This document shows positions 1 to 64,000 of a DNA stretch of 64,000 nucleotides, in pieces. The notes beneath the pieces are model-generated. The model searched no databases, was not told the origin of the DNA, and was given only the letters and a program-made list of their open reading frames with translations. The position numbers and the translations under genes were made by a program. Origin of the DNA: a virus (Duplodnaviria; Caudoviricetes). Where the stretch lies: positions 1-64,000 of IMG/VR virus record IMGVR_UViG_3300014664_000015, one strand, 5' to 3'. Within the stretch, counting starts at the first letter, position 1, and every line of letters starts with the position of its first letter.

Positions 1-579
1 TCAATTGCTAGTTGGCGGGGACGGCCACTTAATATCTTGCGCTTCAGAGGTATCAACACGGTTTAACAGCACTCGATACTTTTTCCATTCTATCAAATCG
101 TCAACTTCTGCTTCAGTCGCGAAAGAAAGCTCAACTGCATCGTTTAACGTTTCAATGATCAGCGTAGCCTCTTGCGTGAGCCGCTTCTTCTCACTTTCGG
201 CGAAAGCTACTGCGGCTGCGCGCTCCGCTTCTGTATCTTTCTCCCATCCCTCACCATTCCAACGCATGTAGTTTCCGTCAGGAGCAATTGTCGTTACGTC
301 AGGAGGCAAAGCGCCAAGCCCGTTAATATAGACCCGCTCACCTGTTTCTTTACTGTATAGTTTTTGATTTCGATAGTCCTCAACCAGCTCCCACTTTGTT
401 CCGTTGAATACTGCAACCTTTCCATTTGGCACTTCAGGCGGTGCAATATTGGTGCAGTCTGCCGGGAGACCAGTATTAGCCGGTATATAAGCATCCCCCG
501 CCCCAATAAACTCTCGGGTATCTGCGCGGAGATTGTAAATTCGGATAGTGCGGTCTTTACTTGAAAATTTAAAAGCCAT
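1..579 (-). CDS. tfa: Tail fibre assembly chaperone (Tfa family)
   Basis: 192 aa with WxxVEDxR and W..Y...L.RVD..WP..P motifs, directly after the fibre gene. Confidence 0.9.
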   Translation of the reverse strand: MAFKFSSKDRTIRIYNLRADTREFIGAGDAYIPANTGLPADCTNIAPPEVPNGKVAVFNGTKWELVEDYRNQKLYSKETGERVYINGLGALPPDVTTIAPDGNYMRWNGEGWEKDTEAERAAAVAFAESEKKRLTQEATLIIETLNDAVELSFATEAEVDDLIEWKKYRVLLNRVDTSEAQDIKWPSPPTSN

Positions 580-2756
580 TATGCAAGCCTCACAATGTAG
601 TTATAAGCGATGTTTTTGACGGTGTTCTCTGCGTTACCAGCAGCGGCAACGGTAATGGTGTGGGTATGCGACCCCATAACAACCGAGTGAGTGTGTGCAC
701 CTACGGCCACCGTATGCGTATGAGCCCCTACGGCTACCGTATGCGCATGCGCGCCAGCGCTAGCCGCCGTGCCTGTTACGCTGTGTGTGTGTGCCCCGGC
801 ATTAACGGTAAAAGAAGACGTATCAACAAAGCCGGCTTTATTAAAGACGTTACGGTCAATGTAAACGCCATTACCGCCCCCACCATCACGCCATGCTCTC
901 TGGGCGTGACTGTGGTCACCAGCACTTGCAGCAGTACCGGAAACGCTGTGCGTATGTGCACCGGTGCTGTTTGATGTTTTAGTCCCGTAGTCAAAGGAGC
1001 TGGTTGTTTTCGTCCCGTGATCGAATGCGCTGGTATTTTTCGTCCCGAGATCGGTTGAGGAAGCTGATGCCCCGTGGTTATGCGATTTAATGCCGTCTTG
1101 TTCCTGTGACAGCACTGCACGACCGCTTGCAGGCTTCCCTTTAATCGTCCATCCGCGCATATCAGGGATTACGCCTGATGGATATGCTGCTGCCAGAAGT
1201 GGATAAGCCGTCTTATCGAAGCTTTGCCCCGCCATAATGGCATAACCGAACGGTGCCACATCGGACGGCCACGGAATAGGGGCACCAACAGGAAACGCAT
1301 CAACAGGCGTCCAAGCAGTCCAGGCACCTGTTGAATACTGGCTCCGGGTATAACTTCTGGAACTGTTATAAACCCTGTAAACCTGCGTTACTCCAGCATT
1401 TTTATAAACAATCAACGTTCCGGCGTTATTTTCGGGGTAGTGCCTTGCGGTTGAGGTATTGGCGTTCGCTGGCTGGTAATAAATACCCGGCGTTTTAAGC
1501 GTATCCAAATCCTCAGTCGAAAGCCCGATCGCCTGACCGTTGAAAATATCCTGAGAGGTTACGTTAATATCAGCACTGAGCGCATGACCATTGACCTTGC
1601 GCCCGCTAGGTACCGCCCCCACGTCCGCGGCTGTAGGTTTATTCTTGTCGGTATAAAAATATTGGTAACTCTTTGTTTGCCCGGCATCCCAGCGAATCGC
1701 AATTTTACCTGTGTTACTGGACGGTATAATCAGATGTCTGTCGTCCCTGTTTCCACCTCCATCCTGTAACAGTGTAATTGTGTGAGCGTACGGACCACCA
1801 TCAACAGCATGCGTCCAGAAGCCAGACGGCAACCCGGCTGGAATATTGTCATAACTGTTCGCCCCAGCTACGGCTGTCCGTGGAGCTGTACCACCTACCC
1901 CCGCATATCCAACAGTCAACACTCTGCCCGCCGTAGTATCGGTCTGAGAGGTAACAACATCCTTTCCGGACGCTGTCCCAAGACTGTTTTTGACTTTCGC
2001 CAGTTCATCATTTACTGCCTTAACAGCATTTGGCGTGGCCGCCATCACCTCCGAAGTACTGTCGGTTGCACTACTGAGCTGGACGATACCTTTTCTTGCT
2101 GTGGTGGCGTCCTGTGCCGTGTATTTACCGTCTGCAAGATCGTATGCTGCCTTAACTGCCTTTGATGTGGCCGCCATCTCCTCCGACGTACTGTCGGTAG
2201 CATTACTGAGCTGCACCAGCCCCTTACGGGATATGGTTGCATCAACGACGTCTATCGCTTCTCGCGCGCTTTTTTGTGCCCCTGGACCATTCTCAGCAAT
2301 CTCCCCAAGATTTCGATCGATCCGCAGGAAAAGACCATCGCCAGTAGCCACTTTTAATTCAACTGCCGCCGTCTCTGATACTGCAAGACGGAATTGCAGA
2401 TTAACGCTGACACCGTTTTCAGGCTTTTCAATGGCAGCACAGTTCGCAACAGAATATAGTTCGCCGGCATCTGTCAGCAGGCCTACTTCCCTGACTACAA
2501 ATCCGCCAACGGCAACCGGGAGGACCAGCTGAGCAAAAAACTGGTTCGCCTGATCCGGAGATACCTGTAATGCAGAAATTGCGCTTCGATATACCTCACG
2601 CACCAGCTTCGTCTGCGCCGGATCCGGTCTAACGGCCTGCCCGTTCCCGTCCCCAACAACAAAATCTTTAATGATGACGGGCTTCCCGGTTGCGGAAGAT
2701 TGAGCTTCCAGCTCCTTGCCCCGGTTTGTCAGAATGCTGTAATACTTCTCAGCCAT
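579..2756 (-). CDS. Tail fibre protein (P2 gpH-like N-terminus, collar domain, His-rich tip)
   Basis: 725 aa; KGxVQLSxATDSTSE repeats, collar motif [12 protein letters not shown], HxH repeats. Confidence 0.92.
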
Positions 2757-2758
2757 GG

Positions 2759-3310
2759 TTATTCTCCGGCCTCAATAACAACGTCAATCCAGGCGGTAAC
2801 AGCACCGCCGACATAATAAGTTCCCTTCGCACCCAGATCAGCGATCACATCGATGGTTGTCAGCAGGCTGCGAAGGTTTTTGGCTTTATCAACCTGGCGC
2901 CGGATACGCTGGTAAAGCGCTTCGTCGATGGCCTGAATGCTGTAAACTTCCACCCGGAAGGTATAAGGATCCATACGCGGTGTGTCCTCCCACCACTCCA
3001 CCACCGTGGTAGGCAGGCTAACTGCACTCAGCGATCGTCTGACCGCACCAGCGGTTCCCCGGTGCTGATGGACATATGCGGCATCCCGGATCACCTGCCT
3101 TTTTTCTTCCTCGGTCCAGGCCTCCTCCCATGAATCCACCGCAAATTCCCAGGCCAGCCAGGGCAGCAAATGTGCAGGACAGGTATCAGGATTTTTCACC
3201 TTACGCACCATGTTAGTATCCAGATCAGTAATCTGCTCAGAACTGGCCTGCTCCTGTGCCCGCTCCGGGTGAATGGCTGAAGGTGGTAGCAGAGATCGAA
3301 ATTTATCCAC
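2759..3310 (-). CDS. Baseplate/tail protein I (P2 gpI-like)
   Basis: [30 protein letters not shown] motifs. Confidence 0.92.
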
Positions 3311-4217
3311 TCACACCTCCTTTACGGGTGACGTTTATCGCGCTGCACCATGGAGCCTGTCCTGCGGCCGCTTCCAGATCTGCCGTCGGGCTGATCAACC
3401 TGACCCGGGCCACACCGGGCTGCTGAAGCGCCGAGTAAATCGCGGAAAGCGGTACGATGGCATTAATACGATGGGAAAGCTGTGTGTAGCTCGTCAGCGT
3501 ACTAATCGCGTTTTCCAGCACCGTCTGTGCATCCGGACCGTCTGGTATTTCAAGTTCAGCCTTAACGGTATAGCTGGCGATACTGGCACTCTTCACACTG
3601 ACAAAATCGGTGAGCGGCCTGACTTCATCCGCGCTCAGTGTGTTCATGACGGTTTCAATAAGAATGAGCCCTGCCTGACCGTTCCCTGTGCGCGAGAGCA
3701 CGTACACATCCACCTCGCCGGGCCGGTTATGGGTTTCAGGCCCGTAGGCGTCCGCATCCAGCACATCGTTATCCGCAGATTTGGCATGAAAGCGATAAGC
3801 GTTACGCGCGCCGGCCGTATTCAGCTGCGCCCACGAAAGTTGTATACGTTCCCGGAAAGCGTCGTCGTCTTCATAAACAGGATCGACAGGGGGAACCGCA
3901 TCCGGATCGCCAGGATTAATCACCAGACGGGAAACGTTAAAGGCCGCGCCCAGCTGGTCGAGATCGGCCCCTCTGGCACTGGCAAGGAAAACTGCGCGTA
4001 CTGCGTCGTTAACCCGCTGGAACGCCAGGGTGAGCTGGTAGGCATTGATTTCACCCTGTTTATACGCCGGGTCAGATTCCACCAACGCATCAAATTCCGG
4101 ATCCAGTTCGCGCAGGCGCGCCAGCCAGCGGGTAAAAATGTCAGCGGCATCCGGTACCACGATGGCATCCGGCACCGCCAGGGCGGACAGGTTAATTACG
4201 TCATAGCTGCTTGCCAT
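3303..4217 (-). CDS. Baseplate wedge protein J (P2 gpJ-like); start moved to MASSYDV
   Basis: ARGADLDQLGA, EDDDAFRERI, AG..AY.FHA motifs; ATG at 4217 overlaps the gpW stop. Confidence 0.92.
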   Translation of the reverse strand: MASSYDVINLSALAVPDAIVVPDAADIFTRWLARLRELDPEFDALVESDPAYKQGEINAYQLTLAFQRVNDAVRAVFLASARGADLDQLGAAFNVSRLVINPGDPDAVPPVDPVYEDDDAFRERIQLSWAQLNTAGARNAYRFHAKSADNDVLDADAYGPETHNRPGEVDVYVLSRTGNGQAGLILIETVMNTLSADEVRPLTDFVSVKSASIASYTVKAELEIPDGPDAQTVLENAISTLTSYTQLSHRINAIVPLSAIYSALQQPGVARVRLISPTADLEAAAGQAPWCSAINVTRKGGVSG

Positions 4218-4554
4218 AAATCGGTATGCCTCCGGTGCTGACAGGAAGATTGTTCTCTTTGTTAATCCCTTCGATATCCACCACACACCCCGTTCCGTCA
4301 GCCGGGAAAGAAACGACAACGCGCGTGACCTTAAGCCGGGGTTCCCAGCGTGCCAGCGCCGAGGCGGTCGCGGCGATAATGCGAAGCCTGGTCAGGTCAT
4401 CACGAGGGTTATCAACCAGCGAAAACAGGGCACTGCCATAATCACGGATCAGTACACGGCTGCCGACGGGCGTGGAGAGAATATCGCTGACGGACTGGCG
4501 CAGATGATCGCTACCGGACAGGCGTTTCCCGGTCCGGCTGTTTACACCGTTCAT
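4201..4554 (-). CDS. Baseplate protein W / gp25-like
   Basis: H..QSV.DIL.TP.GSR...RDYGS and ALARWEPR motifs. Confidence 0.92.
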   Translation of the reverse strand: MNGVNSRTGKRLSGSDHLRQSVSDILSTPVGSRVLIRDYGSALFSLVDNPRDDLTRLRIIAATASALARWEPRLKVTRVVVSFPADGTGCVVDIEGINKENNLPVSTGGIPIYGKQL

Positions 4555-4590
4555 AGTATTTTCCGTATCTGTTTGTCGGATGGCTGAGAG

Positions 4591-5709
4591 TTATCCGAAG
4601 TAATCCGGTCCGGTCTTATCCTTGCTGCCGGAATTTTTTGAGGATTTCGCAGGCTTGCGAATATCAACCACCAGGTTGTATGTGAAACTGAAACCCGCAG
4701 GTGTCAGGGAAAACACCAGCGACTCAACCACCCAGGCGCGATCTTCCCGATCGCCAAAGCCGGACGTGGATACGCCAGACTCTGCCGTGAGAGGAACGTG
4801 CCTGGGTCGGCAGGGCCCCGTTACTGTCATTTTTTGTTCATTGCGGCGGGCCTGCGTTTTTTTCGCTTTGGCCTGCTGATCGGCAGTAGCTTTTACAGGC
4901 TGGGTATACGGGTTAGCCATTGAGGGGCCATCATGATCAACCGTGGTGGTTTTGGTCTTCCCGTCAGCCTCATCGTAATAACGTACGCCGATTTTGCCTG
5001 AAGACTTACCACTGCTGGCGGTGGCCTTCCCTGTCGAACTGCCCCGCTCTCCTTCGCTGTAAGACCAGTTTGACACCTCTTCTGGTGTGATAATCAGAGC
5101 TGCGGTCTGTTCGCCGGAAACATTTGCCGTGGCTCCCTGACGCAGAAAGAGCCAATATCCGCCCGACGGTTTACTGACAGCATTCCATGTTCGGGCCAGG
5201 CGCGTCAGCAGATTGGCGTCCGATTCTGCCACCTGGTCAACGTGGTCGATATGAATGTCGGCCAGCTCTGCGGCCACTTTTGGTACCAGTCCGTTTTCTT
5301 TCGCTACCGTTTTAACCAAATCCGCCAGTCGCAGGTTATCCCAGCTGCGTGTTTTCTGGCTGATCACATCACCCGGTTGTTTTTGCGCGTTCATTGGCGC
5401 AGCGGTGGCATAAATTTCGATACGACGTGGCGGGCCGCTGCTGGCCACGCCGGAAACCACGAACCAGCCCTTATCCACCAGTTGATCATTAAAACCCAGC
5501 GCCACGCGAAGACGAGCGCCTTTTGGCGGAAGGGGGAGCGATTCCGAGAGCAGGGTGATTTTCAGCTCATCTGCTTTTGCCGTGGCACCTCCGTAATCAG
5601 TCAGCGTCAGCTCTGCCAGGCATTGTTGCAGCGCACGGGTAATATCTTTTCCTTCAGCGCTGACGCTGAAAGCGGGAGCATATTCCGGTTTAACAATCTG
5701 ATCTGCCAT
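4591..5709 (-). CDS. Baseplate hub / late control protein D (P2 gpD-like)
   Basis: LP..GA.L.VALG, DQ..ESD..LLTRLA motifs and position. Confidence 0.88.
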   Translation of the reverse strand: MADQIVKPEYAPAFSVSAEGKDITRALQQCLAELTLTDYGGATAKADELKITLLSESLPLPPKGARLRVALGFNDQLVDKGWFVVSGVASSGPPRRIEIYATAAPMNAQKQPGDVISQKTRSWDNLRLADLVKTVAKENGLVPKVAAELADIHIDHVDQVAESDANLLTRLARTWNAVSKPSGGYWLFLRQGATANVSGEQTAALIITPEEVSNWSYSEGERGSSTGKATASSGKSSGKIGVRYYDEADGKTKTTTVDHDGPSMANPYTQPVKATADQQAKAKKTQARRNEQKMTVTGPCRPRHVPLTAESGVSTSGFGDREDRAWVVESLVFSLTPAGFSFTYNLVVDIRKPAKSSKNSGSKDKTGPDYFG

Positions 5710-5711
5710 TT

Positions 5712-5927
5712 TTAATCCCACAGGCTGTAATCGGAAGCCTGAACCGGCGGAGCCAGATCCGGTAAAGTGATATACAGACCTGACGGATAAACGGCCCCAC
5801 GGTCAGCCAGTCCAGGATTCGCTTCAAGAACCTGCGTCACAATATAAGAGAGGTTCTCCGTGCCGTAATGAGTCGCGCAGATCGCATCCAGCACATCACC
5901 GTCACGGGTTTGATATGTCATCGGCAT
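5712..5927 (-). CDS. Tail protein X (LysM-like, P2 gpX)
   Basis: GD.LD.IC..HYG, VLEANPGLA, LWD end. Confidence 0.9.
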   Translation of the reverse strand: MPMTYQTRDGDVLDAICATHYGTENLSYIVTQVLEANPGLADRGAVYPSGLYITLPDLAPPVQASDYSLWD

Positions 5928-6372
5928 AATGTTTCAGCGTCATCGTCCAGTTTTTGTTTCGGTGGCCGCCGCCAGGCAGGAATCTGCTGGTCGTATCTGA
6001 GAAGTCGATCACCACCCACCAGCCCAGGACATCTCCTTCACCGCTGACCAGCTGCTGAGGCTGATTCTGGTCTGCCAGGTCGAAGAGATCGTTAACAGCA
6101 TCCACCCCCTTGCGAAAGAAAGCATGCGATTCCCCTTCAAGCCGGACGGTTCGCCCGGGCTTGCCGGTATACTGCAATAAATCCTGCTTCCCGATCCGCT
6201 CCTGTTCGCTCCATCGCCAGCTGGCCTCGCGGGTCAGCTGGTTGTATGCCGTGGTGTCGATCGAAAAGGCAAAATCGCCCAGCATCATCATCACCCGGGC
6301 GGCCTGAGCCCCCCGAACAGTGCTGGACTGAAACTGCCCAAAGTCTTCAAAGACAGGAATGATTTCACTCAC
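5902..6372 (-). CDS. Tail tube initiator (P2 gpU-like)
   Basis: MMMLGDF.FS..T.AY..L.R...WRW motif. Confidence 0.88.
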   Translation of the reverse strand: MSEIIPVFEDFGQFQSSTVRGAQAARVMMMLGDFAFSIDTTAYNQLTREASWRWSEQERIGKQDLLQYTGKPGRTVRLEGESHAFFRKGVDAVNDLFDLADQNQPQQLVSGEGDVLGWWVVIDFSDTTSRFLPGGGHRNKNWTMTLKHYADDISNP

Positions 6373-8501
6373 CAGATTTGTCCTCCGTCCAGCATGCTGC
6401 TGTCACCGTTAAATACCGGACTGGTTTTAGTCACCGCGACAACTTCATCCCCGATCGCCCTTTCGTCCTGACCAGGTGCGCCATGTATCTCATAATGAAA
6501 TTCGAAACGACGGTTGTCGGTCAGTTGTCGGGGAGGTGGCGCTTTGTCCGCAAAATCCAGCTTCTGAAGTAATGTTTCCCAGTAACTGCTTTCCCCTTCA
6601 CCTGACAGTTCTGCCGGTCTGTCTGAAACAGGTTCAGGAGACTGTCGGGAGTTAATCTCAGGAGTTAAGAGCAATACGTCTGCGCTTTTATCCCTGTAAC
6701 GTTCGTTATCCGTGAATGATCCCTGCGCTTTGTCAGTACCCGGTAACGAATCGACATCAACATTCACATCAGGTATACGCTGTGTCGGGTATTTTGAATT
6801 CCCCTTTACATCAGGGATACGCTGTGAAGGGTATTCCGATCTCTCCTCAGATCTTCCCTCTGCTGCTGTCCAGTTAAGGGAAGGATAAACATCGACATTG
6901 ACCACCGGCTTATCCGGTGAGATGTTGTCTGCGGATCCCTTCGGTTTTTCCGCTGCGGGCCAGACGCTACTTTTTTCAAGGGAGGGAAAGGAAGGAAGTC
7001 TGTAATTATTCCAGGCGCCGGCAGTCCTGTCGGATGTTTCATGTCCCGGTTGCACAGACGTCTCCTGGTTCTGGTTGAGTGCTGAATCCCAGGAGAACGG
7101 CGCGCCGTTGCTTTCCGGCGTCACGTATTTATCGAGCGTATTGTTGAAGGTGTCATCGTCGTCGCGGAAAAATCCCCGGGTGTCCCGGTACGATTTTTTC
7201 ACATCTTCAGGCAGGTCCGGCTTTTCCTTCAGTTGCTGCTCAAACCATTCGCCCTGACCATTGCGTTGCGCCGTCATGCGTGCAATATCAACCGAGCCGG
7301 TCATGGCCAGCGATTTGAGCACGTCCCGCTGATCGCTTCTCTCATCCGGTAAAAGCCAGGACAGTTTTTTCGCCAGCGCGTAAGCCACTTTCCCGACGAA
7401 CACAATGCCCTGGCCGAACGTCAGCACGCCGGGGTAAAGATCATTTCGCAGGAAACTGACAATGCGTTTGATCCCGCCCCCCTTAAACCACTCCGCCATA
7501 TCATCCGTCAGCCGGCGGATATCCGGTGCCAGCTCGTTTCCCAGTTGCCCTGAGATTTCCGCTACAGCCGAGGAGAAGACAGTGCGCAGGCTGGTAATGG
7601 CGCGGTTGCCCTCCATCGCCCCTTCAGCCCCCTCTTTCGTGACGAGGTTATAACGCCGCTGCTCGTCCATCAGGTCACGGTAGCTTTTGCCTGACTGCTT
7701 CAGCAACATCAGCAGTTTGCTGGCCTCGCCGCCAAACAGCGAATCCAGTGCAAACGACGCTTTCGACTCGTCCTGCATGCTGAGCGCACGCTCGACGATT
7801 TTTTCGAACTGCGCCATATCGCTGAGGCCCGCAAAATCCCCCGCCTTAAATCCCAGCGTTTCAAACGCATCCTGAAGAGAACCCTGCTTGCCGTTCTGCT
7901 TGTACTCTCCCGCCTTGTGAAGGTACTCCTCGAACAGGTCGCCGATGTTCTCCCCGTTCATGTCGTACTGCTTCGCGAGCGTATCCCAGGCATCAAACGT
8001 CGGGATATCGACGCCATAGCTTTTCGCCACGCCTGCCCGTCGGGCCGTTTCTGCGTTGGTGGCCGCAGGTGCAATCAGGGTGCCCAGGGCGGAAGCCACC
8101 ACGCCACCGCCCCCAATCGCCAGCCCGGGAGCCACCATCCCGCCCAGTTGTCCGGCCATACCGAGCCCACGGCGAAACAGCCCTTTCCCTGCCCCCTTGA
8201 AGGCGGCCAGCCGTTGCGTCTTCTGCATCTGCTGATTCAGCTTCTGCTGTTCGGCCTCCGTCTTGCGGATTTCACGGGAGACGTCACTGTAACGCCGTTT
8301 AAGATCGCCAAGACTTTGCCCGGCCAGCTTCGCGCGCTTAATCTCAGCCGCCAGCCTGGACTGGTCTTTCGTCAGTTTTTCTGACTGCTTTCCGACGTCC
8401 TTCAGGCTTTTTTGCAGGCTGTTCGCTGAACGGCTCCAGGAGCTGTCGATACTGCCGCCAAAGGTAATGACGGCCTTAAGGTTCTGGCTTAATCCGGCCA
8501 C
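6369..8501 (-). CDS. Tape measure protein
   Basis: 710 aa after the tail chaperone; N-terminal coiled coil and Gly/Ala-rich segment. Confidence 0.85.
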   Translation of the reverse strand: MAGLSQNLKAVITFGGSIDSSWSRSANSLQKSLKDVGKQSEKLTKDQSRLAAEIKRAKLAGQSLGDLKRRYSDVSREIRKTEAEQQKLNQQMQKTQRLAAFKGAGKGLFRRGLGMAGQLGGMVAPGLAIGGGGVVASALGTLIAPAATNAETARRAGVAKSYGVDIPTFDAWDTLAKQYDMNGENIGDLFEEYLHKAGEYKQNGKQGSLQDAFETLGFKAGDFAGLSDMAQFEKIVERALSMQDESKASFALDSLFGGEASKLLMLLKQSGKSYRDLMDEQRRYNLVTKEGAEGAMEGNRAITSLRTVFSSAVAEISGQLGNELAPDIRRLTDDMAEWFKGGGIKRIVSFLRNDLYPGVLTFGQGIVFVGKVAYALAKKLSWLLPDERSDQRDVLKSLAMTGSVDIARMTAQRNGQGEWFEQQLKEKPDLPEDVKKSYRDTRGFFRDDDDTFNNTLDKYVTPESNGAPFSWDSALNQNQETSVQPGHETSDRTAGAWNNYRLPSFPSLEKSSVWPAAEKPKGSADNISPDKPVVNVDVYPSLNWTAAEGRSEERSEYPSQRIPDVKGNSKYPTQRIPDVNVDVDSLPGTDKAQGSFTDNERYRDKSADVLLLTPEINSRQSPEPVSDRPAELSGEGESSYWETLLQKLDFADKAPPPRQLTDNRRFEFHYEIHGAPGQDERAIGDEVVAVTKTSPVFNGDSSMLDGGQIW

Positions 8502-8657
8502 GATTTACCGCCTCCACTTCGTCGGTGAGAAAATCCGAAAACACACTGAACGGCATATCCAGATATTCCGTCATGGGAAAATGCAGGCGCCGTCCCAGAA
8601 AACGTATCGCCCGCATCAGCCCTCTTTCGGTCGCTTCTCGGGCGGGAGCATAAAAAC
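8476..8657 (-). CDS. -1 frame extension of the tail chaperone (E+E'-like)
   Basis: -1 frame open from the GTTTTTA run (8651-8657) to TAA at 8476; encodes ...MRAIRFLGRRLHFPMTEYLDMPFSVFSDFLTDEVE. Confidence 0.65.
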
Positions 8658-8915
8658 ATTAAACGCGTCCAGCAGCTGGGCATAATCTGCCGCAGTCAGT
8701 TGCCAGATATCCTGTTCGCTGAGGTTGCACAGCAGCGCAATCATGCGCGCCTCTTTTTCTTCTTCACTGCCGCGGTCTTTGGAAAAGGCAATGCGGTCAC
8801 GCACCAGCGGCTCGCGCAGCGTCACCTGTTCGAGCAGGCCACCGTTCTCAAAGGAAACAGGGGAATACAGTTTGATAACGCGTGTTTCACCAGGAAAAGA
8901 CATGTTGATCTCCAT
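8616..8915 (-). CDS. Tail assembly chaperone (gpE / Mu gp41-like)
   Basis: V.LREP.V.D..., L..ADY..L motifs; between tube and tape measure genes. Confidence 0.85.
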   Translation of the reverse strand: MEINMSFPGETRVIKLYSPVSFENGGLLEQVTLREPLVRDRIAFSKDRGSEEEKEARMIALLCNLSEQDIWQLTAADYAQLLDAFNVFMLPPEKRPKEG

Positions 8916-8954
8916 AAAAAAACGGCCCGCAGGCCGTTGTAAGATTGTTTGAAG

Positions 8955-9461
8955 TTAAAGCCGTACTTTTGCCGCCAGACCGGACAGAACATCAACGCCA
9001 TTCACCCGGCGCGAGAAGCGCTCAGTATCAATCTCAAAGAGCTCGCGACCGTCTTTGGTCTGACGGTAATAGCTCACGGCGATTTCCACCGTGACGGCAT
9101 TTTCGGACAGGCTGTCCTTGCCACGCGGGTCGGGAGTGACGGTCTGCACAAAGCCTTCGATCTCCTCGATGGTACCCATCGCGTTACCGTTAGCCAGATA
9201 GCCCTGATAGGCCGTAAAGCGTGGACGGCTGCCGCTGACAAAACCGAAAGCGGTCAGCATATCCACGTCCACACCGTAAAACTTCAGCTGACAGGTGAGA
9301 GCTTCCATGCCGTCATCAACGGGGGACGGCGCATCCTGTGCGCCGGTACGCAAATCCGTTTTGACAATGGACAATGCCGGCGGAGTAAATTCATGCGCCC
9401 CCTGTATGCGGATCCCCTGCCGGAAGAAGGTCCAGACGCGTAATGTGTTTTTTTCGCTCAT
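8955..9461 (-). CDS. Tail tube protein (P2 FII-like)
   Basis: 168 aa; YY.....G..L.EID......VNGVD motif. Confidence 0.9.
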   Translation of the reverse strand: MSEKNTLRVWTFFRQGIRIQGAHEFTPPALSIVKTDLRTGAQDAPSPVDDGMEALTCQLKFYGVDVDMLTAFGFVSGSRPRFTAYQGYLANGNAMGTIEEIEGFVQTVTPDPRGKDSLSENAVTVEIAVSYYRQTKDGRELFEIDTERFSRRVNGVDVLSGLAAKVRL

Positions 9462-10927
9462 GCTGCCAGCATCTCCTCAAGCGCATAGTTGTTATTCACC
9501 CGGACGCGCAGGCTGATAAGCTCAGTCGGCGATTTCGGACCAAAGTCATAGTTGATGTACAGCACCCCCGCCGCCATGCTCTCAGCGGTGTTAAGTTCTT
9601 CATCCAGCCAGGCGCGACCACCGAAAATGGCTCCGAGGCCGACCAGCTGGCGCATATAAGCGTTGATGGTGCCGATAATGTCGTCGGCATTCTCCCGGTC
9701 AAGCGGACGGTCAACGTATTCCAGCATCGTTTCCTGAATACTGTCCTCGATGACGTCTGCGGTTCGGCGAACCGATTCGAAGCGCCACTGTGGATCGGTA
9801 CCGCACAGACGGTTGCCCCAGTGCTTAAACCCTGCCCGGCGGATGATGGTAGAGACGTTCTGCATGTTGAGCAGATTTGCGTCGCAGTTTTCATCGCCGA
9901 GAATGAACTCGTCGATCTGTTCAACCCCGAGGATGTTATTGATGTCCTGGTTGGATTTACTCCACCACCAGCCCTTCTCAAAGTCGATTCGGGCACGCAA
10001 CCCCGCCGCAAACGCAGAGTAAGGACGATAGACCAGCTGGCCGTCGGCATTGCTGACCTGAACGCGCGGGCGCAGTAGTTCGGTGCGGGTACCATAGGAC
10101 TGTCTGCGCTGGACCACTTCCTGTAGTGTCGCACCGGATTCGCAGTCAACATACGCCACCGCCCGCAGCTTGCCGGCGATGGTTTCCAGAGCTTTGCCCA
10201 CGGCATCATCCTCACTGAACCCCGGCGCGATAACGATACGGGGCTGGTATGTTGTCACGGAGCGAGCAGATGACAGCGCGCCGATCCCGGTCAGCACCGC
10301 CGCACGCTGTTTCGCTGTATCGTTAACTTCAGCCACACGTACCACCACCGTCAGGGCATTTCGCTGATCGTTGATTTCCATCAGGGCCTGCTTCAGCGTG
10401 CCTTTTTCACCGAGCCGGGAAAGCATCGAGGTACCGACAATCGCCACAGGAGTATTCAGCGGGAAAGGTTCATCTTCGCCGCCTGCCAGCTGCAACCGGA
10501 ACGGTGTGACCACGCCACTCCCGCTTCCCGTTGCGGTGACTTCCACATCATCCACCGCGCCCACGGCAGTGGCCACTGCTGAAGGGGATGCCGTCAGCTT
10601 GCCCGTTTCATCGCAGCCAAGCGTGATAGTCAGCGTTAATGCCTCCGCATTCCAGGCAGCAGAAGTCTCAATCGCTGCGGGATTTTCTTCATTCGGGATG
10701 CCGGCTACAGCCTCAACCACCACCACGTTTCCTGACCTGCCAGCAACTGTCGCGGCAAAATCCACAACATTATCCAGAATCGGGGTTCCTGTACTGGCAC
10801 TCGCCGGCGTTCCGGCAGAGGCATCAGGCGCAGTACCCACCAGGCCGATAATGGCCGTCTGGATCGTCGTGACCGCGACCGTACCGGATGTCAGTTCGAT
10901 CGTTTCCACACCATGTAAATTCGCCAT
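9458..10927 (-). CDS. Contractile tail sheath protein (P2 FI-like)
   Basis: HGVE..E, FPLNTPV, WWWS.SN, GF..WGNR, FESVRRTAD motifs. Confidence 0.95.
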   Translation of the reverse strand: MANLHGVETIELTSGTVAVTTIQTAIIGLVGTAPDASAGTPASASTGTPILDNVVDFAATVAGRSGNVVVVEAVAGIPNEENPAAIETSAAWNAEALTLTITLGCDETGKLTASPSAVATAVGAVDDVEVTATGSGSGVVTPFRLQLAGGEDEPFPLNTPVAIVGTSMLSRLGEKGTLKQALMEINDQRNALTVVVRVAEVNDTAKQRAAVLTGIGALSSARSVTTYQPRIVIAPGFSEDDAVGKALETIAGKLRAVAYVDCESGATLQEVVQRRQSYGTRTELLRPRVQVSNADGQLVYRPYSAFAAGLRARIDFEKGWWWSKSNQDINNILGVEQIDEFILGDENCDANLLNMQNVSTIIRRAGFKHWGNRLCGTDPQWRFESVRRTADVIEDSIQETMLEYVDRPLDRENADDIIGTINAYMRQLVGLGAIFGGRAWLDEELNTAESMAAGVLYINYDFGPKSPTELISLRVRVNNNYALEEMLAA

Positions 10928-10965
10928 TTATTTTCTCCAGGCATAAAAAAACCTGCCGCGGCAGG

Positions 10966-11589
10966 TCACATTTTTTGATTGGGGGGATTCGTGGTTCCGC
11001 CGCCATCACCATTTTCTTTATGGTCATGGCCGTTGTAGGTTTCGCGAATCCCGCTCATTTTCCCGGTACCGTCAGAAATTTCCTGTGTTGCACCGATGTT
11101 TCCCTTCACATTCGTGTCGGAATTGATTTGCGTAACGCCCTGGACTGTGAGGGTGTCGGTGATTTCCACCGGACCATCGAGCGTTCCCTTTCCGATAATT
11201 TTGTAGGTCCCGCCCTCCGCCAGCGTGATGGTCAGGGCATGCGCGGCGCGGTCATACCGGATCTCGGTACCGTCACCGTAGCGGGTGATATGTTCGCTGT
11301 CGCTTCCCTCCGGTACCGGCAGACCGCCGGTATTCCAGCCGGGAAACACCCGGCCATTATTAAGCTCGCCCGCCTCCGACAGCACAGTGACCGCATCCCC
11401 GACCGCATACGGATTGGAGTCAGCCCGGTTTGCCCCGGAGAAGCCCTGGCAAAGCGGCAGCCAGGTAGTGGTGATGTCGCCCAGATCCACCCGGCACTTC
11501 GGTATACCGTCATGCTTAACGGAATGAATAACCCCGCGCCGCACAATATTCGCCAGGCGACGCTGTAAATCGCCCTCAATATCACTCAT
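10966..11589 (-). CDS. Baseplate spike protein V
   Basis: RVDLGD.TT.WLP, VLSE.GEL..G, Y.DG..I.YD; terminal H.H metal motif. Confidence 0.92.
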   Translation of the reverse strand: MSDIEGDLQRRLANIVRRGVIHSVKHDGIPKCRVDLGDITTTWLPLCQGFSGANRADSNPYAVGDAVTVLSEAGELNNGRVFPGWNTGGLPVPEGSDSEHITRYGDGTEIRYDRAAHALTITLAEGGTYKIIGKGTLDGPVEITDTLTVQGVTQINSDTNVKGNIGATQEISDGTGKMSGIRETYNGHDHKENGDGGGTTNPPNQKM

Positions 11590-12136
11590 CGCGTTTCGCC
11601 TCGTAAATCAGCTGATAATCGTCCACATGCGCGCGCCCGATATCCGGAGCCTTACCAAGCCAGACGCCGTTCAGCGGAGAATTAATCTGCGCAAACGGAT
11701 CCGCACCAAAGGCTGCTGATTGTGTGAAGGAGAGCCGCCAGACCAGGTAATCATCCATGCGCGGATCAAACTCATCGCGTGACGCATCGATAAAGACGGC
11801 TGGCTCAAGACTGGTCAGGCCGAACTGCTGGCCGTCAATCCACTGAGTGATATCCGCCGCCGCCGTGCGCAGGAAAATTTCGGGTCGGCTGACGCCAGCG
11901 CCTGCCGCGTCCACCACAACGAACAAATCGCAGGACAGATTCACATTAAGCTGTCCCTCGTTGCCGCCGCCCTGCTCCCAGCCGTTAATGGAGAAATAGA
12001 CCGCCGGGGTGGCCAGCCCGGTAAAGCGGGGCACGTTTTTTTCCGGGTAGGCATCGGCGTCACGCACCCACGCAATTTTTTTCAGCGCGCCGGTGACAGC
12101 ATCGTGATACTGCCCCAGCAGTAATGGCTCAGCCAT
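11582..12136 (-). CDS. Putative tail terminator / neck protein
   Basis: 184 aa between Z-like and spike genes; assigned mainly by position. Confidence 0.55.
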   Translation of the reverse strand: MAEPLLLGQYHDAVTGALKKIAWVRDADAYPEKNVPRFTGLATPAVYFSINGWEQGGGNEGQLNVNLSCDLFVVVDAAGAGVSRPEIFLRTAAADITQWIDGQQFGLTSLEPAVFIDASRDEFDPRMDDYLVWRLSFTQSAAFGADPFAQINSPLNGVWLGKAPDIGRAHVDDYQLIYEAKRDE

Positions 12137-12144
12137 AGTCCACC

Positions 12145-12807
12145 TCAGACAGAAATACGGGCTTTCACACGCCCGCGCAGATCGGTTTCAAAGTGATGCA
12201 TAAAAATCTCCATCGCCTCCGCAAAGGCATTATCCTCGATGTAGTTCAGCATCGGCTCATAAATATCGACTTCCGCTTCGCGGGTACGACGGGTATCCGG
12301 ATCGCGAATAACCACCGTCCGGCGGTTTTCACGGCGGGAGCGCGCCACTTCCCCGTTTTCAAATGTGCGCGGGGATAGCAGGCTGCCCTTTGGGGTGAAT
12401 CCGGCGTTTTCTGCCTGGCGCCGCGCCTTTATATACCACCCGGTGGATTTATCCCGCCGGGTATGGTGAGGCCTGACCCGCCCGTTAATCCTGCCTTTCA
12501 GGTCTTTTACCTTGATGGCATTGAGACCAAACCAGAGACGAAAATTATCCAGTTGTGACTGAGAAGCGCGCTCAAGACGAAAGGAAAGCAGACGCCGGCG
12601 CACCAGATCCAGGCTGCGCGGCGCCAGCCCGTCTTTCAGGTCAGCCATCGCTTTTTTACGTAAGGTAGCGGCGGTACGCTTCAGCGCACGGGAATACGCT
12701 GCCCGAAACTGTTTATGGGTGGCACCGATGTGCTCCGCTATCCGCCAGATGGCATCCACATCGATATCGACGGGCAAATCCCGCCGCAGTCTGGACTCAC
12801 GCGCCAT
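12145..12807 (-). CDS. Minor tail / tail completion protein (lambda Z-like); start moved to MARESR
   Basis: Very basic; AA.SRAL.RTA motif; ATG follows the upstream stop. Confidence 0.65.
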   Translation of the reverse strand: MARESRLRRDLPVDIDVDAIWRIAEHIGATHKQFRAAYSRALKRTAATLRKKAMADLKDGLAPRSLDLVRRRLLSFRLERASQSQLDNFRLWFGLNAIKVKDLKGRINGRVRPHHTRRDKSTGWYIKARRQAENAGFTPKGSLLSPRTFENGEVARSRRENRRTVVIRDPDTRRTREAEVDIYEPMLNYIEDNAFAEAMEIFMHHFETDLRGRVKARISV

Positions 12808-12808
12808 A

Positions 12809-13165
12809 TCAGCTCCACTTATTGATGTCCGGCTGCACCTTACCCGGTGCGCCATACGCCAGCGTGACGCGGGTGCGGCCTTCTTCATCAGCACCAATGT
12901 GCGTCACACGATAGGCCATGCCGTTGATCTCCACGCCGTGGTGCTTCTCAAGCCCCACGATATCAGCGGTCATCGCGCTGAAGGCCGGAGAGCGATCCTG
13001 AATTTGCCCCCCGCCGGGCACGTCAACCGGGGCATCAGGTGTCTCGAAAATCACAGTAACAGGACGCAACTCAGCGCCGACAGACAGGACAGCAGGCACC
13101 TCTTCGGCAAATGCCCGGGATATCCGGGCATCCGCTTTTAACAGGCGTTGTCGAAAGCGGTTCAT
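12809..13165 (-). CDS. Head-tail joining protein (FII-like)
   Basis: 118 aa; position and beta-rich I.G..YRV pattern. Confidence 0.7.
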   Translation of the reverse strand: MNRFRQRLLKADARISRAFAEEVPAVLSVGAELRPVTVIFETPDAPVDVPGGGQIQDRSPAFSAMTADIVGLEKHHGVEINGMAYRVTHIGADEEGRTRVTLAYGAPGKVQPDINKWS

Positions 13166-13500
13166 CAGTAACCAAGCCGGACCGGAACAGAATCCGCATC
13201 CGCCGCCGCCTCAGCCCAGGCCGTGCCCGCCAGAGGATTCGGAGCCGCCTCCTCACCCGCTTCCGCAGTCAGTTTACCGTCGGCCAGATAGAGCTTCTGA
13301 CCGACAGTGACCGCTTCCGCTGCCTTTGGCAGGACGAACACCCCCGTGGTATGCAGCACGCCCCACTGCCCTGCCGGGATGTCATCGTGAGCGACGCCCA
13401 CCAGTGCCCCAGAAAGCACGGCATCGCCTGAGTGAATATTGGTCGCACCGGTATTCTGAAAATCAAGAGTGTTGCCGTCCTGCTGATAGTTATTCGCCAT
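13165..13500 (-). CDS. DUF2190-family capsid decoration/cement protein
   Basis: MA.NY.QDG..L, G...GVA..DI..G..G.L...GVF motif. Confidence 0.8.
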   Translation of the reverse strand: MANNYQQDGNTLDFQNTGATNIHSGDAVLSGALVGVAHDDIPAGQWGVLHTTGVFVLPKAAEAVTVGQKLYLADGKLTAEAGEEAAPNPLAGTAWAEAAADADSVPVRLGY

Positions 13501-13572
13501 GTCTTTTCTCCATAAGAGGATAAGGCGGCCCGCGCCGCCTTCAGGGATAAAAAAACCGCCAGAAGGCGGTCG

Positions 13573-15693
13573 TTATTTCTTGGTGACTTTAACCAGACCA
13601 CGCCAGTCAAGCGGGGCCACACCCGCATCAATGCGCACCTTGAATGCGGCGCCGTCAACAGTGAAGCCCTGCTGCTGCTCCAGATACGGCGTATCAATAC
13701 CATCCAGGTACGCCACTTCAATGGTGTCGCGTCCTTTTGCAGCCGCCAGGTAATAATCAGTCGGGCTGCTGTCATCCAGTCGTGCTTCTGAAAGTACTGT
13801 GGCAAAGTTCCGGATCGGGTTCTCAATACCACTATTGGCATCTGCCCCCGGCACACTGGCGGATTTGATAAGCTGATTAGCACGGGACTCAATAGCTACC
13901 GGCGTCAACGCAAAAGCCGGACGGATATTGAGATGACGATCGCCAGATTTCTGCAACAACATCGCCTTACGTCCATCATCCAGTCCTTCAATGCTCAGGT
14001 CAGCCGCTATCAGGTTGCCATGGTCAGCATGGAACAACGGTTTGCCATCAGACATTTTCGGATTGCTGGTCAGAACTGCCCACACCAGATCGCCCACGGT
14101 CGCACGTGCCGCACCACCCATGGCATATGGGATACGGGTCAGCGTATCCATGTCATCGTTGATGATGGTCTGCCGATCGATACTAAACAGTTCGCCGTAA
14201 GTCGCCAGCGCAATGGGTTCACCACGATCTTTCATGGTGACATACTTATATTCCGCTCCGGCACGGACCTTGCGAAGGGTCGGGAAAGATTCCAGACCAG
14301 CACGATGCGCGGTTTTGAAGTCAGTCAGCGTGCCCTTACGGGTCCACTGGTCAAAGGTTTCGCTGGCTTCATCCCAGCCCAGCAGCGCGGCTTTATGCGC
14401 CACATCCATCAGGATATTGCCAAAATCGCTGCTGCTGTGAGTGAATGCCAGCCCCACCATTGCCAGTGGAGAACCGTAGCCGGAGATACCAATCCCGCGA
14501 TCCACAAGGGAAGCTCGCGCCAGCTCACGCAGGGTATAGCCGTTGTAGGCGTTATCCTTCTCGGCCTGCGCATAGCCCGCGCGGCTCATTACCGCAGCGC
14601 GAATGGAATCACCGACCAGATTGCCGTTTCCGGCGTAAAGATGAATAGCGCCAGGACCGGCACTCGGCGTAGTCCCTGCCGCCAGCGCCTGGAGGAGCCT
14701 GTCACGGGCTTTTTCCGCCGTGCAGGAGAAGTCGGCCAGACACTCCGCCTTCAGCGTCGCGAAGGTCGGGAACGCCTCAAAAACAGCGGAAACCGTGTTC
14801 ACGCGTTCCGCGTTTGCCGTCTGCATCTGCTGTTGCAGCTGCTGGGCCAGCGCAGTGATATCGATATTAGTCATCTGCTGCGCGGGCTGTTGTGGCGCTG
14901 GCGGGTTCAGGTTCGCCTGTACCGGCGCAGGCTGCTGTACCGGAGCAGGCTGCTGTGGCTGATTCACCGGAGCTTCGGCGCGCGGCGCAAAAAGAGATTT
15001 AATCTGTTCTGGCATGTTCTGGTAATCCTTCAGTTTATTTTCATTCACACAGGCCGCAGCCTGTAGTTCAGGTTCAAGCGTGTCAGCGAAACCTTTCTCC
15101 ACTGCCTCGGCCCCGTTAAGCCAGGTCTCCGCTTTCAGCATCGCTTCCAGTTCCTCCTGCCCCAGTCCGGTTTTATTTATATAGGCGCTGAGCATCAGGG
15201 CTTCGTTACGATCAAGCCATGCGGCATAATCGCGCATGTCATCAGAATCCCCGGCGATCCCGCCCCACGGTTTGTGGACCATGATCCAGGCGTTTTCCGG
15301 CATGTGCACCGTGGCGCCGGGCAGGCAGACAATCATCGAGGCCATGCTGGCCGCTACCCCGTCTACCCAGATATCCACTTTCGCTTTCAGCCGCGACAGG
15401 GTGTTGTAAATGGCAAATCCCTGCATGACATCGCCGCCGGGGCTGTGGATATGCAAATCCACCGCGCTGGCGTCAAACACTCCGGCTTCTTTACAGTCCG
15501 CGACGAACTGCTGGGCCGTGATGCCCCAGCCGCCGATCACGTCATAGAGGAAGATTTCGACGCGCCCGGCAGACAGCGCGCGGATTTCGTACCAGCACTG
15601 ACCGTTTGCCGCATCGACACCCGCCAGGCTGGCGCGGGGGTTAATCATCATCGTCCGGCTCGCGCCGATCGTCTTTTGGTTTTGCCGTTGCAT
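13573..15693 (-). CDS. ClpP-like prohead protease fused to major capsid protein; start at 15693
   Basis: IHSPGGDV..G..IYN, AASMAS, MVHKPW protease motifs, Q/P linker, capsid C-terminus; AAGGAG RBS upstream of 15693. Confidence 0.93.
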   Translation of the reverse strand: MQRQNQKTIGASRTMMINPRASLAGVDAANGQCWYEIRALSAGRVEIFLYDVIGGWGITAQQFVADCKEAGVFDASAVDLHIHSPGGDVMQGFAIYNTLSRLKAKVDIWVDGVAASMASMIVCLPGATVHMPENAWIMVHKPWGGIAGDSDDMRDYAAWLDRNEALMLSAYINKTGLGQEELEAMLKAETWLNGAEAVEKGFADTLEPELQAAACVNENKLKDYQNMPEQIKSLFAPRAEAPVNQPQQPAPVQQPAPVQANLNPPAPQQPAQQMTNIDITALAQQLQQQMQTANAERVNTVSAVFEAFPTFATLKAECLADFSCTAEKARDRLLQALAAGTTPSAGPGAIHLYAGNGNLVGDSIRAAVMSRAGYAQAEKDNAYNGYTLRELARASLVDRGIGISGYGSPLAMVGLAFTHSSSDFGNILMDVAHKAALLGWDEASETFDQWTRKGTLTDFKTAHRAGLESFPTLRKVRAGAEYKYVTMKDRGEPIALATYGELFSIDRQTIINDDMDTLTRIPYAMGGAARATVGDLVWAVLTSNPKMSDGKPLFHADHGNLIAADLSIEGLDDGRKAMLLQKSGDRHLNIRPAFALTPVAIESRANQLIKSASVPGADANSGIENPIRNFATVLSEARLDDSSPTDYYLAAAKGRDTIEVAYLDGIDTPYLEQQQGFTVDGAAFKVRIDAGVAPLDWRGLVKVTKK

Positions 15694-17161
15694 CTGGCAT
15701 CGCTCCTTTGTCGTTGGCGGCGTCAGAATCAAACACCAGCCCGTGTTGACGGTTAAACTCGGTTTCACGCAGTCGCTGGCGTTTAACCTCCTGCGGGTTT
15801 TTACCCCGCGCCCGTGCCCATTCCGCTTCGGTACCAGCACCGCCACGAACAATGGCTTTCCAGGCATTAGCCTCTTTACCCGGATCAATCCACGGCATCA
15901 CCGGGCCAAGATAAAGCGCGTTATATAGAGAATTCGGATCCACATCCGGCGGAACTTCAACGCCGCTCAGCAACGCCATCGCCAGCCATGCGCGGTAAAC
16001 GGGCCGGCTGTGCTGGCCGACAAACCACTGTTGCAGGACGTTGTACCCTTCGAAGCTCTCCACCAGCTCCTGACGCTGGGAGCTGTAGGTGCCGTTATAG
16101 TCCCGGGCAATGCTGGAATAGCTGCCGCGCGTGCCTGCGGCCACGGCCCGCATCTGTCCGTTTCGGAATTCATAGAGGTGAACATTCGGGCGATTTGATT
16201 CCACCATGCCCAGGTCTTCACCCGGGCGCAGATCGTCGTAAATCATGCCCGGGGCGATATCGTAATGACGCTGGCCGCCAGGAGGTGAAAACTCCCCGTC
16301 ATCACCAAGAGACTGCGCATCACCGCGCTTGATATAGAACCCCAGCGCGGCGGCAATACGGGCGGCGACGCGTTCACTCTCTTCATAATCCTTGATGTCA
16401 GAAAGACGGGTAATGACTCCGTGGATCAGGCTGATACCGCGCAACTGGTGCAGACGCTTGCGCTGCGCAAGGTGAAGCATGTTTTCAGCTGAGACGGTTT
16501 TAAGTTCAGCGCTGAACCGCGTCATATTTGCCGGGTGGTACTTGTAAACGCGGTAGCCGACGGGACGTCCCCAGTCGTTCACAATGATGCCCTGGCGAAC
16601 CTGCTGGCCGGCGGTGCTGTTAAGGTTGAACGGAACAAAATCCGCCTCCAGCATTTCCAGCGAGAACGGTACGGAGGTGGAATGTTGCAGACCCGGCACA
16701 TTCCCCCTGACCAGTTGCGTGAACACTTCCCCGTCACGCAGTGCTGAACGCAGCAGCAGGCGTTCGGCTTCCGGGCGGGTGAACATGCCAGTCACCTCAG
16801 GACGCACGGACCATTCAGCCCAGAGCGCCGAAAGTTTCCCGGCGAAATCGGAATGAAGATTCCCCTCCAGATCGAGGGGCTGAGGCTCAACATGGATCCC
16901 GTTGGCACCAATCACCCGGTCTTCCATTTTGTCGAACAGGCCGATCACCAGATCATGGTTTTCATCAAGCCACCGGGCCTGTTCCCGCAGGGACTGACCT
17001 GCTGCAAACACAGAGGTGTCCGCCGACTGGCTTTGCTTTTTCGCCTTGTGCAGCCGTGACGGATTTGCCGCTTCATACGCATTAAGCCGGAGACGATCCC
17101 GCTCGCGTGCCGCGGCCCACCCGGGGGAAATTGCCCTCAGTGTTCTTTCAAGAATGCCCAT
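15641..17161 (-). CDS. Portal protein, lambda family
   Basis: LREQARWLDEN, RG.S, NYSS-like TYSS.R, WIDP.KE motifs. Confidence 0.95.
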   Translation of the reverse strand: MGILERTLRAISPGWAAARERDRLRLNAYEAANPSRLHKAKKQSQSADTSVFAAGQSLREQARWLDENHDLVIGLFDKMEDRVIGANGIHVEPQPLDLEGNLHSDFAGKLSALWAEWSVRPEVTGMFTRPEAERLLLRSALRDGEVFTQLVRGNVPGLQHSTSVPFSLEMLEADFVPFNLNSTAGQQVRQGIIVNDWGRPVGYRVYKYHPANMTRFSAELKTVSAENMLHLAQRKRLHQLRGISLIHGVITRLSDIKDYEESERVAARIAAALGFYIKRGDAQSLGDDGEFSPPGGQRHYDIAPGMIYDDLRPGEDLGMVESNRPNVHLYEFRNGQMRAVAAGTRGSYSSIARDYNGTYSSQRQELVESFEGYNVLQQWFVGQHSRPVYRAWLAMALLSGVEVPPDVDPNSLYNALYLGPVMPWIDPGKEANAWKAIVRGGAGTEAEWARARGKNPQEVKRQRLRETEFNRQHGLVFDSDAANDKGAMPDATAKPKDDRREPDDDD

Positions 17162-17169
17162 AGAACGCC

Positions 17170-17385
17170 TTACAGAAAGTTAGCGAGTTTGTACGAACCA
17201 CCACGGCTGTTGACCGCGCGCCAGCGACGCTCCCAGTATTCGAGCTCATCGCGCAGCGCCTTCGGATCGTGGTTGGTAATGGCGCGACCGTTTACGCCGG
17301 TGAAAGAGATACTCTTGCCGTCCAGCGAGTCCTGGTAGGCCTGGCGTACCATCACCAGCGTTCTCCAGATGTCGTCTTTCTTCAC
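17170..17385 (-). CDS. Head completion protein (lambda gpW-like)
   Basis: 71 aa between terminase and portal; G.S.SF.G. Confidence 0.75.
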   Translation of the reverse strand: MKKDDIWRTLVMVRQAYQDSLDGKSISFTGVNGRAITNHDPKALRDELEYWERRWRAVNSRGGSYKLANFL

Positions 17386-19502
17386 AGCCAGCCTCCTCCC
17401 CTACCGGAAGATCCCAGCCAGCTGCCGGAAAGCGTGTTTTCTTTCTCAGGCTCAGCCCTGACTTGTGGCTGAACGGTTTTGTTTTTTTTCACGGTAATCT
17501 CCCTGGGGCGTTCCCCTTCATGAATATTTGGGTTGTGATCCTGCGGCTCAGCCCATGCAGGAGGTTTTTCCCAGTCGCGAATTTTTTCGTAGCCGCGCAG
17601 AACCGCGACGGCGTGGGCATAGCAGAACAGGTCAAAGGCTTCGTTGGCGCCCTTGCCTGGCTTACGCCATTTGCCATCCACGCCGCGCTCTTCGTAGGTC
17701 AGTTCCTCATAGAACCATTCCCCCAGCCAGTCGGGAAAATGGATATAGCCTGCTCCGGGAGTCTCACGATCAAGGTTATTGCTGAGCTGATCTTTGAGCA
17801 GGTCGGTTTGCAGCAGATACACCGGCACCTCGCCACGCGCATCAGCGCGACGGTCGCTGCGTTCGGTATTATTCGGGTGAGTTTTGGTAATAATTTTCTG
17901 GCGTTTTGTGCTGTCGCCCTTGATCAGATAGACACGCTTACCCAGACCATCCCGGCGACACTGGCGCCAGAATTTATAGGCATTATCTGTCACCCCTTCC
18001 TCACCGCCGCTGTCGACGGCCATGGCCAGCACCGGCATACGCCGCGTCGGATCAGACTGAAGTGCGTAAGTTTTTTCCAGCACATCGGATACAAGCAGCA
18101 GCCAGTCCTCCGGATACGCGCCGGGGTGGACTGGCTCCGCCTCGCCATGTTCATTGCAGCGCAGGGACTGGCGAATGTTGTAGCGATCCACAAGCCAGCG
18201 TTCACCGTTTTCGCCATAACCAATTATCTGCACGACGAAACGGCGCTTTTTCCCGCCCTGAACGTCGACGGCTGCCAGCAGGAAACGCACCTTCGGCGGT
18301 ACCAGGCGTTTACCGTAATCCTCCGCACGCTGCATCAGCACATCGGCGCGTCGCTGTTCGCTGGCCGAGCGCGGCAGGTACGGCAGCCCCCAGTCGGTGT
18401 TGATAACCGCCTTGAGGGTTTCTTCGCTGCCGGTAGCCTCATACTCCTGCTCAGCCGTAAGCAGTTTGTACACCAGCTGCGCCCAGGTCTGGTACGCGGC
18501 TGCGGGCCCCTCCATCCAGAACGACGCTATGCGCGAGCGTCGCGGCTCACCGGAAATCTTGCCGTCCCGGTCAATACTCTGACCTTCACGCAACCAGACA
18601 CCCACCCCGTTAAGCTCGCGCTTTTTATCTGCGGTGATAATGGTGCTGCAATGCGGACAAAGCAGATGAGCCGACTCACTGGCTTTTACCGGATCAGGTT
18701 CATCGCGGTATCCGGTCATCGCCTCCATCGCAGGCTGAAAATATTCACCACAATGCGGGCACGGCCAGTACCAGCGACGGCGATCCCCACGGTTGTACAG
18801 AGAAAGCGCGCCTGTCGTTGGTGGTGCTTCATGGGGAGACTTCCGGCGCCATTTGCTGTCGCGAATGTCCCGGCCTGGCGAACACTCCACCAGAGTCATC
18901 CCGGCGGACATAAAGGTGGTGGTACGCTTGGAAGCCAGGGTAAAACCGTCACCCTCGCCGTCGATGTCCTCAGGGAAGCGGTCATAATCGGTGAGCGCTA
19001 CACATTTGAAATCTGACGAGGACATGATGTTGATGGAAGGCCAGCCAATCTTGAGATAGTTGCCCGCCAGAAATGTACGATCATGCACGTTGTTGTCGTT
19101 TCGCAACGGGCTCAGGCGTTTCGCCACTTCAGGACTGACACGAAACGTTCTCGCCAGACGTTTTTTAGAGTGCTCACGCGCTTTCTCTTCGGTCATCTGA
19201 ACGACGAGCATATCGGACGGGTCACAGACAATGTTGTATACAACCCAGCCATCCACCAGGCCGATCGTTTTCCCCGTTCGTGCCGGTCCAACAAACACCA
19301 CCGCATCGTATTCACGCATCGCGAGGCAGTTCATCGGCTCTATCACATAGGGAGCGACAGCAGGGTCCCACGGTACCGAGTTACCGGCTCCCATAGGTAC
19401 GCGCATAAATTTTTGAACCGCCTCAGCCACAGGCATACGGCGCGGGGCTTTGAGAATGGCGGAAGCGTTACGCCTGACTTCCGCTGCCGTGGCCTGTCGC
19501 AT
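17382..19502 (-). CDS. Terminase large subunit (lambda GpA family)
   Basis: PARTGKT Walker A, LTDYD, CPHCGE, LAAVDVQ motifs. Confidence 0.96.
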   Translation of the reverse strand: MRQATAAEVRRNASAILKAPRRMPVAEAVQKFMRVPMGAGNSVPWDPAVAPYVIEPMNCLAMREYDAVVFVGPARTGKTIGLVDGWVVYNIVCDPSDMLVVQMTEEKAREHSKKRLARTFRVSPEVAKRLSPLRNDNNVHDRTFLAGNYLKIGWPSINIMSSSDFKCVALTDYDRFPEDIDGEGDGFTLASKRTTTFMSAGMTLVECSPGRDIRDSKWRRKSPHEAPPTTGALSLYNRGDRRRWYWPCPHCGEYFQPAMEAMTGYRDEPDPVKASESAHLLCPHCSTIITADKKRELNGVGVWLREGQSIDRDGKISGEPRRSRIASFWMEGPAAAYQTWAQLVYKLLTAEQEYEATGSEETLKAVINTDWGLPYLPRSASEQRRADVLMQRAEDYGKRLVPPKVRFLLAAVDVQGGKKRRFVVQIIGYGENGERWLVDRYNIRQSLRCNEHGEAEPVHPGAYPEDWLLLVSDVLEKTYALQSDPTRRMPVLAMAVDSGGEEGVTDNAYKFWRQCRRDGLGKRVYLIKGDSTKRQKIITKTHPNNTERSDRRADARGEVPVYLLQTDLLKDQLSNNLDRETPGAGYIHFPDWLGEWFYEELTYEERGVDGKWRKPGKGANEAFDLFCYAHAVAVLRGYEKIRDWEKPPAWAEPQDHNPNIHEGERPREITVKKNKTVQPQVRAEPEKENTLSGSWLGSSGRGGGWL

Positions 19503-19505
19503 GAT

Positions 19506-20009
19506 TTACTCCTCTTCTGGCATATCCTCCTGTTCTGGTGAGTCGGCCTGCTCAACTTTGAGAGCTATCTGGTCGCGCAGATCGTCAATAACCTGCTGCA
19601 CCCTGACAACTGCGGAAGGGGTCATGGCGCAGTCTCGTTCAAGAATGTCGGGTAACGTCTCCAGCACCTGAACCATTGCTTTTGCCATGGAGGAAAATTC
19701 TCTGGTGACTTCTGACGCCGGGATCAGCTCCCCTGTTTCCTGCTGAAACTTGAGCCTTTCACGCTCAGACTGAAACCAGGCTTTACGATCGGGGGGAAGC
19801 ATTTTGTCAACGTCCACCAGCTCCGACGGTGTGGTACTCGTCAGCAACTCCCTGAGGATATCGGTGATGGCATAAAGCTTAAGTTTCGGATTGCTGCCCG
19901 GTGCTGGCTGAACATTTGCAAGCTTGCTCGCGACCGTCTGGCGGTGCAGATCGGTAATGGCTGCCAGCTGCGTGATATTCAGCCGGAAATTTTTGAGTTC
20001 GTTATCCAT
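19506..20009 (-). CDS. Terminase small subunit (DUF1441-like)
   Basis: LNITQLA.ITDLHRQTV HTH; DRKAWFQSERER. Confidence 0.88.
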   Translation of the reverse strand: MDNELKNFRLNITQLAAITDLHRQTVASKLANVQPAPGSNPKLKLYAITDILRELLTSTTPSELVDVDKMLPPDRKAWFQSERERLKFQQETGELIPASEVTREFSSMAKAMVQVLETLPDILERDCAMTPSAVVRVQQVIDDLRDQIALKVEQADSPEQEDMPEEE

Positions 20010-20120
20010 GATGGTGAACAAAAAATAGTCATTTCGACATCCTGCTAATGATCAGGACTGAAATATCAAGAGGTTAAACAGATGATGATGAAACCCATAA
20101 AATGCAAAAAACTAGCCGTT

Positions 20121-20170
20121 TCCCGCGTGTCCTCGCCCCCTCGGTGTTCATAATCGCCAGGAGTACCTTT
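20121..20170 (-). other. Putative cos (cosQ/cosN-like) packaging site of prophage A
   Basis: Minus strand AGGTACT-N23-GGGCGAGGACACGCGGG resembles lambda GGGTCCT-N23-GGGCGGCGACCTCGCGGG (recalled) and sits just upstream of terS. Confidence 0.55.
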
Positions 20171-20251
20171 GCCAAATGAGAGATATTGTCGTTTGAGTGC
20201 ATAAAAAAGCCCCGCATGAGCGAGGCTGCAATAAAGATGATGAAGTGCTTT

Positions 20252-20659
20252 TTAAGAATTAAGGATATTGTCTATTTTTTTCTGAACGAAACCATCAAAC
20301 AATCGCTTTGAGACATCTACTAATGTTCCGATGCTGGCATCTTTGAAGCCATTTTTAACTGTATTCCACACTTCTTTGTTTCTTAGAGCTTCCAGGAAAT
20401 CATGCCCATTTGCTGTCAGGCGTAACGGTAACACCCCCCACGAACCACCATCATCAGAACCTTCGAAATAACCGAATCCATATTTCCCATCTGTTCTGGC
20501 TATTAGATTGCGGTCGTCTAACAAGCGCATATGGAATAAAAATTCCTCCGTCCTGTAGTCAAAACCTGCTTCCTGAAGTTTTCTGATATTTGTTTGTGGC
20601 TCACCAGATGCTTCAAAAGCCTCCAAAAGACCTTTCAGATATTCATGATTGATTTTCAT
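20252..20659 (-). CDS. DUF2513-like moron protein
   Basis: AT-rich 135 aa with own terminator (~20203-20227); RLTANGHDFLEALR motif. Confidence 0.75.
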   Translation of the reverse strand: MKINHEYLKGLLEAFEASGEPQTNIRKLQEAGFDYRTEEFLFHMRLLDDRNLIARTDGKYGFGYFEGSDDGGSWGVLPLRLTANGHDFLEALRNKEVWNTVKNGFKDASIGTLVDVSKRLFDGFVQKKIDNILNS

Positions 20660-21394
20660 AAAATCCCCTTCACGAGTAAGTGTTTAATCTAGCACTATCA
20701 CAGGCATTCAATAAATGCCTGCTGCAATGTCTATATCCCGTTTAGGCGATTTAAATAGCAATTGACATTAAAAAACCGCCATGCGGCGGTTTGTAAAGGT
20801 GAAAGGCAGACCAAGTTAACGCGAATTATTAGCTTGTTCAGGTATCCCGACCAGTCCTAAACCGGCATGGGGCCGAACAATCCAACGTCACCTGAGCCCC
20901 TTGGCTTTTCATGCATTAACCAAACAGCGTGACCTGTAAGGCGGGAGACTCCAACGTCCCAGACGCGGGTGGTAAAACTCTCAAGATGGTCGCCCATCCC
21001 GGAAATTCTCCCTTCTCATTAGCCTTTCGATTTCTGTTACCCCTGGCTCAGGAACCCTGATGTCACGATCAACGGTTGCTTAAGGGGAAGTCCAAAAACT
21101 GGGTCAAAAAGACCTCCTTGAACTTTCCGTGGGTTAACAACCAGATAATATAAAAAAATAATCTAATTGCATAGTTCCATCGCCAAAGGAGTCCGTCTAA
21201 AGATAATCATTATCAAGCCCACCAGCAGCCAGGCTTTGTCGTGACTAGCAGTCAGCATCAGCTCTGAAGCAATAATTAATACTGTTCTATAAGTTAAAAT
21301 CCAAATATAACGAATTTGAATATTAATTTTAATATTCAACCCTGTTTGTTGAACAATGAACTACAGTCAAAGCCTCCTTGTAAGGATGGCTTAT

Positions 21395-21652
21395 TTAGCC
21401 GCCCTTCCCAACTTTTGGATTTCGGTTCGGAAGGGTACTTTTTCCTTGGCAGTTCGCCTGCCACGCTTTGTTATGCGCCAGGATGTCGCGCTTCGTCTGG
21501 CGGTCTAGCACATCCCAGTCGTGCGCTGTGCCGTAAATGGGTTTAATCCAATCGCAAGCGGTATCCACTACCTCAACCCTTACGGGTCCAGTTGTCCCGC
21601 AGCTCGCGATCAACATCGTCGCCAGGCATATGGTTAACATTCTGCTGTACAT
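21395..21652 (-). CDS. Outer-membrane spanin (Rz1-like lipoprotein)
   Basis: Lipobox LIASC; overlaps the i-spanin end. Confidence 0.85.
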   Translation of the reverse strand: MYSRMLTICLATMLIASCGTTGPVRVEVVDTACDWIKPIYGTAHDWDVLDRQTKRDILAHNKAWQANCQGKSTLPNRNPKVGKGG

Positions 21653-21842
21653 TGCTGGCCTCTTTCGTTGCTTCTACCCGGCGTTCTGCTACCGTGGCCG
21701 TTGCCGCTGCGTTATCTTCGGTGCGCTGCTGGTCGGCTTTCGCTTCCGCTTTGCTGGAGCCGCGAATATGGCCCAGGCCAAAAGCGCCGACGATAGCGGA
21801 AATCACCAATGCGGCCAGCCCTATTATCGTTTCGATACCCAC
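21573..21842 (-). CDS. Inner-membrane spanin (Rz-like); GTG start at 21842
   Basis: N-terminal TM helix then coiled coil; GAGGTG RBS. Confidence 0.82.
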   Translation of the reverse strand: MGIETIIGLAALVISAIVGAFGLGHIRGSSKAEAKADQQRTEDNAAATATVAERRVEATKEASNVQQNVNHMPGDDVDRELRDNWTRKG

Positions 21843-21849
21843 ATTCACC

Positions 21850-22479
21850 TCACACCAGAACGGATTTCGCCAGGTTAAACAGCGCGCGGCGTTTATCCAT
21901 ACCATTACGTCCACCGTTGATAAGCAGCGTAACGCGCTCAACATCGCCGGAATGAAGCAGGCAACCGCGGGAGGCATAGAACCATGCAGCTGAACGCGCA
22001 GCATATTCATCCTGTTCAAGCAGCTCCGGGTGGGTAACAAGGTCTAGTCTCAACGCGTGGCCACAACTGCGATAGTTGCTCAGGCCGGTAACCTGTTTCA
22101 GCCCGCGACCGCGATATTTCCAGCCATCACCGGCAACCTGATTGCCAAGGTGTTCTTTTCCCCACTCACCACCGTATACCAGATTGGCGATCGCTTTCTG
22201 GTTTGCCGTTTGCGTTGCCGTTCTGCCAAGTGCGGCGGCCTGCTGTTGCGTGATGCGGTGGCTACCGAACGTCGGTACCAGGTTTTCAACCGCGTAATTC
22301 AGGCTCTCCACCAGCCGGGTAAATCTGGTGCTTTCATGCCCCATCTGGGCAATAAACATCGCCTGATCAAGCGGTGCGGTTATACCGTATTCCTTCATAG
22401 CGGCGTCGATATGCGGAAACCAGCGCGCAGCTAACCCGGCGCTGATACCAGCCGCCTTCTGAAATTGTGCTTTGTCCAT
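21850..22479 (-). CDS. Endolysin, glycoside hydrolase family 19
   Basis: F.AQ.GHES, GDGWKYRGRGL.Q.TG..NY, INGG.NG motifs. Confidence 0.95.
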   Translation of the reverse strand: MDKAQFQKAAGISAGLAARWFPHIDAAMKEYGITAPLDQAMFIAQMGHESTRFTRLVESLNYAVENLVPTFGSHRITQQQAAALGRTATQTANQKAIANLVYGGEWGKEHLGNQVAGDGWKYRGRGLKQVTGLSNYRSCGHALRLDLVTHPELLEQDEYAARSAAWFYASRGCLLHSGDVERVTLLINGGRNGMDKRRALFNLAKSVLV

Positions 22480-22760
22480 TAGTGCCTCAGATGATCAACC
22501 AGACGTGCAACGTTGCCTTTGACGGCCACCAGCACTGAAAGAAATATGATATTGGCCGCAATGGTGGCCCATGATGAATGCGGGTAAATCCCGCACAGAT
22601 ACGCCAGCGGTACAGCGCTGTAAGTGACGGTAATCAGCCAGGCTAAACGCGAAATCCATGGCCGATGCCGCGAATCACCACGGCGATAAAACATCAGAGT
22701 AATCACAACTCCGGCGCAGAGCAGCGCGTTGATAGTTGCTGTTGGGTCATTTAGTACCAC
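22479..22760 (-). CDS. Phage holin-family membrane protein
   Basis: 93 aa, three hydrophobic segments, adjacent to endolysin. Confidence 0.75.
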   Translation of the reverse strand: MVLNDPTATINALLCAGVVITLMFYRRGDSRHRPWISRLAWLITVTYSAVPLAYLCGIYPHSSWATIAANIIFLSVLVAVKGNVARLVDHLRH

Positions 22761-23133
22761 CTGAACCTCCCCGGCGCGTTATCAGCGCCACCAGCGAGCC
22801 GATGTCCTGCTTGTTCAGGAACGTAAGGATTTGAACGGCTAACGCAGAAGCGATTACGGCACCGATAGCATCCAGAGGCTTATCGGTGTACCCCGTCCAG
22901 GACGTGAGTTTTGAACCCAACAGCCCCGAACAAAGAATGCCGACGATATACGACACGAAGAAGTATGCCAGGCGACGTAACACACTCAGGTCAGCCGCTG
23001 TCGCTATGTAGAATACGGCGCCAGCAAATGCACCAAAAACGACACCGTAATCAGTTCCGGTCAATAGACCGTAAACACTGGCTCCAGTCAAAGCTAAACC
23101 GGCCAGCCCCGTGCCGGAAAATGGATCGGACAT
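22747..23133 (-). CDS. Phage holin/antiholin membrane protein
   Basis: 128 aa, multiple TM segments, GAF.GAV motif; first lysis gene. Confidence 0.78.
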   Translation of the reverse strand: MSDPFSGTGLAGLALTGASVYGLLTGTDYGVVFGAFAGAVFYIATAADLSVLRRLAYFFVSYIVGILCSGLLGSKLTSWTGYTDKPLDAIGAVIASALAVQILTFLNKQDIGSLVALITRRGGSGGTK

Positions 23134-23226
23134 CGGTCCCCCTCATATTGCTGTGAATCCTCTCAGTAAATTTGAGGGGAAATAAAAAAAGGCCACCCAA
23201 TGGCAGCCTTATTAGATAAGCGTTTA

Positions 23227-23451
23227 TTAATATCGCTTCGCAGCGCTTACTGGTGTTCTTTCTGACCAATCAGGCCTCTCTCCAGCCATGATCGCACGCT
23301 GTTGCGTCGGCGTCACAGACTGGGTGATGTCAGGCATTGGTTTGTAATCAGGTTGTTTAGGTGGGCTTAAAACCAGATCAGAACTACAACCTGACAGCAG
23401 AAAAATCGCAAGTAAGGATGAATTAAACTTGAACACTCTATACCCTTCCAA
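23227..23451 (-). CDS. Small lipoprotein moron
   Basis: Signal peptide with LLSGC lipobox; own terminator at ~23184-23210. Confidence 0.65.
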   Translation of the reverse strand: MEGYRVFKFNSSLLAIFLLSGCSSDLVLSPPKQPDYKPMPDITQSVTPTQQRAIMAGERPDWSERTPVSAAKRY

Positions 23452-23475
23452 TGGGACGAAAGTTTGAAAAATCTG

Positions 23476-23580
23476 TGGCGCCGGGTGCCTCCCGGTGACT
23501 TATCTCTGGTTATCAAAGTCGCGCGCATACCTGCAAATAGCAGTTAACCAGACGCCCCACCGCTTAGATGGGATTCACCA
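23476..23580 (-). ncRNA. Cloverleaf structured RNA candidate, copy A
   Basis: UGGUG...CGCCA closing stem and three internal stems; conserved ends shared with copy B. Confidence 0.65.
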
Positions 23581-23635
23581 CATGCATAACTTACTCAGGA
23601 TATATTCACGCGGTCAATAGTTTATCTGTATCGAC

Positions 23636-23660
23636 AAAAAAAGCCTGCTCGGCAGCAGGC
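23636..23660 (-). terminator. Intrinsic terminator between the two RNA copies
   Basis: GCCTGCTGCCGAGCAGGC followed by T7 on the minus strand. Confidence 0.75.
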
Positions 23661-23691
23661 ATAGTTGCTAAGTTGGCAATAGCTGAGAGAG

Positions 23692-23801
23692 TGGTGCCGG
23701 GTGCCTCCCGGTGAGAATTACTCCAGCAAACATTCCCGCGTCTGAGAGGTTTCCTTTTCAGGTAACTGCTGGAACGCCCCTCCGCATAGGGGGATTCACC
23801 A
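23692..23801 (-). ncRNA. Cloverleaf structured RNA candidate, copy B
   Basis: UGGUG...CACCA closing stem; CCCCU/AGGGG, UCCAGCA/UGCUGGA and CCGGG/CCCGG stems. Confidence 0.65.
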
Positions 23802-23893
23802 CCAAAATGCTTTCAGAACACATCCATTCCGCAGGATGCTTAAATAGCATATGTGCAGTACAAAGAATCTGCCAAGTAATCAGATGAATATAT

Positions 23894-24085
23894 TCATTTC
23901 AGTGGCACAGACAGTGGGCCTTCAATCACTTCAGCCTCACCGTTATGGCAAATATCATCACCTCGTGTCAGATGCCAGACACCAGTTATTGTCTGGCCCG
24001 TTTCAAGATCCTCAGTGATACCGTCGGTGTAGTAAGCTACCTGCACTACGCCGTTGTGCTGTATCCAGTAGAAACCTTCTTTCAT
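23894..24085 (-). CDS. Hypothetical 63-aa protein
   Basis: AGGAGGAG RBS, protein-like composition (MKEGFYWIQHNG...). Confidence 0.7.
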   Translation of the reverse strand: MKEGFYWIQHNGVVQVAYYTDGITEDLETGQTITGVWHLTRGDDICHNGEAEVIEGPLSVPLK

Positions 24086-24174
24086 TGCCGTCTCCTCCTT
24101 GTGAGGATTTGATTATATGGCAGCGGTGAGAGTGTTGGCGTTAAAAATACTAAATCATTAGTGAAGTAAATCTC

Positions 24175-24251
24175 TGGTCCGCCATCGAGGATTCGAACCC
24201 CGAACCACAGAGGTAGAAGCTCCGTGCTCTTTCCAGTTGAGCTAATGGCGG
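24175..24251 (-). tRNA. tRNA-Arg, anticodon UCU
   Basis: CCGCCAT/ATGGCGG acceptor stem, AGCTCAACTGGAAAGAGC D arm, CTTCTAC anticodon loop, GGTTCGAATCC T arm, encoded CCA. Confidence 0.95.
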
Positions 24252-24252
24252 A

Positions 24253-24362
24253 AAAAAAAGACCAGCAATGAGCAGCTGGTCATGGGTCATGCAGTTTTCT
24301 CTGCGATGTAGGTGTATCCCCACCAAGTGTTATCAGTATCGAGAGCATTATCGAATGCCAGA
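24253..24362 (-). ncRNA. Candidate sRNA or tRNA leader with its own terminator
   Basis: Extended -10 TGcTATAGT at 24374-24366; ends in GACCAGC..GCTGGTC-T7 hairpin. Confidence 0.35.
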
Positions 24363-24561
24363 TTAACTATAGCACCGATGAAAAAATTCACTCTGTGAAA
24401 GGCCATCAGGAATGATCAGCCCACAGTGACAGACACACCGATGGTTCCCTATGGCTCTTCCCTGAAAGACTCTGTGGTTGAATTGGGCCAAACGTGGCGC
24501 GAAGAATTGCAGGCAGAAAAAAACCCGCTCCAGGCGGGTTTTCAAAAAGCACCAGCTATGT

Positions 24562-24735
24562 TCATGCTGCTTTGCGATGGCGCGGCTTACCCTGCTTTTC
24601 CTTACCGGAAACAGTGGCGTCAGTAAACGCGTTAGGAGCAGCCTTCATTAGCACTTCAACAGCAGCACCCATACCTGCGAATGCTTTCATTGTGTCGAAT
24701 TTCACTTGTGGCTTGGTCACTTTTTGAGTTTTCAT
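24562..24735 (-). CDS. 57-aa basic protein missing from the ORF track (MKTQKVTKPQVKFDTMKAFAGMGAAVEVLMKAAPNAF...RHRKAA)
   Basis: Translated by hand; GAGGTAATC-ATG RBS; terminator at ~24517-24542. Confidence 0.75.
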   Translation of the reverse strand: MKTQKVTKPQVKFDTMKAFAGMGAAVEVLMKAAPNAFTDATVSGKEKQGKPRHRKAA

Positions 24736-24914
24736 GATTACCTCTGAGACTAATGTGCCTCTTCTTTCATAATAAAGGTAGCACCGTGGCTACCCTTTAC
24801 CAATCGTTCTCACCGATTGGTATCATCAAAGCATCTGCCAAGATAGCTTGATGATTATGTTTACCTGAAAGGTAAATTTGGAAGGTAATCCTACAATGTG
24901 TAACGGGATCCCGT

Positions 24915-25460
24915 CTAGCCTAATTGTGCGAATTTGAGGAAAACAGCTTCGATTGTCGTTGTTTCACAGACCATAACATACCCACTCTTATCCAGAACGA
25001 AGCCAAACGAAGAATAGTAACCAAGCAGCTCCGGCACTGGTTCAATAATGCGGATTTCTTCACATTCAACTGCTTTGCAGAACATATACGCACTCATGAG
25101 CGTGATCAGAACCATGCGTCCTTTAAGTGGATGCTCTTCATCATCACGAGTGAAGCGCTCAATCATATGAATGTTGAATGTGTGGCTTTCGGTGTCGAAA
25201 ACGCATAAAGCAGCGCCATCGGGTACGCCCTGCACTGCACCATGCGCTACGAACTTGATGCATAGCTCAAATTTGCTTGGATCGTTTCCATGGGTAGCGA
25301 GCGCATAATCCCACTCTAACTGACCAAAACCACCACAAAGTATTCTATAGTCATCATCGCTGATTGGGCCGACAGCCAATGGAAGCTGAATATTATCCAA
25401 AATAAGCTGGATATTATTTCTAACTGATTGGCCAATCTCTTCCAATGAAAGCATAAACAC
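24915..25460 (-). CDS. GNAT-fold (N-acetyltransferase-like) moron protein
   Basis: PLKGRMVLITL helix and EPVPELLGYYSSFGF resemble GNAT motifs A/B; low GC. Confidence 0.6.
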   Translation of the reverse strand: MFMLSLEEIGQSVRNNIQLILDNIQLPLAVGPISDDDYRILCGGFGQLEWDYALATHGNDPSKFELCIKFVAHGAVQGVPDGAALCVFDTESHTFNIHMIERFTRDDEEHPLKGRMVLITLMSAYMFCKAVECEEIRIIEPVPELLGYYSSFGFVLDKSGYVMVCETTTIEAVFLKFAQLG

Positions 25461-25547
25461 CTCAACAAGCGAAACGCGACGAATGCTTAGTTTACCCTAT
25501 CCTACTTGCGGAGGGTGTACCTGAGTTGAAAAAGATATGTATAGAAA

Positions 25548-25608
25548 CGGCGATATGACAGGGGTACTGGTGCAATGCACCTTCGCGAATACCCCTGTCG
25601 TATCGCCG
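25548..25608. repeat. 19-bp inverted repeat (18/19) with an internal palindrome
   Basis: CGGCGATATGACAGGGGTA ... TACCCCTGTCGTATCGCCG. Confidence 0.85.
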
Positions 25609-25614
25609 GATAAC

Positions 25615-25638
25615 AAAAAACCCCGACAGGCGGGGTTT
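25615..25638 (-). terminator. tR'-like terminator of prophage A
   Basis: AAACCCCGCCTGTCGGGGTTTTTT about 70 nt downstream of pR'. Confidence 0.75.
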
Positions 25639-25703
25639 CAAGTTTTTTCAAATTGTCGCTTTACATCGCTGCCATCGTGGCGCAGCTCTGCCAAGCATGA
25701 AGT

Positions 25704-25732
25704 GATTATCTGATTTTCTGGCCCATTTTCAA
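25704..25732 (-). promoter_or_regulatory. Putative late promoter pR'
   Basis: TTGAAA-N16-GATAAT just after the Q stop. Confidence 0.55.
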
Positions 25733-25774
25733 TACTTCATTGCACCAATAGCACTTTTTGCCAAATCACGATTA

Positions 25775-26380
25775 TCATGAATTTTCTTTCAGGGAATTCC
25801 GCGCTGACAAAAAAACCTTTGCCCTGAATATTTCCAGGCACCAGCGCACCCGCTTTCTGGCCTCTGATTCAGTCAGCCATGGCGCGAGATTCTGAAGATC
25901 TCTGGTTATATCAGAGATTTTTTTTCGGGTGGTGTAATACTGGTTCCCTACAATGTAAACCGGATCCTTCATATCGAACGCCTGAAGCACAGCTCCTTCC
26001 ACAAACTCGGCGTCATCGCTGTTCATCGCCTCGGCAATTACACTGACAGGCGGTTCGGGCCACAGGATCGAACGAGCACGTCTCAACGCCTGCTCACCAC
26101 GGAACCCTTCTTCCCTTGCCTGGTTCAACGCTGCGGTAAAACGCTCGAGCGCTTTATCAGACCAGTTCTTTCCCCTAAGGACATTCCAGCACGAATGCCC
26201 GCAAGGTTTTGCCGGGGCTGTGCCTCCGCGAACATTTTCGCCCCAGACCGTAAGGAGAGATTTAATCCACCCCGACTGAACATCTGTAAGCAAAATGCTT
26301 TTCCCCAGCCAGCTCTTGCGTGGTGCCATTGCGGTTTTACCCAGCCCTTCTAAATACTGGCGTTTCTGGCGTGGCGTCAT
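25775..26380 (-). CDS. Q: Late antitermination protein Q
   Basis: 201 aa at the canonical position before pR'/tR'; WIKSLLTVWG motif. Confidence 0.8.
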   Translation of the reverse strand: MTPRQKRQYLEGLGKTAMAPRKSWLGKSILLTDVQSGWIKSLLTVWGENVRGGTAPAKPCGHSCWNVLRGKNWSDKALERFTAALNQAREEGFRGEQALRRARSILWPEPPVSVIAEAMNSDDAEFVEGAVLQAFDMKDPVYIVGNQYYTTRKKISDITRDLQNLAPWLTESEARKRVRWCLEIFRAKVFLSARNSLKENS

Positions 26381-26733
26381 TTCATATCCTCGATAATTAT
26401 CATGCCGGTTTCACCCCATACTTTTGATGTATGGGTGTCCCAAATATGGGAGTCATCCTCGAACAGTGCGTCCAGAAGCGATTTTGTGAGATTGTCCAGA
26501 TCTGGCTTTACCTGGTGCGGCTGCCCGTCCATAGCTGCGCGTTTTTTCTTGCTCCAGCTCTTAGGCATCGGTAAAACAAAAGTGATATGGGCACCGTTCT
26601 CCGGCACCTGAATGTCATGCAGGCGGGCCTCGTCACAAAACATGCGATATCGCATCACTGACGGCCGCTGTTTCCATTTATCACGGCGTGTCATGCGGGG
26701 TTTTCCAACAGGGGTGATGATGTATTTAGGCAT
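26377..26733 (-). CDS. rusA: RusA-family Holliday junction resolvase
   Basis: KPDLDNL.K.LLDAL..DDS motif. Confidence 0.9.
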   Translation of the reverse strand: MPKYIITPVGKPRMTRRDKWKQRPSVMRYRMFCDEARLHDIQVPENGAHITFVLPMPKSWSKKKRAAMDGQPHQVKPDLDNLTKSLLDALFEDDSHIWDTHTSKVWGETGMIIIEDMK

Positions 26734-27022
26734 GGGCTTCCTCGCCCAACAGATAGAGCACCTGCACCAGAAGCTCAGCTTCAGTGCCGTACTTCATTTC
26801 CCAGGCACGGCGGCCAGCATGAATCGCCACACCGTAACCGCCATTGCGATGGTGTGTATGGCAAAGGGGAATTGATTTCCGATGATCAGCACGTTGGCTT
26901 GTGCCCTGCCCTGTCCGGATATGGTGGATTTCCGCAGGCGTTTCGCCGAGGTTTAGATTTTTACAAACGATGCAGCCGAGCTCGGCCACACGCGCAAGAT
27001 GGATGCGGGCTGCTTTTTTCAT
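26726..27022 (-). CDS. Ref-like HNH-type nuclease
   Basis: GCIVC..PAEIHH..PLC..HH motifs. Confidence 0.75.
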   Translation of the reverse strand: MKKAARIHLARVAELGCIVCKNLNLGETPAEIHHIRTGQGTSQRADHRKSIPLCHTHHRNGGYGVAIHAGRRAWEMKYGTEAELLVQVLYLLGEEAHA

Positions 27023-27161
27023 GCCGGACCACCAGCATAAGCAGAAAAACCGCGCAGGAATGGACGGTCCAGGTAAATCGGGGTATTTCTTTGCGCCATC
27101 ACTATTCTCCGGTGATGGTGCGACAGGTGCTGGTTGTTCAGGCCAGCTTGATTATTATAAA

Positions 27162-27329
27162 TCAGTTGTCAGGGTTGCGGAAGCGCTCAAGGCATTGTCG
27201 CAGTGCTTCTCGGGTAATGAGTATTGCTTCAGCAGGCACCGGGATCACAATAAAGGAGCCATCCTCCTGGCTCACTACCTCATAACGTCCAGCAGGGCGA
27301 ACGGCAGCGATTAATTCTTGCTCATTCAT
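27162..27329 (-). CDS. Hypothetical 55-aa protein (MNEQELIAAVRPAGRYEVV...)
   Basis: Translated by hand; clean ORF in the nin-like region. Confidence 0.6.
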   Translation of the reverse strand: MNEQELIAAVRPAGRYEVVSQEDGSFIVIPVPAEAILITREALRQCLERFRNPDN

Positions 27330-27442
27330 AACGAAAAATCCTATTCATTTCAGTCATCCCCGACAGATCGGGGTCGGCCCTTTTTCCCCTGCGCGCTGAA
27401 CGTAACTTAAGCAGTACCCCTACTGAAGGTCTAATAGGTTAG

Positions 27443-27480
27443 AAAGATCAATTAACCGTAATTGACCTGTCTAACCGATC
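27443..27480. promoter_or_regulatory. GATC-containing OxyR-type element, homologous to 40430-40467
   Basis: 26/37 identity to the cor-upstream element; GATC at 27446 and 27477. Confidence 0.45.
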
Positions 27481-27507
27481 GGCTCTAATGCACAGGATTA
27501 ATGGAGC

Positions 27508-27831
27508 TCATATCACCGGCAAGAGGTCATTATCGGCTACACGGTTCAGGAAGAACGTCACTACCCCAAGCACATTCGCGTCATCCAGTGAATCGCCTTC
27601 GATGGCCTCCCCATCCTGTGTGATGAGTGCTTTTCCCTGAACAGAAGCGAAGTCCCAACTTCCGCAGAAAGAGATCAAAACCGTGTCACCCGCCTTCGGT
27701 CTTTTGGCAACATTTATAATTGCGTATCCGGCTGAAGTTTCGATAGTCCGGCAATTACCGTCGTAGCCGCAAAGTCTGCCGACGGTGAGCGTTGATTCTG
27801 CATAGTCTTTTGCTGGTGATGGAAAACCCAT
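27508..27831 (-). CDS. UmuD'-like (HumD-like) S24-fold protein lacking the catalytic Ser segment
   Basis: Starts MGFPSPAKDY, like UmuD after cleavage; no GDSM motif. Confidence 0.7.
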   Translation of the reverse strand: MGFPSPAKDYAESTLTVGRLCGYDGNCRTIETSAGYAIINVAKRPKAGDTVLISFCGSWDFASVQGKALITQDGEAIEGDSLDDANVLGVVTFFLNRVADNDLLPVI

Positions 27832-27853
27832 GATAACCACCCCTGTAAAGCCA

Positions 27854-27869
27854 CTGTATATTTATACAG
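27854..27869. promoter_or_regulatory. LexA (SOS) box overlapping the -10 of a TTGACC promoter
   Basis: CTGTATATTTATACAG. Confidence 0.9.
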
Positions 27870-28016
27870 TAACACCAAAAAAAAGAGGGTCAAGAATTTG
27901 GGCGTAAAAAACCCGCCGAAGCGGGTAAGTGATTAATCAATAATCAATTCTTCTCCAAACCAGCACCATCAGCACGATAAAAACCACCAGCCAGACTGCG
28001 CCTGATATCAGCTCCA

Positions 28017-28904
28017 TCAGGTACACTTTTTCACCTCATGCTGCGGCGCTGCTTTGATATGCAGTCGCGGCTCGCCGTCTTTCGGCTCTGGCCACTGGCG
28101 CGCCATATTAACCTTCAGCTTTTCTTCCATCGCTGCTGTAATTTCACCATCGCTGATACCGGCGCGGCGCTGTGCATCCCATAACAAGAACTGCATGTCA
28201 GCCCACTCACTGAGATCATCAGGTTCCTCTGCTGCTTCGAGTGCCTCTTTCGACAGATGCTTGAGCGAGCCGACAGGACCAACATCACCGAACGTGGCCT
28301 GTGACCATTCAGCATGGCGCTGACGGATTAAATTGCGCAATTGCAAAGATGAACTGGTTTCTTCCGGCAACTTGTTAGCCGTCGTTACAGGTTCGGATTT
28401 ACCCTGATTTATGCCGGTGGACGACTCGGCGTTTTTTGGTGAATAATCCAGTTCTGGCGCGGGCTGGATGGTGGAGGGCAACTTGGCATTTTCGGCCCCC
28501 TGAAGCATGGCGGCGCGGCAGGCGTTCCAGATTTTCTGTGCCAATAATTTATCGCCAATGTTATGCGCCAGCAGGCTGACAATCTGACCTGCCAGGCCTT
28601 TTGGCATTTCCTCTGGTAACATCGGCGCTGGCGAGGCGGTGTATAGTTTGATAACACGATGCGGGTCTGCGTTCGGCGTAATAGGGTTTGCTGTAAACAG
28701 GTAGCCGCAGCCGTATTTCTCAACATCACGCAATTCTTGCTCATCAGTCCACGCTACAGGATCAGCCATCAGAGACGCCAGAGCCCGTTTCATCGCCTCA
28801 AGCGCCATAGCGGCATCTTCGTTTACAGCGCCGGGCGTCGCATCGCGATCTTCTTCAAGCTCTGCTATGGTCTGCTTTAGCCAAGCTTTTAGGGTAGTGC
28901 TCAT
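28017..28904 (-). CDS. Eaa-like protein with C-terminal DUF550 (MazG-like dATP/dGTP diphosphohydrolase) domain
   Basis: WS..TFG..GP.G.LKHL.KEA.E..E.PDDLSEWAD motif. Confidence 0.78.
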   Translation of the reverse strand: MSTTLKAWLKQTIAELEEDRDATPGAVNEDAAMALEAMKRALASLMADPVAWTDEQELRDVEKYGCGYLFTANPITPNADPHRVIKLYTASPAPMLPEEMPKGLAGQIVSLLAHNIGDKLLAQKIWNACRAAMLQGAENAKLPSTIQPAPELDYSPKNAESSTGINQGKSEPVTTANKLPEETSSSLQLRNLIRQRHAEWSQATFGDVGPVGSLKHLSKEALEAAEEPDDLSEWADMQFLLWDAQRRAGISDGEITAAMEEKLKVNMARQWPEPKDGEPRLHIKAAPQHEVKKCT

Positions 28905-29134
28905 TGTGCCGACTCCTCAAACAAAACATCACCATCAACTCCGCCGACCTGATAAAGCACTGACCCATCTTCACGGTATTCTATCGGCGCGGCGCTCCAT
29001 TCCTCTCCGTCCAGTTCATCATCATCCCCGATCAGAACAAAACCTCCGGCAACAACACGGGCTGGGTACATTTCGCCCTCAGTCCACCAGCCTTCAGTGT
29101 CTTTGATGCATTTGAGAAATAACAAATTGCTCAT
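28901..29134 (-). CDS. Hypothetical phage protein
   Basis: MSNLLFLKCIKDTEGWWTEG; ATGA-coupled. Confidence 0.7.
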   Translation of the reverse strand: MSNLLFLKCIKDTEGWWTEGEMYPARVVAGGFVLIGDDDELDGEEWSAAPIEYREDGSVLYQVGGVDGDVLFEESAQ

Positions 29135-29337
29135 TTTCCCTCCACCAACTCTTTCCATTTTTTTTCAAGAACCTGACGGGCAGCAGCCTCACCACCAGGC
29201 GGGAAGGAAAATCCCGCACGGTGCCCTGTGCATCCGTTCGAGCAACGGATTTCTGCTGATCCCCAGTTAATTCCCCTGCTACGAATTTTTATAGATGGCG
29301 CCATCCCGCATCGCGGACAGACAGGCAAATTACTCAT
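29131..29337 (-). CDS. Small CxxC...CxxxC zinc-ribbon protein (possibly Lar-like)
   Basis: CPRCG, CSNGC, terminal A...W. Confidence 0.55.
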   Translation of the reverse strand: MSNLPVCPRCGMAPSIKIRSRGINWGSAEIRCSNGCTGHRAGFSFPPGGEAAARQVLEKKWKELVEGK

Positions 29338-30007
29338 GGCTCATACCTTCCAGAAGATGTTTGTGGCGACGCAACTCGCGAACGGCAGCCTGAAGTCGTT
29401 GAAGGTTCGACAGCTTCGCTTTTGTGCGGCGGATCTCGTTCGAGATATAACGGGACGACGGAATAATCAGGTCATCAGGACGACTAACGAACGCCGGGAT
29501 GTCCCCAATAATTTCATCCAGGGATTTGTTGTCCGGCGCTGATGCTAACTTGACGTCGAGTGCAGCGGCATCCGGCTGCTCTGGTTTAATTTTCGATTCA
29601 CCCGCCAGGCTCCAGGTGATATTTTTCCCGTCCACATGGCGCATAACCAGACCGTCTTTGCACATTGCACCCAGCGATGCATTCAGGGCTCGCGGGCTTT
29701 TACCCAGCTTCTCAGCGACCTGAATGGAGCTCATGGCCCCCTGCCCCTGCATTGCTGACAGCACTCTCTCAACCAGCGGTGATAACTGCTTTGGTCTGAT
29801 GCGCTTCGGCTTCTGCTCCTTTGCAGTACCGACCGACCATGATCCATCGTAGAAATCGCACAACCCTTCCTCCTTCTGTTCGCGCAGCATTTTCAGAGCC
29901 TCTACGGGTTCGATATCCAGGCGTGCTGCTACATCGAGATAGGTTGCTTTGCCCATTGCTTTCAATGCGTCGATTACTGATTCCATTATTTTCTCCTCAA
30001 AATTCAC
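29330..30007 (-). CDS. DUF1627-like winged-HTH protein
   Basis: MESV.DALKAMGKAT..., DDLIIPSSRYISNEIRRTKAKL motifs. Confidence 0.75.
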   Translation of the reverse strand: MNFEEKIMESVIDALKAMGKATYLDVAARLDIEPVEALKMLREQKEEGLCDFYDGSWSVGTAKEQKPKRIRPKQLSPLVERVLSAMQGQGAMSSIQVAEKLGKSPRALNASLGAMCKDGLVMRHVDGKNITWSLAGESKIKPEQPDAAALDVKLASAPDNKSLDEIIGDIPAFVSRPDDLIIPSSRYISNEIRRTKAKLSNLQRLQAAVRELRRHKHLLEGMSHE

Positions 30008-30744
30008 TTAACAGGTCTCAGGTGGCTAACGTTTCCGCGATAGCTCTCCCAGTCAAAATTCACCCAAATGCCGTTGTCCATGCGCAGGCGATCGATAACC
30101 CTTGCGCCAAGAGTCTCTACCAGCGCGTCGTAATTCAGATTGGTCAGCACACCCACAGGCCGCATGGCCGCCAGACGGCGATCGATAATCTGGTTCAATA
30201 AAACTTTCTCGCCGCGGCTCTCTCGCTGAATACCAACTTCATCAAGCACCAATAAATCCACTTTGCAGAGGTCATCCAGCAGCGCGGCTTCGGACTGTCC
30301 TTCGTCGTAGCAGGCCCGGGCGCGCAGGGTCAGATCGGGCACCGTCACGATCAGAACCGTTCGCCCCTGCTTCAGCAGATAATTGCCGATGGCCGCTGAA
30401 AGGTGGTTTTTGCCGGTGCCCGGTTTTCCGGCGAAGACAAAACTGGCAAAGCCCGAGCCAAAATTCTGCGCATAGCTCTTTGCCATACTCAGCGCATGAC
30501 GCTGTTCGTCGCTGTTCACGGTGTAATTCGCGAAGCTACAGCTGCGGTGCAGGTTCTGGATCCCGGATCGCCCGAAAATTTTCTCTGCACGCGCCTGCTG
30601 GTTGAGCTTGTCTACCTCCGCAGCGCGTTTTTGCCCTTCCTCACGCTGCCAGGCCATCAACTCTTCGGCGCTTTTAAATTTGGGTTCAATGCCAGCCGGA
30701 ATAACACGGCGAAGGCGATCGAAAATAGAACCTGCGTTTTGCAT
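30004..30744 (-). CDS. DnaC/IstB-like helicase loader ATPase
   Basis: GKPGTGKNHL Walker A, LLVLDEVG Walker B, RVIDRL. Confidence 0.93.
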   Translation of the reverse strand: MQNAGSIFDRLRRVIPAGIEPKFKSAEELMAWQREEGQKRAAEVDKLNQQARAEKIFGRSGIQNLHRSCSFANYTVNSDEQRHALSMAKSYAQNFGSGFASFVFAGKPGTGKNHLSAAIGNYLLKQGRTVLIVTVPDLTLRARACYDEGQSEAALLDDLCKVDLLVLDEVGIQRESRGEKVLLNQIIDRRLAAMRPVGVLTNLNYDALVETLGARVIDRLRMDNGIWVNFDWESYRGNVSHLRPVK

Positions 30745-30746
30745 GC

Positions 30747-31664
30747 TTACCCCCTGAATCCTGGCGGAACGGTGTTATCGGGACGGGGGATCTGATTGAT
30801 ATCCCGTCCACCAGCCTGGTAATGCCCTGTGCCCGGCGCCGACAGGCGGATAATCAGGTCATCCCATTTTTCGCGGAGTTTGGCCGGACATTTAACCTGG
30901 CGAACCCAGAACGTATCGCTCTGAACGCGCTTGAACATTTCACAAATTTGCTTGTGGCTACGGCCATCAAGGGTGCGCATCAGACGCACGTCATTCGCCC
31001 AGACGGTCCAGTTCGGCTCTTTCGGGCGAACGATTTCGCCGTCAAAGGTTGCGGCCTCCTCGTAGAGTTTCAGCACGCGCTTCCAAATCCATTGCGCACA
31101 GGTCAAATCTTCCTGGCTCCCCCACTGACGTTTCGCAGGGCTGCAAACCACTGCTTCCGGGTGGCGCTTCAAAAACTCGGTTTTTGTCAATTTTCCGTCC
31201 GACGGCGAAGCGTCCGGACAAGAAAGATTTTCTGGTTCTTTGACTGGTTCAAAAGAGTGACTGATTCTGGGTGAATCTCCTTCACTACCCCCTGGTGAAT
31301 GTGGTGCACCATCTGGTGAATCTCCTGCACTAGCCCCTGGTGAACTTGCTTCACTACCCTGGTGAATCTCATTCACTACCCTCGAACTGGCGTTTGCACC
31401 GGTCAGGGTTAATCGATAGAAATTGCTGCCATTGCCTTTCGGCCCCGATCTGGTCTCTTTTCGCATCAGTCCAGACTCGCAAAGCGCGGCAACATGATTC
31501 ATGACGGAACGACGGCTGATCTCACACTGATCAGCGATATGCTGATAGCTCGGCCAGCACTCGCCCTGGTCACTTGCGTTATCGGCCAGTTTAAGTAGGA
31601 CCAGCTTGCGAAGCGGGTTGCCTACCTTGACCTTCATCGCTTGGACCATCAGCTCCATGCTCAT
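30747..31664 (-). CDS. Replication initiator (O-like, N-terminal HTH)
   Basis: LVLLKLAD.A.D.G.CWPS...IA; internal iterons; FW...V..P.KLR.KWD. Confidence 0.9.
   Translation of the reverse strand: MSMELMVQAMKVKVGNPLRKLVLLKLADNASDQGECWPSYQHIADQCEISRRSVMNHVAALCESGLMRKETRSGPKGNGSNFYRLTLTGANASSRVVNEIHQGSEASSPGASAGDSPDGAPHSPGGSEGDSPRISHSFEPVKEPENLSCPDASPSDGKLTKTEFLKRHPEAVVCSPAKRQWGSQEDLTCAQWIWKRVLKLYEEAATFDGEIVRPKEPNWTVWANDVRLMRTLDGRSHKQICEMFKRVQSDTFWVRQVKCPAKLREKWDDLIIRLSAPGTGHYQAGGRDINQIPRPDNTVPPGFRG
31270..31380. repeat. Five iterons (GTGAA-N5-T(T/G)CAC), replication origin
   Basis: GGTGAA units at 31270, 31294, 31315, 31339 and 31361 inside the initiator gene. Confidence 0.78.
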
Positions 31665-31686
31665 AGAACACCTCGATACAACTGAA

Positions 31687-32142
31687 CTAAGCTGCGTTCG
31701 AACAAGTCGAAACCAGCTTCACTTTGACGCCTACCAGCTGCGCCAGCGCGTCGATCGCTTCCAGTGTCTCTCGCCGGATTACCGGTTTCGGTTTGCCCGT
31801 GAAGACCGCATTGGTGGCTTCGATGCACTCTTTGTTAACCCTGGCCGCCCGGTAATGCATGCAGTCTTTCTGTGCCAGTTCGTTATCAATGGCGGTACGG
31901 ATTGCGTAGCTCAGGGCTTCCGCCTGTTTCAGGTAGTTAGGCGTATCGTTACGGAATGCACGCTGAATAATCTGCTTGTTGTTGTGCAGCCTGCGTGCGT
32001 ACTCGTCCGGATCCGAAACGTCATCCAGTGACTGAAGCAGATCGCCAAAGTGATGCGGGGTTATCAGCTGCGTAACTGTCTTCCAGCCCTTTTCCTGCGC
32101 CCAGGACTCCAGCTCACATGCCAGTTTTTTGATTTCCATCAT
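31687..32142 (-). CDS. CII-position regulator (YdaT-like)
   Basis: Directly after cro; helical; KECIEA..AV motif. Confidence 0.6.
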   Translation of the reverse strand: MMEIKKLACELESWAQEKGWKTVTQLITPHHFGDLLQSLDDVSDPDEYARRLHNNKQIIQRAFRNDTPNYLKQAEALSYAIRTAIDNELAQKDCMHYRAARVNKECIEATNAVFTGKPKPVIRRETLEAIDALAQLVGVKVKLVSTCSNAA

Positions 32143-32408
32143 TCAGACTCCCTCTGCGCACGTGGGATATCCTGAACAGGAATTCCGCTGGTAGGGGTTG
32201 GATGCAAATCCGGACGTAACTCATGCGGGGTGACAGTCCAGCCGCCAAATTCACAGAGCTTAATCACTCGCTCACTTGGAACTCGGTTTCGGATAATCCA
32301 GTTTGCTACTGACTGTGAGGACTTAAAGTTGAATTTACGGGCGACGGCCGAAACAGAACCAATCGACCTCACAGCCTTCTCCGTAATGTTCTTGTATGAA
32401 GTAGTCAT
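32139..32408 (-). CDS. cro: Cro-like repressor (YdaS family); start at MTTSYK
   Basis: AV...GS.SAVAR...SQSV.NW, ELRPDL motifs; divergent from cI. Confidence 0.85.
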   Translation of the reverse strand: MTTSYKNITEKAVRSIGSVSAVARKFNFKSSQSVANWIIRNRVPSERVIKLCEFGGWTVTPHELRPDLHPTPTSGIPVQDIPRAQRESE

Positions 32409-32443
32409 CGTGTTCTCCTGAATGAGTCGATGACTGCAATATA

Positions 32444-32523
32444 CTACATAAAGTAGAAAATACAACTACGAAAAATAGAAATGACTATGAACGCGCCGTG
32501 TCTTACTCTTCTACCTATGGTAG
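32444..32523. promoter_or_regulatory. OR-like operators, CTAC-N5-GTAG x3
   Basis: CTACATAAAGTAG 32444, CTACGAAAAATAG 32466, CTACCTATGGTAG 32511. Confidence 0.7.
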
Positions 32524-32972
32524 AAAAAGCGAATAAACATCAGGATTTCGCGAACCGGCTGACAGAAGAAATGCGCAAACAGCGCCGTTCTGTGAAGGAT
32601 TTAAGTCAGGCTTGCGATGTCACATACGAAATGGCTCGTCGTTATACGCTGGGCACGGCTAAGCCACGCGATGAGAAACTGCAAAAGATAGCTGACTGGC
32701 TAAATGTCCAAGCGGCATGGCTTGACTACGGGGAAGGTGAAAGTGCGCCTACTAAGCTTCCAGAAACTGAGTTTATGGGCTTCCCTGCGACAGAATCCGA
32801 CACTGGCAGCGATGGGGAATTCAGTGATTTAAGCGAAGACGAAAAGCGGCTGGTCCGAGTCTATCGGCAGTTCCCAAGTGCTGAAGCCAAGAACATGCTA
32901 CTGGCTTTCGAAATGCGGTATAAACAGCTATATGATTTCTTTCTGAAGTACGCCAACACCCCGCAGAAGTAA
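32517..32972 (+). CDS. cI: CI-like HTH repressor without an S24 autocleavage domain
   Basis: F..RL...M....S..DL...C.V.YE..RRY..G..KP HTH and a short helical C-terminus; start could be 32481. Confidence 0.85.
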   Translation: MVEKANKHQDFANRLTEEMRKQRRSVKDLSQACDVTYEMARRYTLGTAKPRDEKLQKIADWLNVQAAWLDYGEGESAPTKLPETEFMGFPATESDTGSDGEFSDLSEDEKRLVRVYRQFPSAEAKNMLLAFEMRYKQLYDFFLKYANTPQK

Positions 32973-33023
32973 AAAAATCCCTAAGAACCCGGCACATGCC
33001 GGGTTTTTTTACGCCTTCACTCA

Positions 33024-33095
33024 CCACACAAAGTAGCAAACACCTCTTGAATTTCTACTTTTAGTGTTGACATGTCTACTTTATGTTGTATCCTC
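33024..33095 (+). promoter_or_regulatory. pL/OL-like region: TTGACA promoter with three operator-like 13-mers
   Basis: CCACACAAAGTAG 33024, CTACTTTTAGTGT 33055, CTACTTTATGTTG 33076; TTGACA-N16-TATCCT. Confidence 0.65.
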
Positions 33096-33257
33096 TACTC
33101 ATCGAAGCACAACAGGTGCGACAGGTAAACGTTCCGCCTACCCGGCGATAAGGGTAAACAGAGCGAACAGGCAGGATGCCCACGAAGTAGCCGCCGGTGG
33201 CGTATGAATGACCGGATGATTCGCAGAAGATGGTTTGTTGTGATCTGGAGACAGGGG

Positions 33258-33428
33258 ATGAAATATTACATAGCAACAATAAACGAAGGTTCTGAGGTGG
33301 TGATTATCCATGCTCGGAATCAGTTCGTTGCCAAAGCCCTGATTAATAATGATGCAGAAACGATAAAGTTAATTAGTGCATTGGAAGCAAAGAAGCTGAT
33401 TAAGCGTGGTTTCAGGTTAGTCAGCTAA
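33258..33428 (+). CDS. Hypothetical 56-aa early protein
   Basis: GGAG/GGGG RBS; first ORF after pL. Confidence 0.55.
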   Translation: MKYYIATINEGSEVVIIHARNQFVAKALINNDAETIKLISALEAKKLIKRGFRLVS

Positions 33429-33453
33429 CTTTTGGTTCAGGAGAAACTGATCC

Positions 33454-33536
33454 GCCCACAACATGGAAGCGCATTCCACCCTTTCACTAATGGGGATTGG
33501 TTTGTTAGCTGGCGGAGTGTGCTTCCAGTTGTGGGC
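33454..33536 (+). repeat. Long hairpin in the early-left transcript
   Basis: GCCCACAAC(A)TGGAAGCGCATTCC / GGAGTGTGCTTCCAGTTGTGGGC. Confidence 0.7.
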
Positions 33537-33584
33537 AATCGAAAATTGTAGATGGCTGTTAAAAACCTTCATAGGGGATACATT

Positions 33585-33701
33585 ATGACAGACTTTAATC
33601 GTCAACCATCACGGCAACAGGCAGTCCGCCTTAACTGGTTTGAAATAAAACTTCGACAACTTTGTTATTTGCTGGCTCAGAAAGGCAACCCTGAACTCTG
33701 A
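33585..33701 (+). CDS. 38-aa early protein (MTDFNRQPSRQQAVRLNWFEIKLRQLCYLLAQKGNPEL)
   Basis: Translated by hand; AGGGGA RBS. Confidence 0.6.
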   Translation: MTDFNRQPSRQQAVRLNWFEIKLRQLCYLLAQKGNPEL

Positions 33702-33814
33702 ATTTTTACGCGTCAAAACTGACGCCGTAATCCGACAAATATTTAATTGCAAACAGTTAGAAATCGATGCCTTAAACGGCAGGGATTTCCACACCTTAAA
33801 TTAAGGATCATGAA

Positions 33815-34087
33815 ATGAAACAAACTATTACTACCGTAGAATTGAGACTGGCAATCGTAAATAAAGACCTTGCCACATTTAATGTTAACGGTGCTATTTC
33901 AGGCGTGGTTCATTTGCCTACCTCTGGCCCTGTAACCGTTGTGCTTGACGGTGGGTACGTGCTCGGAGAGTTTCATTGTCCAGCTTGTGCCGTAAAGGAT
34001 ATTAGCTTGCTGTCTGCGAGTTTTGCAGAAGCACAGAACGCCTGCGGCATGTCTTATTACGACCATAAGCGCCAACAACTTAATTGA
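33815..34087 (+). CDS. Hypothetical early protein with CxxC
   Basis: 90 aa; AAGGA RBS. Confidence 0.7.
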   Translation: MKQTITTVELRLAIVNKDLATFNVNGAISGVVHLPTSGPVTVVLDGGYVLGEFHCPACAVKDISLLSASFAEAQNACGMSYYDHKRQQLN

Positions 34088-34088
34088 T

Positions 34089-34298
34089 ATGGATGACATC
34101 ATTTGTCATTGCGCTGTTTGCTGTCACGAATATAAAAAATCGGAAATGCACGAAAGGAAAACAGATATATATCCCTTTAAGCGCACGATTTATTTATGTG
34201 AGCAATGCAATGAAAAAAGAGAAAAACGTGACGTTTTAAGAAAGGTAAAACGCGGCATCCGTAAGCCATTTCATTCAACATCATTTTTCAAATATTAA
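34089..34298 (+). CDS. Small zinc-finger protein
   Basis: CAVC...CEQC, basic C-terminus. Confidence 0.65.
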   Translation: MDDIICHCAVCCHEYKKSEMHERKTDIYPFKRTIYLCEQCNEKREKRDVLRKVKRGIRKPFHSTSFFKY

Positions 34299-34309
34299 AC
34301 GAGGTTATT

Positions 34310-36214
34310 ATGTCTGTTGAGTTAAAAGTATTTGGTGGTGCTTACTTCCCAAAAGATAAAGCATTAAAAAAACACCCTAATTTAAAACCACTTGCCATCG
34401 CGGTAAACGCGTCCACAAAAGCCATCGCTGAAGCTGTTATTTTCGGTAAGCTGGCGGCTGAACATCCAGAACATATTGATGATTTCTTTAAGGTGAAAAT
34501 CTGGGAGCACCACGAAGGTATTCCCTGCCCTGATCTTGATGTTTTCTCACCTGAGTTTTTCGACAGCGTGGCAGTATGGAATGTGAACGCTGGCGAACCA
34601 GCTGCGGCGCCACAGCCAGAAGCTGACGCAAACGAAGAATGGGAGGACAACAAGACTCAGGAAGAAATTAAAATCGTTGCGCGGCTCGACCAGACATCCC
34701 GGGCAGCTTGCCTGGCACTGTTCGGCCCGGTTCCTGGAATCACTGAGGCGCAGTACGGCCAGATTGTAGACCTGGTTAATGATGATGCTGGCAGCTTTAC
34801 ACGTGAACTGACAGAAGCACTGACGAAAGAACCCCGTGCTCTGTCGCTGGCGCCGGAACGCCAGGAGCAATTACTGGCCTGGGTACGCGAGAACACAAAA
34901 GAATCATCACAATGGCCTGACATTAAAAAGCAGATCGCCAAGTGGCTCGACACGCCAGTAGATAAGCGCCCACAAGCTACCACCATCACCGAAGAAAGCC
35001 ACACAGACTCGGGCGCCACTCTTGGAGGCGGCAATAAGACCGACCGTAGCCCTGATCTGGTTCATAACCTTTCCACTCTGCGTATCGAAGTAGCGGTTGC
35101 AATTCTGAGCATGTACGACGAGATCGACATTTACTGGATCCCTAACAGATTCATGATGGCCGCGAAAGGAATGGCAGAAGCAGCGCAGGATCCCCAGTTC
35201 ACTGCATGGTGGGCACAACTGCGTGGCACGCCTGGCATTCTGGACTATTCCCGCGCGGCCATCATCGCGTTGATCAAATCTGCGCCTGAAGACCTCTGGC
35301 TAAACCCGATCAAATTACGTGAGTACATCAATCGCGAACTGGTTGAATCGAATCATGCGAAGCCAGATCAGAAAACCATAGATATTGCATGCAAAGCGAA
35401 ACCCCGCGTTATCCCAGAGGAAAAGACAGATGATAAAACCCAACCCTCGATACAGAGCGAAACTCTGCCACCAGCAGTTTGCCCGGGAAAAGCTGCGCAG
35501 TTCGATAAAGAGCTTAAAGAGGCATTCACACAGAATGCAAAGCCAGCGCCGCAGGCCAATGAGCAGCCGCGCGTAGAGAACCTGGGCGATGGTATATTCT
35601 CAGTAGATACTTTGATCAACAACACCTCAAATGAAGTCGAAAAAGAGGAAGTACAACCAGCATTAAGTGGCCGCGAAACTGAAATTGCTCAGGCGATTGA
35701 TGATCTGATTTCCGGGCGTACCAATATCATGGGAAAAGAAGAAGCAGAAGGCGTAGTGAAGTGCACCGGCCATAGTGTTTCCGACGTAATACCATTATTG
35801 ATGACTGATATAGCGACAACTGAATATTGCCTCTCACCTGATTTCTCTGACGAAGAAATTCACGATGTGGCAACGACGCTGCTCGATAGTTGGTCTGACG
35901 ATATTAGCGTGCGTCAGAAAATCGCGCTTGATGCGATCGTGGAATACCGTCGCCCTGAACAGCCAAAACCGGTAGTGCTCAATCCACCGGTTGTTACTGC
36001 AAAACCTCAACAGACACCTGAACAGCAGCCTGAAGCAAACAGTCAGCAGACATCCCTCTCCTACCAGCAACAGCTAACGATTGCAGCTCTTCAGGGCCTG
36101 TGTGCTAACCCCGCTTACTGCAATCAGTACGATGATTTGCCGATCATGGCAACAGAGCTTGCGCGAAGTGTTGAAAGCATCATTCAGCAGGAAGGTTCAG
36201 GTGCTACTGATTAA
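34310..36214 (+). CDS. RecE (exonuclease VIII) N-terminal-region homolog without the C-terminal nuclease
   Basis: LDYSRA.I, LREYINR.L.E.NHA.PD...DIAC resemble the RecE N region (recalled); no PD-(D/E)xK C-terminus recognised. Confidence 0.7.
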   Translation: MSVELKVFGGAYFPKDKALKKHPNLKPLAIAVNASTKAIAEAVIFGKLAAEHPEHIDDFFKVKIWEHHEGIPCPDLDVFSPEFFDSVAVWNVNAGEPAAAPQPEADANEEWEDNKTQEEIKIVARLDQTSRAACLALFGPVPGITEAQYGQIVDLVNDDAGSFTRELTEALTKEPRALSLAPERQEQLLAWVRENTKESSQWPDIKKQIAKWLDTPVDKRPQATTITEESHTDSGATLGGGNKTDRSPDLVHNLSTLRIEVAVAILSMYDEIDIYWIPNRFMMAAKGMAEAAQDPQFTAWWAQLRGTPGILDYSRAAIIALIKSAPEDLWLNPIKLREYINRELVESNHAKPDQKTIDIACKAKPRVIPEEKTDDKTQPSIQSETLPPAVCPGKAAQFDKELKEAFTQNAKPAPQANEQPRVENLGDGIFSVDTLINNTSNEVEKEEVQPALSGRETEIAQAIDDLISGRTNIMGKEEAEGVVKCTGHSVSDVIPLLMTDIATTEYCLSPDFSDEEIHDVATTLLDSWSDDISVRQKIALDAIVEYRRPEQPKPVVLNPPVVTAKPQQTPEQQPEANSQQTSLSYQQQLTIAALQGLCANPAYCNQYDDLPIMATELARSVESIIQQEGSGATD

Positions 36215-36443
36215 TCGCAGCGCGAACGACAGCATAGGCGGGCCAGCATGCGCCGCCGCACTCAAATCGCATTATGAGAAATTCGGAAATCATGGACGTA
36301 GCCATACCCAAACGTTTTACACAGTAATGGTAGGCAAACAGAAAGTGATCGTAGAGGTAATTAACAGACGCCGTAGTTATGTTGCCACAGCGATGCTAGG
36401 AGCCCGGAACATAAAACGAATGGCTGATCTGGGTGATTTCTAA
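36201..36443 (+). CDS. DUF4060-like protein; GTG start at 36201
   Basis: LINRS...AC.AAL..H.E.FG, VEV.NR..SYVATAM.GAR. Confidence 0.7.
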   Translation: MLLINRSANDSIGGPACAAALKSHYEKFGNHGRSHTQTFYTVMVGKQKVIVEVINRRRSYVATAMLGARNIKRMADLGDF

Positions 36444-36496
36444 AATTCAACTCTCTCCAGCTGCAATGTCTATTATGCAGCTGGTCATCGTGAGTA

Positions 36497-36724
36497 GTGG
36501 TTATGACTGATGACATTTTAACTAACGATGCAATTCGTAAGCTGACCGGGTACAAACAACCCAAGAAACAATGCGCATGGCTTGCCTCAGCCGGGATCTG
36601 GTTTAAAGAAGATCGCAACGGTTATCCCAGAACCACCTGGAACCATGTGAACAATCCGATCGCATTGAGGATGGTACCTGACGTAAAAACTGAGTTAAAT
36701 ACTCCAAACTTTGATGCAATGTAA
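36497..36724 (+). CDS. Excisionase-like protein (DUF4224)
   Basis: LT..E/AI..LTGYK....QC.WL...GI.F immediately before int. Confidence 0.8.
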   Translation: MVMTDDILTNDAIRKLTGYKQPKKQCAWLASAGIWFKEDRNGYPRTTWNHVNNPIALRMVPDVKTELNTPNFDAM

Positions 36725-37737
36725 TGGCCGGTAAACGAAAAAATCCTTCTGATGCAATTCTCCCCCCGCGTGTCTACCGGGGGAAATCAAAATACGAATT
36801 CCACCCGGCAACGGGTGGATCCATAAACTTGTGTCCTCTAGATTCACCAGTATCTTTAATTTGGGCCAAGTATGAGGCAGCGCTGAAAGTTATCGAAGAG
36901 AAAAAGAATCTGTCTGGACTAATCGATGATTTTTTTGCCAGCGCCGATTATCACAAATTAGGCAATGAAACCCGTAAAGATTATAAAAAATACTCACGCA
37001 AACTGATCCCGGTGTTTGGGAAAATGGATCCAGATAGCGTTAAGCCCCAGCACATCAGGCAATACATGGATAAACGAGGCGTGGCCGCACCCGTGCAGGC
37101 GAACAGGGAAAAAGCGTTTCTAAGCAGGGTCTACGGATGGGCTTACGAAAGAGGCATGGTGAAAGGCAACCCATGTAAGGGAGTAAGGCAATTCAAAGAG
37201 GAAGAACGTGAAAGATACGTTACCGATGAAGAATACTATGCGCTTTATGAAGTATCGCCGACGGTCGTCAAAGTAGCCATGGAATTGGCTTATCTTTGCC
37301 TTGCACGTCAGGGGGATGTACTCGCTGTGCAAAAAAACCAACTATTACAAGAAGGGATTTTTATCCGCCAGGGTAAAACCGCAGCAAAGCAGATCAAAGC
37401 CTGGTCTGAACGTTTGTTAGCAGCTGTAGAGCTTGCAAAAACATTACCGCTTAAAAATGGAATTTCCAGCGTTTACTTGATACATCAGTTTAATGGTCGC
37501 CGCTACACACGTGACGGCTTTAATAGTCGCTGGCAACAAGCGAAAGAAGAAGCTCAAAAAAAACATCCTCACATGCTTTTTGATTTTACGTTCCACGATC
37601 TAAAGGCAAAGGGTGTATCGGATCTGGAAGGAAGCCTACAGGAGAAACAGCAAATTTCCGGACACAAAACTATCACGCAAACGGCACGTTACGATCGAAA
37701 AGTAAAAATTGTGCCAGTGGTAGGCGGGCAAAAATAA
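36724..37737 (+). CDS. int: Tyrosine integrase
   Basis: LARQGDV (R), FHDLKAK (HxxR-like), GH...QT..Y catalytic motifs; points toward the tRNA att. Confidence 0.95.
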   Translation: MAGKRKNPSDAILPPRVYRGKSKYEFHPATGGSINLCPLDSPVSLIWAKYEAALKVIEEKKNLSGLIDDFFASADYHKLGNETRKDYKKYSRKLIPVFGKMDPDSVKPQHIRQYMDKRGVAAPVQANREKAFLSRVYGWAYERGMVKGNPCKGVRQFKEEERERYVTDEEYYALYEVSPTVVKVAMELAYLCLARQGDVLAVQKNQLLQEGIFIRQGKTAAKQIKAWSERLLAAVELAKTLPLKNGISSVYLIHQFNGRRYTRDGFNSRWQQAKEEAQKKHPHMLFDFTFHDLKAKGVSDLEGSLQEKQQISGHKTITQTARYDRKVKIVPVVGGQK

Positions 37738-37781
37738 GAAATGATGTTAGGAAGGATGTTAGGAAAGTGGATTTCAGGCAC

Positions 37782-37805
37782 AAAAAAACCACCTTTCGGT
37801 GGTTT
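37782..37805 (-). terminator. Terminator after the tRNA-Leu fragment
   Basis: AAACCACCGAAAGGTGGTTTTTTT on the minus strand. Confidence 0.8.
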
Positions 37806-37846
37806 CACGACACTGCTTATTGCTTTGATTATTCTGCATTTTCCCA

Positions 37847-37903
37847 TGGTAGCCGGAGTGGGACTTGAACCCACACAGCGCGAACGCCGAGGGATTTTAA
37901 ATC
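37847..37903 (-). pseudogene. leuZ: 3' half of tRNA-Leu(UAA), leuZ-like; att junction between the two prophages
   Basis: GATTTAAAATCCCTCGGCGTTCGCGCTGTGTGGGTTCAAGTCCCACTCCGGCTACCA; no D arm or 5' acceptor strand upstream. Confidence 0.9.
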
Positions 37904-38149
37904 ACGCGTGTTATCTAGTGTAATCAGATAGATACGTTTTATTTTCACCATTAATTCATAATTTTATGATCAAATGAATCAACTGCTTACGGGTAACAAA
38001 AAATCATAATGGCGAAACTTTTTTGGTCCGATCACTGACAAAGAAGTGTTGTGGAGCGGAGGTCAAAATTCTCTCGTGCCTATCAAAACCACACAAAAAA
38101 ACCAGCCGCTTATGGCTGGTTATTCGTCAGTGAAGCATGGGGAAATCAT

Positions 38150-38470
38150 TTATATTGCAGGGCAATCATCATCTAATGCACGATTGATGAAGAACGTCAC
38201 CCTACCCAGCACTTCCACTTCTTCAAGCGCTGATCCCTCAATCGCTTCACCATCATCCGTAATGAGCGCCTTGCCCATGAGTTTTGCAAATTGTGTGTGG
38301 CCGTCGCACAAAATTAACAACACATCTCCAGGCGTCTTTTTCGTTGCTGGCTCTATGACCGCAAACCCCATATCAGTTTCGAGCACCCTGCTTTCAGCCC
38401 CGATGTTGCACAGGATTGCTGGGGAAAGTTGACGCTCAACATAATCAGCTGCTGGTGATGCGAATCCCAT
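38150..38470 (-). CDS. Second UmuD'-like (HumD-like) protein
   Basis: MGFASPAADYVE start; paralog of 27508-27831. Confidence 0.72.
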   Translation of the reverse strand: MGFASPAADYVERQLSPAILCNIGAESRVLETDMGFAVIEPATKKTPGDVLLILCDGHTQFAKLMGKALITDDGEAIEGSALEEVEVLGRVTFFINRALDDDCPAI

Positions 38471-38709
38471 CAGTGCACCCTCCCCATGTTACGCAGGATC
38501 CAGTAACGGTTTTCGCTACCGTCTGTCGTTTTATCAGCGAAACCAGGTTGGTTGCGCTCTATCCACTTGTTTGCATCGTCACGGGTAAAGTGCCAGTTAA
38601 AACCACGCAACTTTTGTATGAAGCGGTCTGTTCTCAGGTAGCGGTAGCCCTTTGGGTTAAGCTCTATGGCCGCAATAAAGGCGGCCTGAATATCTGAATT
38701 TCGGGGCAT
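38470..38709 (-). CDS. 79-aa SOS-regulated hypothetical protein (start MPRNSD)
   Basis: GGAG RBS; LexA box 20 bp upstream; coupled to the next gene. Confidence 0.75.
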   Translation of the reverse strand: MPRNSDIQAAFIAAIELNPKGYRYLRTDRFIQKLRGFNWHFTRDDANKWIERNQPGFADKTTDGSENRYWILRNMGRVH

Positions 38710-38729
38710 AATCTGCACTCCCTTTATTA

Positions 38730-38745
38730 CTGTGTTTATATACAG
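38730..38745. promoter_or_regulatory. LexA (SOS) box
   Basis: CTGTGTTTATATACAG. Confidence 0.88.
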
Positions 38746-38791
38746 TAGTTTCAAATGGAATGCAGATCAATTTGGGTTCGCCTATTAATTT

Positions 38792-40066
38792 TTAAGGCTG
38801 AATGTCCTCAGGCTGCTCTGTCAGTTCAAGAGAAGCTTCGGAAGCTCTTGTTTTCCAGATGCTATCCTCTGGCATATCGAGGCGAACGTCGATCCAGCTG
38901 TTGGCCGGAACATCCATAGGAGCCCCTTTTGTTTTGACGATCTCCCCTTCATCGCTCAGCATATATTTCCGCTTAAAAAGCCGAATCGTCAAACCACCGC
39001 TTTCTGTCTGCTCCGCTTCAACAACACCCAGTTCTCCCATGCCGCCAGGGTCCATTGGCGGCAGTAATTGCCATCCCTCTGACGCCAGGCCTGCCGAACC
39101 AGTGAGTTCGTAAACCCCCGTGTCAAGGCGAGAAATGGATACTCCCTCTGCCTCGGCGTTAGCCGTGCCGCAGCCGCACCATGTGAATCCATCATTTTCA
39201 ATATCCGTACGCCGGTTCTCTCCCTGAGACTTAACGATTCTGGCAATGGGAGAAGCCTGCTTAATGGTTCCGTCAGAAGTTACTGTCGTATTTGAGGTTG
39301 TCCAGAATGTGAAATAACCGTCCTTAAAAGTGGGCAGATAGGTCACGCAAGTATTATTTCCGCCTTCCCATTGCCGTGCAGCAATGAAGGTTTTGTTACC
39401 CTCACTACCGAATGTAACTACCCGGCCGTAAGTGCCGTTTGGCTGGGCAGTCGACCATAAAGTAATTTGTGGATATGCTGCGGTAATTTTCAAAGGGCCA
39501 GTGAAGTTTTTCTCTCCTGAAATGGACTGGTTTCCTTCGATATTTACTGTTTTGTCTAAACCGAGGTTTGTGCGAGCGTCAGCGGCATTCTTTGCCCCGG
39601 TCCCTCCCTGCTCAATGCTGAGAGCTGTTTTCAGCCCAGAAAGGCTGGTAATGTCGCTGTTAGCCCCTTTCTTCGCCAGCGATTTTTGACCCGGTACGGT
39701 AACGGCAGTGCCATTGATAGTGATGGTGACATCAGATGTCCCGTTCATTACATCAGCGAACCCGCTCATGTAGCGCTGGTACATCGTGAAGGTTTCAGCA
39801 ATATCCTGCGCCAGACCATCCACGCTCAGACTGTCACTCAGAAGAATGGCAAACCGGGTTCCAGCGGGAACTGTTGGGTTAGCTGCTGGCGTAACGGTAA
39901 GAGAGGTTGCGCTTCCAATCGCGGTAATCTGAAAAACCTGCGGCGGACTGGTCAGGGCGATAACAGTGCAGCCGTTACGAATAAGAGAACCAGCAGCAGT
40001 GAAGTTTGTGCCGGTACCTGTAAGGGTGTTTCCGCTGATGGCGATAGTGCCAGTAGTATAAATCAT
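38792..40066 (-). CDS. Side tail fibre protein
   Basis: YTTGTI..SG..LTG.GT.F, GANSDITSL.GL.T.LS..QGGTG, DG.IK.ASPI motifs. Confidence 0.85.
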   Translation of the reverse strand: MIYTTGTIAISGNTLTGTGTNFTAAGSLIRNGCTVIALTSPPQVFQITAIGSATSLTVTPAANPTVPAGTRFAILLSDSLSVDGLAQDIAETFTMYQRYMSGFADVMNGTSDVTITINGTAVTVPGQKSLAKKGANSDITSLSGLKTALSIEQGGTGAKNAADARTNLGLDKTVNIEGNQSISGEKNFTGPLKITAAYPQITLWSTAQPNGTYGRVVTFGSEGNKTFIAARQWEGGNNTCVTYLPTFKDGYFTFWTTSNTTVTSDGTIKQASPIARIVKSQGENRRTDIENDGFTWCGCGTANAEAEGVSISRLDTGVYELTGSAGLASEGWQLLPPMDPGGMGELGVVEAEQTESGGLTIRLFKRKYMLSDEGEIVKTKGAPMDVPANSWIDVRLDMPEDSIWKTRASEASLELTEQPEDIQP

Positions 40067-40124
40067 GTTTTCTCCAGGCAATAAAAAACCCCGCCGGAGC
40101 GGGGTTTGTTCAAAACTGAATGGG

Positions 40125-40358
40125 TTAGTGGCAGGTGGTGCTGGTGAACGTGTTGGCGCTCACCCATGACCAGTTAAAGGGATAACCGGCGCGGTACTGC
40201 GTCTGATTGTTTTGTTTACGGACTCCGTAGATCTGGACGCTGCTTTCCTGTCCGCCGACCAGGGCTGTTCCGGTGCATAAGGGTTGCTGCTTCTCAATAA
40301 CGCCAGCGCAACCGGAGAGCAATACCGCTACCGCCAGGCAAAGAATCATATTTTTCAT
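40125..40358 (-). CDS. cor: Cor superinfection-exclusion lipoprotein
   Basis: LLSGC lipobox; P.C.G.A..GG....VQIY.VR....QT.YRAGYPFNW.WV. Confidence 0.88.
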   Translation of the reverse strand: MKNMILCLAVAVLLSGCAGVIEKQQPLCTGTALVGGQESSVQIYGVRKQNNQTQYRAGYPFNWSWVSANTFTSTTCH

Positions 40359-40429
40359 AGTGGTTATATCCCAGGGCATTCATGAAGCTACACAATAACA
40401 ATATGAATCAACGGGATATAATTGATTTG

Positions 40430-40467
40430 ATAGATCAATTATTCAAAATTGATCGCTAAAAACGATC
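40430..40467. promoter_or_regulatory. OxyR-consensus-like 37-bp site with three GATC sites upstream of cor
   Basis: Minus strand ATCGTTTTTAGCGAT-N7-GAATAATTGATCTAT, 14/20 consensus positions; GATC at 40433, 40451, 40464. Confidence 0.55.
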
Positions 40468-41137
40468 AATCATAGTTGGCGCAGTTAATGGCCATAATCA
40501 CGTTCCTCAGATTCGAATACGCAACGTTCTGAAGGTTGCCGCCGGGGGTTGTCTGCGGCCTGGCGAATATCCGCGTATTGCTTCCCTCAAGCTTTGCCAT
40601 GCTCTTGTATATGGCCGAGTAGGGTTGCGGCTGACCGCCGGCGGATACAACCCCGGTAATTAGCCCCAGCATGGCAGGCATACAGGCCCACTTCCCCGCC
40701 AGAGTTGTATTGATGTTGTATCCTGAGCTGGCATCCACCCCGGCGGTACCGAGGGTGACAACATCGCTCAGCGTGCGCGTTTCGTTTGTTAAAATCAGCG
40801 TCCCTGAAGCATCCCACACGGCCAGCCCGTAGTCTGGCTTTGTCTGCGGGAAAATAGAGAAAAAATAAACGTACGCTGTGCCGGTTGCATTCGGTCTGAG
40901 AAAATCAATCGTGATGGTGTTCCCGCTTATCGTTTGAGTGATTTCGACCTCTACCGTGCAATGAACGAAGGCGACAACAGGCTGACCTGCGGGGAATGTG
41001 TGCGTCACTTTGGTATTAAAACCCGATGTTCCCTGAAGTGCCGCTGTCTTTCGCGCCTGTAGAGCGATTGGCGAGCTGTTCGCGGTCACCCATACTTCCC
41101 CGCTGGTCGTCGTCAGTAAAACGCCATACTCCGCCAT
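40466..41137 (-). CDS. Tail-tip-associated protein
   Basis: Duplicated YG(L/V)..WD..G motifs; follows J. Confidence 0.7.
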   Translation of the reverse strand: MAEYGVLLTTTSGEVWVTANSSPIALQARKTAALQGTSGFNTKVTHTFPAGQPVVAFVHCTVEVEITQTISGNTITIDFLRPNATGTAYVYFFSIFPQTKPDYGLAVWDASGTLILTNETRTLSDVVTLGTAGVDASSGYNINTTLAGKWACMPAMLGLITGVVSAGGQPQPYSAIYKSMAKLEGSNTRIFARPQTTPGGNLQNVAYSNLRNVIMAINCANYD

Positions 41138-41452
41138 TTATGCCCTCTCGATCTGGAAAATGAGATAAGCCGCTGCCGCAGGCTCAGTCCCTGCTGAGTA
41201 GTCGGTATCGCCTACTGCTGACACTGTTGCTGTTCCCCCCGAAATGGTGATCTTCCTCCGACTCGTACCAAACTGATCGCCGTTCATGCTCTGAAAATAG
41301 GTCAGCCTGCAACCCGGTGGAAGCGCTACGGTGTAAGAGCCTGTTTTCTGGTTCTGGGCCAGCTGGAGATAGCCGCAAACGCTGACAGGCTTAACGCCAT
41401 AGTTATTTACCTTGCCTGAGGCGTCCCATGTCTGAACTCCATATTCCGCCAT
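41138..41452 (-). CDS. Tail-tip-associated small protein
   Basis: MAEYGVQTWDASG; directly after J. Confidence 0.7.
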   Translation of the reverse strand: MAEYGVQTWDASGKVNNYGVKPVSVCGYLQLAQNQKTGSYTVALPPGCRLTYFQSMNGDQFGTSRRKITISGGTATVSAVGDTDYSAGTEPAAAAYLIFQIERA

Positions 41453-41494
41453 CCAGTCCTCCTGAAAAAAAGAGGCCCCGTAAGAGGCCTCCCG

Positions 41495-44400
41495 TTACCA
41501 TGTTCCCGTGATTCTCCCGATCTGCACCCTCAACACATTCCTGGAGTCCCGGACACTAATTGTCTGATTGGTTTGTTTCATTGCTCCCTCTCCAGCTGTG
41601 GAGCCGTAGTTTTCAAACGTCCCTGACTTATCCAGTTTCCACCCGACGGAACCAGCCACATAGTTATTTGACTGGAGGTAGTTACCGATCTTCGCGTTGC
41701 TAATGGTGCCGTCCTGGATGAACGTATCCCGGATGAAGGTCTGTCCGTTCTGGATAACGAACGGCAACGATACAGCCCCACCAGCCTGCGTCATCACCGC
41801 GAAGCGGTCAGCCAGGAACAGCACCTGCGACTGCATGCCCGATGGAGTGTTTTCTACACCGATCCCCATTCCGGCGGCATACTGCTTTCCATTCGCGTCC
41901 ACGGCAACCTTGATGCTGTACATCGCCTTCAGGTCACCACTAACGTTTGCTATCGCCTGAGCGTTAGTGCTGATCGCTGAAGTGTGCCCGTTGATGGTCG
42001 CCGTGATGCCGTTTATCTGCGTGGCCGTGGCCTGCTGATAATTGGAAAACGTCTGGTTCAGGCTGTTAATTGCTGCCTTGTTGCCGTTCACGTCAGTCTG
42101 CACACTCAGCAGCGAACGCGCTGTTGCCTCCCTGTCGCTTGCCATGGCGCTGTCAATGCGATCGATGCCGGCCTTGCTGTCACCGTACTGCGCGCTGAGT
42201 GTCATCCGCTGATTAACCTGCGCCAGCGTACTCGTTATTAGCGCGATAGCGTTATTCTGGATGCCGCCGCTGGCAGTATCGGTTCTTGCTCCCAGCTCCT
42301 CCAGGCGGGATGCCATTGATGAAGTCGTGTCGGTGACAACCTGTCGCAACGTGGTAATATCAGCAGTGTTTTGTGAGCTGGCTTGTTCAGCTGCATCTGC
42401 CTTACCTGATGCAGCGTCAGCTTTACTCGAAGCCGAATCAGCTTTATCAGAAATGACCTGAGTACTCGCAGTAAGCTGGTCGACAGCTGTCGCCCTTGCC
42501 TGAGCTTCATCTGACAGAGCCTGCCTTACCTCGGTAATTCCCGCCTCGTTCTGCTCAGTTTTTGCCTCAAGACGAGTAACATCCGTGACGCGAGCCTCCG
42601 TCTCAGTGGCGATCACCTCCCGGAGCTGTTCGAAGGTCGCAGAGTTAGCGCCCTGCTGGGCTGTCTGCCGCACGACAACATCAGCAATAGCAAGCGCGTT
42701 GCCGATGATTGCTTCTGCTGTCTGCTTATTCGATCCAACCGCCGCTGCAAGACCATTTGCATTCTCTTTGATTGCATCAGCCAGTTCTGCGAACTTTTCA
42801 CTGCTCTCCACCGCGCTCTCGATCAGGTCTTTGAACGTATCAGTCTCTTTAATCTCCTCCAGGATTGCATCGGTGATATCGGATACATCAATGCTGGCCT
42901 GCCCGCGCACAAAGTCTGTGTACCCTGATTCGTTTCCGCTGCGGTCCACCAGCTGCGCGCGGTACCAGAAAATTTGCCCTGCCTTAAGGCCCATCTGCTG
43001 ATACTTGCGCTGCGGATAGGGTACGTCTGCCAGCAGCATCGCATCGTCTTCCGTCCCGGTCAGGCTGTACTGAATTTCCGTCTTCAGCGTGTCGTCGGTG
43101 TTCGCCGGGAATCCCCAGTTCAGCTCGATACCGAAAACCACATTATCAGAAGCGATGAAGCCGACCGGTTTCGGCGGATTGCCCACTTTCCCCGTCAGCG
43201 TTTTCTCTTCTGAATAGCCCCATCCGGACGAGATTTCTGCGGCATTGATTGCGCGTACGCGCACCAGGTAGCGCCCGGCATAAATCCCGGGGACGTCGAA
43301 TGACGTGGTGGAGCTGCGCGGCACGTTAACCCAGTTCCCATCATTGCGGCGCCATTGCGCTTCATAGGCGATAGCGTTCTGCGCCTGTTCCCAGCTCACG
43401 CGCATCGTTTCGACGCTGATATTTTGCTGCACCACAGAAAACGAGCTGATCACGATGTTCGCAGGCGGCGACTGGTTGCCCGGCGGGATCACGCTCACCG
43501 GCCGCTGGTCAATGATGGCTCCGGTATCGATTCGGGCATATTTATCCGGATCGTGCCATGCACCGGTAATGGTGAAAGTGCCATCATCGTTATCAGCGAC
43601 ACTCACAACACGATACTGCTGCGCATAGAGTTCGTTTGACTCAACCACCCAGACAGCTTCGGCCTGAGGCGTCTCACTGTACGCGGTGGTGACTGTGACC
43701 GATTCCCCGTTAACCGCCTGAATGGTCCTGCTCTGTGACGCTCCGGAGGGAAGGTTGAGGATAAGGCGATCACCTGCTGCCGCATCAGCTACACGGTCAA
43801 GTTTGATAACGCGACCATTAACGGCGCTGATGCGGCCGCCCATAACCTTTCCGGAAAGCAGCTCGTCTGCCACAGCGATGATATAGCCAGGCTGCGGTAT
43901 GTTTCCGTCTAGCCCGACATCGAACGAAACAACGCGATCTTTGTTGTTGGTGAGAATACCCCAGCGCCCCTTTCGGTTCGCTTCTGACTGTCTGGTACAG
44001 CCGATGGCTGTCATTTCCAGCTGATTGAAGCCGTACCGCGCCACCAGCGCCTGCTCGAATACGGGTTCCATCGCGTCAGCGTAGGCGTTACCGGGATCGG
44101 ACCATGAAACTAGCGCTGTAGTGTAGCGGGTTTTCGTGGTGCTGCTTGAATAGGTGAAGCGACCGCCAACAACGTTAGCGCGCGTATAGCTGTAATCCAC
44201 ATCACGGGGCATATCGGCCAGAGCAACGATCTGATCGCCACCCCAGTACGTCATGCCACGGAATATGGCCGCAAAATCACGCAGGACTGTATAAGCGTCG
44301 TTTCGGTCCTGGATGTACACGTTGCAGGTATAGCGTGGTTCTGTTCCATCGCCACCCTTACCGTCCGGCACCATCTGATCGCAATACTGGGCGACCTGAT

Positions 44401-45328
44401 AAAGCGTCCATTTATCGATGTTAGCAGCAGTCAAACGGTGACCGAGGCCGAACCGGTCAGAAACAACCAGATCGTAAAATATCCACGCAGGGTTATCCGT
44501 CCATGCCCACTTAAACGCCCCGGTCCATGTCCCGCTGTAAGAGCGGGTTTCCGGGTCGTAAGTATCAGGAACCCGAATAACGCGGCCACGAGGCTCACAG
44601 GAGATCTGAGGTATAGAACCATTAAACTGGCTGGAGTCGAATTCAATGTACAGCAGCGCGGTATTCGGATATCGCAATTTCGCATCAATCACCTCAGTGA
44701 AGCTCTGTAGCGTCATCGTGTCGCCGATTTTCGCGCTGTTAGCGTCAGCGGTAATTTTGCGCAGTCTGATTGTCCAGGTACTGCCAGCCTGAGGTAAATC
44801 AATACGGTGGCTACGCTCATAACCTGAGGTCGTTTTCCCGGTCACGCTGGTATTGAGGACTGTCTGCCATGTCCCGCCGTCAGTCTGCAAGTCAATCGCG
44901 TAATTAACCGAGTATCCGACCAGATCGCCATCGTCCTCCTGTTTGAAAAGGGAGGGCCATTGCAGACGCAAACGTACCGCCGAAAGCTGGGTATTTGTAA
45001 AGGTTCGTGTCCATGCTGTAGCGCTCGTTACTTCAGTACCCACCCTAATTTCGTTTTCGGTGCCGGGTATACCCTGAATGTACTTCTGGGCCTGAGTACC
45101 CGAGCGAAATTCCCACGTAACGCCACTGAAGTTTTGGGAGCCGTCGGCGTTCTCCAGCGCCGTTCCGTCCAGGTAGATATCCTTCCCGGTGAGCTGTCCA
45201 GCAAACTCCCCTTCACCAAGCGCAACGAGGATCTTTGCCTTCGCTACAGATTGCAGATCATCAGGCTGTTCGGTAGGAGTTCGGGAGCTGGAGCTCCCCC
45301 CTTTTCGTCCGGTAATTGTTTTAGCCAT
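41495..45328 (-). CDS. Tail tip / central fibre protein J
   Basis: 1277 aa; EGE..G, TDNPAWI.YD, EPR..CN, FN3 domains, ADRFAV, GTI.NAKIG. Confidence 0.96.
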   Translation of the reverse strand: MAKTITGRKGGSSSSRTPTEQPDDLQSVAKAKILVALGEGEFAGQLTGKDIYLDGTALENADGSQNFSGVTWEFRSGTQAQKYIQGIPGTENEIRVGTEVTSATAWTRTFTNTQLSAVRLRLQWPSLFKQEDDGDLVGYSVNYAIDLQTDGGTWQTVLNTSVTGKTTSGYERSHRIDLPQAGSTWTIRLRKITADANSAKIGDTMTLQSFTEVIDAKLRYPNTALLYIEFDSSQFNGSIPQISCEPRGRVIRVPDTYDPETRSYSGTWTGAFKWAWTDNPAWIFYDLVVSDRFGLGHRLTAANIDKWTLYQVAQYCDQMVPDGKGGDGTEPRYTCNVYIQDRNDAYTVLRDFAAIFRGMTYWGGDQIVALADMPRDVDYSYTRANVVGGRFTYSSSTTKTRYTTALVSWSDPGNAYADAMEPVFEQALVARYGFNQLEMTAIGCTRQSEANRKGRWGILTNNKDRVVSFDVGLDGNIPQPGYIIAVADELLSGKVMGGRISAVNGRVIKLDRVADAAAGDRLILNLPSGASQSRTIQAVNGESVTVTTAYSETPQAEAVWVVESNELYAQQYRVVSVADNDDGTFTITGAWHDPDKYARIDTGAIIDQRPVSVIPPGNQSPPANIVISSFSVVQQNISVETMRVSWEQAQNAIAYEAQWRRNDGNWVNVPRSSTTSFDVPGIYAGRYLVRVRAINAAEISSGWGYSEEKTLTGKVGNPPKPVGFIASDNVVFGIELNWGFPANTDDTLKTEIQYSLTGTEDDAMLLADVPYPQRKYQQMGLKAGQIFWYRAQLVDRSGNESGYTDFVRGQASIDVSDITDAILEEIKETDTFKDLIESAVESSEKFAELADAIKENANGLAAAVGSNKQTAEAIIGNALAIADVVVRQTAQQGANSATFEQLREVIATETEARVTDVTRLEAKTEQNEAGITEVRQALSDEAQARATAVDQLTASTQVISDKADSASSKADAASGKADAAEQASSQNTADITTLRQVVTDTTSSMASRLEELGARTDTASGGIQNNAIALITSTLAQVNQRMTLSAQYGDSKAGIDRIDSAMASDREATARSLLSVQTDVNGNKAAINSLNQTFSNYQQATATQINGITATINGHTSAISTNAQAIANVSGDLKAMYSIKVAVDANGKQYAAGMGIGVENTPSGMQSQVLFLADRFAVMTQAGGAVSLPFVIQNGQTFIRDTFIQDGTISNAKIGNYLQSNNYVAGSVGWKLDKSGTFENYGSTAGEGAMKQTNQTISVRDSRNVLRVQIGRITGTW

Positions 45329-45380
45329 ATCGCGCCCATAAAAAAACCACCCGAAGGTGGCTTGTAAAAAGGTTTGTTAT

Positions 45381-45986
45381 CTACTGCTGATCTTCGACAT
45401 AAATCCCGGCGGAAATAATCGCCCCGCCGATTCGCCGGCGGCCGTAAAGGAGCGGAACCGGGTAACCCTGTGCGGCGGTATTTGTCACCCCGCCAAACGC
45501 ATACGATGCACGGTTATCTGCGCTTTGTTTACTGGCTATGCCTGATGGCTGCGGTGAAAGCAGCTGAATAACCCCACCGAGGACCAACGAGGCACCAGTG
45601 GCAGCAGCAAACCCCGTCAAGCCACCAGCAGCGAAAGCAGCGCCAACACCACCAGAAACAAAGACAGCCGCGGCTATTAAAACTGCTCCTAATATGGTCT
45701 GAAAAAGACCAGCTCGCTTACTACCGATAACAACTGGCATGATCCTTACTACGTCGCCTTCACACGGAAAACCCATCTCATCGGCGGCAATATTCCTTTT
45801 TCCTTTAAATACTGCGAAAGTTAATCCACGACGCTTACTGCTGATCATGAAGCTTTCGAAACCGGGTAATGTTTTACTTAAAGCAATAGCTGCTTCACCA
45901 GTACGGGATATAAGTCGCTTATGTGTTTTACCGAAGGTCTTTCCTAATACTCCGCCGAGCTGAATTGTTGTCATTACTTCTTTCAT
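45381..45986 (-). CDS. Tail assembly protein I
   Basis: L.G.LG..FG, PV..G.K, QGYPVP.LYG...GG..IS. Confidence 0.93.
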   Translation of the reverse strand: MKEVMTTIQLGGVLGKTFGKTHKRLISRTGEAAIALSKTLPGFESFMISSKRRGLTFAVFKGKRNIAADEMGFPCEGDVVRIMPVVIGSKRAGLFQTILGAVLIAAAVFVSGGVGAAFAAGGLTGFAAATGASLVLGGVIQLLSPQPSGIASKQSADNRASYAFGGVTNTAAQGYPVPLLYGRRRIGGAIISAGIYVEDQQ

Positions 45987-46029
45987 ATTCTCACCATAAA
46001 AAAACCCGCCGAAGCGGGTTAAGTATTGG

Positions 46030-46371
46030 TTAGATACAGTGTTCTATTACTTTTATCCGGCTGTTGATTCGATAAGCAAAAAGGCCACCTTGATGTCGAA
46101 ATTCTATCTTGGTAATTCCACCTTCAGATATTAAATCAACCATCTCAAGTTGAGATTGTGTAAAAACAGTTTTGCCACCGTCATAAGGCTGAATAAAAAC
46201 GCTTCCGTATTTTTGGCTTTCTTCTTGCCAGCCAACAAGTATACATTCAGATACCGCATCAATTTTTTTCCTTGTTTGAAAAGTATTTGACGCTGGCTCA
46301 TTCCGAAGATCCTGCATGCTCGAACATCCAGCCATGACTAACAAAGAAAGTGCCAAAAATGCTTTTTTCAT
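46030..46371 (-). CDS. Lipoprotein moron between K and I (start MKKAFL)
   Basis: VMAGC lipobox, AT-rich, own terminator at ~45999-46021. Confidence 0.8.
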   Translation of the reverse strand: MKKAFLALSLLVMAGCSSMQDLRNEPASNTFQTRKKIDAVSECILVGWQEESQKYGSVFIQPYDGGKTVFTQSQLEMVDLISEGGITKIEFRHQGGLFAYRINSRIKVIEHCI

Positions 46372-46400
46372 ATCCCTATCCCCTTTGGTTTTACAAAAGG

Positions 46401-47111
46401 TTAGCACAGAGATTTGTAACGTAGAATCTTCATCGTTCGTTCCTGCCAGTAACCGCCATATGGTACTCGCTGACTCAAGTGACCGTACAGGTGGTGCAGC
46501 AGCATATTGCCCTCCAGCAGTATACCCGCGTGGTTCCACTTATCAGCCTGCACCTGCATGATCACCATATCGCCAGGTTTAGGCGGCCCGTCGAATTCAC
46601 GGAATCCGCACTCGTACCAGCAATCCTGATAGAAGTTGCCCGGATATTCGTTTTCCCACCAGGGATAATCAACCCGGTAATCGTGGAGTTCGATACCATG
46701 CGTTTGCCGGAAATAGCTCATTACCAGCCCCCAGCAGTCAAAGTGCCCCAGCACAAACGGACGCTCCAGCAGTGGTAACTCTCCGCGCGGCTGAATGGTG
46801 CGTAAATCCCCCTCGGGCCAGCTCACGATATGCCAGGGTAAAAGCGTTGCGTCGCATTGCGCTTTATCCAGTTCGCTCGGCTGCGTAGTGGCGTCAGGGT
46901 GGCTGTGAGCGATGGCGATCACCGTACCCCAGTCCTCAGCAGCTGCGTAATCTTCAGGGCAGAGGACAAAATTTTCCTCCGGCGCCGCGGCAAGATTCCG
47001 GCACGGGAAATAACGTTCAACACGGCTTTTTTGCGCCACCACACCACAGCACTCACGAGGATATTCAGCAGCAGCATGCGCCATGATGGCATCAATGGTT
47101 TTCTGGCGCAT
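46401..47111 (-). CDS. Tail assembly protein K (JAB + NlpC/P60)
   Basis: P.ECCG, HSHP, DCW.LV, NHAG motifs. Confidence 0.95.
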   Translation of the reverse strand: MRQKTIDAIMAHAAAEYPRECCGVVAQKSRVERYFPCRNLAAAPEENFVLCPEDYAAAEDWGTVIAIAHSHPDATTQPSELDKAQCDATLLPWHIVSWPEGDLRTIQPRGELPLLERPFVLGHFDCWGLVMSYFRQTHGIELHDYRVDYPWWENEYPGNFYQDCWYECGFREFDGPPKPGDMVIMQVQADKWNHAGILLEGNMLLHHLYGHLSQRVPYGGYWQERTMKILRYKSLC

Positions 47112-47112
47112 A

Positions 47113-47868
47113 TCAGCTCCTGATCAAAGATGTACCGACGAAACCACCATGCGAAAGCTCATTACCTTTGCCAAAACGTAGCTCACATGCTTTCAGCGTT
47201 CCGTTGCATTCATCCAGCGAGGGATCGCTCACCGGGTTATTGTTTTTGTCGAAATAGCGGGTTCCGGCATAGTCGCAACCATCACCGGTACGGTACTTGT
47301 TACGGATGCACCAGGTGCACAACGAATGGAGCTGGCGCGTAGGTATCATCAGCCCCTGCAGATCCATTGGGCTGGAGAGGGTGAATTCGACTACCTCGTT
47401 TGTTTCGCTACTCTTTGAATCGATGTAGAAAACCTTCAGCTTTTCCTGGGTCGGATCGGCTGTCGGGTTACCCCCGGTGAAGTTTTTCGCATCGAGATAT
47501 TTACCCAGGGTGTCGTGTATCGTCACCTTCGCCTGCAGCATATCGTCGTAAGCCAGGCAAAGGGCGGTGATCGAGCTGTCGAGGTTAGCAACCGAAAGTT
47601 TTGGTTGCGCACTACTTCCCGAAGTAGAAGCCTCGATCCCCTCAATCTGGCATGGCCACGCTTTATATTCTTCGCCCTGCCACCAGATTGATTTGGCCGG
47701 AAGCTTGTTTTCGTCACCGCCGGCCGCCGTTATTTCTGCTTCAGTATGTGCGAGGCTGTAGCTGTGAAACCGTAACACCTCACCTGTACCAAATGCAGTG
47801 CCATCCACTTCAAACAGCCTGACCTCATCGCCGGGTTCAAGCTTCTGATAATCTGCGTTAAGACTCAT
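47113..47868 (-). CDS. Minor tail protein L
   Basis: C.W.....YR...C.Y, D.C..TL..C..RFG Fe-S motifs. Confidence 0.95.
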   Translation of the reverse strand: MSLNADYQKLEPGDEVRLFEVDGTAFGTGEVLRFHSYSLAHTEAEITAAGGDENKLPAKSIWWQGEEYKAWPCQIEGIEASTSGSSAQPKLSVANLDSSITALCLAYDDMLQAKVTIHDTLGKYLDAKNFTGGNPTADPTQEKLKVFYIDSKSSETNEVVEFTLSSPMDLQGLMIPTRQLHSLCTWCIRNKYRTGDGCDYAGTRYFDKNNNPVSDPSLDECNGTLKACELRFGKGNELSHGGFVGTSLIRS

Positions 47869-48203
47869 GGTTTATAGGTCTGCTCAAAAGTTGCTGAAAG
47901 GTTGAAGAGCCCAGCGCCAAGCGGCGAAGGAGTGTAAGTATCACAGCGATACAACCCCAGTGGTTCAAGCGGTGGGTGCCACTGAAAAGACTTTGTTCCC
48001 TGATGGCGATCGAGAAAGTTTTTAATGGCCCCGATATACGCTTCGGTACCGGTAAACTGTAAATTCCACTTTTGTGAACGCGGATTTAATCCGTCACCGG
48101 CCACCTGTTCATATCCGTCACCAAATTTTGCGGAGCGCCGGCGGAACGTTACCTCCTGCTCCGCGTTGATGCGTGGGCACCAGCTGAATGTTTCAAGAGC
48201 CAT
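47865..48203 (-). CDS. Minor tail protein M
   Basis: FGDGYEQ...DGLNP, FL.RH.G.KSF.W.PP. Confidence 0.95.
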   Translation of the reverse strand: MALETFSWCPRINAEQEVTFRRRSAKFGDGYEQVAGDGLNPRSQKWNLQFTGTEAYIGAIKNFLDRHQGTKSFQWHPPLEPLGLYRCDTYTPSPLGAGLFNLSATFEQTYKP

Positions 48204-50662
48204 CAGCGGCCTCCTTTTGCAAGATTCCAGATATCACCGCCAGGGCGAATATCGCGCATCATGTTTTGTTTATATCGTTGATCCACGAACCGCCCGACTT
48301 CAGCGCCAAACTGTTCGAAGCCAGCTGAGCCCTGAGTAGATGTATTGCCGTTTCCGTCAATAGTGATATATACCTGTGGCGCCCCTCCACTGCCTGGCGT
48401 GACGCCGCCATTTCCCACGGCGCGGACAGCCAGTGAACCATCAGACGCGCGGGTAAGAGGCATAATGGCTTCAGGACCCGCCTCTCCCATCAGGCCGGCA
48501 CCTTTTGCAAACGCAAACAGCGTCGGTGAACTGACGACAGAGTTACTGTACTGACTGAGATCGGCTGAAGAGTAAACGCCGCCTTTGGCGTTTAATTGCA
48601 GGTTAGCACCGTAGTTCTGGATTGCTGTTCCGCTACTGGCTGAGGATGAGGCGGCACCGCTAAACAGCGAACCGATAGAGCTGGCGGCGTTCGCGATCAT
48701 CATATTTACCATCACCTGTTCTATGATTTTCAGAACGCTGATACCCCAGTCTTTCCAGCTCGCTTTATTGCCGTTGAGCATCTCGACAATGTTGCTGCTG
48801 ATCCCTGAGAGTGCCGTTTTCATGACGTCGGCCGCCTGCATTGCATAGTTCGTGGAATCATCCACCCAGTCGGCAAGTCCGTCACGGGCTCCGGTTACCC
48901 AGTCAGCCTGTAGCGCATCAACTTTCTTGTAGTAATCCTCCTGAACTTCGATCCTTTCGGCCTGCGCATCCTTCAGGGCCTGAGTTTCCCGGTCATAAAC
49001 CGTCTGGCTTATATCACCGGACTGATACTGCTTTTGCAGCTCCCGCTGCTGGTCGAGGAAGTCGCGCTCAATACTCAGGCGTTCCCTGAGCCGCTCACGC
49101 TGCTTATTGCCGATTCCGGCACCCTGCACATCCACGCCCAAATTTGCACGTGCATTCTCGTTTTGTGCCTGCAGATTTGCCACAAACGCCGCCACCCTGG
49201 CATTTTCTTCATTGGCTTTTTTGACGGCGTTCAGGCGATCCACTTCCTGAGCCAACTGTTGAAGCCGTATTTTTTGCGCGTTGTTAATTCCGGTGAGCTT
49301 TCCCTCCGCCAAATCGAACTGGAGTTTCTGTTGCTCGGTCACCTCCACCGTTTCTTTGCCGGTGGTATCGATGAGCGCAATCTGGCGCAGGTAACCCATC
49401 TCCATGGATTTGAAAGAGCTTTCCAGTTTTCTTGCGCTGGCATCAGGCGTAACTTTGCCGTTAGTCTCGCCCGGTGGAAGGGAGAATGGTTTCCCAGTTC
49501 CGACAGTAGCAGCACCAAGCGGAAGAATGCCAACAGCAGGTTTTGACAGCCTGTTTCTGGTTTCGATAAGGGTGTTCAGTTCATCGTTGAGTGCTTTTAC
49601 ACTATCATTCCCACCCGTGAACCAGGCGAACATTGATTTGTCCTGCGAATAAAAACCCTTTCTTCCTTCAAGGTTTTTTTGCAAATAAGCAATGCGCTCA
49701 TTTACCTGATCGATATTTTTGAGGTCAATTTTACCGCTCAGAGCGGCAAATCTGTTGCCGGTGCTTGTGGCAAGTTGACCAGCGCCGGCGGCGGCTTTTA
49801 CAAGCCATCCAGCAAGCTGTGCAACTTCAGACACCAGATCAGAGATACCCTGCAGGACAGCAGGATCAGTCAAAACATTGTGAAGTTCATCAAGAGAGTT
49901 TTGCAGCTCTCCAAGGTCAACCTTTGCCAGACCTGCGGCAATCTCCATCTTCAGGCCAGCAACCTGAGCCTCCATGTCTTCGAATAGCTGGTTAACTTTA
50001 ACCAGGTCATCAATGGAAGATGGGTCTGGCGCTACCCCATAATCCTTAGCCAGATCAATAAACCGTTTCAGTTTCTCATTATTGTTATCGAACAACGGAA
50101 GAAGTTTTGAAAGGTCATTGCCCAGGCTTTCAAGTATGGTTGTCTTTTCGGCATTCGTGCCGATCTTGCCAAGTGATTCACCAATTGCCAGGAGCTGTTT
50201 TTCAGGACTTACTTTGGATAATTTCTCAGCGGACAAACCCAGGGAATTAAGGGCATCAACTGCTTCACCCGACTTGTTCAGGACAGCGTCACCTATCTTA
50301 TCGCCAATATCCTTAAAAATATCAGCCATCTGATCGCCGGACACCCCTGCCTTTTCAGCAGCAAACTGCCATGCTAAAAGCTCCTGAGTTGATATCCTTA
50401 GCGACTTTGCCCAGCGGTCAGTTTCGGTAATCTGCTTGGAAGTGCTTTTCAGTAACTGAAAACCAGCCGCTCCAACACCCAGACTAGCAGTTACGGCTGC
50501 CGCACCAATACCCGCCAGTGCAGCGCTGGCGGATGCTGCATCATCCTGTACCTGTTTGCTCCACTTTGCAGAGGCGCGTTCTGCCTGATTAAGGCCGGAG
50601 ACAAAACCGCCCGTTTTTGCAATCAGGTCGATTGTCAGCGTGCCCAGTGATTTGGAAGCCAT
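48203..50662 (-). CDS. Tape measure protein
   Basis: 819 aa; LG.LTIDL, NAKGGVY, GEAGPEAIMPL motifs. Confidence 0.94.
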   Translation of the reverse strand: MASKSLGTLTIDLIAKTGGFVSGLNQAERASAKWSKQVQDDAASASAALAGIGAAAVTASLGVGAAGFQLLKSTSKQITETDRWAKSLRISTQELLAWQFAAEKAGVSGDQMADIFKDIGDKIGDAVLNKSGEAVDALNSLGLSAEKLSKVSPEKQLLAIGESLGKIGTNAEKTTILESLGNDLSKLLPLFDNNNEKLKRFIDLAKDYGVAPDPSSIDDLVKVNQLFEDMEAQVAGLKMEIAAGLAKVDLGELQNSLDELHNVLTDPAVLQGISDLVSEVAQLAGWLVKAAAGAGQLATSTGNRFAALSGKIDLKNIDQVNERIAYLQKNLEGRKGFYSQDKSMFAWFTGGNDSVKALNDELNTLIETRNRLSKPAVGILPLGAATVGTGKPFSLPPGETNGKVTPDASARKLESSFKSMEMGYLRQIALIDTTGKETVEVTEQQKLQFDLAEGKLTGINNAQKIRLQQLAQEVDRLNAVKKANEENARVAAFVANLQAQNENARANLGVDVQGAGIGNKQRERLRERLSIERDFLDQQRELQKQYQSGDISQTVYDRETQALKDAQAERIEVQEDYYKKVDALQADWVTGARDGLADWVDDSTNYAMQAADVMKTALSGISSNIVEMLNGNKASWKDWGISVLKIIEQVMVNMMIANAASSIGSLFSGAASSSASSGTAIQNYGANLQLNAKGGVYSSADLSQYSNSVVSSPTLFAFAKGAGLMGEAGPEAIMPLTRASDGSLAVRAVGNGGVTPGSGGAPQVYITIDGNGNTSTQGSAGFEQFGAEVGRFVDQRYKQNMMRDIRPGGDIWNLAKGGR

Positions 50663-50681
50663 AAACTCTCCGGTGGCAGCA

Positions 50682-51011
50682 TTATGTCCAGCTGGCTCTG
50701 GCTTCCTCTAACGAGATTGGTCCATCAGCAGCTTTGACTTTGGTAAAGTGCAGTGTGAAATCGGTCGGGTTGAATGGTGGGCGCTTGGGGTCTCTGTTAA
50801 CGTTGGCTATCATGCTGCTCACCAGCCCGGCACCCCACTCAACCCGCAACATAGGGTTCAGACTTCCGTATCGTTCCCGGTACTTTGCCCAGAGTTGGGA
50901 CTCTTTGAATGAGAGGACTTCCCGCGCTTCGGCGATTGTTCTGCCTCCGATTCCGTTGAGGACGAGCTCGCACCAGAATTCGTCTTCGGCGCTGAGCTCG
51001 AAGTCTTTCCC
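50682..51011 (-). CDS. gpT part of the G-T chaperone, reached by -1 frameshift at GGGAAAG (51005-51011)
   Basis: Canonical lambda slippery heptamer; -1 frame reads DFELSAEDEFWCELVLNGIGGRTIAEA... to TAA at 50682. Confidence 0.88.
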   Translation of the reverse strand, partial: GKDFELSAEDEFWCELVLNGIGGRTIAEAREVLSFKESQLWAKYRERYGSLNPMLRVEWGAGLVSSMIANVNRDPKRPPFNPTDFTLHFTKVKAADGPISLEEARASWT

Positions 51012-51343
51012 AGATCGTTAACTTCCTGAATGGCCAGAAGCAGTGCTACCGTCAGGCTGCCATCCAGTGCACCACGTTCAGGATCGGCCTCACCAGTAAT
51101 GTCTGCCGGGGTGAAGATGGGTTTACCCTGTTCATCGCAGATGGATGCGGCAATACGCCCTGCCACACCATCGACCTTCCCCCCAAAAGCCAGCACATCG
51201 GACGTTGCTGTGTGATAACCCATCGGGCGGACATACACTGTCGCGGTGATTTTTTTATCACCCTGAGTCCAGGTGATTTCTTTCTCAACCGGGCGGCCAG
51301 TAAACGCGCCGGACTCCTTGAGTGCATCAAGTGTTAATTTCAT
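50858..51343 (-). CDS. Tail assembly chaperone G
   Basis: HK97-type GAFTGRPVEKEITW; follows the tube gene. Confidence 0.88.
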   Translation of the reverse strand: MKLTLDALKESGAFTGRPVEKEITWTQGDKKITATVYVRPMGYHTATSDVLAFGGKVDGVAGRIAASICDEQGKPIFTPADITGEADPERGALDGSLTVALLLAIQEVNDLGKTSSSAPKTNSGASSSSTESEAEQSPKRGKSSHSKSPNSGQSTGNDTEV

Positions 51344-51381
51344 TAGTAATCCTGATTAATGAGGGCGTTGCCGCCCTGATT

Positions 51382-51882
51382 TTATGGAGTCACGACTTTT
51401 GGCACCCATACAGCAGAGCCGGAGCGCTGGACAGATGCAGAAGTAGAAACAACCGTGTTTGCTGCAAAATCAAACGGGAAGTCGGACACATAGCCTTTGA
51501 ATACGAACCATGTGCGGCTGTCAGGTAACACCAGGCCATCGACTGCACCGGATGCACCATCTTCAGCCGCAGTTGGCGATGCGGTTCCGTCTGACCATCC
51601 AATCGCGAACGTCAGGTCCTGATCCTCTTCGTCGTCCGAAATGGACAGGTTGTAGAGCATGATGTGGCTGGTATTTTTAGGATCAGCGTTAAGCGTCAGT
51701 GATGCTGTGCCAGGCGTTCGAAGACCACGCTTATAGCTGCGATCAAAGCGCTCAGAAAGACAGGTGTCTTCAATCTGGTCCGCCGGGTTGCTGCCGGGTG
51801 AGAATGCAGTGATACATTCAACTTCGCTCACCGCGCCTTTTGCGAGCACAAAGAGCTGCGTACCTTGCGTCAATACAGACAT
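51382..51882 (-). CDS. Major tail tube protein
   Basis: TQGT.L, IE.TCL, GL..PG, F.GYV.DFP. Confidence 0.92.
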   Translation of the reverse strand: MSVLTQGTQLFVLAKGAVSEVECITAFSPGSNPADQIEDTCLSERFDRSYKRGLRTPGTASLTLNADPKNTSHIMLYNLSISDDEEDQDLTFAIGWSDGTASPTAAEDGASGAVDGLVLPDSRTWFVFKGYVSDFPFDFAANTVVSTSASVQRSGSAVWVPKVVTP

Positions 51883-51936
51883 TGTTATCTCCGGTCATAA
51901 AAAAACCGGCTCAAGGCCGGTGGTTGAATAATACGT

Positions 51937-52302
51937 TTATCTAGTGACTATCCAGTCAACATCGAATGAGTAGCGATAGCGCTTTGTTTCCGGGTCTTTC
52001 TCCTGCTCGCCAAGGCGTGTGATGTACGCGTGCGGCTCAATGGCATCACGCAGCGCAGAGGCGACGGCGATAACCTCGTCCACCGTGTCGGCGTACGCAT
52101 CTACCTGCAGCGAAAAGGAGTCTGCATCCGGCCGATGCGCCAGATAGTTTTCCGTCAAGCCTGTGACGTTTTGCCAAACCGCATACGGGTAAACGACAGC
52201 ATCATCCTGCTGGCCGAAGGGGTATAGTCGAACAGGATCAGAGCCGATTAGCGCGGTTACCGCCGCACTTGCCGCGCATACACCAAATATGGGCGCAATC
52301 AT
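51937..52302 (-). CDS. Tail terminator (DUF3168 / HK97 gp11-like)
   Basis: RLYPFG, PY.VWQ, QVD.YA. Confidence 0.88.
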   Translation of the reverse strand: MIAPIFGVCAASAAVTALIGSDPVRLYPFGQQDDAVVYPYAVWQNVTGLTENYLAHRPDADSFSLQVDAYADTVDEVIAVASALRDAIEPHAYITRLGEQEKDPETKRYRYSFDVDWIVTR

Positions 52303-52784
52303 GGTGGTATTCCTTTTTTCTGAGCGCGCTTAATGGCACGGTCAATGGCCTTTTCATAATCAGTGCCAAAGGTATTTATCACCTCGCCGATGCTGCTTTC
52401 CGCTGCCGGGCGCATAATTGGCTGGGCACGAACATTTTCGGTACCGAACTCAATAAGGCGCCAGTGAGGAGTGGGTGCATTCCTGCCAAGATCGGGGTGC
52501 TTTTTAAGGACCGCGCCGTGAAGAACGCCAATGCGAAAACTGAGATCGCCCGTACGCTTAAAAAGACGGCCATTCCAGCGCATGGCGATGTTATCTGCGA
52601 TGCTCCTGCCGGTGCCCGGGTCATCAACGCGACGGGCGTTAGTCTTCGCTTTCTCGACGATGATGTTGCCGGCACGCCTGAGCGCAGCCCTGCCACCTTT
52701 GCGACGCAGATCGACGCTGACGGCATCCAGTTTTCCCAGCAAAGAATCGACGCCAGTAATGCTGAACTCAATACCATCAGCCAT
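52299..52784 (-). CDS. HK97 gp10-family neck protein
   Basis: R.ALR.A, HWRL.EFGT....AQP.MRPA. Confidence 0.9.
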   Translation of the reverse strand: MADGIEFSITGVDSLLGKLDAVSVDLRRKGGRAALRRAGNIIVEKAKTNARRVDDPGTGRSIADNIAMRWNGRLFKRTGDLSFRIGVLHGAVLKKHPDLGRNAPTPHWRLIEFGTENVRAQPIMRPAAESSIGEVINTFGTDYEKAIDRAIKRAQKKGIPP

Positions 52785-53115
52785 CGTTAACCCCCTGCGA
52801 ACATGGAAGTGTCAGATATTCGCGCCCGCTTTTATCGTCGGACAGAACGCCATGGACGTTATAAACACGGCCGAGATAAAGGATTCGGTGCTTACTGGTT
52901 ACATCATCGCGCCAGCGAATAGTGATCCGCGTCGTGACTTCGCTCTGCCCTGCCTGGGCCGCTACAAACTCACGCGCGGACAGATCGACAACACTGGCCC
53001 ACAGGGTAGCAACGTCAGCCCAGCCGTTAATGATGGCTCCGGTAGCCGGATTCTGGGTTTTAACAGGCCTCTGCAATGTAACGCGGTGACGAAGTTTTCC
53101 GGCCTGCATGCTCAC
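52777..53115 (-). CDS. Head closure protein (SPP1 gp16-like)
   Basis: AG.LRHRV.LQ, WA.V..LS.RE, IR.R. Confidence 0.9.
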   Translation of the reverse strand: MSMQAGKLRHRVTLQRPVKTQNPATGAIINGWADVATLWASVVDLSAREFVAAQAGQSEVTTRITIRWRDDVTSKHRILYLGRVYNVHGVLSDDKSGREYLTLPCSQGVNDG

Positions 53116-53291
53116 CCCCTGGGATTTCCGCTGAGATAAGTATGCTGTGGAAGTTCAGCGTCACTCTCTTCCACTACCATCGACTGGTAGATCACCGCCG
53201 TCAGAGCCTCGTTTGACTCCGCCATTCGGTTCATTGCTGCTGTCTGGGCTGCCATTGCTGCCAGCAGCTGGTTTACCTGTTGCTCGTTCAT
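53112..53291 (-). CDS. 59-aa hypothetical protein (MNEQQVNQLLAAMAAQ...)
   Basis: Translated by hand; stop overlaps the head-closure start. Confidence 0.55.
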   Translation of the reverse strand: MNEQQVNQLLAAMAAQTAAMNRMAESNEALTAVIYQSMVVEESDAELPQHTYLSGNPRG

Positions 53292-53352
53292 AGGCGATTT
53301 TCATCCACTTTTTAAGCCATTCACGCCGGGCGGCGCATCCGGAGCAGGCCAT
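53161..53352 (-). CDS. Possible small protein (MACSGCAARREWLKKW...) overlapping the 59-aa ORF
   Basis: TGATG coupling to the gp6-like stop; CxxC. Confidence 0.4.
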   Translation of the reverse strand: MACSGCAARREWLKKWMKIAYERATGKPAAGSNGSPDSSNEPNGGVKRGSDGGDLPVDGSGRE

Positions 53353-53678
53353 CAGTGCCACCGACGGTGCTGTATAAGCAACGCCTCAACGCCCAGCGGA
53401 GTTTCCGCCAGATTCTGCGACGCGGCTTCGCGGTTCGCATACCAGTGGCCAATCAGCAAAAGCATTGCCGCCCAGATCCCGGGCGTAAAAAGAACCTCCC
53501 GGGGAGGCTCTTTGTCTTCAGGGGGCGGCGAAAGGGATTCCACCAGCGAACCGTCGCAAAATTTCTCAACATAATCGACGGCCGCCGTGGTGTAGGCAGT
53601 GATAAGAGAGTCTTCGGCGTCGTTATCAACCCTCAGATGCGTCTTTATCAGCGCCATCTGCTCCGCGCTTATTTCCAC
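53352..53678 (-). CDS. Head-tail connector (HK97 gp6-like)
   Basis: K.HLR.D...ED.LI..Y..AA, A.LLLIGHWY.NRE. Confidence 0.93.
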   Translation of the reverse strand: MEISAEQMALIKTHLRVDNDAEDSLITAYTTAAVDYVEKFCDGSLVESLSPPPEDKEPPREVLFTPGIWAAMLLLIGHWYANREAASQNLAETPLGVEALLIQHRRWH

Positions 53679-53940
53679 CTTTACCCCCGGTTTTGGCTTT
53701 TTGTGGCTGTTCAGGCTGTTCAGGCTGTTCAGGCTGTTCAGGCTGTTCAGGCTGTTCAGGCTGTTCAGGCTGTTCAGGCTGTTCAGGACTGGAGTTTTTC
53801 ACCTTCTCAGGTTCAACCTCTTCAGCCAGGTACATTTTTACCAGCATCTCGCCAACCTCTTTTTTCACGATGCGGGTTTCGCCCTGGGATACAGTGCCCA
53901 GGTGATAATGCGAGAACATACGGAGAGCTTTAATTTTCAT
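53626..53940 (-). CDS. Small head-region protein with a (PEQ)9 repeat
   Basis: 104 aa after the capsid gene. Confidence 0.7.
   Translation of the reverse strand: MKIKALRMFSHYHLGTVSQGETRIVKKEVGEMLVKMYLAEEVEPEKVKNSSPEQPEQPEQPEQPEQPEQPEQPEQPEQPQKAKTGGKGGNKRGADGADKDASEG
53705..53785. repeat. Perfect tandem repeat, 9 x GGCTGTTCA
   Basis: Counted directly. Confidence 0.95.
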
Positions 53941-53976
53941 AGGTTAAACGCGGCCATTGCTGACCGCGCCCTTCTG

Positions 53977-55140
53977 TTATTCGCCGGAAGAAACCGCAAT
54001 ATCGCCGGTGACGATGGCGGCAGGACGGTAGTGCGCCAGCGCCAGGCGCTCTTCGCACAGAATGGTCAGCATGTTGCGGATAAAGTTGTCGCGGTCCTGG
54101 TTGCTGATTTCGATAGTTGCATCCATGCGATCCCAGACCTGAGAGGCCAGGCCGAACGCGCCAACGGTAAATTTACCCGCCGCCTGCGCCGTGGTGGAGA
54201 CAACAGGCAGCCCCCACAGCACTTTTGACGCAAACGCCTGTGGGCCACCGAGGATGTAGTTGCCGTTGGCGTCTTTCAGCAACGCAATCCGGTGCCAGTC
54301 TGCCGGGTTAAGGACGATGCCATCGGCTTCAAATTCACTCAGTGATACCTGATAGATAGCGTGCGCCAGCACATCCGCACCAGTATCACCCGAGGCATTC
54401 AGCGCAGTCTCATAATCATTTGCAACCACGTTGAGTCCTTCCAGATTATCGCCGGTACCGTCGCCGTTGAGCATCTGGTTTTCTTCCGCCAGCGCCAGGC
54501 CATACATCATGCGGGTATTGATATAGGACTGAAGCGCTGGCGCATCGTCCATAATCTGGCGCGATGCCTGGATCCAGTGGGCGATGGTTTTGACGTTCGC
54601 CGTCTCTTTGGTGAAGGTGATGTTACTTTCCGGCTTCAGGGTGCCCTCGGCCACAGGAGCGGCGGCATTGGTGAAGACGTTTTCTCGCACGTATTCAAGC
54701 GCGTTACTGGAAATTCGGCCCTGGGCCAGAAGGTCACGGACAGTCAGTCGGCGCAGGCCAGGCATCAAGATACCAGGATTCTGCTGCGGCAGAACCAGGG
54801 CGCCGGCGGAGTTGGCGCCAGACCCAATCGCTTTATCAAAACTGGTCACTTTCGCTTTGGTGCGTGAGCCGTCCCAGCCTTTCATCAGGTCTTCGGATAC
54901 GCGCTCTGCAAAGGACTTCTTGGCGGTCTGTTCAGGCGAGTTGCCAGCCAGCTTCTGCTCAAGATCGAACAGGCGGGTACCGGTCGTTTTCAGTTCATCC
55001 TGGGCTTTAGCCAGATCGGTCTGCAGCTGCTTGTTGATTTCGCCGCTCTGGTTGATGGATTTACGCTGCTCCTCGATAAGCTCCTTCACTTCTTTCTGGG
55101 AGTTCTCGATCGCTTTTTCCAGGGTTGCTAATTCAGACAT
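53977..55140 (-). CDS. Major capsid protein, HK97 type
   Basis: 387 aa; N-terminal delta coiled coil, EG..KPES, TIAHW, LCEERL. Confidence 0.97.
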   Translation of the reverse strand: MSELATLEKAIENSQKEVKELIEEQRKSINQSGEINKQLQTDLAKAQDELKTTGTRLFDLEQKLAGNSPEQTAKKSFAERVSEDLMKGWDGSRTKAKVTSFDKAIGSGANSAGALVLPQQNPGILMPGLRRLTVRDLLAQGRISSNALEYVRENVFTNAAAPVAEGTLKPESNITFTKETANVKTIAHWIQASRQIMDDAPALQSYINTRMMYGLALAEENQMLNGDGTGDNLEGLNVVANDYETALNASGDTGADVLAHAIYQVSLSEFEADGIVLNPADWHRIALLKDANGNYILGGPQAFASKVLWGLPVVSTTAQAAGKFTVGAFGLASQVWDRMDATIEISNQDRDNFIRNMLTILCEERLALAHYRPAAIVTGDIAVSSGE

Positions 55141-55151
55141 GTTTTGCTCCG

Positions 55152-55823
55152 TTAAGGATTCCGCAGGTTAGCGGCAAAGGAAGTTATGCGCTGTGCCAGC
55201 GCGTCAATGTCGCCGCCGCCGAACTCGCTTCGGCCTGCGGACTTCACGCGGGCGATAAACGCCTGCGCTTCAGCGCGCGTAAGGCCGACTGAATCCCTCA
55301 GCCAGGCCTCCGCGTCACGAATGGTTTTAATGCCGTCGATGCTCTTCATGGCAGTTACGCCTGCCAGTTCGTTTGCCGGGAAGGTGCAGACACTGATTTC
55401 CCGCAGGTAAGAAATGTTTTTGAAAATCAGGCCTGACGTGCCGACGGTGTAATCATCGGGGCCGACTGAAAAACCGACCGACATGCCTTCAACCGTGCCA
55501 TGCTGCATGGCGGCCTTCAGATCTTCGGCCAGGCTTAACCCCGGAGTGAGTTGCCCACGTACAAAAAGCCCCTTCTCGTCTTCGTGCATGGCATCCCACT
55601 TGCCAACCGGGATGGCTCGCGTCTGGTGGTTAAAGAACATAGCCACCTTGCGGCTCTGGTTAGCGACCACACCAGCGAAAGCGCCGGGCAAAATAATGTC
55701 GCCATCGGAATCGGTGTTATTGAAAACCGAGGCGTACCCTTCAAACGTTCCCTTACTGCCGTCACCGGTAAACTTGATTTCGGTCTGGTCGAACGCCAGC
55801 GTCTTTTGAATTTCAGGCATCAT
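55152..55823 (-). CDS. Prohead protease, HK97 family
   Basis: EGYASVF, FNH, GMSVGF, EIS.CTFPAN. Confidence 0.95.
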   Translation of the reverse strand: MMPEIQKTLAFDQTEIKFTGDGSKGTFEGYASVFNNTDSDGDIILPGAFAGVVANQSRKVAMFFNHQTRAIPVGKWDAMHEDEKGLFVRGQLTPGLSLAEDLKAAMQHGTVEGMSVGFSVGPDDYTVGTSGLIFKNISYLREISVCTFPANELAGVTAMKSIDGIKTIRDAEAWLRDSVGLTRAEAQAFIARVKSAGRSEFGGGDIDALAQRITSFAANLRNP

Positions 55824-55837
55824 GGCCCCCATAAAAA

Positions 55838-57115
55838 TTAAGCCCCGTCATTGCGGGGCTCTTTGCTTGATCCAAGATCGGTAATGGGTACGTTCTGCGA
55901 CTGGCGCGTCGCCACGTCACCGCCAGGCAGTGGTGGCAGGTTATCCAGCCGTCGAACCTCGTTAACGGTGCGAATGCCGGTATTGACCATGATCTGCATG
56001 AATGATGCCCGGCTTGTTGAGTCGCCGCGTAACAGCCCGTCGAGGTTATGTTCGGCATGAATAGCGCCCTGTTCTGACTCTTTCACCAGCCAGCGCTCAA
56101 TGCTGTACTCCCAACGGTCAAGGTAGGGTTTTAGCGTGTACTGAAGAAAACCCAGGTTTTGATGCTCAATTCCCGAGCCCCAGGAGGTGGTTTTATCAAC
56201 ATCGCCTACCAGATGCGGAGGCACACCGTAAAAGCGGGCCAGTTCGGCGACCTGAAATTTTCGTGCAGCCAGTATTTCCGAATCCTGAGGCGAAACCCCT
56301 ATAGCCTGCGTAGTAAACCCGCTCTCCAGGATCCACAACCGCTTTTTAACCGGTCCGCCTGCAATCTCCTTAAAGTTCTCCTCCAGCTGACCGCGCTGCT
56401 CTTTAGTCAGCACCTTGCCATCAGTCATCAGGATCTGCGGAGACTTCGCGCCGTTCGCGAAGAACTCACGCTGATTATCTTCCATGGCAATGGCGACACC
56501 TGCAGACTTCGCGCTGAACGCCAGCGGAGACAGGCCGGTTAGCCCGTTGAAGCCAAATCCCTTGAGATGGAAAATTTCTTTCTGTGAAAAGTTGGCGTAT
56601 TCCGTGTCACGACGATAGCGGTAGATAATGGTTTTGCCGTTTTCACTGAGCCGCACTTCCATATTGGCGCTCATCAGAGGAACCATACTGATAACGTCGC
56701 CGACGCTGTTTCGCTCCACATGCGCGTAAGCATTACCGTAGGCGCACAACTGCATGGTCATGGCTTCGCGGAACTCCAGAGCGGTCATGAAATTGTTTGG
56801 CCGGAACCTCAGTAGTTTTGCGAGAGGATGGTTGCCAGGAACCTTGCTGCGCTGATCGTCTTTGGTCTCGTAAACATCAAGCGGTAAAGATGCAGTGACT
56901 GTAGAAATGAGACGGATACAGGCCCACACCGTGCTGATTTGCATGTTTCGCTCATCAGTGACAACGGATTCACCAACAACGCCGTGCGCAGAGGTGCCAG
57001 CCATCTGAGAGCCTTTCTCTGGTGTAACCAGTCTGCCACCGGTCAGGATGGAGGCCATGCGCGCCCAGAATGGCGATCGCGTTCGCAGGTCAATGCTGTA
57101 ATCGGTATCTGCCAT
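55838..57115 (-). CDS. Portal protein, HK97 family
   Basis: VWACI.LIS..ASLP, GNAY, G.SP, IAR.YGVPP. Confidence 0.96.
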   Translation of the reverse strand: MADTDYSIDLRTRSPFWARMASILTGGRLVTPEKGSQMAGTSAHGVVGESVVTDERNMQISTVWACIRLISTVTASLPLDVYETKDDQRSKVPGNHPLAKLLRFRPNNFMTALEFREAMTMQLCAYGNAYAHVERNSVGDVISMVPLMSANMEVRLSENGKTIIYRYRRDTEYANFSQKEIFHLKGFGFNGLTGLSPLAFSAKSAGVAIAMEDNQREFFANGAKSPQILMTDGKVLTKEQRGQLEENFKEIAGGPVKKRLWILESGFTTQAIGVSPQDSEILAARKFQVAELARFYGVPPHLVGDVDKTTSWGSGIEHQNLGFLQYTLKPYLDRWEYSIERWLVKESEQGAIHAEHNLDGLLRGDSTSRASFMQIMVNTGIRTVNEVRRLDNLPPLPGGDVATRQSQNVPITDLGSSKEPRNDGA

Positions 57116-57117
57116 TT

Positions 57118-58650
57118 TTACACGCTCAAAAAGTTATAGATAAAATCGTTAACATCTCCCGGGTCCTCTACATCGTCACTGGACTGTGCCCCGATGGACA
57201 TTGCCAGTGCTACCATGCCGTCGATACGGCCACTCGACTTGCCTTTTACAAATTTGCGGTTACCGGCGGGGTCGGTGATTACCGTGGCGTTTTTGGCGCA
57301 CATTTCGAGGATCGGATGGTTGCCGTGCTTCAGCTGCGCACCGAGCAATCTGGCCTCAAGCTCCCTGAGTGCGGGAGACATAGAAACAAAGCCCTGGCCA
57401 AATTCCACAAACCGCTCAAGCTCCGCTTCAGTGAATCCGGCGTCGATGAGATGAGGGCGAAGGAAGCGCATGTTATAGCGGTCGAACGCCAGCACCCTGA
57501 CGTTACAGATATCAAAAACGCGCCGCAGCTCCCTGGCGATAAAGGCATACTCAATGGCTTTTCCCGGTGTCGTGTTCAGCCAGCCCTGCCTCGCCCAGAT
57601 GTCATAAGGCACGCGATCGTTACGCGCTTTGTCTGCCAGCCCTTCCTCAGGTAGCCAGAACTTACAGTGCACATCGCCATGGGTTGTGTTGAGAATAAGC
57701 GCGGTGAGGTCCGACACGCTGGAAAGGTCCAGGCCGCCCCAGACGGTAGCGCCCGCCAGTTCGCCGGGTTCCTCTTTATTCATGTGCCAGACGGTCTGAC
57801 TCACGAACGGGCTTTTCGCCTCAACCCTGCGGTTTAGTACAAGGTTCTCAAACTCTGCCTGGCGCGACGGCAGGCGTTTTGCGCTGGCGGCCATATCCAG
57901 CACTTCTTTCTGGTTCATGAATACATCGAAGGCGGGGTTTGCCAGCCTGATGGCTTCAACAGAGAAAGGATCGATATCTTCCGGCGCGGTCTGGAGCCTG
58001 ACCACCGTTCGCGGATCGGCCCCGGTCAGGCCATCATCAATCAGCAGGCTGAGCAGGTCGCTCGCATCGGGTGCCTGGGTGCTGATGATTACCGAGATAG
58101 GGTTATCCTGAGCAGCGGTCGCCGTTTCCAGCGCTTCATAAAGAGGGTCACGCGGCCCACGAACCTGCCCCAGCTCATCGTGGGCGACAAATCGCGGCGA
58201 GAAACCGTAGGCCGTGGTGGCTTCTGCGCTCAGTGCGCGATAATAAGAACCCAGTTCAGGGCAGTGAATTTCTTTTGCTGAATCCTTGATCGCAACATAC
58301 TGCATAAGCACCGGATTCATCCGGCACATCTTGGAGGCCAGGTTAAACAGAATGGCCGCCTGGTCACGCGAACGTGCGGCAGAATACAGCTGCGAGTTCG
58401 GCGCCGCTTCTGGCCCCACCAGATAGAGCAGCATCAGCATGGCGGTTTCAACGGTCTTGGCGTTCTTGCGCCCGCGGCTGATGATGGCGCGGCGAGTGCC
58501 ATGCTTGTTGTCAAAGATAGCCCTGAAGTCGTCTTTCATGAACTCAGCCATTTTCAGGGGCTGGCCAACAAACTTACCTTCAGGGATAACGATATTTCTT
58601 TCGCACCAGAGGATATTCCTCTCGGCTCTTGTCAGAGTTTTTTTAGCCAT
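57118..58650 (-). CDS. Terminase large subunit
   Basis: GRKNAKT, DELG, GLDLS..DLTA, IDG.VA. Confidence 0.96.
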   Translation of the reverse strand: MAKKTLTRAERNILWCERNIVIPEGKFVGQPLKMAEFMKDDFRAIFDNKHGTRRAIISRGRKNAKTVETAMLMLLYLVGPEAAPNSQLYSAARSRDQAAILFNLASKMCRMNPVLMQYVAIKDSAKEIHCPELGSYYRALSAEATTAYGFSPRFVAHDELGQVRGPRDPLYEALETATAAQDNPISVIISTQAPDASDLLSLLIDDGLTGADPRTVVRLQTAPEDIDPFSVEAIRLANPAFDVFMNQKEVLDMAASAKRLPSRQAEFENLVLNRRVEAKSPFVSQTVWHMNKEEPGELAGATVWGGLDLSSVSDLTALILNTTHGDVHCKFWLPEEGLADKARNDRVPYDIWARQGWLNTTPGKAIEYAFIARELRRVFDICNVRVLAFDRYNMRFLRPHLIDAGFTEAELERFVEFGQGFVSMSPALRELEARLLGAQLKHGNHPILEMCAKNATVITDPAGNRKFVKGKSSGRIDGMVALAMSIGAQSSDDVEDPGDVNDFIYNFLSV

Positions 58651-58659
58651 CGAAGAGCC

Positions 58660-59094
58660 TTATTCAATTTCCCAGGGTTTTCTCTCCCGTGGCAGATTGT
58701 TGTTGGCACGACCTACCGTTTTGGGATCGGCAGTCGCCTGCCGGGTGATCCGCAGCCGCGTCGCCAGTGAGGACGCAGAGCGCACTTCACGCTCGCGCAT
58801 CGTGAGCAGTTTGTCGTAACGCTTCAGCCCATCTTCTCGGGACAACCACTCCAGTTCGAATTCTTCAATCTGGGTGGTGAGCAACCGAGCCTGCACAACA
58901 TGGCGGCAGTACATTTCCAGCATGTCGCGGTGCGTTTCGGTAAATGAGCTGGCGGGGTTGTCATTGACCAACCGGACCCAGACGTTTATTTCCGGATCGC
59001 TCAGATGAATGGACGGCTGTAGCCTGCTTTCAGCCAGTGCCGGCAGCGAGACAGCAGACGTCGCAGCCAGAGACTTTCTGCCTCGCTGTGCCAT
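58660..59094 (-). CDS. Terminase small subunit (HK97 type)
   Basis: MAQRGRKS, P..L...E...W, LATRLRIT. Confidence 0.9.
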   Translation of the reverse strand: MAQRGRKSLAATSAVSLPALAESRLQPSIHLSDPEINVWVRLVNDNPASSFTETHRDMLEMYCRHVVQARLLTTQIEEFELEWLSREDGLKRYDKLLTMREREVRSASSLATRLRITRQATADPKTVGRANNNLPRERKPWEIE

Positions 59095-59158
59095 CGCTTT
59101 TTTCCTTTTTTTCTGGACGTTTTTAAAATGAAATGGGGGAGCGCGGTCTTTAAGATTT

Positions 59159-59168
59159 TGCCGCCAGA
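59159..59168. other. Putative HK97-like cos
   Basis: TGCCGCCAGA, 8/10 match to CGCCGCCAAA recalled for HK97/HK022; between HNH and terS. Confidence 0.45.
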
Positions 59169-59215
59169 GTTTTACCCCTCCCCCCAGCCCTCAGGTATGC
59201 AAATGAGAATTAATA

Positions 59216-59425
59216 TCATTTCTCGATGATTCGCAGGTTTTCGCGGGACATGCCGGGCGGCACCAGTGAGTCGCCGACACCGATCGGGATCGACAGGCTG
59301 ACGGTAGGTAGCGTCTCGCCAACTTCGTGGGTGAAGCTGATAGCGGTGACACCATTGAACTTCACACCATCAATGCTCAACTCAGTCAGCCTGCCATCAC
59401 GATATTCAATCTTCAGGTCCTGCAT
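59216..59425 (-). CDS. Hypothetical 69-aa protein
   Basis: GGAG RBS; beta-rich; between HNH and cos. Confidence 0.7.
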   Translation of the reverse strand: MQDLKIEYRDGRLTELSIDGVKFNGVTAISFTHEVGETLPTVSLSIPIGVGDSLVPPGMSRENLRIIEK

Positions 59426-59437
59426 TGCATGCTCCTG

Positions 59438-59728
59438 TTACCAGATAACCCGACCCTCTTCATCGAACTCGGTCACCGTTCCGCCGTTCTCCATGCGTTG
59501 CTTCACGGAGTCGTGGCAGCGTTTGCATAAACTTTGTAAATTTTCTGGATCGTGAAAGAGAGTTTCATCGCCTTTATGCGGCTTAACGTGGTCCACTACA
59601 GCCGCCGAAACGATCTGATTACGCTTGAGGTGAAACTCGCACAACGGCTGCTGTTGCAGCTGGTGATGGCGCAGGCGGTACCATCGCTTCGTGTTGTAGA
59701 GGTTATGCCAGGGGGAGTTTGATGCCAT
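59438..59728 (-). CDS. HNH packaging endonuclease (HK97 gp74-like)
   Basis: PLC..., VVDH..PH.GD, NLQ.LC..CHD..K. Confidence 0.92.
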   Translation of the reverse strand: MASNSPWHNLYNTKRWYRLRHHQLQQQPLCEFHLKRNQIVSAAVVDHVKPHKGDETLFHDPENLQSLCKRCHDSVKQRMENGGTVTEFDEEGRVIW

Positions 59729-59739
59729 ACACTGAATCC

Positions 59740-60576
59740 TCAGGGACGATACAGCAGACCACCTGGCTTCAGCGCGTTGCGGATAGCATCGCTTGCGGCT
59801 TGTTCAATAGCCTGCTGCGTGGTGACAAGTGCCGAAGCCTGAGCATCCTGTGACGCCTGCAGCGCCTTGAACACATCGCTTTCGCGTATGGCATCAATGA
59901 CAGCTTCGCGCATATCGTCAGAGAGGCGGGTCTTTACTTCAGCGGCATGGAGTGCGCTTTTGATTGTGCTCAGTGCCGCGCCAATAACTGCAAACCGATC
60001 CGCTTTAAACTCAACCTGCTGTTGACCATCTTCAACAGCAACACCCATTCCAGCTACGTGAACGACGCCAGCGTCATCAGTGTGGCCTTTTATACTCCAG
60101 GCGGCTTTTGCTGATTCATCGGAATCCGGACCGCTCATTAATCTAGGGTCAGACTCACCCAGGTAGTTGTGAATAAAGTTAGCGGTATTGATAGTTACTG
60201 TACCCAGCTGGCCGTAATTGTAGGTTTCGTCCAGAAGGTCTCTGAAGGCAGAGGTGTCAGGTAAACTTTTCAAGATTTCGTCCACCAGCTTTTGTTCTGC
60301 TGGAGGGTTAATTCGCCCCACGCGCATTCTGACCGAACCGTCCTCACCATAGGCTGTTAGCTCACCGCCGGACATTTCCACACGTCCGCGTGTTTTGGTG
60401 CGCATATCCTTCACGCGCAGCTGGCCGGGAAAATATTCAGGGTAACCACTCACTTTTGTACGGCGGCCTTTGAGGTCGTACTCAGCAGAGCCAGCGGGGC
60501 TTTTGATGATCATGCCATGGTCGGTCTGAACGATACGTAGGCCAAGCATCGCCTGCTGTAGCGATAAGTGTTTCAT
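59740..60576 (-). CDS. Moron protein containing segments similar to tail-tip J (DUF1983-like)
   Basis: KAAWSIK..AGMGVAVEDGQQQVEFKADRFAV aligns with the J C-terminus in this window. Confidence 0.7.
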   Translation of the reverse strand: MKHLSLQQAMLGLRIVQTDHGMIIKSPAGSAEYDLKGRRTKVSGYPEYFPGQLRVKDMRTKTRGRVEMSGGELTAYGEDGSVRMRVGRINPPAEQKLVDEILKSLPDTSAFRDLLDETYNYGQLGTVTINTANFIHNYLGESDPRLMSGPDSDESAKAAWSIKGHTDDAGVVHVAGMGVAVEDGQQQVEFKADRFAVIGAALSTIKSALHAAEVKTRLSDDMREAVIDAIRESDVFKALQASQDAQASALVTTQQAIEQAASDAIRNALKPGGLLYRP

Positions 60577-60690
60577 TCGGGTTTCCTTTTAGATGTGAGC
60601 CTGTCGCACGGCAATGCCGCCGAAAGTTAACGGTCTGCCCAGGCTCGCAGCTGAAAGACTTTCTTTGATGTGCGCGTGCGATGCGCATAA
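60577..60690 (-). promoter_or_regulatory. Structured leader upstream of the J-like moron
   Basis: GAGCCTG/CAGGCTC stem (60597-60646) enclosing GGCA/TGCC and CCG/CGG stems. Confidence 0.4.
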
Positions 60691-60700
60691 AAAAGCCCCG

Positions 60701-60928
60701 CTATTGCGAGGCTCTGGTTTGTTTCTGGCAGTTCGCCTGCCACGCTTTGTTATGCGCCAGGATGTCTTTCTTCGTCTGGCGGTCCATAACGTCGATATCG
60801 TGTTCAGTCAGGTAGATCGGCTTTACCCAGTCACAGGCGGTATCAACCACCACCGGGACGCTTCCACGTGTCACGCAGCTCGCGATCAACATCGTTATCA
60901 GGCAAGTGGTTAACAGTCTGCTGTACAT
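60701..60928 (-). CDS. Outer-membrane spanin (Rz1-like)
   Basis: LIASC lipobox; paralog of 21395-21652. Confidence 0.85.
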   Translation of the reverse strand: MYSRLLTTCLITMLIASCVTRGSVPVVVDTACDWVKPIYLTEHDIDVMDRQTKKDILAHNKAWQANCQKQTRASQ

Positions 60929-61118
60929 TGCTGGCCTCTTTCGTTGCTTCTACCCGGCGTTCGGCTACTGCTTCAGTCGCTGCGGCCTTTTCTTCGGTTC
61001 GCTGCTGGTCAGCTTTCGCTTCAGCTTTGCTGGTGCCGCGGATATGACCCAGGCCAAAAGCGCCAGCGATAGCGGAAATAACCAGTGCGGCCAGCCCGAT
61101 TATCGTTTCGATCCCCAC
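60843..61118 (-). CDS. Inner-membrane spanin; GTG start at 61118
   Basis: TM helix plus coiled coil; paralog of 21573-21842. Confidence 0.82.
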   Translation of the reverse strand: MGIETIIGLAALVISAIAGAFGLGHIRGTSKAEAKADQQRTEEKAAATEAVAERRVEATKEASNVQQTVNHLPDNDVDRELRDTWKRPGGG

Positions 61119-61125
61119 ATTCACC

Positions 61126-61755
61126 TCACACCAGAATTGATTTCGCCAGGTTAAACAGCGCGCGACGTTTATCCAGCCCGTTACGGCCGCCATTGATAAG
61201 CAGCGTGACGCGCTCCACATCGCCTGAATGGAGCAGGCATCCGTGCGAGACGTAGAACCATGCGGCTGAGCGCGCGGCGAATTCATCCTTTTCAAGCAGC
61301 TCCGGATGAGTAACAAGGTCCAGTTTCAACGCCTGGCCACAACTGCGATAGTTGCTCAGGCCGGTAACCTGTTTCAGCCCACGACCGCGATATTTCCAGC
61401 CATCTCCGGCAACCTGGTTGCCCAGGTGTTCTTTTCCCCACTCCCCACCGTATACCAGATTGGCTATCGCTTTCTGGTTTGCCGGTTGCGTTGCAGTTCT
61501 GCCAAGTGCGGCGGCCTGCTGTTGCGTGATGCGGTGGCTGCCGAACGTAGGTACCAGGTTTTCAGCCGCGTAATTCAGATTTTCCACAACACGGGTAAAC
61601 CTGGTGCTTTCATGTCCCATCTGGGCAATAAACATGGCCTGGTCAAGCGGTGCAGTGATGCCGTATTCCTTCATGGCGGCGTCGATATGTGGAAACCAGC
61701 GCGCAGCTAACCCGGCGCTTATACCAGCCGCCTTCTGAAATTGTGATTGGTTCAC
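61126..61755 (-). CDS. Endolysin, GH19; GTG start at 61755
   Basis: About 93% aa identity to 21850-22479 by manual comparison. Confidence 0.95.
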   Translation of the reverse strand: MNQSQFQKAAGISAGLAARWFPHIDAAMKEYGITAPLDQAMFIAQMGHESTRFTRVVENLNYAAENLVPTFGSHRITQQQAAALGRTATQPANQKAIANLVYGGEWGKEHLGNQVAGDGWKYRGRGLKQVTGLSNYRSCGQALKLDLVTHPELLEKDEFAARSAAWFYVSHGCLLHSGDVERVTLLINGGRNGLDKRRALFNLAKSILV

Positions 61756-62033
61756 GTTGTGCTTTCCCCTGCGATTCTTGCGATGTTGCCACGAGCACGC
61801 CATACGGCTATGCAGACAATGAGATTGACGACCAACTCTCCGTAATCAACTTGCACGTAATCACCATGCCAGATGCGGAAAGCGGTAAACGCCGGTGCGA
61901 GGATCAGCCCATAAGCCAGAAACTCCATCAGACGGCGTCGGCGTCGGCTCCGTTTTCTGAAGAACATCAGGCGTATGGTTATCAGGATGCATGCAATAGC
62001 ATTAATATTCAGAATCAGTGTTTGCCACGTCAT
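61752..62033 (-). CDS. Holin-family membrane protein
   Basis: 93 aa, three TM segments, polybasic loop. Confidence 0.75.
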   Translation of the reverse strand: MTWQTLILNINAIACILITIRLMFFRKRSRRRRRLMEFLAYGLILAPAFTAFRIWHGDYVQVDYGELVVNLIVCIAVWRARGNIARIAGESTT

Positions 62034-62434
62034 TCTTCCCCCTTCAATCCGGGTAAGTCTCCTGTCTTCGAGCGCTTGAGAACGCGAAGAAGGACGGTGA
62101 CAGAAACCGTGGAGGCCGCCAGCGCGCCTATGGCTGGGGATACCTTCACAGCAACTGGCGGAGAAAGGTGACTTAATGCCGCATTGATAAGCGCTGCGAT
62201 GATTTCGGATGCTGTTCCAGCGCAGTAAACCCCACCGATAAATGAGATAAGCGCAAACAGTATTTGCTTCCAGAGCTTATGATCTTCGCTGTTCAAGACG
62301 TAAAGAGCTGCTCCGGCAAGAGAGCAAAGCATTACAGCGGGTGTGGCTTCTGGAAACATCGTGGCGAAGGTGATTCCGGTAGTTCCGGCAGCAACACCGG
62401 CAGTTGCCGTAGCAGATATCGGTTCTGCGGACAT
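62030..62434 (-). CDS. Holin/antiholin membrane protein
   Basis: 134 aa, multiple TM segments; first lysis gene. Confidence 0.75.
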   Translation of the reverse strand: MSAEPISATATAGVAAGTTGITFATMFPEATPAVMLCSLAGAALYVLNSEDHKLWKQILFALISFIGGVYCAGTASEIIAALINAALSHLSPPVAVKVSPAIGALAASTVSVTVLLRVLKRSKTGDLPGLKGEE

Positions 62435-62532
62435 TTAGCCCCCTCTTATTGCCGTGGGTCCTCTCAGTAATGAGGGGAAATAAAAAAGGCCTCTAATGAA
62501 GAGGCCTTATTCTTTAGATAGGTAATTGTTTT

Positions 62533-62865
62533 TTATCTGACATTCCAAACAGTTTCATCCAACTCGATGATGATATTTCCATCTTCGATTTCGAACTCCA
62601 TAGTCCCGTTAACAGAACTTGTGTCGTTCATGTCTGCGCATCCCGCGTAGAAATTTATCTCGGCTGTGTATTCGAAAAATCCTTCGGCTATCGCCGTGAT
62701 TTCAAAAGAACCATCAACGACCGAGTATCTCGCATCTCCACCAAAATCAGTAAGAAGATACTCTTCGAACATATACGAATTAGATTCGATAATATCTTTT
62801 AAGGCATTCAAATCTGTGGGGTTTGTGCCATCAAGAGGTATTTTATGGTTTTTAATCTGCTGCAT
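62533..62865 (-). CDS. Highly acidic 110-aa moron protein
   Basis: 22 D/E versus 5 K/R; AGGTGGA RBS; AT-rich; own terminator at ~62481-62507. Confidence 0.8.
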   Translation of the reverse strand: MQQIKNHKIPLDGTNPTDLNALKDIIESNSYMFEEYLLTDFGGDARYSVVDGSFEITAIAEGFFEYTAEINFYAGCADMNDTSSVNGTMEFEIEDGNIIIELDETVWNVR

Positions 62866-62945
62866 GTATCCACCTGTTCGTTGATAAGTGGATTCAGCAT
62901 ATTTCCAAAACGATTATGTCAAAAATGTTTTTTTAATCAGAAATG

Positions 62946-62969
62946 AAAAAACCCGCTAATCGCGGGTTT
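62946..62969 (-). terminator. tR'-like terminator of prophage B
   Basis: AAACCCGCGATTAGCGGGTTTTTT just after Q. Confidence 0.75.
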
Positions 62970-63019
62970 CTTAGTGTTTTGCTGCTCAGTTCGCTTTAAC
63001 GTCCCGAGCCTACCACAAT

Positions 63020-63598
63020 TTAAGCACTTTCCTGCTCACTCTGCAACTTAAATCTGTCGCGATTTGTGTCGAACGCCTCACAAAGTGGTGCGTAAAGGAT
63101 CGATTCTGCAAGACTGACCCATGTATCAATGCGACGACGGCATGTAATAAGGGTCCAGCCGGGGTGTTTTGAATTAAGTTCTTTAGCCATCTGGAGTTTG
63201 CTTTTACGCAGACGATGACGATCAACAATCACACTATACAGCCCACGGTATTCTTCGTTCATCAGCACTGCCGCAATAACGCCGTCAATCTTAAGCCCCT
63301 CTTCGTCCGAGCAGAACGCCAGGCAAGTTTTGTTTTTACTGTCGAGAATTTCTCGCAGGTACGCTTCCAGCTCGGGTTTGGTGATGCCGGATTTCTTCAT
63401 GCGGCGCAGCGCATCGTTGATGGCGGATTTGGTTATTTTCCCGGATGCCAGCAGCTGGTTGAACATGTTTCCGCCCGAGCCACCACCGATATAAGACCAG
63501 CGGCCCCACATGCGGAGCTTTCCCTGTACCCAGATACTTTCGAGAGTGCGAAGGCGAACCAACTCGCCGGATTTGCCAACTTCTGAAGGATTGATCAT
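63020..63598 (-). CDS. Q-position antiterminator (DUF1133-like)
   Basis: LESIWVQGKLRMWGRWS motif; directly before the late leader. Confidence 0.72.
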   Translation of the reverse strand: MINPSEVGKSGELVRLRTLESIWVQGKLRMWGRWSYIGGGSGGNMFNQLLASGKITKSAINDALRRMKKSGITKPELEAYLREILDSKNKTCLAFCSDEEGLKIDGVIAAVLMNEEYRGLYSVIVDRHRLRKSKLQMAKELNSKHPGWTLITCRRRIDTWVSLAESILYAPLCEAFDTNRDRFKLQSEQESA

Positions 63599-63610
63599 TT
63601 GCGTCTCCAC

Positions 63611-64000
63611 TTACGCCAGTACGCCGATTGCCAGCGAACGATCTAAAAACCGAAACAGCAGCGTTAACTGGTCGCCGCGCTTCGCTTCAAATGCCACAGG
63701 ATCAGCGTGCAACTCATCGTGATGCGCTCTGCACAGCGGTATCACAAACAGGTCGTGCGCTTTTGTTCCCATTCCACCCTGCCCGTGGCCTATCAGGTGG
63801 TGGGGGTCGTCTGCCTGCTTGTTACAGCAGACGCAAAGCTGGGACTTTACCCAGCGTGTCCAGTTCTCATTAACCCAGCGGCGGCGCTTTGGCCTAAGCA
63901 TGAAAGATTCCGGTGACTCAGGGTCTACCTTAACGGAGACAACCTTCTTCACCTTCTCCTGGAGGATTTCAGTCGCCGGTAACGACGGAACAATGTCGCT
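63611..64000 (-). CDS. DUF968-like HNH protein, 3' part; the ORF continues beyond the window
   Basis: WVKSQ.C.CC...ADD.HH, PLCR.HH.ELH; frame stays open to 64000. Confidence 0.8.
   Translation of the reverse strand, partial: SDIVPSLPATEILQEKVKKVVSVKVDPESPESFMLRPKRRRWVNENWTRWVKSQLCVCCNKQADDPHHLIGHGQGGMGTKAHDLFVIPLCRAHHDELHADPVAFEAKRGDQLTLLFRFLDRSLAIGVLA

Follow-up and report, generated by a model that had tools for sequence, protein, structure and literature searches.

Two adjacent RNA units of the STnc100 family, with a predicted pseudoknotted core, in the late leader of a lambdoid prophage

What are the two similar structured RNA units that lie one after the other, just upstream of the lysis genes, in a prophage known from an IMG/VR provirus record of 75,995 nt, and do they form a family of their own? 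An initial annotation, made from the letters of the DNA, saw in them a novel family of tandem cloverleaf RNAs, four-way junctions of tRNA-like outline ending in CCA, and compared them with the P4 CI and P1 C4 RNAs. The window analysed here is a 64,000-nt stretch of the record. The two units are related and occupy its minus strand; we call the upstream one copy A and the downstream one copy B. In pairwise alignment the shared 5' block (UGGUGAAUCCC..GCGG.GGGGCG) and 3' block (UCACCGGGAGGCACCCGGC.CCA) are identical or nearly so, and every stem named in the initial annotation (closing stem, stem 1, long middle stem) can be drawn in both copies, as can the CCGGG-AGGCA-CCCGG hairpin (23711-23697 in A, 23495-23481 in B). 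The terminator placed between the copies is also there, as a stem at 23660-23643 followed by a U run.

The initial annotation had proposed a comparison with Rfam, the STnc100 model first. We scanned the whole window with the Rfam covariance models at curated thresholds, and found four matches: two to STnc100 (RF02076, gathering score 47 bits), one to isrI and one to tRNA-Arg. Copy A scores 77.6 bits (E 7.5e-15) over the full model, positions 1-206 with the terminator included (23832-23632), and copy B scores 54.1 bits (E 7.7e-9) over the core alone, positions 31-147 (23582-23474); core-only matches of this extent recur in other genomes. A model built in this work gives the two copies 90.5 and 87.6 bits. 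A permissive scan of 23380-23900 (E <= 10) returned no further family: no C4, isrK, tRNA or tmRNA, and no riboswitch or ribozyme similarity; nor did the Rfam scan of the window find an antisense partner of the AgvB or AsxR type. Both copies have the conserved 5' and 3' blocks of STnc100, its closing helix and its helices P1, P3 and P4, and they share its position in the late region of a lambdoid prophage, between a Q-like gene and the lysis genes. Copy A has the family terminator as well, whereas copy B lacks leader, linker and terminator and continues into an open reading frame. We conclude that both units are almost certainly members of STnc100, with EcOnc27/sRNA103 and PasD1/2 as relatives. 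The family is widespread: in a sample of 151 species-representative genomes from the family of the Enterobacter relative, 19 contain STnc100 matches, often several per genome.

According to published reports, STnc100 members are transcribed in E. coli O157, and one of them, STnc100_4, has been verified by Northern blotting (PMC5331693). The STnc100 copy 3' of stx2B overlaps EcOnc27/sRNA103, which binds Hfq (Hfq-CRAC and Northern) and whose over-expression raised fimZ and espA transcripts (PMC12711010, PMC7873438). At least eight Sakai prophages have a pair ('dyad') of Hfq-binding sRNAs in the interval from late promoter to lysis genes (PMC7873438). PasD1/2 of EPEC depend on Hfq for stability and have many RIL-seq partners (PMC8550237), and PasD has been reported as a structural homologue of STnc100 on the basis of RNAalifold, a nested-only method (bioRxiv 10.64898/2026.05.13.724894). 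The accessible portions of this literature establish no target, seed or physiological role for any member. EcOnc27/sRNA103 and PasD1/PasD2, here likened to the two units by description through their published overlap or structural homology with STnc100, resemble them in the position between late promoter or Q and the lysis genes, in being often paired, in a length of 160-240 nt and in the intrinsic terminator. The partner in an E. coli 'dyad' is often an antisense sponge (AsxR, AgvB); here another STnc100 unit of the same strand takes that place. The claim of novelty falls, since both copies score above the gathering threshold of a family that is already catalogued and has published members, expressed and bound to Hfq.

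The fold of the core is best approached through homologues. A pattern scan of viral contigs gave 120 loci (cited below, with other related loci, by numbers prefixed with L), and a looser regular expression gave 158 elements, 116 of them distinct; 85 distinct representatives were aligned with MAFFT, without structural fitting. Six helices, all of which can form in both window copies, pair in 90.4% of the cells of this alignment, compared with 38-46% once the partners are shifted by 1-3 columns; the counts made on the core helices span 90-91% and, after shifting, 38-49%. In 20 pairs both sides have changed, and none of 500 shuffles reaches any of the observed measures. Support for the structure comes from this comparison and not from single-sequence folding, in which the energies are unremarkable (z = -0.94 and -1.99 for the two copies). 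The initial view that these late-leader units belong to a structured RNA family under selection, with stems that covary, is borne out.

As read from these sequences, the core is a six-helix pseudoknot, in which five helices meet in a junction with almost no linker bases and a further helix, P2, joins the strand that follows Px to nearly all of the P3 loop. It is not the plain four-way junction proposed at first, because the 3' strand of P2 lies in the loop of the covarying P3 and because a further 3-bp helix, Px, is present. The closing helix P0 has 8 bp in the alignment and reaches past the 'CCA' (pair 7-153 is AU in 37 homologues and GC in 37; pair 6-154 is CG in 31 and UA in 20). The trinucleotide itself is CCA in 65 of the 85 homologues, CCU in 7, UCA in 6, CCG in 4 and CUA in 3; it is base-paired inside a closing helix of 7-8 bp that extends beyond it, and departures from CCA are compensated on the 5' strand, so that the constraint is on pairing and not on a CCA end. 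P1 is almost constant, apart from a few changes that are compensated; in P3 all pairs covary, and P4 (CCGGG/CCCGG, loop AGGCA) does not vary at all. Px, which was proposed independently by RNAalifold, pairs GCG or GCA right after P1 with a conserved CGC or UGC right before P3 (pair 35-101 is GC in 46 homologues, AU in 23 and UA in 5). Across very diverged phages two kinds of constraint can be told apart: there is hardly any variation in P1 and P4, in the loops of these two or in the bases of the junction, and in P0, Px, P2 and P3 pairing is kept up by compensatory change. Pairing of the CGC before P3 with a GCG in the P1 loop was considered first; the Px partner is the one better supported by RNAalifold. 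A single sequence, L095:5918-6042 (-), has GUG for GCG in the P1 loop and CAC for CGC in the linker; this double change could hint at a tertiary pair between P1 loop and linker that competes with Px, and other variants do not support it.

The long middle stem of the initial annotation, P2, is real and covaries; it was the placing of its 3' strand in a junction arm that did not hold, the strand being enclosed by P3 in copy A (GGGAAU[..UGCUGGA..]AUUCUC) as in copy B (GACUU[..UAACCAGA..]AAGUC). Both the MAFFT and the model-based alignments shift register within the P3 loop, and a column-wise count gives P2 as 67% paired; P2 was for this reason judged by an alignment-free permutation test, with 73 distinct combinations of 5' strand and loop and 56 different helix sequences. 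With its own partner a 5' strand has a longest complementary run of 6.86 on average, whereas permuted partners give 4.80 +/- 0.13, a difference that none of 2000 permutations equals; the duplex energy is -9.6 kcal/mol for own partners versus -5.2 kcal/mol for others. Typically P3 has 8 bp and a loop of 9 nt (median), and P2 has 7 bp, with loop flanks of 1 + 1 nt. With flanks this short P2 uses almost the whole P3 loop, a geometry that may be likened to that of kissing-loop complexes, in which almost the whole loop is used. The long connector, which carries a variable hairpin, could easily span a P2/P3 stack, and in this model P2 and P3 would coexist; the alternative is that they alternate as a switch. 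In the Rfam consensus-structure line shown by cmscan, the P2 strands and Px are unpaired, whereas both covary here. The accessible parts of the searched literature on STnc100, PasD and EcOnc27 contain no mention of the P2 pseudoknot or of Px.

Positions of the units, their helices and the neighbouring features in the window
Feature	Positions	Strand	Evidence or remark
Q-like antiterminator, phrog_753	26380-25775	-	
181-aa gene, phrog_4350	24915-25460	-	no Pfam at E <= 0.01; only phrog_4350 matched
tRNA-Arg(UCU)	24251-24175	-	ARAGORN and Rfam tRNA model
63-aa ORF, conserved, phrog_1856	24085-23894	-	E 2e-40; isrI match falls on this ORF
isrI match	23990-23890	-	Rfam, 66.6 bits
Promoter-like site of copy A, TTGGCA-18-TATGCT	23846..23875	-	consensus scan
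Copy A unit, full-length STnc100 (leader, core, ~30-nt linker, terminator)	23632..23832	-	RF02076, 77.6 bits
Copy A core, 114 nt	23690..23803	-	read from sequence; covariation in 85 homologues, permutation test for P2
Copy A P0, closing helix, 7 bp	23803-23797/23696-23690	-	
Copy A P1 (stem 1)	23793-23789/23783-23778	-	
Copy A Px	G23777-G23775 with C23740-C23738	-	
Copy A P2 (pseudoknot, long middle stem)	23773-23767/23728-23722	-	
Copy A P3	23737-23732/23718-23713	-	
Copy A P4	23711-23707/23701-23697	-	
Copy A intrinsic terminator, 7-bp GC-rich stem, loop 4, U7	23636..23660	-	terminator scan; inside Rfam model match
Promoter-like site of copy B, TTGACC 23617-23612, 18-nt spacer, TAAGTT 23593-23588	23588..23617	-	
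Copy B, STnc100 core alone	23474..23582	-	RF02076, 54.1 bits, model 31-147
Copy B P0, closing helix, 7 bp	23582-23576/23480-23474	-	
Copy B P1 (stem 1)	23572-23567/23561-23556	-	
Copy B Px	G23555-G23553 with C23523-C23521	-	
Copy B P2	23552-23545/23512-23505	-	
Copy B P3	23520-23516/23501-23497	-	
Copy B P4	23495-23491/23485-23481	-	
Small lipoprotein ORF, GTG 23436, signal ...LLSGC (lipobox), proline-rich	23227..23436	-	ORF list
First terminator 3' of copy B, between lipoprotein ORF and holin	23189..23210	-	terminator scan
Two holins	23133-22479	-	
GH19 endolysin	22479-21850	-	

Copy A is a complete unit, with a predicted RNA of ~200 nt; the ~30-nt linker between its core and terminator is variable and single-stranded. 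Its promoter-like site, the -10 hexamer of which (TATGCT) is kept in L024 and L056, predicts a start near 23839 and a leader of ~36 nt with a small hairpin. Promoter-like sites are enriched upstream of units across the family: the mean best score is 7.67 versus 5.88 in random windows of the same loci, and scores of at least 9 occur upstream of 22% of units versus 2% of random windows. Of the 23 strong sites, 15 have a -10 that ends at a single position relative to the unit, so that transcription is predicted to begin with the first bases of the closing helix. On the 3' side, 107 of 148 units are followed by a terminator that begins no more than 90 nt from the core, usually at 20-30 nt; in 40 of the 148 none was seen, which is an upper bound, as the scan missed at least one imperfect terminator (L018:1609). 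Copy A has its own terminator 20-35 nt after the core (model 176-206) and copy B has none, and together with the up to 40 terminator-less members this indicates that the terminator is typical of the family, not obligatory.

Tandem arrangement is likewise a recurrent property of the family, since more than one unit is found in 26 of the 121 sources with a regular-expression match (120 loci and the window). In the model search, multi-copy arrays run on one strand, usually with a spacing of 100-150 nt, and have up to five copies. One three-unit array includes, between two STnc100 units, a weak divergent relative of the core (L013:3370-3480 (+), 29 bits with the model built here). Such a relative is found also in L029, L045, L050, L064, L105 and L117; it keeps a P2-like loop pairing (GUAUC/GAUAC), has its own terminator in six of these seven loci (not in L050), and may represent a PasD-like or other sister family.

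Copy B is organised differently. The possible promoter of the initial annotation, TTGACC-N18-TAAGTT, exists at 23617-23588, although the copy to which it belongs, there lettered A, is the downstream one, named B here. Its predicted start is the first base or two of the closing helix; TTGAC is invariant across four diverged loci, and the -10 ends at the modal position of the family. The -10 sequence (TAAGTT) is weak, and the consensus scan did not list the site. The terminator scan found nothing within 160 nt after copy B, and nothing before 23210. A U run at 23471-23467 was rejected as a terminator, having no adjoining simple hairpin and not being kept in L056. The small lipoprotein ORF starts 38 nt after the copy; it matches no Pfam or PHROG family, and was seen again in only one of the 120 STnc100 loci (L024, 95.7%), there too 38 nt after a B-type unit. 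In L056 and L124 a 62-aa ORF takes its place. B-type units without a terminator are those of the window, L024 and L056; the B-type unit of L051 has its own. The Shine-Dalgarno region of the lipoprotein ORF can fold into a small local hairpin by pairing with a UCCC that precedes it. Having a promoter-like site and no terminator, copy B is most likely the 5' leader of the lipoprotein transcript, which would be roughly 390 nt long and include the small lipoprotein gene.

The wider gene order on the minus strand is that of a lambdoid late region: a RecA-dependent nuclease/DUF968 gene, RusA and the Q-like antiterminator, then the 181-aa gene, tRNA-Arg, the 63-aa ORF, unit A with its terminator and unit B, and then the lipoprotein ORF, a terminator, two holins, the GH19 endolysin, spanin-like ORFs and terminase. 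Judged by this order, the STnc100 pair sits in the late-leader 'moron' slot of a lambdoid, Gifsy-like phage; matches to Gifsy-1 and to Escherichia phage PHB10, at about 80-83%, cover parts of the region. Among named relatives that share the A-B pair, the closest are prophages found in Enterobacter hormaechei and in Enterobacter sp. (L124, L125), and the source is probably an Enterobacter prophage. The E. hormaechei prophage has further STnc100 cores 3' of its lysis cassette (L124:5667-5777 and 6956-7096 (+)), so the family is not confined to the gap between Q and holin.

A functional linkage to the immediate neighbours, as parts of a 'translation-centred system', was considered and rejected: the 181-aa gene occurs in none of the 120 STnc100 loci, the lipoprotein ORF in one, and a tRNA, among the loci checked, at L082 and L085 only. 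The 181-aa gene had been proposed as GNAT-like, a proposal that no Pfam family at E <= 0.01 supports. A real tRNA does stand beside the units, as first noted, 340 nt upstream, and ARAGORN and the Rfam tRNA model recognise no other; its neighbourhood is incidental, because in five related loci checked those with an A-B pair (L024, L056 and L124) have no tRNA, and those with one (L082 and L085) have the A core alone. In 10 of the 120 loci an STnc100 unit has a homologue of the 63-aa ORF beside it, which in some cases comes immediately after a unit that lacks a terminator. The isrI match lies entirely within this ORF, and 'IsrI' may belong to the mRNA of a small protein instead of being an sRNA in its own right.

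The units themselves are mosaic. Unit A has its leader, linker and terminator in common with the A-position units of L024 and L056, and its middle module (P2 strand, insert and P3) differs from theirs; the same module is identical to that of L082 and L085, whose flanks are unrelated. In these two loci (L082:2498-2760 (+) and L085:7373-7625 (+)) the unit A core follows a tRNA-Arg(UCU) after 61 nt, without the leader and promoter-like site seen in the window, and it may form part of one transcript with the tRNA. Between STnc100 subfamilies the 3' linkers are unrelated. The swapping of the middle module independently of its flanks indicates cassette-like exchange inside a conserved core, the conserved arms apparently serving as recombination anchors.

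Taken as a whole, the locus probably consists of two adjacent STnc100 genes carried as 'moron' cargo between Q and the lysis genes. As to their mode of action we lean, by a little and by analogy with the relatives, towards Hfq-dependent regulation in trans with a structured scaffold. Copy A would be expressed in the lysogen as an independent sRNA gene and would bind Hfq through the U-tail of its terminator, and STnc100 RNAs would act in trans, base-pairing with mRNAs of host or phage to regulate them, a role suggested by the Hfq association of the relatives. The conserved pseudoknotted core would be a stabilising or protein-docking scaffold, with specificity carried by the variable parts, that is, the 3' linker and the swappable middle module; copy B would be a variant that uses the core as leader of a small moron mRNA. 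In Hfq sRNAs the seed is normally the conserved part, and a terminator U-tail is usually needed. A nearly invariant, pseudoknotted, multi-helix core is unusual for such an RNA and would be at least equally expected if the core did the work itself, and the absence of a U-tail counts against reading copy B as an Hfq sRNA.

If the activity lies in the core, a conserved protein, RNA or small ligand would be bound or titrated by it, the core serving as decoy, sponge or sensor; pairing by a variable seed would play a secondary part or none, and in copy B the core would act in cis on the lipoprotein gene. The near-invariance of P1, P4, loops and junction bases beside compensating helices agrees with this, as do the unrelated sequences of the 3' linker, the usual place of a seed, the exchange of the middle module, and the terminator-less core-only copies that precede ORFs in several loci. 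Set against it are the lack of any Rfam riboswitch or ribozyme similarity in 23380-23900 (E <= 10), the recovery of homologues with Hfq and mRNA partners in RIL-seq (PMC8550237), and the variety of the genes after terminator-less copies (lipoprotein in the window and L024; a 62-67-aa ORF in L056, L124 and others), a variety that makes a dedicated cis-regulator less likely. On balance we regard an active core as unlikely. Its fuller version, in which the nearly invariant core is the working part of STnc100-class RNAs, acts in copies like B as a cis leader that controls whichever moron gene comes next, and has its recognition tuned by the middle module, is offered as a speculation that we rather doubt.

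A reading of the units as cis-acting elements of the late transcript, which serve processing, stability or insulation of morons between pR' and the lysis genes and are not genes at all, is improbable. Units lie on the strand of the matched late gene in the few loci read off (a reading, not a tally), arrays of 2-5 occur at this one position, and the L082 and L085 units stand directly behind a tRNA with no evident promoter. Against this, most units end in a terminator of their own, promoter-like sites are over-represented at a constant distance from the units, and homologues are discrete small RNAs in uninduced lysogens (PMC5331693, PMC8550237). Q-mediated read-through would ignore the terminators, yet it leaves the promoters unexplained.

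The P1/P7 C4 and P4 CI RNAs, small, structured and phage-encoded like the present units, are antisense RNAs processed by RNase P; they belong to immunity regions, whereas both copies lie in a late leader, and neither sequence nor structure (Rfam C4, isrK) is similar. The initial idea of a tRNA-like four-way-junction RNA processed by RNase P, whether an immunity RNA of this kind, a tRNA decoy or an antitoxin, is very improbable: the several branches enclosed by the closing helix, the frequent ..CACCA of the 3' strand and the nearby tRNA-Arg speak for it, but both cores are pseudoknotted, with six helices and no D, anticodon or T arms, their CCA is paired and variable, nothing matches tRNA, tmRNA, C4 or isrK at E <= 10, 107 of 148 units go on 3' into linker and terminator, and linkage to the 181-aa gene or to tRNAs is absent.

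As a discovery the pair matters little, for the family has an Rfam model, published expressed members and a wide occurrence. The pseudoknot and the 3-bp Px, which are missing from the cmscan structure line, should be considered when STnc100 RNAs are modelled, aligned or mutated, and they raise the question why a fold of such complexity and conservation should be required in an Hfq sRNA. The mosaic units, and the terminator-less copies fused to different small ORFs, bear on the way in which prophage sRNA repertoires diversify.
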